Shown: positions 1-20,000 of the stretch, one piece after another
Position numbering within the stretch: the first letter of the stretch is position 1
How the letters are laid out: the number at the start of each line of letters is the position of its first letter
DNA from: an uncultured virus (IMG/VR IMGVR_UViG_3300030060_003029)
Lineage: Duplodnaviria > Heunggongvirae > Uroviricota > Caudoviricetes > Crassvirales
Reading direction: 5' to 3' (one strand)
Length of the DNA: 20,000 bases
IMG/VR virus record: IMGVR_UViG_3300030060_003029
Notes under the pieces: model-generated
The model's input: the letters and a program-made list of their open reading frames with translations, nothing else
Databases searched by the model: none
Told to the model about the DNA's origin: nothing
Made by a program: the position numbers and the translations under genes

Positions 1-2
1 CA

Positions 3-3000
3 GATGTAGATAATAATGGATATGTATCTATTGATATAACAAACTCTATAACAAGTCTTTCTGAAGACATGAGTAACCCATCTTCCAAGGCTCAGGTTTT
101 TGACAATAAGGATAAATTATTCTACACAACAAACCCTAAGTTTCAAAAATCTAATAGATTCAATTCCTTTAAAGAGTTTTTAAACAGGGAAGTTTTACCA
201 AAAGGTAATATACCTGAGTCTGTATTTGAAATGGGTGTTCAAGCTAAAAGCAATATTGATGCAGAAAAATTTGAACTAAAAAAATTAATTGACAGGTTCA
301 GAAATATAGTAGAGAGAAATCAAAAAGGAGAAAACCCAATATCATTAAAAGAAATAAATGATGCGTTGACAGATCCAACTGCTAAAATAAAATCACTAAA
401 CTCAGAACTTTCTATGTACGAAAGTGATTTAGAAACATTAGATAGGGGTGGTAAAAGTTATGCTGCTGGTATTGTTTTAGAAAAAATAAGAAATGTTGAG
501 AAAACAATAAAGCAACTTAAAGATGGTCACGCAGGTAGGGCGACTATAAAAGATTTAGACTCTGACCCTGAGCTTCAAGATCTAGTAAAAAAGGTTAGAA
601 GAAAAATAGATTCTTTAAGTAACAAATTGAAAAGCGTTGTTACAGATGGTCTTGGAGTTGTTATAGATGATAATTTAGGTATATATATTAATAGACAATA
701 TAGAATATTTAACGACACAGAGTATAGAGACAAGATGAGAAACCTAATTGAATCTATGATTAACGAAAAGGTTAGTACAGGAAAAATAAAAGAATCTATA
801 GAGGGTTTTGAAAAAGAATATAATATCATACAAAGTGCTATGAATCTTTTTTCAGAAAAATACAAACAATACCTTCAAAATCAAGGCCTTCCATCTGATG
901 AAATAACTGAAGAAAAAGTGTTAAGATTTGTTTCTCAATTATTCCTTAATAACGATAGTAGAGATGATTTTGTTAAGTCTGTTTTAAAAACAAGAAATAT
1001 TAATACTAATATTTTTACTACAAGAAAAGAAATACCTGATGCTATAAAAGATTTATATAGTCCAATAGAAAACCCTGTATACAACATAACCAACTCTATA
1101 ACTAAAATGGTTGATGAGTATGAAAACCTAAACTTTAAAGCAAAAACAGTTGAAGCTTTAAATGGTATTTTAATTTTTGATGACTCAAACATTCCTGTTG
1201 GAAGCGATGGAGATAGATATAGAAACAATAAATTTACTTTAAAATTTAATAACAAGACTTATTATACAACCAAAGAAATTAAAGAATTTATTGAGGGAGA
1301 AGAACTTAATTATGGTAAAATAATGACACTTGCTCAAGGTTTAAATGGTCTTTTAAAACTTGGGAAAACTGTATGGTCTCCAAAGACTCACGTTAGGAAC
1401 TTCTTTGGTAATATGTATTTTGCATCTATTAATGGACATGTTCCTGGTTCAAACTTTTTTGAAAGTTGGAAAGTTATGCAGAATTTATTTGACAGTAGCA
1501 CAACTCAGGAGAGAGAGGATATGTTTGCCACAATGATTAGAGCTGGAATAATAGATTCTGTTTATGCAGATGAACTAAAAGCTATATTGAAAGAAAGTAA
1601 TTTAGGAAAACTTGGTTCTGAACTCTTTGAAAACAATGTGGATGTAGATGCTATAAAAAAGAAAAAACCAGGTCTTCGTAGGATTCTAAATGATTTTGTT
1701 AATAAGGCTTACCTTTTTGAAGATGTTGTTTGGAAGGGTGCAGGGTTCTTGAATGAAGTTCAAGTATATTTGGATGCAGGATATACTAGGGAGCAAGCTT
1801 TGAAAGAGGCTTCTGAAAATATAAGGGGAGGTTATACTACCTACTCTATGGTTCCTAAAGTTGGTAAAAGACTTAGAAGATCTTTATTTGTTAGTGACTT
1901 CGTTTCTTTCCCTGCTGAAGTAGTTAGAACCAGTGTAAATGCAATTTTAATAGCAAAAAAACAATTAATGTCTGGTAACCCAGTGTTAATGACTCAGGGT
2001 GCTAAAAGGTTATTTGGAATAGGATTTGCAGGATATGCTATGCCTCATGCTTTCACTTTACTTGCTGGGGCATGGGCTACTACCCTTGAGTTTATAAAAA
2101 ATCTATTTGATGATGAACCAGAAAAGGGAGAAAATGAATTAATGAATTGGAAACTCATGAATGGAAAACAAGATAAAGTTGGAGGATGGGAGTTTTTTGA
2201 AAGTTTATCTGATTATTACGAAGTTAAAAAGTTTGATGATTGGGAGAAAACAGGATTAGATGATATGGATAGAGATAAAATGATTCAGTTATTTTTACCA
2301 CCTTGGATGAAGTATGGAGATGTAAAACTTGTTTCTGCTCAATCAAATGAAAATGGAGACTTTGATGGCACAATGTATGTTTGGAACTCAACTGATAATA
2401 TGTCTGATGGTATATTTAGAGAATTTGTTAACTCAATTTTTAACCCACCTGAAGACGATCCATCTTTTGACACAAAGATATTTAATGATGTTTTACACAC
2501 TACATTAGATCCATTTATTAGTCCAAGTATGATGACTCAACTAATTATTGAAACTGGCAGAAACAAAAAAAAATCTGGAGCTAATATATGGAATGAGGAT
2601 GACATTGGTCGTGATAAACTTACAAAATTGTTTTCTTATATTGTAAAAGCTGGGGCACCTGGCTTTGCGACACAGGTATATGATTTGTTAGAAAGTTGGC
2701 AGCCTGACACATTTTTAAGTGAAGATGAGTTGAAGTATATGAAAAAAAGTTTTTTACACGAAGCAATGTCTTTTACTGGTAATAGGTTCTCTAGATTTAA
2801 TATACAAGAAAATTTTAAATATGGAGTGAAAGAAGTAATTACTAACTTAAACAACACAAAGCCAAGAGAAAAAGAAGAAGTCAATGTTTTTAATAGGGTT
2901 AAAAGACAAATGGAATATTTAGATAAATTATATTTGTATTCTGAATTTTTTGGAATAGAAACAGAAGGTGTAAAAAAGTCTTTAATTAAATCTATGGAAG

Positions 3001-3218
3001 ATAAATTTAACAGGAGTGAAACTAATAGAGATAATATAATTCTACAGTATTATCCTGGATATAATTCTAAAGATGAACTTTACATGTTCTTAAATAGAGA
3101 TAGGGTTTCTCAACCTGATTTTGAAACATGGTCAAAGTCCAATGACTGGGCAGAGATTTTAAAACCTTGGCAAACAGAACAAGTACAAGATATAAGAGAA
3201 AAAGAATTAAGTAATTAA
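3..3218 (+). CDS. Very large phage protein, 5'-truncated by the window; probable internal virion/DNA-ejection or large polyvalent protein
   Basis: The frame is open from position 3 (DVDNNGYVSIDITNSITSLSED) into the 1049-aa ORF, so the gene starts upstream of the window. Mostly helical sequence with a KTVWSPKTHVRNFFGN segment resembling large phage virion proteins; lies just before a lysis-type gene. Confidence 0.6.
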   Translation, partial: DVDNNGYVSIDITNSITSLSEDMSNPSSKAQVFDNKDKLFYTTNPKFQKSNRFNSFKEFLNREVLPKGNIPESVFEMGVQAKSNIDAEKFELKKLIDRFRNIVERNQKGENPISLKEINDALTDPTAKIKSLNSELSMYESDLETLDRGGKSYAAGIVLEKIRNVEKTIKQLKDGHAGRATIKDLDSDPELQDLVKKVRRKIDSLSNKLKSVVTDGLGVVIDDNLGIYINRQYRIFNDTEYRDKMRNLIESMINEKVSTGKIKESIEGFEKEYNIIQSAMNLFSEKYKQYLQNQGLPSDEITEEKVLRFVSQLFLNNDSRDDFVKSVLKTRNINTNIFTTRKEIPDAIKDLYSPIENPVYNITNSITKMVDEYENLNFKAKTVEALNGILIFDDSNIPVGSDGDRYRNNKFTLKFNNKTYYTTKEIKEFIEGEELNYGKIMTLAQGLNGLLKLGKTVWSPKTHVRNFFGNMYFASINGHVPGSNFFESWKVMQNLFDSSTTQEREDMFATMIRAGIIDSVYADELKAILKESNLGKLGSELFENNVDVDAIKKKKPGLRRILNDFVNKAYLFEDVVWKGAGFLNEVQVYLDAGYTREQALKEASENIRGGYTTYSMVPKVGKRLRRSLFVSDFVSFPAEVVRTSVNAILIAKKQLMSGNPVLMTQGAKRLFGIGFAGYAMPHAFTLLAGAWATTLEFIKNLFDDEPEKGENELMNWKLMNGKQDKVGGWEFFESLSDYYEVKKFDDWEKTGLDDMDRDKMIQLFLPPWMKYGDVKLVSAQSNENGDFDGTMYVWNSTDNMSDGIFREFVNSIFNPPEDDPSFDTKIFNDVLHTTLDPFISPSMMTQLIIETGRNKKKSGANIWNEDDIGRDKLTKLFSYIVKAGAPGFATQVYDLLESWQPDTFLSEDELKYMKKSFLHEAMSFTGNRFSRFNIQENFKYGVKEVITNLNNTKPREKEEVNVFNRVKRQMEYLDKLYLYSEFFGIETEGVKKSLIKSMEDKFNRSETNRDNIILQYYPGYNSKDELYMFLNRDRVSQPDFETWSKSNDWAEILKPWQTEQVQDIREKELSN

Positions 3219-3220
3219 AT

Positions 3221-3721
3221 ATGAAATTAGAAGTATTAAGAATATCAAGTGGCCCAGAATCAACCTCTGGAATATTATTTATAGTAGATGATTCTGCAGA
3301 AAACCCACATGGAGAAGGTTTTAGATGTAAAAGAAGTTTTGTGTGTTATACATTAGAAGATGAACATAGAGATGAAAAAAAATATGGAGAAACAAGGATC
3401 CCTGCTGGGACATATAAAATTAAACTTAGAAAAGAAGGTGGATACCATCAAAAATATTCTAAAAGATTTCCTAAAATTCATCGTGGTATGCTTCATATTA
3501 CTGACGTACCTAACTTTGAGTACATCCTTATTCATTGTGGTAATACTGATGAGCATACTGCAGGATGCTTACTCGTGGGGGACTCGCAAGAAAATAATCA
3601 AATAAATGAGAATGGTTTTATAGGTAAGTCAACACAGGCTTATAAAAGAATATATCCTAGGATAGCAGAAGCCCTAGTTAATAACAAAGAGGTGTTAATA
3701 ACTTACAAAGATATTGCCTAA
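3221..3721 (+). CDS. DUF5675 family protein (L,D-transpeptidase-like fold; candidate cell-wall enzyme/endolysin)
   Basis: Motifs MKLEVLR..STSGILF, CYTLED, TRIPAGTY and ILIHCGNT..HTAGCLLVG (His/Cys pair) are typical of this family in Bacteroidota phages. Confidence 0.8.
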   Translation: MKLEVLRISSGPESTSGILFIVDDSAENPHGEGFRCKRSFVCYTLEDEHRDEKKYGETRIPAGTYKIKLRKEGGYHQKYSKRFPKIHRGMLHITDVPNFEYILIHCGNTDEHTAGCLLVGDSQENNQINENGFIGKSTQAYKRIYPRIAEALVNNKEVLITYKDIA

Positions 3722-3746
3722 CTAACAAATAAATTCACTATATTTG
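3714..3746 (+). promoter_or_regulatory. Bacteroidota-type sigma70 promoter
   Basis: TTG (3714-3716), 22 nt spacer, TATATTTG (3739-3746); two GTTAATAAC motifs lie upstream (3677-3685, 3694-3702). Confidence 0.6.
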
Positions 3747-3772
3747 ACAGTAAGTTTCATAATGTTTAGTTT

Positions 3773-3818
3773 TGGGGGGTTTTGTTTGATTCTGTATTAA
3801 ACTGCCCCCCATCCTTTT
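3773..3818 (+). terminator. GC-rich extended hairpin, terminator-like
   Basis: TGGGGGG/CCCCCCA outer stem with GTTTGAT/ATTAAAC inner stem, followed by TCCTTTT. Confidence 0.5.
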
Positions 3819-3828
3819 AATTAGTAAT

Positions 3829-4110
3829 ATGAGAGATTATAAAGACGAATATAAGAAGTTTCAATCTAGCCCTAAGCAAAGAGCTAATAATAGAAAAAGA
3901 AAGAGAGATAGGTATAAACTAGAAAAGGGTGGAAAAGTTTCTAAGTTTGATGGAAAAGAAGTTCATCATACTGAGGGCATAAACTCAGATAAACTAAGCG
4001 TTGTGTCTGCTAAAAAAAATAGAGGTAAAAAAGGAGAAGGAGGGAGAAAGAAAGGTGTTGGACATAATTACCCTAAAAAAAGAAAGTACGTAAAACGTAA
4101 TGTCAATTAA
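3829..4110 (+). CDS. Small basic HNH-like phage protein (possibly degenerate)
   Basis: RDYKDEY N-terminus and DGKEVHH...LSVVS..KNR pattern resemble a widespread small phage HNH family. Confidence 0.55.
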   Translation: MRDYKDEYKKFQSSPKQRANNRKRKRDRYKLEKGGKVSKFDGKEVHHTEGINSDKLSVVSAKKNRGKKGEGGRKKGVGHNYPKKRKYVKRNVN

Positions 4111-4495
4111 AGAAAAAAAAACAAAGCAGTTAGGGATGAATCCTGGAACTGCTGCCCATAGACTTAGAAAATCTATTTTATTTAGCTTTGCTAAGAAGTT
4201 GGGCTTTAATTGGTGTTACCAATGTGCAACAGAAATAGTAGATATAGATAATTTTACAATAGAACATAAAAAACCTTGGCTAGATTCTGATAATCCACCT
4301 GAGGTTTTTTTTGATCTAGACAATATAGCCTTTTCACATGCTGGTTGTAATTATCGTGCAGCTAGAGTTAAACATGGTATGCCATGTCCATCAGTTACAG
4401 CCTACAGAAAAGGGTGTAGATGTGATGGGTGTAAAAAAGCTAGAGCTGAATATAGAAAGAAAAGAAAAGAATTAAAAGGAAGAAAAAATGAGTAA
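4100..4495 (+). CDS. HNH endonuclease with extra C-terminal Cys/His motif
   Basis: CxxC (CYQC), TIEHKKPW and NIAFSHAGCN form an HNH core; C-terminal HG....TAY..GCRCDGC motif. Confidence 0.8.
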   Translation: MSIKEKKTKQLGMNPGTAAHRLRKSILFSFAKKLGFNWCYQCATEIVDIDNFTIEHKKPWLDSDNPPEVFFDLDNIAFSHAGCNYRAARVKHGMPCPSVTAYRKGCRCDGCKKARAEYRKKRKELKGRKNE

Positions 4496-4718
4496 ACCAA
4501 GTTTTATAGATAAAGCAAAAAGTTTAATAAGAGACACAACAAACCACGTTCTAAATCGTGCACAAAACGTATCTAAAGAAGAGTATTTGAGGAGAGCTAT
4601 GGTATGTGATACTTGTGTTCACTTTGTGAAAAAAGATAATATATGTGGTGTTTGTGGTTGCTACATGGATGTAAAAGCTAAATGGCAAACCTCAACTTGC
4701 CCTAAAGACAAATGGTAA
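4488..4718 (+). CDS. Small Cys-rich metal-binding protein (DUF6171-like)
   Basis: R...CDTC..F.....CGVCGC....K......CP..KW pattern. Confidence 0.65.
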   Translation: MSKPSFIDKAKSLIRDTTNHVLNRAQNVSKEEYLRRAMVCDTCVHFVKKDNICGVCGCYMDVKAKWQTSTCPKDKW

Positions 4719-4719
4719 T

Positions 4720-4863
4720 ATGAAAAGAATTGGTTTTGGTTTTCAGTTTTCTAATGGCATAGTATTTGGCATAAGACATTACGAGCCAGACAACGTATGT
4801 AACTATTATGAAGTTCAGGTATTTTTAGGCTTGATGGTTGTATTTGTAACTATAGAATATTAG
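4720..4863 (+). CDS. Hypothetical 47-aa protein (not in ORF track)
   Basis: ATG 1 nt after the previous stop; MKRIGFGFQFSNGIVFGIRHYEPDNVCNYYEVQVFLGLMVVFVTIEY. Confidence 0.6.
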   Translation: MKRIGFGFQFSNGIVFGIRHYEPDNVCNYYEVQVFLGLMVVFVTIEY

Positions 4864-5006
4864 AGCTTAGATTTAATAGAATTTATTCTACCCTGTATTT
4901 CGTCAACCTTAGATTTAAACTTAGATCTCTTCATTCTCTTTCTAAGAATGTTTAACATTGTAAGCTTCTCTCTCTTAGCTTTATTTCTTGCATTAGCTTT
5001 TCCCAT
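4860..5006 (-). CDS. Hypothetical 48-aa highly basic protein (not in ORF track)
   Basis: MGKANARNKAKREKLTMLNILRKRMKRSKFKSKVDEIQGRINSIKSKL; overlaps the upstream ORF end, and its stop overlaps the convergent + strand stop. Confidence 0.6.
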   Translation of the reverse strand: MGKANARNKAKREKLTMLNILRKRMKRSKFKSKVDEIQGRINSIKSKL

Positions 5007-5340
5007 CTTCTTCTTTTACAGGCTCTAGTGTTACCTCTATATCTGTTTCCCCTTCTGTAATGATACCTCCCTGTCTTGTAAATGTTCCTTTCTCTATGTT
5101 TACACTACCAACTCCATACTTCTTATTTAATTTTTCAGAAATCTTTTGTTCTTTGTTTCTATTTCCCTTAAGTCTAGCTGCCATATCTGACTCCATCTTC
5201 TCTAATTCTGATAATCTAGAATTAAGCAATATGCAATCCATTTTTATTTTTCCAAAGTCAACCATCATTCTACTGTTTTCTGATCTTATTGCTCTGATTT
5301 CTTTTATTTCTTTTTCTTCTAATTTAATTTCTTTTTCCAT
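4993..5340 (-). CDS. Hypothetical coiled-coil phage protein
   Basis: Heptad-rich, with L..KYG.GSVN.E.GTF motif; coupled to neighbours. Confidence 0.7.
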   Translation of the reverse strand: MEKEIKLEEKEIKEIRAIRSENSRMMVDFGKIKMDCILLNSRLSELEKMESDMAARLKGNRNKEQKISEKLNKKYGVGSVNIEKGTFTRQGGIITEGETDIEVTLEPVKEEDGKS

Positions 5341-5728
5341 TGTCTTTAATTTTATTATTACTTTTTATTTTTTCAATCGAACGACCTGCGAAATAGGCTG
5401 AGTAAACAACCATGAGCAAGTTTGTATAAATTGGACCATATATTGGGTTCATTTTAAACTCTCCTACATTACCATCAAAAAATGATAGAACGACAAGCAT
5501 GAATGTTAAAAACGCCATCGTAATAGGTCTTATGTTTGCTGGTAACCATCCAGCTTTAGCGTCAGCTTCCCACCTTCTAGTCACCTGCTCTTGTGCGTTA
5601 GATTCTGCATTAACCAAGATCTCTTTCATCTTGTTTTTTAAAGCTAACTTCTCTTCCTTAGTTGTTACACATTCATCAATAATGTTTGATGCATTACCAA
5701 TAAGTGATTTAAAAATTCCTTGCAACAT
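5324..5728 (-). CDS. Holin (3TM/GTA-type family)
   Basis: IIDE..TT.EEK, QVT.RW.AD, WL..NIRP, two hydrophobic helices and AYFAGRS.EK. The likely start is MLQGIFKSLIG at 5728 rather than 5809. Confidence 0.8.
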   Translation of the reverse strand: MLQGIFKSLIGNASNIIDECVTTKEEKLALKNKMKEILVNAESNAQEQVTRRWEADAKAGWLPANIRPITMAFLTFMLVVLSFFDGNVGEFKMNPIYGPIYTNLLMVVYSAYFAGRSIEKIKSNNKIKDNGKRN

Positions 5729-6308
5729 TGTGTTTTGATTTACGTGTATATTTTTTCTTATTCTTATATGGCTTAGACCTAAGATCCATTCCATTGTTCT
5801 TAGCTTCAATATCAGAATCTCTTCTAATCATTTTAGCTATTCTTTTTTTATCTGCCTCTGATATTTTTATTTTCTCCTTAATCATATCAATACATTGAAG
5901 TATTTGTTTTTTACTTCCAGGCATGTAAAGTTCGTAATTTAAATTGTTTTTTACAAGGTAATGTTTAAATAGTTTCCATTTAAGGTTAAAAACATCAGAT
6001 TTCAATCCTTTTACTTCTATTATCCATCCATCTTTCAAGTTAGTAAAGTCAGGCAAGTAGGTAGTGGATCTAATACTACTCAAAGCTTGATCGAAAACCA
6101 ACTTGCCCTTCTTTTTTCTTTTCTCTATGCTTACTCCTTCGTATTTAAGCTTATCCAAAAGTACAAATTTTTCTTTTTCATAATCAAATTTTATACCTTC
6201 TTTTTTTAATTCAGCATAGGTAAAAGCTTCCAGTCTTGACCTAAATTCTATTCCATCAATTTTGGTAGACTGAACATTTTTTATTCTACCTTTTTTATTC
6301 TTTTTCAT
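5709..6308 (-). CDS. PD-(D/E)XK endonuclease (DUF1064/T7 endonuclease I-like, candidate resolvase) with basic C-terminal extension
   Basis: IDGIEFRSRLE, FDYE, YLPDF and IIEVKG motifs. Confidence 0.8.
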   Translation of the reverse strand: MKKNKKGRIKNVQSTKIDGIEFRSRLEAFTYAELKKEGIKFDYEKEKFVLLDKLKYEGVSIEKRKKKGKLVFDQALSSIRSTTYLPDFTNLKDGWIIEVKGLKSDVFNLKWKLFKHYLVKNNLNYELYMPGSKKQILQCIDMIKEKIKISEADKKRIAKMIRRDSDIEAKNNGMDLRSKPYKNKKKYTRKSKHNVARNF

Positions 6309-6714
6309 AATCTAATATAGGAGTATTTGAAATATATTCCAAGCCCCTCCATTCTCTAGAGCTATCGTACCACCCTGTAGTATTATTAAAATTATAAAAC
6401 AAAACAGCAACGTCTTCATTTATTTCAAGTTTATCTCCAAATGGAACTGCATAGACATGGTAGCCATCAGATCCTTTACCCATATATATAAATGGGTAGC
6501 TCATACCTGTTTCCCATTGATTCATGTAAACCCTGAATCCTGTTTCTGATATATGTATAAACATTGGTTCAGAATAAATATATACATCTCCAGTTTGCTC
6601 TCCATTTGACCACTCGTAATCTATGGACTCACTTGATTGATAAACTCCTGTCCTTATTTGCGAAATACCCTGTAACGACAGGAATAAGATCGCTAAAAAA
6701 ATCATCTTCTTCAT
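6295..6714 (-). CDS. Hypothetical exported protein with signal peptide
   Basis: MKKMIFLAILFLSLQGISQ is a Bacteroidota-style signal peptide; beta-rich mature part. Confidence 0.7.
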   Translation of the reverse strand: MKKMIFLAILFLSLQGISQIRTGVYQSSESIDYEWSNGEQTGDVYIYSEPMFIHISETGFRVYMNQWETGMSYPFIYMGKGSDGYHVYAVPFGDKLEINEDVAVLFYNFNNTTGWYDSSREWRGLEYISNTPILDYEKE

Positions 6715-6745
6715 AATAAATTAAATTAAATTAATACTAAATTAA

Positions 6746-6994
6746 CTACTCAGCTAAAGGCTTCTCCTCTAGTTTCTTTTCTGTAAGCTTTTTGCTCAAT
6801 ATTATTTCCATAAAATAATCGTAGTGCTTTTTATAATCTTTTTCTGCGTTTTCTGTGTACCTAGCACCAACATACTCATGTATGTTTTCTACATATGGAG
6901 ACCATCCTAAAGCTTCCCATTTTTTTTCAACTTTTCTTTGAGCAAGTTTCGCTGCTAATTGCTCTGCGTGAATTTTAATTGTTGTATAACACAT
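6746..6994 (-). CDS. Hypothetical protein
   Basis: 82-aa ORF co-oriented in a tightly packed operon. Confidence 0.6.
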   Translation of the reverse strand: MCYTTIKIHAEQLAAKLAQRKVEKKWEALGWSPYVENIHEYVGARYTENAEKDYKKHYDYFMEIILSKKLTEKKLEEKPLAE

Positions 6995-7015
6995 AATATA
7001 TATATTAATTAATAC

Positions 7016-7279
7016 TTAGTGAACGTCATTACTCATTCCCATTTTTTCTCTCCATTTCCACCCAGTTATTTTTACATCAATACCTTGAGTAGACTTTATT
7101 TGTTTTTTTATACACGAAATTAAATAACTTCTTTTATTAAGTTCTTCAACAGTGTTTCCAACAGAACATGTTACAAATGTTCCATTGTTTTTTTTTTGAG
7201 TACTTTTCTTAACACCCTTAACCACTCTCCAAGTGTTCCATTCATACTCAACTTCTATATGCCATATTTGTTTTTTCAT
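7016..7279 (-). CDS. Hypothetical protein
   Basis: 87-aa ORF with ATGA overlap to the upstream gene. Confidence 0.65.
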   Translation of the reverse strand: MKKQIWHIEVEYEWNTWRVVKGVKKSTQKKNNGTFVTCSVGNTVEELNKRSYLISCIKKQIKSTQGIDVKITGWKWREKMGMSNDVH

Positions 7280-7554
7280 TTTAATAATGTTGCAAAAGCT
7301 GGTGTTCCCTCTCCCATGTGTGATCCAAGTATATTGTATTGAAAATACTCTGTAGCCTCTTCATTACTCATCCCATCAGCCTCTAACAACTCTATTATTT
7401 TATTTGTATCATATAGTATAATCGTTTCATTAAAACCAGACCTTTCAACCACCCCTATTATAGCGTCATCAAGTCCATCTGCAAACAAGGTGTTTTCTGA
7501 TGATAATTCTTCTACTAATTGCCTTATTGGGAATGGTTCTTTATTTTTATTCAT
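7276..7554 (-). CDS. Conserved phage hypothetical protein
   Basis: ADGLDDAIIG...YD..KII..L...GMS.EEA.EYF.YNI.G...GEGTP pattern seen widely in aquatic phages. Confidence 0.75.
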   Translation of the reverse strand: MNKNKEPFPIRQLVEELSSENTLFADGLDDAIIGVVERSGFNETIILYDTNKIIELLEADGMSNEEATEYFQYNILGSHMGEGTPAFATLLK

Positions 7555-8006
7555 AGTTTTTTAACTTTTATTTTCCCTATATAACATAGGTCTATTGTCT
7601 TTACTTTTGTAAACAAATCTTTTGCTCCTGGCCTAGTTGCTAACTCGTAAAAATCCCAACCCTTTACTTTATCTATACACTTGTCGTGAACCATCTCTTG
7701 CAAATCTTCTTTTTTTACCTCGATCCAGTAATCCTCAGTTTCAAAAGCAAATCCATCTGCGTCACCATACAACCAACCCTTCTTCCCTAATACATTTTTA
7801 AATTCTACAAAATGTATATTCTCATCATTTTTTTTAATAGCTTTTACATCTATCTTTATGTTATTTATTTTTAAATCCCAATGTTCATTGCAATCCTCTT
7901 CTTCTGTGGATAGAGATACATTTTTATATAGTTTAGCGTATTCCTTTTCAGCACGTTTACCTCTAGCCATATCCTTTGCTTTCTTATGCGAACTCTTGTA
8001 TCTCAT
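7551..8006 (-). CDS. PD-(D/E)XK restriction-endonuclease-fold protein
   Basis: G..AE...HWD...KIDVK catalytic-type motif, plus VEFKNV.G..GWLYG.AD. Confidence 0.7.
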   Translation of the reverse strand: MRYKSSHKKAKDMARGKRAEKEYAKLYKNVSLSTEEEDCNEHWDLKINNIKIDVKAIKKNDENIHFVEFKNVLGKKGWLYGDADGFAFETEDYWIEVKKEDLQEMVHDKCIDKVKGWDFYELATRPGAKDLFTKVKTIDLCYIGKIKVKKL

Positions 8007-9291
8007 GGAACTTAGTTAACTCCCTCTGAAATCTCAATCCTAGAACGCCTGTTCCAATATTCCTGCCTTTAGCAAATATAATCTCTGCTAAACCATCTGT
8101 ACTATCACCTTTTTCATCCTGCGTTATACCATAATACTCTGGCCTATAAACTAAGACCACTACATCTGCAGCTTGTTCTATCTCTCCTGACTCTCTTAAG
8201 TCTGCTATTGTTGGTCTGCTCTCTGCTCTTTGACCAACTCCCCTGTTTAATTGAGATAATGCGATGATAGTTATATTAAGTTCTTTAGCTATATTCTTCA
8301 ATGCTCTAGCTACCTCAGAAACTTCCTGCTCTCTACTCCTCCCTTTTTTATCGTTAGATACTAGTTGTAGGTAGTCAACCATAAATAACTTAACCTTCTT
8401 GGTTATAACATATTGTCTTATCCTGTTAAGAAGGTATTTAAGAGAGGAGGAGGAGCACTCATCAACATACAGGGGAACTCTTTCTATTCTTCCAACACTT
8501 TCATGTATTTTGCTTAACTCTGATTGATCCAAAGTTCCTTTCATTATCCACTTATTATCTATTCCTGTGTCAGAAGATATTAATCTGCTTAATAACTGCT
8601 GAGAACTCATCTCGTAAGAAAACAAGCACGTTGGAGTCTTGCCATAGAACGCACTATTAAAAGCAAAGGCTAAGGCAAGAGAGGTTTTACCCATAGAACT
8701 AGCACCCCCAATGATGACTAGATCAGTCTCTTGCCAGCCTCCTGTAAATTTATCTACACTTTCAAAGCCTGTTGTTATTCCATTTAAACCTTTATTGTTT
8801 ATTTTATGTTCAATGCTCTTTAACAATCCACCTAATTGCTCTGATACATTAACTATTCCATCTTTTGATATGTTTCCTATCTTTCCAACCTCTCCCTCAA
8901 CATATTCCAATATGTGAAATATATCATCATCATTAGATAACATCTCTGATATTTTAACATTTAACTCAAGCAACTGTTCTTTCTTCTTTCTTTCATTCAA
9001 TATGAGTATACAGGTTAACGCTTGTGTTTGGAGATAAGATTCTTCATTAACCATTGTCGCTAGATCATAAGATAGGTTTTCTCCTTTCTTTGATATAGTA
9101 TCCACCAAACTAAGTAAGTCTATTTTTTTATCGTTCTCTAACTCCTCTGATATATATTTATATATCCTTCTGTTTTTAGAATCCTCAAATAATTCACTAC
9201 TTAAAAGAGAGTGATTATTATAATACTCCTGAGGGTTATTTATTATCTTCCCCAACAATGTTCTTTCTATTTGACTATTATCTGCTGACAT
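7984..9291 (-). CDS. dnaB: Replicative DNA helicase
   Basis: ITTGF..VD..TGGWQ, Walker A GASSMGKT, FSYEMS, VDYLQL, ALSQLNR, DLRESGEIEQAADVV, AKGRN. Confidence 0.97.
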   Translation of the reverse strand: MSADNSQIERTLLGKIINNPQEYYNNHSLLSSELFEDSKNRRIYKYISEELENDKKIDLLSLVDTISKKGENLSYDLATMVNEESYLQTQALTCILILNERKKKEQLLELNVKISEMLSNDDDIFHILEYVEGEVGKIGNISKDGIVNVSEQLGGLLKSIEHKINNKGLNGITTGFESVDKFTGGWQETDLVIIGGASSMGKTSLALAFAFNSAFYGKTPTCLFSYEMSSQQLLSRLISSDTGIDNKWIMKGTLDQSELSKIHESVGRIERVPLYVDECSSSSLKYLLNRIRQYVITKKVKLFMVDYLQLVSNDKKGRSREQEVSEVARALKNIAKELNITIIALSQLNRGVGQRAESRPTIADLRESGEIEQAADVVVLVYRPEYYGITQDEKGDSTDGLAEIIFAKGRNIGTGVLGLRFQRELTKFHEIQEFA

Positions 9292-9775
9292 CTGTAAATT
9301 TTGGTGTTACATATTTAATACTGCTTTCATTTGATTTACCTATAACCTCATTTCTCCAAGCTTTTTGATATATCCACGTGCTTGGGTTTTTTCTATATTG
9401 TTTATCAGGTGTAGACTTTACATATAATTCTACCATCTTCAAAGCATCTTTCATGTCTGATATAGATAGCTTTTTCCACTTCTTTAAACAATCGTCTCTA
9501 TTTATCTTTTTATCATACCTATCCCAAAAGTCATTAAACATATCCATCTTCTCTGACATTATCTTCTCACTTGGTCTAATTATTGCACTATCCATTGTTG
9601 CATCTTTAAAAGAACTAGCTATCCTGTCAAAAACATTTTTAGCAAATCCTTCAGATGGGTAAACTTCTTCGTGCTTTCTAGAAGATATGTAAAAAGTTAT
9701 CTTCTTTCCATCTAGGTAGTATTGATCTATTTTATTACTCTCTATAAAAGAGTCTGTGTTTATTTTTATTAACAT
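9278..9775 (-). CDS. Putative replication initiator/replisome organiser
   Basis: C-terminal F..FW..Y.KK....C.KKW.KLS...QY.K.P.TW.....W..E domain typical of phage initiators; directly upstream of dnaB. Confidence 0.65.
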   Translation of the reverse strand: MLIKINTDSFIESNKIDQYYLDGKKITFYISSRKHEEVYPSEGFAKNVFDRIASSFKDATMDSAIIRPSEKIMSEKMDMFNDFWDRYDKKINRDDCLKKWKKLSISDMKDALKMVELYVKSTPDKQYRKNPSTWIYQKAWRNEVIGKSNESSIKYVTPKFTDVSR

Positions 9776-9795
9776 ATAATCAAATTATGGTTATT

Positions 9796-9823
9796 ATAGG
9801 GGATGCTATGACACACCCCCCAT
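9796..9823 (-). other. Intergenic RNA hairpin
   Basis: ATGGGGGGTGT/GCATCCCCTAT 11-bp stem with GU pairs on the minus strand; no U tract after it. Confidence 0.55.
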
Positions 9824-9840
9824 AAAAAACAAATAAAAAA

Positions 9841-10110
9841 TTAAAATGGTAAATCATCCTTTGTTGCTGACGCTGTCTCCTTTTGAGGTTCAGGTTTAAA
9901 ATCATTGATCTTAACGTAGTGTGTTTTACCATACTCGTTAGCACCATCTTTATTGGCACCAATAGTTAAGTTAACATACTTCTTACCCTCGTAAGTATAA
10001 ACGTGTTCTCCAATCTTATCTAAGTGTAGAGTCATGTTTATAATTGAGCCACCATCATTAAAGGTAACTTCTTTTCCATTTCCACAAAAAATTGCTTCTT
10101 TCTTTTCCAT
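9841..10110 (-). CDS. Single-stranded DNA-binding protein (Bacteroidota phage type)
   Basis: Short beta-rich protein with YGKTHY motif and acidic DDLPF C-terminus, within the recombination/replication module. Confidence 0.75.
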   Translation of the reverse strand: MEKKEAIFCGNGKEVTFNDGGSIINMTLHLDKIGEHVYTYEGKKYVNLTIGANKDGANEYGKTHYVKINDFKPEPQKETASATKDDLPF

Positions 10111-10139
10111 AATAAAATAATTAAATAGTTAGTAAATAG

Positions 10140-10331
10140 TTATATAAATAAATTGTTGTACGCCCATGTGTCATCCACACTCATCATTTCAGAGATCAGT
10201 CTAATTTCCTGTGCGTTAAACGTATCAGGAGATTCTAACCTCTTTGATATAGTTGGCCTAGACACACCAACGTAGTCTGCTATCTCTTGCTGAGATATTT
10301 TTCTTGCTCTAAGTTCTGTTTTTAATTTCAT
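10140..10331 (-). CDS. Cro/XRE-type helix-turn-helix protein
   Basis: ISQQEIADYVGVSRPTISKR. Confidence 0.85.
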   Translation of the reverse strand: MKLKTELRARKISQQEIADYVGVSRPTISKRLESPDTFNAQEIRLISEMMSVDDTWAYNNLFI

Positions 10332-10342
10332 AGTAATTGTTT

Positions 10343-11107
10343 TTAAAGTATTGATTCAACATAATAGTCATTAATTTCTCTGTCTTGTTTTATAAAATAT
10401 GTATCGTACAAGTTTAATAGTTCTTTATATTTAGTTCTTCCAAGTTCCATGAAACCTTCACTTGACATATATATCCCAACATCAAATGGTTCTGTTTTTT
10501 CTATAACAATAAACCAAAATTCATCAGCCCCAAATCCATCAAGATAAAATGCTGACTGCCTATCATAACCATATTTCAAAGATGAACGTCTAAACTCATT
10601 TATAACGTGGCTTTGAGTTGTCTTTATATCTACAATAATCTTTCTTCCATTCTCATTTTTTACATAATCTGCCTTACCTTTACAATAAACACCAGTGTCT
10701 TGATCCTCCCAACAATTAACAATCTCTGCCTTTCCATTAGATAATAGGTTTTTAACTCTTGGTATGGACAATAACTTTTCTCTCATTTTATACAAAGACT
10801 TCTCCTCTCCTTTTGTAATAATAGTTTTATCATTATTATTAAGTTTAAACTCATCCCAAGCCTTACCTCTCCTTGTTCCATCGTAAGATATAACCTGATC
10901 CTTATACTTCTCAGGCTCTAATATATTTTGGTGAAAGGCTCTACCAAATAGTAAAGCGTTAGTATCATCTTGCCCCCATTTTCTATAATGCTCTAATTTA
11001 GCTGGTGAATGTGCCAATTTACCTAACTGAGAATTTGTTATAAAATTCTTGTCACCATAATAAATATTATCACTATCAAAATTTTTTATGTATTTAGCGA
11101 AATCCAT
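10343..11107 (-). CDS. RecE/exonuclease VIII-like PD-(D/E)XK nuclease (DUF3799-like)
   Basis: FGRAFH..ILEP, CKGKADY, IVDIKTT, YGYDRQSAFY, FIVIEK. Confidence 0.88.
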   Translation of the reverse strand: MDFAKYIKNFDSDNIYYGDKNFITNSQLGKLAHSPAKLEHYRKWGQDDTNALLFGRAFHQNILEPEKYKDQVISYDGTRRGKAWDEFKLNNNDKTIITKGEEKSLYKMREKLLSIPRVKNLLSNGKAEIVNCWEDQDTGVYCKGKADYVKNENGRKIIVDIKTTQSHVINEFRRSSLKYGYDRQSAFYLDGFGADEFWFIVIEKTEPFDVGIYMSSEGFMELGRTKYKELLNLYDTYFIKQDREINDYYVESIL

Positions 11108-11108
11108 A

Positions 11109-11627
11109 TTATTGCTTTTCTATTTCTAACATTAATAACTTTCTTTGATCCTCAGTCATAGAGTAGCTATCCATTCTTTGCTTAACAACTAAAGATTCTC
11201 CATCTCTGATAGCTTTCATCATGGCATCAAACTGACTACTTGTTAATTTTTTTTTACCACTAGCTTGTTTCTTTTTGGGTATCTCTGTTTGTGCTATTGC
11301 GTTTGCAACTTCATGTGCTGAAGCAACCTGACTATCTATTCCAATGCCAAAGTTTGCTAATGCCCTACCCCACGCAGACGTTTCACAAACCTCGACAAAG
11401 GATGTTTTGTTAATAAAACTAGCTGATCTAACTTCGTGTGCATGTCCTGTTGCAATTGGAACTCCACCATGTACGATAGTAGCTTTTATAACACAATGTT
11501 CTTCTGTACATTGTATAATTTCTGTTACTAGTGAATGTTCAGGATGATTCTCTCTGAAATACTTGAGTCTTTCGTTAACTTCAACGTATTCTTTACCTTT
11601 AATGTTTATAGTTTTTAGTTTAGTCAT
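11109..11627 (-). CDS. Putative single-strand annealing protein (Rad52/Sak-like)
   Basis: KGKEYVEVNERL, ATGHAHE and ETSAWGRALA..GIG motifs; adjacent to exonuclease and SSB. Confidence 0.65.
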   Translation of the reverse strand: MTKLKTINIKGKEYVEVNERLKYFRENHPEHSLVTEIIQCTEEHCVIKATIVHGGVPIATGHAHEVRSASFINKTSFVEVCETSAWGRALANFGIGIDSQVASAHEVANAIAQTEIPKKKQASGKKKLTSSQFDAMMKAIRDGESLVVKQRMDSYSMTEDQRKLLMLEIEKQ

Positions 11628-11652
11628 AATTAATTAAATTAAATTGTTTTTA

Positions 11653-11660
11653 CAAATATA
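11653..11660 (-). promoter_or_regulatory. Candidate -7 promoter element for the recombination/replication genes
   Basis: TATATTTG on the minus strand 25 nt upstream of the 11627 start; no clear -33 element at 19 nt. Confidence 0.45.
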
Positions 11661-11682
11661 TTAAACTTTCTTTACAATATGC

Positions 11683-12162
11683 TTACTTTAGCATGTATTT
11701 TTTCTTAAAATTTATTAACAATCCATGTATTCTTTCTTTCTCTAATTTCTCATTCATCCATAGATCTTTATATCTTCCTATGGTTTTGTCTTGTTCTTCT
11801 ATCTTTTTTTTCATATCTATATTTCTAGATGCTTCAATGTCTTCACTATTAACATATAGTCCTAGATGATCCATTGATTTATTATAGAAATTTCTATACA
11901 TGATATTTGTTTTATAATCTATGTCGTGCATACCTCTTGCATGAACAATAGATGCGTGGTTTTTATATCCCAATATATCTCTCAAGTTGTGGTTAGTATA
12001 GTTAAAGTTTCTATATAGTAAATTAACCAATACTTGCCTTGCTATAACCACGTTTGCGTGTCTTGTAGCAGTTCTGTTTCTTATTATTTTATCTTCAGGA
12101 ACATTACAAACTTCAGATACTATATTTATTATATTCTTTTCTAGTATTTCCATGATTCTCAT
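11683..12162 (-). CDS. DnaA C-terminal (domain IV) HTH-containing protein with coiled-coil tail
   Basis: II..VSE...V....I......R...VVIARQV...L.......L..ILG..NHASIVHA matches the domain IV pattern (canonical RDHTTVxH); no AAA+ domain. Confidence 0.75.
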   Translation of the reverse strand: MRIMEILEKNIINIVSEVCNVPEDKIIRNRTATRHANVVIARQVLVNLLYRNFNYTNHNLRDILGYKNHASIVHARGMHDIDYKTNIMYRNFYNKSMDHLGLYVNSEDIEASRNIDMKKKIEEQDKTIGRYKDLWMNEKLEKERIHGLLINFKKKYMLK

Positions 12163-12293
12163 TTTATTTTATTATTTACTTTAATTGTTATTATTGATGT
12201 TATCATTATTATTCCCATAACTATTATTAAATCTAATCCATCAGGAACACATCCCATGTTCGCCAACCAGTAGTCTTGCCAGTATTGTTTCAT
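12159..12293 (-). CDS. Small membrane protein, 44 aa (not in ORF track)
   Basis: MKQYWQDYWLANMGCVPDGLDLIIVMGIIMITSIITIKVNNKIK; its stop overlaps the next start (ATGA). Confidence 0.6.
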   Translation of the reverse strand: MKQYWQDYWLANMGCVPDGLDLIIVMGIIMITSIITIKVNNKIK

Positions 12294-12295
12294 AA

Positions 12296-12532
12296 TTAAT
12301 CCATTTTATAGTTAAAATCATATTTTAAAACCATAGAGTCCAGTTTCCAACCAATATCCATCATCTCTGTCTTTAGTTCTACTATCTCCACATTTAGAGA
12401 TGTTATCATCATATCTTGAGTTTTATCCTCTACGTTTTTAATTGTTTCGTTAAATGTTTTTATTGTGCCATTAACCATTATTAGTATAATTATAGTTAAG
12501 ATCCAACACATAGTAATTGATATTTTTTTCAT
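12296..12532 (-). CDS. Membrane-anchored coiled-coil hypothetical protein
   Basis: N-terminal hydrophobic helix followed by heptads. Confidence 0.65.
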   Translation of the reverse strand: MKKISITMCWILTIIILIMVNGTIKTFNETIKNVEDKTQDMMITSLNVEIVELKTEMMDIGWKLDSMVLKYDFNYKMD

Positions 12533-12741
12533 AATGATTTTTTTTCTAATTGTTTTATATACTCTTTAGCTTCATTCTTAGTTCTAAATAACTTTCTTAC
12601 AGGATCTATATTATATATCTCCTCGCTAACATCGTCCCAACAGCTCCATAAAATTTCGTACTTATGTAAATTATAGATCTTGTCTGTATGTTTAATTACG
12701 ATATAATAATCATCTCCTTCTTTAAATGGGTATCTTTCCAT
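12529..12741 (-). CDS. Hypothetical protein
   Basis: 70-aa ORF coupled to both neighbours. Confidence 0.65.
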   Translation of the reverse strand: MERYPFKEGDDYYIVIKHTDKIYNLHKYEILWSCWDDVSEEIYNIDPVRKLFRTKNEAKEYIKQLEKKSL

Positions 12742-12743
12742 AA

Positions 12744-12998
12744 CTAATCCTTTTTCTCTTTAAGCCCCATGTCTTCAGCAAAGTATCTTATACTTTCCCA
12801 TACTTGATTTGCAGTTCCATCATTATCTAATGCTTGATCTAACACATCCATTGCTTCTGAATCAGTACACTCATAATTAGATTGTACATCTTCAATATGA
12901 TACATAGAATATATGTAATATCCATTTTCCCTTAATAATTCTTTTGCATCTGCGATCTTATCGTTAGTCGCTATAATATCTTCTGGTAGTTGTTTCAT
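12744..12998 (-). CDS. Acidic hypothetical protein
   Basis: Probable start MKQLPEDII at 12998 after an A-rich leader; HIEDVQ...TD.EA..VL motif. Confidence 0.65.
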   Translation of the reverse strand: MKQLPEDIIATNDKIADAKELLRENGYYIYSMYHIEDVQSNYECTDSEAMDVLDQALDNDGTANQVWESIRYFAEDMGLKEKKD

Positions 12999-13017
12999 AA
13001 TTTTATTCTTTTTTATT

Positions 13018-13194
13018 TTAATGTCTACTATAATTTTCATTTTCATTTAGTTGGACTAGTCTTGTTGCCAATCTTTCCAACATTACAATTTCTTTATCAA
13101 AATCACTTTCTAAATTTTTTTCCTCAATTAAGTTTATGGTTTTATCCACTAACTCAATTAATGATTCTAAATTATTACTTTGCCATTTTTCCAT
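13018..13194 (-). CDS. Hypothetical 58-aa protein (not in ORF track)
   Basis: MEKWQSNNLESLIELVDKTINLIEEKNLESDFDKEIVMLERLATRLVQLNENENYSRH, with an A-rich leader. Confidence 0.6.
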   Translation of the reverse strand: MEKWQSNNLESLIELVDKTINLIEEKNLESDFDKEIVMLERLATRLVQLNENENYSRH

Positions 13195-13206
13195 AATGTT
13201 TATTTA

Positions 13207-13347
13207 TTAGTCGTTCCAATATGCTTTCGCACAATCATCAGAACAAAATTTATACTCAGTTAATACTTCTCCACAGAACGCACATTCTGTTTTGTCTGCG
13301 AGATCTTGGTATGGATCAGTCATATTTAAATAATACCACTTCATCAT
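13207..13347 (-). CDS. Small zinc-ribbon protein, 46 aa (not in ORF track)
   Basis: MMKWYYLNMTDPYQDLADKTECAFCGEVLTEYKFCSDDCAKAYWND: CxxC...FCSxxC. Confidence 0.7.
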   Translation of the reverse strand: MMKWYYLNMTDPYQDLADKTECAFCGEVLTEYKFCSDDCAKAYWND

Positions 13348-13351
13348 AGTT

Positions 13352-13492
13352 TTATTTTTTTCTTGTTAATATATCTATTACAAAATCTATCTCATCTCTT
13401 TCATCGCTACCTATTCTATCAGACCAACCTAACATAGACCTTAATGATTCTATTGCTATCTCTTTGTTTACTTGTTCAATTTTCTTTTCCAT
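13352..13492 (-). CDS. Hypothetical 46-aa protein (not in ORF track)
   Basis: MEKKIEQVNKEIAIESLRSMLGWSDRIGSDERDEIDFVIDILTRKK. Confidence 0.6.
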   Translation of the reverse strand: MEKKIEQVNKEIAIESLRSMLGWSDRIGSDERDEIDFVIDILTRKK

Positions 13493-13496
13493 AATT

Positions 13497-13649
13497 TTAT
13501 CCCTTTTTTAATTTCTTTAATTTTAATTCTAATCTCTCTATCTCTTTTCTTTTCTCCCAAAATAGATCTAATTCTTTTTTGGTTATAAATGGAGATATTA
13601 TTTTTTCAATACCCCATTGTTTTCTTAATTTTTCTAAATCTCTATCCAT
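13497..13649 (-). CDS. Hypothetical 50-aa protein (not in ORF track)
   Basis: MDRDLEKLRKQWGIEKIISPF...; fills the gap between neighbouring ORFs. Confidence 0.55.
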   Translation of the reverse strand: MDRDLEKLRKQWGIEKIISPFITKKELDLFWEKRKEIERLELKLKKLKKG

Positions 13650-13651
13650 AA

Positions 13652-14050
13652 TTATTTATAAAATTTAATTAACTCTTTTGGGTTACCCTCAAATACAAAC
13701 TTTTTCTCATAGTTATCATATATCTTTATTTGTATATCTCCTGTATCATCGCAAACCTCAACGTGATACTCATACTCTTGCCCCATATTATTATTATTTA
13801 CTGGAAATATATATATGCCCCCAACTTCTTTTTTCTTTTCAGATATTAATTGTGCAATAAGACAAGCAACGCCACTTGCCTTTGACATATCTTCCCTGTC
13901 TCCTACGCCATTAGTTAGTTTTTTACTATCTAAAAATTCTGCTAATTCACAACCCCAAGCGTAAGGATGTCCATCAAATTGTTTATACATATTTAATGTT
14001 GCTTGTGTATCTCTTTTTTCTTTAATGTATGTAAGTGAACGTGTTCCCAT
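13652..14050 (-). CDS. Conserved early phage hypothetical protein
   Basis: MGTRSLT...YKQFDGHP...G..L...EYEY pattern, common among phage early genes. Confidence 0.75.
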   Translation of the reverse strand: MGTRSLTYIKEKRDTQATLNMYKQFDGHPYAWGCELAEFLDSKKLTNGVGDREDMSKASGVACLIAQLISEKKKEVGGIYIFPVNNNNMGQEYEYHVEVCDDTGDIQIKIYDNYEKKFVFEGNPKELIKFYK

Positions 14051-14089
14051 AATGTTTATTTGTTTAGTTAATGTTTCAGTTTCTTATTG

Positions 14090-14120
14090 TAAAGTTAATT
14101 ATTTTTTCGTTAATTGCAAA
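14090..14120 (-). promoter_or_regulatory. Bacteroidota-type promoter
   Basis: Minus strand TTTG-N19-TAACTTTA; tandem TGTTAATAAC upstream. Confidence 0.7.
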
Positions 14121-14150
14121 CTATTTTGACATAAGTTATTAACAATGTTA

Positions 14151-14300
14151 TTAACAATCTTCAAGTTCATCTGCATATTCACACGCTTCATTATATAGAT
14201 TGCTATCTATATTGCCCACGTAATCTACAAAGTGATTAAACCAAGCTAAATACTTATCTTTTATTTCAATTTGCTTTTCTAAGTCGTTTCTTTTTTTCAT
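14151..14300 (-). CDS. Hypothetical 49-aa protein (not in ORF track)
   Basis: MKKRNDLEKQIEIKDKYLAWFNHFVDYVGNIDSNLYNEACEYADELEDC. Confidence 0.6.
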   Translation of the reverse strand: MKKRNDLEKQIEIKDKYLAWFNHFVDYVGNIDSNLYNEACEYADELEDC

Positions 14301-14428
14301 AGTAATTCTTTTTGTAATTTATTAATTAATTTACCTAATGTTCTGCCTGTATCAGTTTTATCAAACTCGTACTTAACCTCTAAATTGTAAAGTACCTTAA
14401 ATAGTTCTGCTTGTGTTTCTTGATTCAT
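14297..14428 (-). CDS. Hypothetical 43-aa protein (not in ORF track)
   Basis: MNQETQAELFKVLYNLEVKYEFDKTDTGRTLGKLINKLQKELL; ATGA overlap with the next gene. Confidence 0.6.
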   Translation of the reverse strand: MNQETQAELFKVLYNLEVKYEFDKTDTGRTLGKLINKLQKELL

Positions 14429-14432
14429 AATT

Positions 14433-14720
14433 TTATTTTTTTAATTTTAATTCTCTATACTTTTTTGCAATATCTTCCAGATTATCTAACTCACTATTAC
14501 AATACAATCCTAATATATTATTAGTTAGTGTTTCGTATTCATCATACACATCATTATAAAAATCTTGTGCATCTTCATTAAATATCATTGTATCAGATTG
14601 GTTTTCTTCTGAACTTCCCTCTGTCCATGTTTCTTCCCCAAATCTTTCTTCTGTTATCCTTGTTGCTAACTCATCTATGTATTCCATAAATCTTGAATTT
14701 TCTATATATATCTTGCTCAT
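14433..14720 (-). CDS. Acidic hypothetical protein
   Basis: 95-aa ORF in the early cluster. Confidence 0.7.
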   Translation of the reverse strand: MSKIYIENSRFMEYIDELATRITEERFGEETWTEGSSEENQSDTMIFNEDAQDFYNDVYDEYETLTNNILGLYCNSELDNLEDIAKKYRELKLKK

Positions 14721-14724
14721 AATT

Positions 14725-14940
14725 TTATTTATTTATAGTTATATAATCCTGTTCTATTGTGCTATAAGATCCATTTTCCTCTTGTTCTAATTTACTTATT
14801 GAAACATAAGATCCTTTTTCTGTGCTTAAACTAATTACTTCTTTTGCCCTATCTATTGCCTTTTTTTCTGTAAATTCTATTTCAGTTTCCAGAACATCAC
14901 TTTCTATCATATACTCTATTTGATATTGTATTTTTTCCAT
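14725..14940 (-). CDS. Hypothetical protein
   Basis: 71-aa ORF with AAATAAAATT-ATG leader. Confidence 0.65.
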   Translation of the reverse strand: MEKIQYQIEYMIESDVLETEIEFTEKKAIDRAKEVISLSTEKGSYVSISKLEQEENGSYSTIEQDYITINK

Positions 14941-14952
14941 AATTTTATTTAT

Positions 14953-15078
14953 TTATTGTTCATTAATTAATCTTTTGCAATCACAACCATAGCATAGTAT
15001 AGTTCCATCATATTGTTCTACATAATCTTCTAATTCTGTTTCAAAACAATTTTCGCAATAATACTTTTCTTTTTCCAT
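14953..15078 (-). CDS. Small zinc-finger protein, 41 aa (not in ORF track)
   Basis: MEKEKYYCENCFETELEDYVEQYDGTILCYGCDCKRLINEQ: two CxxC motifs. Confidence 0.65.
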   Translation of the reverse strand: MEKEKYYCENCFETELEDYVEQYDGTILCYGCDCKRLINEQ

Positions 15079-15243
15079 AACTTTTATTCTTTTTTATTAA
15101 CACTACTTGACTTTGTCAAATTTTACTTGTACCTTGCCCCTCGTTTTTATTTAGGAGATTATTCAAAAAGAGACTTTTTAAATATCTCTCTCAATACTCT
15201 CTCTGAATAGTAGATTTGTATTAGGGATAATTATATCCTATTT

Positions 15244-15435
15244 TTATTTAATTTTAATTAATTGATCTTCTGTTAAGTCTTCGCATAGATATTCTAATGG
15301 TTTAAACCTTATAGGTTTTAATTGATACTTTTGTACATTTCCATTGTTATCTAATTTTTCGTTTCCATCTTCATCTACCATATAGAATTGAATATCCCAT
15401 ACTGATACTGAATAGTTTTTATTTTCTTTTTCCAT
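15244..15435 (-). CDS. Hypothetical protein
   Basis: 63-aa ORF with an A-rich leader. Confidence 0.65.
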   Translation of the reverse strand: MEKENKNYSVSVWDIQFYMVDEDGNEKLDNNGNVQKYQLKPIRFKPLEYLCEDLTEDQLIKIK

Positions 15436-15631
15436 AATTTTATTTAGTTTTTAAAGTGTCTTTGTAAGGACTTGGTGGACTTCTTGTTGTTTTTTTACCC
15501 CTACCTTCTTTGTTTCACAAGTGGACACTAACATTAATGTTTCTTTATTTTATTTTGTTTTTCTTTCAGATAATTCTTGTTGTTTTACTTCTGTATTTAT
15601 TATCATACTCAGAAGGTTAATACTCTTTATA

Positions 15632-15662
15632 CAAATATACTGCTTTTCTTGTTAATGTCAAA
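15632..15662 (-). promoter_or_regulatory. Bacteroidota consensus promoter
   Basis: Perfect TTTG-N19-TATATTTG on the minus strand; tandem TGTTAATAAC/TGTTAATATC upstream. Confidence 0.8.
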
Positions 15663-15676
15663 TTATTTTACATTTA

Positions 15677-15829
15677 TTATTCCAAAGATATTAACAAAGT
15701 TATTAACAATTGTTTTTTTGTTTGGATCAAAACACGCATGTTTTTTTCATTCATGCTTGTCATAGTAATATAATCATAGTAATTTTTTTTGGGGAGAACA
15801 TTCATCTCCCCTTGTGTATAACTAATCAT
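15677..15829 (-). CDS. Possible 50-aa hypothetical protein
   Basis: MISYTQGEMNVLPKKNYYDY...; start overlaps the upstream stop (TAATG), but the ORF runs over regulatory motifs. Confidence 0.35.
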   Translation of the reverse strand: MISYTQGEMNVLPKKNYYDYITMTSMNEKNMRVLIQTKKQLLITLLISLE

Positions 15830-16341
15830 TATGCAGTAATTTTATTTAGTAATCTGTATTGATAATCATAATCATCTAAGTCATTATAAAAATTCCCATC
15901 TTCATCTTCTTGAACAAAGTCCTCTCTATCGTGTGTGTAAATAGCATTTCCATCTTGATTTGTCCACCTTTCATTAGATTCTTTGATAGATTCTTTTATC
16001 TGTATTTCTTTCTGTTCTATTTCTTCTTCATACATCTTCTTTGTGAATAGTGCAACCTCGTTTACGTTACATAGTATTCCTATAGCATAGATTGTGTCAT
16101 CTATTTCAAATACTTGATATGTTCCATGGTTTTCAAATTCTCCTTCTTCATATTCTCCTACACCAAATACATATCCATCTCCATCTTTCCAAACCTTGTC
16201 AGCATGTTGTTCGTTGACTCTTTTTTTAGCAAAGTTCATAGCTTTCCTTTTGGTGTCAAATACTTGTATTTCTGTTCCATTGTTAGAAGAATATCCTTCT
16301 CCATTCCAAGTATCTATTACGATATATTTTTTAGTTGTCAT
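15829..16341 (-). CDS. Acidic hypothetical early protein
   Basis: 170-aa, D/E-rich ORF directly downstream of the ardC-like gene. Confidence 0.75.
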   Translation of the reverse strand: MTTKKYIVIDTWNGEGYSSNNGTEIQVFDTKRKAMNFAKKRVNEQHADKVWKDGDGYVFGVGEYEEGEFENHGTYQVFEIDDTIYAIGILCNVNEVALFTKKMYEEEIEQKEIQIKESIKESNERWTNQDGNAIYTHDREDFVQEDEDGNFYNDLDDYDYQYRLLNKITA

Positions 16342-16357
16342 AGTTTTTAGTTTTTTG

Positions 16358-16382
16358 TAGGGGCAGTAGTTAGCTACCCCTA
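16358..16382 (-). other. Intergenic RNA hairpin downstream of ardC
   Basis: TAGGGGTAG/CTGCCCCTA stem on the minus strand, followed by an A-rich leader rather than a U tract. Confidence 0.6.
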
Positions 16383-16392
16383 ATTAATAATT

Positions 16393-17322
16393 CTATTTAT
16401 TTAGTATGTACTCTACTGCTTTTTGTGCTTGACTACTCGCATAAACAATCTCTCTTGGGTTGTTTTTTAGGTGCTTTATCCAACCATTGATGTATGCTTG
16501 ACTATTCTTGTCATTATCCTTTGGCTTTAGTCCTAATATGTTAGTTAGAAACATTGCACCTAATTCTGCGACTAATTCCTCTTGACTATATTTAGTCTTA
16601 TTAGAGTTTGTAGCGTTCAAAGTCTTTCTGTTTAATAAGTCCTTATGTCCTGTTGAATGAGTCAATTCGTGGAAGAATACTTTATAATAGTCATCAGATG
16701 AAATAAATGTATTTGGACTGCTCATGTTGATTAGATGTTGACTTGGCTTGTAGTGGCAACCAATGTTGTCTCTATGTTCCAATGTGGGCTTCTTTCTCAT
16801 ATTATCGTATACTGAATCTGCTTCTTTGATTGACTCAAATATACTACCCTTGATTACTTTTTGAATGTTGTGTTTGTCCTCTATGCCCTCAACACAATCA
16901 AGATTGAATACTCTAAAATAACTCGCACTCATTGACTTGTCAACATCTTTCATGGTGTAACCCTTTGGAATTACTAAATCTTCCAATCTACTGCCCTTTA
17001 GATATATTCTTTTGCCTTTGCTATCTGTTACAAAATAAGCTACTCTCCAATTGACTACAATGTCTGAAACACTACCTTTTTTAACTTTGCCACCTAAATT
17101 CTTAGCTTGATTAAATGTGATAAATTCTCTGCTTGAGTAGTTATTGAAGTACATTGACATACTCAATAACATTTGATTAATACCTTTGTAAATCTTGCCA
17201 GTGGTGTGACTTATCGTCATAGTATCTGTGTTACCTGCCCATGATTGAAACCACTCATGCCCACCTTCCTCAAGTCCTTTGATTACTTGCTCTGTGATAA
17301 TTTGATATACATCTTTTTTCAT
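16393..17322 (-). CDS. ardC: ArdC-like antirestriction protein (ssDNA-binding N-domain plus zincin metallopeptidase domain)
   Basis: DVYQIIT..VI..LE.G, TGK.YKGIN...L, ITFNQAK..GGKVKKG, FRVFN, HELTHSTGH (HExxH), YSQEELVAELGA, NSQAYINGW, AQKAVEYI. Confidence 0.92.
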   Translation of the reverse strand: MKKDVYQIITEQVIKGLEEGGHEWFQSWAGNTDTMTISHTTGKIYKGINQMLLSMSMYFNNYSSREFITFNQAKNLGGKVKKGSVSDIVVNWRVAYFVTDSKGKRIYLKGSRLEDLVIPKGYTMKDVDKSMSASYFRVFNLDCVEGIEDKHNIQKVIKGSIFESIKEADSVYDNMRKKPTLEHRDNIGCHYKPSQHLINMSSPNTFISSDDYYKVFFHELTHSTGHKDLLNRKTLNATNSNKTKYSQEELVAELGAMFLTNILGLKPKDNDKNSQAYINGWIKHLKNNPREIVYASSQAQKAVEYILNK

Positions 17323-17342
17323 AATAATTAGTTTAGTTTTTT

Positions 17343-17421
17343 AGTAATAGACACCCCTTCTAAGTCTTCCTCTTAGCGTACTAAGGGGTGTTTCGCTTTT
17401 TTAAAGCTCATCAGTATTACT
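17343..17421 (-). ncRNA. Type I hammerhead ribozyme
   Basis: Minus strand: stem I AGUAAUA, core CUGAUGA, stem II GCUUU/AAAGC, GAA, stem III ACACCCCUU/AAGGGGUGU, cleavage triplet GUC, stem I' UAUUACU. Confidence 0.92.
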
Positions 17422-17609
17422 TATTCCCATATATAATCATAATACTCATCTACTATAATTAGATTAACCTCTAAAGAATTGTGTATTTTACTTATGTGGT
17501 TAGTTTCCATATTATCATTTTCAATATGTTTAACTAATTTCTTCAAATCCCTTAATAATAATATCTTTGCTTCTTGATATTTTTTATCTGTATACTTAGC
17601 TTCATTCAT
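17421..17609 (-). CDS. Hypothetical protein
   Basis: 62-aa ORF whose stop abuts the ribozyme. Confidence 0.65.
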   Translation of the reverse strand: MNEAKYTDKKYQEAKILLLRDLKKLVKHIENDNMETNHISKIHNSLEVNLIIVDEYYDYIWE

Positions 17610-17633
17610 AATGTTTTAAATTTTAATTATTAA

Positions 17634-17801
17634 TTACTTTGCTCTTTCCTCTATTAATTCTTTTGCTATTTTTAAACTGAATTTAAGTGACATATCTAAT
17701 TGCCCTTCTAAATCTTTTAATTGCCCTTCCAATTCCTCTATTCTTTTTCTTTGCTTGATTATTGTATCATAATCTCTATCTCTTAATACCTCTGTTTTCA
17801 T
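17634..17801 (-). CDS. Hypothetical 55-aa coiled-coil protein, first gene of the early unit (not in ORF track)
   Basis: MKTEVLRDRDYDTIIKQRKRIEELEGQLKDLEGQLDMSLKFSLKIAKELIEERAK with an internal LEGQL repeat; AAACTAAACACATT-ATG leader. Confidence 0.65.
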   Translation of the reverse strand: MKTEVLRDRDYDTIIKQRKRIEELEGQLKDLEGQLDMSLKFSLKIAKELIEERAK

Positions 17802-17849
17802 AATGTGTTTAGTTTAAGTTAGTGATTAACCTCGTGTCAATCATTTCTG

Positions 17850-17880
17850 TAAAACTACAAAGACTTTTTTAATTTGCAAA
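17850..17880 (-). promoter_or_regulatory. Bacteroidota-type early promoter
   Basis: Minus strand TTTG-N19-TAGTTTTA, followed by a leader hairpin TGATTGAC/GTTAATCA. Confidence 0.65.
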
Positions 17881-17913
17881 CATTTTTTACATTATTTAAT
17901 TCTTCTTGAGGAA

Positions 17914-17932
17914 ATTTATAATGATTCTAAAT
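17914..17932. promoter_or_regulatory. 19-bp near-palindrome, Fur-box-like operator
   Basis: ATTTATAAT-G-ATTCTAAAT (9-1-9, one mismatch), about 33 nt upstream of the -33 element. Confidence 0.5.
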
Positions 17933-18252
17933 AAGGAATAGATGTACAATCTACTATTGGAATTGCGTATGATGTGCGATATAATAATACATTAAATTGA
18001 TAAAGTCAATAGATAATAAATAAAGTTATTAACAATTGTTAGTTGATTGTAAAATGTAAAGAAAATTAACAGAGGGGAATTGATTCTAATGAAGAAACAA
18101 AAACTTTTAATAGTATCGTGCCACACAAGATAGATATGCTCTTAAACGTAAGATTTTGAGGTAATTAGAATGTTTTATGATTCTTCAAATTGTTTTGGGG
18201 ATAATGTGTGTATTTTGTAAGGGGGTTATGTCAATTCTTTATACTACTCACA

Positions 18253-18302
18253 GAACACTCATTCCAGAATAGTTGTTGGAACACTCATTCCAAAATAGTT
18301 GT
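18253..18302. repeat. Direct repeat, two 24-nt copies with 26-nt period
   Basis: GAACACTCATTCCAGAATAGTTGT (18253-18276) and GAACACTCATTCCAAAATAGTTGT (18279-18302). Confidence 0.9.
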
Positions 18303-18568
18303 GGTCTTGCCTAATGTTTTGTAGTACATTGATTAGGTAGATAGATATAGTATGTAATGTCATTCACGTTACAATAGATACTATATATATGATATCTATA
18401 ATGTATGTAGTTAGTTGGGGGTGGGGGTAAATATATTCACTTGGGGATTAAAATTGCACGTAGCATATATGTATATAATACCCACCCTAAAAATTTCTCA
18501 AAAAAAATTTTAACACAAAAAAAATATTGACTTAACATTAGATTAACATGCTGGTGTTATATTGCAGT

Positions 18569-18640
18569 ATGAGAATAGAAGTTTCTAAAATAATATATGT
18601 TCTAATAATGATTGGCGTATACGTTGTTTCGCTATTCTAG
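18569..18640 (+). CDS. Possible 23-aa hydrophobic peptide
   Basis: MRIEVSKIIYVLIMIGVYVVSLF; begins 3 nt after a TATATTGC element, and its stop overlaps the convergent gene's stop. Confidence 0.45.
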   Translation: MRIEVSKIIYVLIMIGVYVVSLF

Positions 18641-18942
18641 CCAGCAGTGTAAGTCATAGCAGTAACATACTGGTAGATCCCAGAAGTCTTACTATGTTCT
18701 ATAGTGTGCAAACCATTTTTGTTTAAGATTTCAGATATGTCCCTAATTATAGTGCTTATATAGTGTTTATTTACAGTCAGCGTAATCAGGTCTGGGTCGA
18801 CTATATTGCCTTCAGCAGCGAAATATATAAATATAGATCCTGTTGTGCCTGAAGTATAGGATGAATACATGTACTTGAATATACTTTTATTAAATACATG
18901 TTCTGTTGTGTTTGCTGTAACTATAAAATTTATTGTGCCCAT
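18637..18942 (-). CDS. Hypothetical protein
   Basis: 101-aa ORF; start overlaps the upstream stop (TAATG). Confidence 0.7.
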   Translation of the reverse strand: MGTINFIVTANTTEHVFNKSIFKYMYSSYTSGTTGSIFIYFAAEGNIVDPDLITLTVNKHYISTIIRDISEILNKNGLHTIEHSKTSGIYQYVTAMTYTAG

Positions 18943-20000
18943 TAGCAGTATTTTCTTTTAGACATTCCACCCTTCTTGAATATGTTTTTCTTAGGGGGGG
19001 TTTTGCCTGTCTTCACATACATCTTTTCCTCTTTAGACTTGAGAACTCCTAACATGTCTCTTTTGTGTTTTTTACTATCCTCAGCACCTGATCCCTTTAG
19101 GTATTTATCTTGTAGAGTACCACCACTTACATATTTCCTTTTCTTTTTTACTACTCCACCTTTTTTCATCACAGCTTCTCCTGATGTTGATCCACCTCCA
19201 CCTTCTGCTTGATTAGCTTCTTTAGCAGCTCTTGCTTCATCCTGCTCTAATTGAGACATTCCCTCTCCTTCTTTACCACCTTCTTCTCCTATGACTTTTA
19301 TTTTTAATACTTTTCCAACACCTAGCTTACCTTTTCCTGCTTCACCTGACTTTCCTTGTTTCTTTTTACCAAGAAGGGCTAGGGGTCCCATGGCTATTGT
19401 TTGCATTAATCCACCTAAAAAAAATTTTTTTGAATCTTTATTTTTCTTATATCTAGAAACTCTTCCTTTAGTGTTTTTTTCCATTTTTGCTTTTCTTTTT
19501 TCCCCCTTACTTAATTCTGACCAAGTTGCTGGGGTATCTTTATTTATTCTTTTTGTTGGTCTAAAAGTGTTCTCTCCACCTTTGTNNNNNNNNNNACCTC
19601 CTTCGCCCCAGTTAGCAGCCCCTACTTTTCTACACTTAGCCATAGCACCACTTCTATAGGCAGAGGTCTTAGGGCCATATCTTGAAACAACTTTATGATA
19701 ACAAGCATCTTTTGTTGTACCACCACTAACATACTTCCTCTTAGCCATCTTAGCGTCTTGCTTAGGATTATGTTTTTTCTGAACAGGGAACGTAGCCTTC
19801 AAACTAGCTCCTTCATGCTTCTTGAATGGCTTATTGCCATGCTCCATTAATTTGTATTTACCACTACCCTTCTTCATGAAGTGGAATCCCTTAGGTGCAC
19901 TAACGCCACCTTTTTCATATTGTCTAACAGGGCTTTTCTTATTGGCTTTCACCATACATCCATCATCACAGTTCCATTTTCTTAAAGACTTGTTTATTCT
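18942..20000 (-). CDS. Lys-rich multidomain protein with repeated xxGG motifs; 5'-truncated and spanning an assembly gap
   Basis: The frame is open to the window edge (RINKSLRKWNCDDGC precedes M at 19955). Ten Ns at 19586-19595 make continuity uncertain. Confidence 0.65.
   Translation of the reverse strand, partial: RINKSLRKWNCDDGCMVKANKKSPVRQYEKGGVSAPKGFHFMKKGSGKYKLMEHGNKPFKKHEGASLKATFPVQKKHNPKQDAKMAKRKYVSGGTTKDACYHKVVSRYGPKTSAYRSGAMAKCRKVGAANWGEGGXXXXKGGENTFRPTKRINKDTPATWSELSKGEKRKAKMEKNTKGRVSRYKKNKDSKKFFLGGLMQTIAMGPLALLGKKKQGKSGEAGKGKLGVGKVLKIKVIGEEGGKEGEGMSQLEQDEARAAKEANQAEGGGGSTSGEAVMKKGGVVKKKRKYVSGGTLQDKYLKGSGAEDSKKHKRDMLGVLKSKEEKMYVKTGKTPPKKNIFKKGGMSKRKYC

What the first reader, a model, noticed from the sequence alone, without database searches (positions are those of the whole stretch)
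3739..3818. Candidate small RNA antisense to the start-codon regions of several early genes
Seen: a + strand promoter (TATATTTG 3739-3746) is followed by TTTCATAATGTTTAGTTTT (3755-3773) and a strong hairpin. This segment is the reverse complement of a typical start region of this phage, yet the minus-strand ORF it would open is only 12 codons. It matches + strand sequence over minus-strand gene starts: TTCATAATGTTT (17605-17616), CATAATGTTTA (14048-14058 and 13192-13202) and TTTCATAATG-tg-TTTAGTTT (17796-17815). Inference: a roughly 65-nt trans-acting RNA that masks AUG and leader of early mRNAs (or host mRNAs), acting as an early-to-late switch or superinfection control. AT-richness makes chance matches possible.
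Basis: partly seen in the sequence, partly recalled or inferred. Interest (0 to 1): 0.7.

Follow-up and report, generated by a model that had tools for sequence, protein, structure and literature searches.

The report
Phage RNA mirroring start codons
A marine phage that probably infects Bacteroidota carries a conserved gene for a roughly 68-base RNA whose free front end is the mirror image of a strong translation-start region, much like the known FopS regulators of gut Bacteroides, so it probably dampens translation of the phage's own early genes or of host genes, though no RNA or target has been shown.

Summary
At 3739-3818 (+) a Bacteroidota -7 box is followed by an unpaired anti-start-codon stretch and a terminator hairpin. 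Ten distinct variants in related phages keep all three parts: 13 of 15 seed bases are invariant, 4 of 13 stem pairs change on both sides, and the minus-strand mini-ORF is not conserved (1-21 codons). The same layout recurs in unrelated phages: a terminator follows 18 of 25 distinct viral pattern hits against 2 of 60 in cellular genomes. In a scan that did not ask for CAT, 14 of 16 terminator-capped hits had it. The closest known RNA is FopS of Bacteroides (same size, promoter spacing and layout; up to 21 of 23 5' bases shared), but the Rfam FopS cut-off is not reached. Early-gene starts pair better than late ones (mean -10.1 vs -5.6 kcal/mol). The seed is also simply the strong-start consensus, host starts match too, and seed-target co-variation was not shown. 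No transcript evidence was available. This scan has reported FopS-like phage RNAs on at least eight other genomes. Verdict: a real FopS-like phage small RNA gene; its target set is open.

The parts
3739..3746 (+). -7 promoter box of the Bacteroidota primary sigma factor (TATATTTG)
   Evidence: fits TAHHTTTG with start 4-5 nt downstream (PMC6847099 passages). Kept as TATMTTTR in 10 of 10 variants, but ending in A in 9 of 10. No -33 TTG at the usual spacing (sequence).
3751..3818 (+). Predicted small RNA, about 68 nt (start inferred, 3751-3752)
   Evidence: Start inferred from promoter spacing and from FopS spacing; fold; one strong copy in the window and in each of two nearly complete relatives searched with model R1.
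3755..3773 (+). Single-stranded seed, reverse complement of a strong start region; anti-AUG CAT at 3758-3760
   Evidence: 13 of 15 positions from the CAT on are invariant in 10 variants, mean pairwise identity 0.96 vs 0.69 for 16 nt upstream of the box; unpaired probability 0.95 in the 68-nt RNA, 0.49 in a read-through transcript.
3773..3811 (+). Terminator hairpin
   Evidence: 13-18 pairs, -17.6 to -23.1 kcal/mol in all 10 variants, always stronger on + than -; 4 of 13 consensus pairs change on both sides, one sequence each.
3812..3818 (+). U-rich tail (TCCTTTT; weak here, 5-8 T in most relatives)
3693..3701 (+). TGTTAATAA box inside the DUF5675 gene, 46 nt before the -7 box; possible regulator site
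   Evidence: Same distance in the window and 5 of 5 relatives examined; 47 nt before an early -7 box at 14144(-). 10 copies in the window vs about 1 in mononucleotide shuffles. Codon conservation only suggestive, P 0.06.
3221..3721 (+). Upstream gene, DUF5675 (putative peptidoglycan hydrolase), end of the virion/late operon
   Evidence: Pfam PF18925; relatives annotated as transpeptidase domain or peptidoglycan hydrolase
3829..4110 (+). Downstream gene of unknown function; no separate TAHHTTTG box between terminator and ATG
17796..17815 (-). Candidate target: start of first early ORF (ATG 17801), -15.7 kcal/mol
17605..17616 (-). Candidate target: start at 17609, -12.7
17317..17344 (-). Candidate target: start of ArdC-like gene (ATG 17322), -15.0
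16336..16354 (-). Candidate target: start at 16341, -12.9
15430..15453 (-). Candidate target: start at 15435, -13.5
14048..14058 (-). Candidate target: start at 14050, -13.7
13192..13202 (-). Candidate target: start at 13194, -14.1; same leader kept in relatives G002 and G004

Best explanation
This is a single-copy, FopS-like trans-acting small RNA gene. Host RNA polymerase starts about 4-5 nt after TATATTTG and stops at the hairpin, giving about 68 nt (inferred). The unpaired 5' part pairs across the AUG and the A-rich leader (-13 to +6) of mRNAs with a strong Bacteroidota start region and blocks ribosome loading (inferred from FopS). It is a broad dimmer, not a one-target switch. Per gene its best partners are the phage's own early genes, while virion genes largely escape; a few percent of host genes, many of them exported proteins, are also within reach. 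Shown: anatomy, conservation, strand asymmetry, recurrence in unrelated phages, pairing potential. Inferred: transcription, timing, repression, targets.
For: Conservation of box, seed, hairpin and tail in 10 variants, with the antisense ORF lost. A terminator follows 18 of 25 distinct viral vs 2 of 60 cellular hits to the same pattern, P 6e-11; shuffled controls 4 of 50 and 7 of 120. CAT-free scan: 14 of 16 terminator-capped vs 8 of 45 uncapped loci have CAT in seed position, P 1e-6; after dropping 7 loci seen earlier, 8 of 10 vs 7 of 44, P 2e-4. Some distant copies have a second promoter for the next gene right after the terminator (L194, L204, L230, L251, L118; read by eye). 5 of 10 variants begin GTGTTT exactly 4 nt after the box, as FopS does; 16-21 of the first 23 FopS bases are matched by six of seven variants aligned, 12 by the short one. 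Early starts (19) mean -10.1 vs late (17) -5.6 kcal/mol, P 2e-4; G002 6 early -6.8 vs 28 late -4.3, P 0.03. At least 10 of 13 leader matches in 5 of 19 early starts vs 12 of 650 starts of two Flavobacteriales genomes, P 5e-5. The seed covers A at -3, -6, -12 and -13, the positive determinants of initiation (PMC6847099).
Against: No transcript data. 9 of 10 variants end the -7 box in A where G is nearly invariant in F. johnsoniae. Unconstrained duplex ranking puts early starts on top only in the window; in G002, G005, G007 and G008 non-start sites dominate the top 16. In G007 the seed has A where its ArdC-like start has C, a mismatch, so there is no co-variation there. Early starts may match only because both follow the strong-start consensus. 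The Rfam FopS model does not reach the window copy at E<=10 and gives a relative 18.9 bits against a cut-off of 56; our model does not find real FopS. The ten variants are related, and each compensatory change is in one sequence. The viral patterns were designed from this element.
Confidence: 0.65

Rival explanations
1. Same RNA, but selected for host targets as FopS is: it represses host outer-membrane and secreted proteins (transporters, possibly the phage receptor, giving superinfection exclusion or saving resources). The matches to early genes are a by-product of shared start consensus.
For: FopS targets are enriched in outer-membrane SusC-like transporters (PMC11697453 section 11). Host starts with >=9 of 13 leader matches are signal-peptide-like in 19 of 29 vs 214 of 621 others, P 0.001. 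One-mismatch hits in 61 Flavobacteriales genomes include OmpA, DUF6089 and T9SS-sorted proteins. No seed-target co-variation in G007.
Against: Per gene, phage early starts match far more often than host starts (5 of 19 vs 12 of 650). The signal-peptide excess is significant in only one of two genomes by each measure. The host is unknown; both stretches were chosen because they held a match; starts and signal peptides were called by heuristics.
Confidence: 0.2
2. Not an independent RNA: the seed is the 3' tail of the long late mRNA, ending at the terminator, and acts (if at all) as a 3'-UTR or processed fragment or as a binding site for a host RNA-binding protein such as an RbpB-like RRM protein.
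For: In the window and in 11 of 11 distant loci examined, the box lies within about 45 nt after, or overlaps the end of, a same-strand ORF. One FopS member is 3'-derived and FopS binds RbpB through its 5' part. The -7 box is non-canonical in 9 of 10 variants.
Against: The box is conserved at FopS-like spacing, while the spacer varies from 5 to 13 nt before the CAT. The seed is much less accessible in a read-through transcript (0.49 vs 0.95).
Confidence: 0.08
3. The conserved stretch is a DNA element: a second promoter (TAGTTTTG at 3767-3774, with TTTG 20 nt upstream) or an attenuated leader for the 3829-4863 genes, and the hairpin is just the operon terminator.
For: TAGTTTTG matches TAnnTTTG; the downstream genes have no other box; the tail is weak in the window.
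Against: G at -10 is virtually absent from F. johnsoniae promoters. L096 lacks the motif and many distant copies have TAGTTTTT. It does not explain the CAT association.
Confidence: 0.05
4. Relic or active start region of a minus-strand micro-ORF.
For: The perfect complement is a real gene start in unrelated phages (L083; Cellulophaga phage phiSM).
Against: The ORF is 1 codon in four variants and 5, 12, 18, 19, 19 and 21 codons in the others; 1-5 G-U pairs and the T tail favour the plus strand.
Confidence: 0.02

Closest known systems
FopS, family of paralogous sRNAs of Bacteroides (Rfam RF04319; PMC11697453)
   Same: About 65-70 nt; primary-sigma -7 box 4 nt before the start; single-stranded 5' seed containing CAU that pairs at start codons; intrinsic terminator. 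The 5' end GUGUUUUUCAUA is shared with relative L103 (20 of 23 bases). One phage copy is mentioned in the paper; prophage BX-TP2 holds another.
   Different: Single copy in a marine phage, not 12-15 chromosomal copies; the seed runs straight into the hairpin without the AAGGUUAA segment; the hairpin is unrelated; Rfam cut-off not reached; best predicted partners are phage early genes; no such element found in the Flavobacteriales genomes sampled.
GibS sRNA of Bacteroides thetaiotaomicron (Rfam RF04182; PMC7366714)
   Same: Unstructured 5' seed pairing across start codons of mRNAs that lack Shine-Dalgarno sequences (passages).
   Different: 145 nt, two seeds, non-canonical promoter; no Rfam match here.
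Phage trans-acting sRNAs such as lambda PreS (10.1101/2024.10.31.621285, search listing only) and P1 c4 (recalled; cited in PMC2864571)
   Same: Phage-encoded RNA acting by base pairing.
   Different: As recalled, these have one or a few specific targets; here the seed mirrors the general start consensus.

Membership tests
FopS (RF04319) | Covariance-model score at or above 56 bits | tested here: not met
   Window not listed at E<=10; relative G005 18.9 bits, top hit in its record; element not listed in G002, G004, G007. Real FopS scores 77.3.
FopS (RF04319) | Primary-sigma promoter with start about 4 nt after the -7 box | tested here: met
   Sequence only: TATATTTG in the window, TATMTTTA in 9 relatives; GTGTTT 4 nt after the box in 5 of 10.
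FopS (RF04319) | [quoted passage not shown] | tested here: met
   (predicted, 68 nt).
FopS (RF04319) | R1/R1' seed sequence | tested here: inconclusive
   16 of 23 5' bases match in the window, 18-21 in five relatives, 12 in a short one. Exact R1' limits are in figures I could not see; convergence on the same target consensus is possible.
FopS (RF04319) | Multicopy in the genome | tested here: not met
   One strong copy each in the window, G002 and G007.
FopS (RF04319) | Represses translation by pairing near start codons; bound by RbpB | not testable with these tools
   Only predicted duplexes.
GibS (RF04182) | About 145 nt, R1 and R2 seeds, PM2 promoter | tested here: not met
   Length 68 nt, canonical box, no Rfam match.

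The most novel reading that the evidence does not exclude
Many unrelated Bacteroidota phages encode a small RNA that is the antisense of the phylum's general strong translation-start signal, and use it to turn down their own early genes and part of the host's translation at once, while virion genes with weaker or very short leaders escape: an RNA-based early-to-late switch that exploits Shine-Dalgarno-free initiation.
Probability: 0.35. Interest if true: 0.8.

Novelty: new variant of a known kind. Interest (0 to 1): 0.55.

Why it matters
If true, phages of a major marine and gut phylum control timing or host takeover with an RNA aimed at the phylum's own start signal, not at single genes. In print I found only one phage FopS copy, noted in passing (PMC11697453). 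The element also gives a natural read-out of which leader bases matter for initiation in Bacteroidota, and a short testable repressor for Flavobacterium reporter systems. Interest is tempered by the FopS precedent, by earlier reports of the class in this scan, and by the lack of expression data.

Tried and rejected
No whole genome is held for the window. RNA runs: no RNA holder listed, which is no evidence either way; read laying was therefore not used. Rfam over the window found nothing at the element, and nothing credible over 20 loci with the layout. MasB was considered from memory; the passages read describe a narrowly conserved 100-nt RNA pairing in a coding region, so it was rejected. 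Unconstrained duplex ranking was noisy because of G-U pairing; fixed start windows were used instead. Seed-target co-variation: not found in G007; a hint in L521 (two early starts pair better with its own seed, -14.2 and -10.2 vs -7.0 and -6.3), but n=2 and the rest of that contig could not be fetched. Host-chromosome copies: 10 hits in 301 Flavobacteriales genomes, 0 with a terminator; a GTGTTT-type pattern hit 59 of 201 genomes, about as often as its reversed control, and 1 of the 30 loci returned had a weak terminator. A cultured model phage: BLAST of two phage elements gave only chance-level hits; the Cellulophaga phiSM hit is an ordinary gene start. A structural alignment of the 20 distant copies failed because their hairpins are unrelated, so no model was built from it. 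Earlier findings by sequence and by place: none.

Full report
1. Setting. The window is part of an AT-rich (31% GC) phage; the most complete close record is 59.5 kb and 96% complete. The plus strand carries a virion protein, DUF5675 and small genes. The minus strand carries replication genes (DnaB, PDDEXK) and a run of small ORFs with an ArdC-like gene. I call minus-strand genes above 12162 'early', those from 4860 to 12162 'middle' and plus-strand genes 'late'; these labels come from position and annotation, not from expression. A Bacteroidota host is inferred from TAnnTTTG boxes and A-rich leaders; the best helicase hit among cultured phages, a Riemerella phage at 36%, is weak support.

2. 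Observation. All quoted strings and coordinates are right. 3750-3822 folds as an open 5' part plus one hairpin, -21 kcal/mol, with 0 of 200 shuffles as good. With the start 4-5 nt after the -7 box (PMC6847099), the RNA would run 3751-3818, 68 nt, with the seed 95% unpaired.

3. Close relatives. Of 80 loci returned for DUF5675 (of 295 found), the 8 closest carry the element after the stop codon; the other 72 did not show it by eye. Of 80 loci returned for the downstream gene (of 195), the 14 closest carry it and one distant locus (L118) has an analogous unit. A metagenome scan gave 14 hits, 10 of this clade and 4 unrelated. Ten distinct variants were compared. The box is TATMTTTR in all; the spacer to the CAT varies from 5 to 13 nt; 13 of 15 seed bases are invariant; the hairpin has 13-18 pairs, folds better on the plus strand and is followed by a T run. 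On the MAFFT alignment 96% of cells pair and 4 of 13 pairs change on both sides, one sequence each; slid controls pair 45-64%. The antisense ORF is 1 to 21 codons. So selection acts on a plus-strand RNA or on the DNA, not on a peptide.

4. A wider class. A box-CAT-TTTAGTTTT pattern returned 80 viral loci. After collapsing those at least 80% alike, 28 of 52 were followed by a hairpin of -8 kcal/mol or better with a U tail, against 2 of 104 shuffles. With the narrower pattern also used on cellular genomes (65 loci), the counts were 18 of 25 viral and 2 of 60 cellular, P 6e-11; real FopS would not match this pattern. Of 61 distinct loci, 14 of 16 with a terminator had CAT in seed position, against 8 of 45 without. 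Dropping the 7 seen before leaves 8 of 10 vs 7 of 44, P 2e-4; dropping two doubtful CATs as well gives P 0.002. In 11 distant loci read in context the unit sits at the end of a same-strand gene, often beside lysis genes or just before the small terminase.

5. Targets. In the window, 19 early starts pair at a mean of -10.1 kcal/mol, 15 middle at -6.6 and 17 late (5 from the window, 12 from near-identical G004) at -5.6; 3 of 1000 leader-shuffled seeds did as well on the early set. G002 shows the same trend more weakly (6 early, P 0.03; 34 of 1000 shuffles); G007 has only two early genes. Against two 400-kb stretches of Flavobacteriales genomes, 12 of 650 called starts and 0 of 1153 internal ATGs reach 10 of 13 leader matches, against 5 of 19 early starts. 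The best host matches lean to signal-peptide-like proteins (19 of 29 vs 214 of 621). Against a specific early-gene role: the seed's complement has A at -3, -6, -12 and -13, the known determinants of strong initiation, so strong starts of any origin will match; free duplex ranking does not single out starts in four relatives; and G007 shows a seed change not mirrored in its ArdC-like start.

6. Mechanism. Most likely (0.65) a broad translational dimmer that masks AUG and leader, with phage early mRNAs the best partners per gene and some host mRNAs within reach. Timing is open. The position at the end of the late operon suggests late expression, but a TGTTAATAA box 46 nt before its -7 box resembles an early promoter (47 nt). 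Rivals: host-directed like FopS (0.2), 3'-UTR tail or protein-binding site (0.08), DNA promoter or attenuator (0.05), micro-ORF relic (0.02).

7. What is known. FopS RNAs of Bacteroides are 65-70 nt, start from the primary-sigma promoter, have an unpaired 5' seed and a terminator, and block start regions of SusC-like mRNAs; one copy in a Caudovirales phage is mentioned (PMC11697453: passages, sections 8 and 11, and the oligo sheet of supplementary file 4; the main supplementary PDF, the source data and all figures were not seen and may hold the seed limits and the phage copy's details). Real FopS loci from Bacteroides propionicifaciens score 77 bits on RF04319. Our element works like FopS by anatomy and shares much of its 5' sequence, but fails the family cut-off and is single copy, so I do not file it as a member. 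Other papers seen as passages only: PMC7366714, PMC10994844, PMC6847099, PMC2864571, PMC10690425 (four seed strings not found in the supplements searched, files 1, 2 and 4 not searched). Searches found no paper describing this class in phages; the library lacks most subscription papers.

8. Novelty. A new variant of a known kind. This scan has already noted FopS-like anti-start RNAs on other DNA (10 findings in at least 10 genomes, 8 shown); I reached FopS before reading those notes and did not check them. What this locus adds is a ten-variant conserved clade, a virus-versus-cell control, a CAT-free test and a measured preference for early starts. Interest 0.55.

Noticed in passing
window 17345-17437 (-): Hammerhead ribozyme candidate (Rfam RAGATH-1, 31.7 bits, cut-off 56.3; E 0.0007 on the local stretch) with an intact-looking CUGAUGAG/CGAAAC/GUC core, ending about 25-30 nt before the ArdC-like start codon, itself a top predicted target. 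No CTGAnGA core in the 130 nt before the ArdC-like gene of G007.
   Followed up: partly
window 3693, 11712, 14136, 14148, 15094, 15700, 18026 and others: TTATTAACA/TGTTAATAA boxes (DnaA-box-like, label recalled), 10 copies vs about 1 expected, several at fixed distances before -7 boxes and conserved in relatives; the phage encodes a DnaA C-terminal HTH-like protein at 11683-12162 (-), below the Pfam cut-off.
   Followed up: partly
G002 26028 and 34912; G007 29117 and 38221; L194, L251: Several late genes have TATATTTG 5-7 nt before the ATG, implying nearly leaderless mRNAs that would escape a leader-pairing RNA.
   Followed up: no
L521:10072-11808: In this lineage the homologue of the 93-aa gene at 3829 is the N-terminus of a 578-aa ORF.
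   Followed up: no
L351 / L230, just after the FopS-like unit: A permuted tmRNA (RF04321, 56.7 bits, above cut-off) follows the unit in a phage record, after the large terminase.
   Followed up: no
L609 (PQ571285.1, 44811-44863): Induced Bacteroides prophage BX-TP2 carries a near-identical FopS 5' region with promoter in an unannotated stretch; a tractable system for the phage-FopS question.
   Followed up: partly
window 4860-4863: The last plus-strand and last minus-strand genes overlap at their stop codons with no terminator found between them, so antisense read-through is likely.
   Followed up: no
window 16380-16355 (-) and 15791-15811: Further G+C-rich hairpins between early genes; not examined.
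   Followed up: no
window 19586-19595: A run of N inside the 18942-19955 ORF, an assembly gap.
   Followed up: no

Follow-up and report, generated by a model that had tools for sequence, protein, structure and literature searches.

A canonical type I hammerhead ribozyme before a phage ardC gene, read as a junction element of the early region

What would a self-cleaving ribozyme do directly before an antirestriction gene, and does it belong to that gene? The question was raised by a 20,000-nt stretch of an uncultured virus (IMG/VR IMGVR_UViG_3300030060_003029), analysed as a whole and called here the window. Its minus strand from 17421 to 17343 is a canonical type I hammerhead, directly before an ArdC gene. 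To judge by DnaB, an exonuclease VIII-like gene and its series of small early ORFs, the window appears to come from a dsDNA phage genome. The gene downstream of the ribozyme (16393..17322, minus strand; 309 aa) has the Pfam domains ArdcN (76.5 bits, 2.7e-21) and MPTase-PolyVal (94.2 bits, 8.2e-27), both above the cut-off, keeps HExxH, and matches PHROG 7245 (anti-restriction). H218, E219 and H222 are invariant across 31 homologs, and the best cultured-phage matches have about 31-34% identity. By its domains it is an ArdC-family antirestriction gene, as the first-pass annotation had proposed.

All early features named here lie on the minus strand. A putative Bacteroidota-type early promoter at 17850..17880 consists of TTTG, 19 nt and an imperfect -7 element (TAGTTTTA). 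It matches the consensus TAHHTTTG (PMC6847099) imperfectly; in L053, L135 and L365 the -7 element of the homologous site is perfect. Over promoter and first leader, 81 of 83 nt are shared with L054, where ardC follows directly. The predicted order of the first transcript is promoter, ORF55, ORF62, ribozyme, ardC, a hairpin and ORF170. ORF55 (17634..17801), the first early gene, has no family and is missing between promoter and ardC in five relatives. ORF62 (17421..17609) has no family either; its UAA stop (17423-17421) supplies A2.7 of the ribozyme and abuts stem I, and a homolog at 68% is a first gene, without a hammerhead behind it. More Bacteroidota-type promoter-like sites, at 15632-15662 and 14090-14120, would split the early region into units. 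From the SD-less A-rich leaders and the TTTG-N19-TAnnTTT(G/A) sites at 17880, 15662 and 14120 we infer a Bacteroidota host. A sigma-70 promoter scan of the window gave hits at chance level (46 vs 48.2). A 20-nt motif stands in two near-copies (18249-18300) upstream of the early promoter and was also seen in L132 and L003; the pair possibly lies near a genome end or is a protein-binding site.

The ribozyme (17343..17421) opens with stem I (17420-17415/17349-17344), which has 6 bp by family comparison and an open end. It is followed by the core segment CUGAUGA (17414-17408), by stem II (17407-17404/17398-17395; 4 bp, again by family comparison) with the 5-nt loop II UAAAA (17403-17399), and by the core segment GAAA (17394-17391). 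Stem III (17390-17383/17359-17352) has 8 bp plus the pair A15.1-U16.1, and carries between its strands (17382-17360) a 6-nt 5' bulge and a 5-bp distal hairpin. U16.1 is at 17351 and C17 at 17350. The cleavage triplet is GUC, and the predicted cut lies between 17350 and 17349, which puts it 27 nt ahead of the ardC ATG at 17322. The window carries every element by which membership of the hammerhead class was judged in the methods of PMC3088659, namely C3 U4 G5 A6 N7 G8 A9, G12 A13 A14, A15.1-U16.1 and H17. The core-closing pairs are G-C (10.1-11.1), U-A (1.1-2.1) and A-U (15.1-16.1).

Folding of a 96-nt stretch gave the three-helix junction both as MFE and as centroid structure (-22 kcal/mol), with a stability (z -3.14) that was equalled in 2 of 200 shuffles. 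The core pattern occurred once in the 20-kb window and in none of 200 shuffles, and a looser structural descriptor was positive in one of 200 shuffled windows. A descriptor scan found no second hammerhead in the 20-kb window. The first-pass annotation had read a complete type I hammerhead here, and the full core, the three-way junction of the predicted fold and the shuffles bear it out; its sequence, coordinates, strand, GUC triplet, cut site and 27-nt leader also agree with ours. Its three fully paired stems stand as three helices, with the exception of full pairing in stem III, which the 6-nt bulge interrupts; family comparison also moves the stem limits, to 6 bp instead of 7 in stem I and to 4 bp with a UAAAA loop in stem II. 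The branched and supposedly atypical stem III was an error: folding gives an unbranched helix with a bulge and a distal hairpin, and in this hammerhead family long stem III inserts are frequent (12-94 nt, up to 146). A terminator-like site on the plus strand (17369-17388) was discarded as stem III read backwards, the count of such sites being near chance (3 vs 1.3 +/- 1.3).

The Infernal search with Rfam models that the annotation had proposed brought no model to its gathering score. Within the 201 nt searched (17280-17480, one overlapping clan match suppressed), the best match was RF03152 RAGATH-1-hammerhead, at 31.7 bits (E 0.00078) and thus short of its gathering score of 56.3 bits. No match to RF00163 Hammerhead_1 (clan CL00010, gathering 34 bits), which has the same permutation as the window's ribozyme, was listed at E<=10 for the same stretch. 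Type I topology, an identical core and a long GC-rich stem III are shared with RF03152, but stem II of that model is 1 bp long and a 5' hairpin is included, whereas the window has a 4-bp stem II with a pentaloop; the region upstream of the core aligns weakly to the 5' hairpin. None of 20 loci of the window's phage family reached any hammerhead gathering score in Rfam, and the hammerhead of the relative L054 barely attains that of RF00163. A blastn search of the ribozyme against 50,697 phage records returned chance-level pieces only; the nearest genome record (G001) begins within ardC. By its core, its helices and its putative tertiary contact, the window RNA is a member of the type I class, but by score it is of no Rfam family.

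A tertiary contact was sought in the 89 family members, window copy included, that have a 4-bp stem II and a 5-nt loop. The last base of loop II (L2.5) and position 1.7 were U/A in 69, A/U in 16, G/U in 1, G/A in 2 and A/A in 1, i.e. complementary in 85 of 89, plus one G-U; the window has A/U. This pair had the highest mutual information among 253 position pairs (0.61; next 0.32). The family sample is biased, because two of its three sources were pattern scans with part of stem I fixed; these scans left loop II and position 1.7 free. The covariation was present in each of the three sources, including the unbiased one, the ArdC loci (17 of 18), and it survived a redundancy cut to 40 dissimilar members (39 complementary), by which relatedness was lowered, not eliminated. 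Further conserved bases are U at L2.1 (86/89), A at L2.3 (82/89), A2.7 (87/89) and A1.8 (81/89), and the window has all of them. Covariation and conserved bases together are the reason for reading 6 bp in stem I and 4 bp, closed by a UAAAA loop, in stem II. In the window, the covariation suggests a tertiary pair between A17399 and U1.7 (17343), so that U1.7 probably pairs with the last loop II base rather than with A2.7.

A Hoogsteen pair between a loop II A and U1.7 is a known rate-enhancing contact, although one paper disputes its necessity (PMC11875169, PMC9217987; parts of both consulted). The A and the U of the minimal hammerheads with a trans-Hoogsteen A(loop II)-U1.7 pair (O'Rourke et al. 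2015, as described in PMC11875169 and PMC9217987) are also found in the window; the phage family differs from them in its mostly 5-nt loop and in that the inverted U/A is commoner (69/89). Our literature search found no description of the A-U/U-A swap, and published alignments may already contain this subfamily. On these sequence features, the window RNA very probably self-cleaves, and the invariant catalytic core together with the covarying tertiary pair would point to selection on cleavage.

In untranslated RNA, a predicted AU-rich hairpin in the 3' end of ORF62 (17414..17445) competes with stem I. The predicted probability of stem I was 0.96 with 10 nt of upstream sequence, 0.07 with 60 nt and about 0.25 in a 219-nt context, values from a secondary-structure model that ignores ribosomes and tertiary contacts. 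The same drop was predicted in 65% of 138 family members, and 23% of 300 synonymous ORF62 shuffles were equally inhibitory; the hairpin at 17445-17414 is therefore not a selected switch, and a selected inhibitory hairpin was rejected as a candidate. L132 has no competing hairpin, and its stem I probability is 0.96. In the window, translation of ORF62 should melt the hairpin. An upstream ORF stopped within -15 to +10 of the core in 104 of the 124 family members with an upstream ORF call (138 examined), an adjacency that is partly built in, because the 5' edge of the ribozyme holds stop triplets.

On the other side of the cut, the leader (17323..17349) is 27 nt long, A-rich and SD-less, with A at -3, -6 and -12. 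In the consulted part of PMC6847099, A-3, A-6, A-12 and A-13 are positive determinants in F. johnsoniae, where the mean leader has 33 nt. The ardC leader resembles the promoter-made leaders of relatives in length and make-up. Both its distance to the ATG and its composition agree with the earlier proposal that the predicted cut would leave ardC with a 27-nt A-rich 5'-OH leader. The predicted accessibility (unpaired) of the ardC start region rose from 0.73 to 0.82 at 37 C and from 0.67 to 0.71 at 20 C upon cutting. Since accessibility would be little changed, separate stability or uncoupling from upstream translation is likelier than unmasking.

Between ardC and ORF170 (15829..16341), the next early gene, lies a GC-rich hairpin (16358..16382), a junction element without a U tract. 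Compensatorily changed counterparts follow ardC in L052, L053, L054, L132 and L133, and not in L135, so that the hairpin itself, which the first-pass annotation had pointed out, is real and conserved. The separate ardC message that had been attached to it fared less well, as the hairpin has no U tract and was absent from the terminator calls of a scan of the window. A message with ardC only may exist; probably ORF170 shares the downstream RNA with ardC, unless the hairpin ends or splits that RNA. In relatives, the equivalent junction is taken by hammerheads, which were seen after ardC (L061, L062, L066, L175 and L185) and before ORF170 homologs (L185 and L235).

The closest relatives suggest how the ribozyme came to this junction. 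L131 is an identical copy of the window locus. L132 (ArdC 94%) and L222, the latter on the same contig as L002 (ArdC 91%), have a hammerhead at the same junction, with stem I and leader unchanged; in L222 it is the sole one found in a 41-kb record. Their stems II and III differ from the window's (94-nt stem III region), fully or nearly fully paired, and the genes upstream of the ribozyme differ as well. In L003/L053, L052, L054, L133 and L135 (60-79%), ardC comes first after the promoter, with no ribozyme in between; L054 and L133 have a hammerhead downstream of ardC instead. The close clade hence has ardC internal with a hammerhead in three cases (window, L132, L222) and first without one in five, with the same promoters on both sides; promoter and leader of L222 resemble those of L133. 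In a quick IQ-TREE tree (108 of 122 rows; ArdC identity below 35.4%, lengths below 250 aa and the partial L222 excluded), the window and L132 were sisters nested among hammerhead-less phages, a placement most simply explained by a single gain that came with gene insertion ahead of ardC. The contrast within the close clade is one evolutionary event. When every ArdC locus with 400 nt or more of upstream sequence was counted (116 of 122), a hammerhead was present in 7 of 91 internal and 0 of 25 first-position genes (p=0.34).

How far ardC itself matters was assessed by counting. A canonical hammerhead cut site lay within 90 nt of 6 of 118 distinct ardC starts, compared with 24 of 1241 other same-strand ORFs (OR 2.7, p=0.04, with noisy ORF calls and related genomes); within hammerhead-bearing loci the OR was 4.2. 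Including variant cores seen by eye, about 11 of 122 ardC loci have a hammerhead. All these counts are lower bounds because variant cores and bulged stems escape the descriptor (L222, L120, L162, L164, L108, L106). Among 80 cellular ArdC loci, none had a hammerhead. In other phages hammerheads lie after ardC or before other genes, with up to four per ArdC locus, and the densest relatives elsewhere have up to 7 in 4 kb. In the examined loci, 142 distinct type I hammerheads precede unrelated small genes, and the leader to the next ATG has a median of 27 nt in the A-rich type (n=92) and 23 nt in the SD type (n=41). As most internal ardC genes do without a hammerhead, the cut is dispensable; an obligate linkage to ardC was rejected on the same counts. 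Rarity before ardC, combined with the many other client genes, makes the element a general junction module, and the mild ardC preference may reflect the early-region address of ardC alone. Our literature search found no paper tying hammerheads to ardC, and published gene lists may already contain ArdC.

Other elements occupy comparable positions in relatives. Variant hammerheads were found in L120 and L162 (110 nt before ardC), where the form is type II-like and stem II weak, and in L164 and L108 (100 nt before ardC), type III-like with U replacing G10.1/C11.1. Ten loci (L060, L068, L078, L079, L080, L081, L110, L111, L123 and L141) have a conserved motif of the CACTATAGAA type and a GC hairpin 70 nt before ardC; the motif is reminiscent of a T7-like phage promoter. 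In L090, L126 (75 nt before ardC) and L084, a tRNA T-arm-like hairpin, GGUUCGAUUCC, adjoins the ardC leader and the hammerhead is replaced; L090 is the sister of the hammerhead-bearing L104 in the ArdC tree. Outside ArdC loci, the same type I family is represented in a cultured Flavobacterium (sp. A45 contig, L352:1476-1540), where the ribozyme precedes a 269-aa lipoprotein-like ORF by 20 nt. L224, L246, L247 and L267 have 4-7 members in 4 kb, each fused to an AGGAGG leader (19-26 nt); these arrays are the same hammerhead module in SD-using hosts. A Bdellovibrionales MAG contig (L354, L356) has three near-identical type III hammerheads with the stem I sequence of the phage type I family.

The reading that we favour, with somewhat better than even confidence, is that of a type I hammerhead, active and cleaving in cis in an essentially constitutive way, that would punctuate the early polycistronic transcript of a Bacteroidota-type phage. 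Transcription would start at the promoter at 17880-17850 and run through ORF55 and ORF62. Once ribosomes had passed the ORF62 stop, the ribozyme would fold, by stem I and the A17399-U1.7 pair, and cut. Owing to the type I topology, the upstream ORF55-ORF62 message would keep almost all of the ribozyme, with stem II, the GC-rich stem III and a 2',3'-cyclic phosphate, as its 3' end, and the downstream message, with ardC and probably ORF170, would receive an unstructured A-rich 5'-OH leader akin to that of ardC as first gene behind a promoter. The likely gain would be ardC stability and initiation independent of the genes inserted ahead. The element would then be a general junction module of hypervariable phage early regions, with ardC as a frequent client and not the specific target. 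In favour of this reading, the element stays at the junction in relatives while its helices are swapped. Against it count the folding of naked RNA, in which upstream context would disfavour stem I, the start region, whose predicted accessibility the cut would hardly alter, and the weak contrast between internal and first-position genes over all ArdC loci.

The first-pass annotation had instead seen a device tuning anti-defence expression, and a ribozyme under selection for higher or well-timed ArdC output in early anti-restriction would fit several observations: the sole hammerheads found in the window and in the L222 record each precede ardC, the ArdC tree has hammerhead-ardC pairs in about six separate places, ardC is enriched over other ORFs and more so within hammerhead-bearing loci, and ardA offers a precedent (PMC3088659, consulted in part). 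We consider it unlikely, as about 95% of ardC genes have no hammerhead, close relatives lack it (five of them at this junction) or have it elsewhere (L054 and L133, downstream), and the same family precedes dozens of other genes, ardC sitting where such ribozymes concentrate anyway. Lower still is the probability of a timer coupled to translation, in which the ribozyme would fold only after ribosomes on ORF62 had melted the hairpin and then left the stop, so that the cut would report upstream translation. The overlap of the ORF62 stop with A2.7 and the loss of predicted stem I in the presence of the hairpin agree with it, but the drop is widespread in the family and in the shuffles, L132 has no competitor, and the hairpin looks like an AU-rich side effect in a folding model that excludes tertiary contacts.

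Cleavage could also be incidental, and the conserved ribozyme edges could serve as crossover sites for gene shuffling, or the element could be a near-neutral passenger. The window and L132 indeed share the 5' edge, the 3' edge and the leader, and nothing inside or upstream; ribozyme bodies were also more similar where only the upstream gene was shared (mean 0.83, n=75) than where only the downstream gene was (0.60, n=29; random 0.57). That contrast is dominated by one near-relative clade and distant ArdC pairs, however, and the ORF62 homolog travels without a hammerhead; a cassette of upstream gene plus ribozyme body at the window locus was rejected on both grounds. As the invariant core and the covarying tertiary pair would argue for selection on cleavage, we hold this explanation to be about as improbable as the timer. 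The least probable is silencing, by which the cut would lower ardC output through degradation of the 5'-OH product and limit a costly early protein, much as glmS self-cleavage leads to degradation and reduced expression (PMC6765202, consulted in part). The remaining leader has the look of an optimised initiation region, of the same type as promoter-proximal leaders, and cutters before nearly every gene of some relatives (7 in 4 kb) would make poor sense as silencers.

Some relatives raise a further idea. Two of 143 hammerheads examined (L109, L263) are a complete ribozyme followed by several coreless 3' halves, each laid out as a GC hairpin, 3-5 nt of the stem III strand, GUC, the stem I strand and a leader. 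L263:2000-3940 (G007, a complete 32-kb genome) has one core and four GUC plus stem I halves genome-wide, and L109:2875-4900 one core and four extra halves. In both, each half precedes a gene, one of them ardC (in L263 identified by eye through its match to P0025). Weaker matches to single coreless halves came from two further loci, and L095:3490-4000 and L136:180-253 each have a coreless 3' half immediately ahead of ardC; the L095 half is matched by stem I of a hammerhead upstream of it, whose stem II has a long insert, and the L136 contig ends too soon for such a partner to show. In modelled complexes of core and orphan half, two of three L263 sites came within about 1 kcal/mol of the best fold, and the others were 3-9 kcal/mol worse. 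A search of the window found no coreless half, so its ribozyme would act in cis only. The coreless halves may be duplication relics or a shared-core system. In the latter direction, one may doubtfully envisage a standardised system of mRNA processing to which the window's ribozyme would belong as well: stem I, the leader and the loop II-1.7 pair would be its exchangeable interface, and the single core of some relatives would serve, over long range or in trans, several coreless modules at later gene junctions, the one before ardC among them. No phage case of one core with several coreless halves was found in our literature search.

The junction-cutting pattern in phages has been known since 2011 (PMC3088659), and the mechanism proposed by the first-pass annotation is largely anticipated there. 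In the part of that study consulted (Perreault et al. 2011), hammerheads flank single genes or short blocks in prophages without constant gene identity, native transcripts of ~2 kb are cut by them in vitro, and in vivo cleavage is reported around ardA, with cleavage in E. coli as well as in vitro; ardA lies directly downstream of a hammerhead in three Legionella strains, and in Agrobacterium tumefaciens too a hammerhead is found upstream of ardA. A canonical core, an intergenic place in an early phage transcript and an antirestriction gene downstream are common to those ardA hammerheads and the window, and processing into gene-length mRNAs, proposed there, is likewise what we propose here. The window differs in its gene (ardC, of an ssDNA-binding and metallopeptidase family), its Bacteroidota-like host, its SD-less leader and its single ribozyme in 20 kb, and in that its tertiary contact is apparently one swappable A-U/U-A pair, whereas 4-bp pseudoknots are stressed there. 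Consulted parts of later papers describe bacterial self-cleaving ribozymes as clustering near certain phage genes, with a purpose that they leave unsettled (PMC6765202, PMC5737381, PMC10085705), and suggest for phage hammerheads a processing into transcripts of differing stability or translation (PMC6765202). Type I hammerhead cleavage has been linked to translation initiation in eukaryotic RNA viruses (bioRxiv 10.1101/2024.05.16.594327, consulted in part), which would be an analogy to the window only.

The ribozyme of the window is in itself ordinary; the one surprise, if true, would be the shared-core lead in its relatives. The comparative gains are small: the loop II-1.7 contact is backed by a naturally occurring A-U/U-A swap, and Rfam thresholds miss a large subfamily of hammerheads in marine phages. 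For the early regions of these phages, the sister genomes with the same promoter, in which ardC comes either first without a ribozyme or third behind one, offer a natural comparison.
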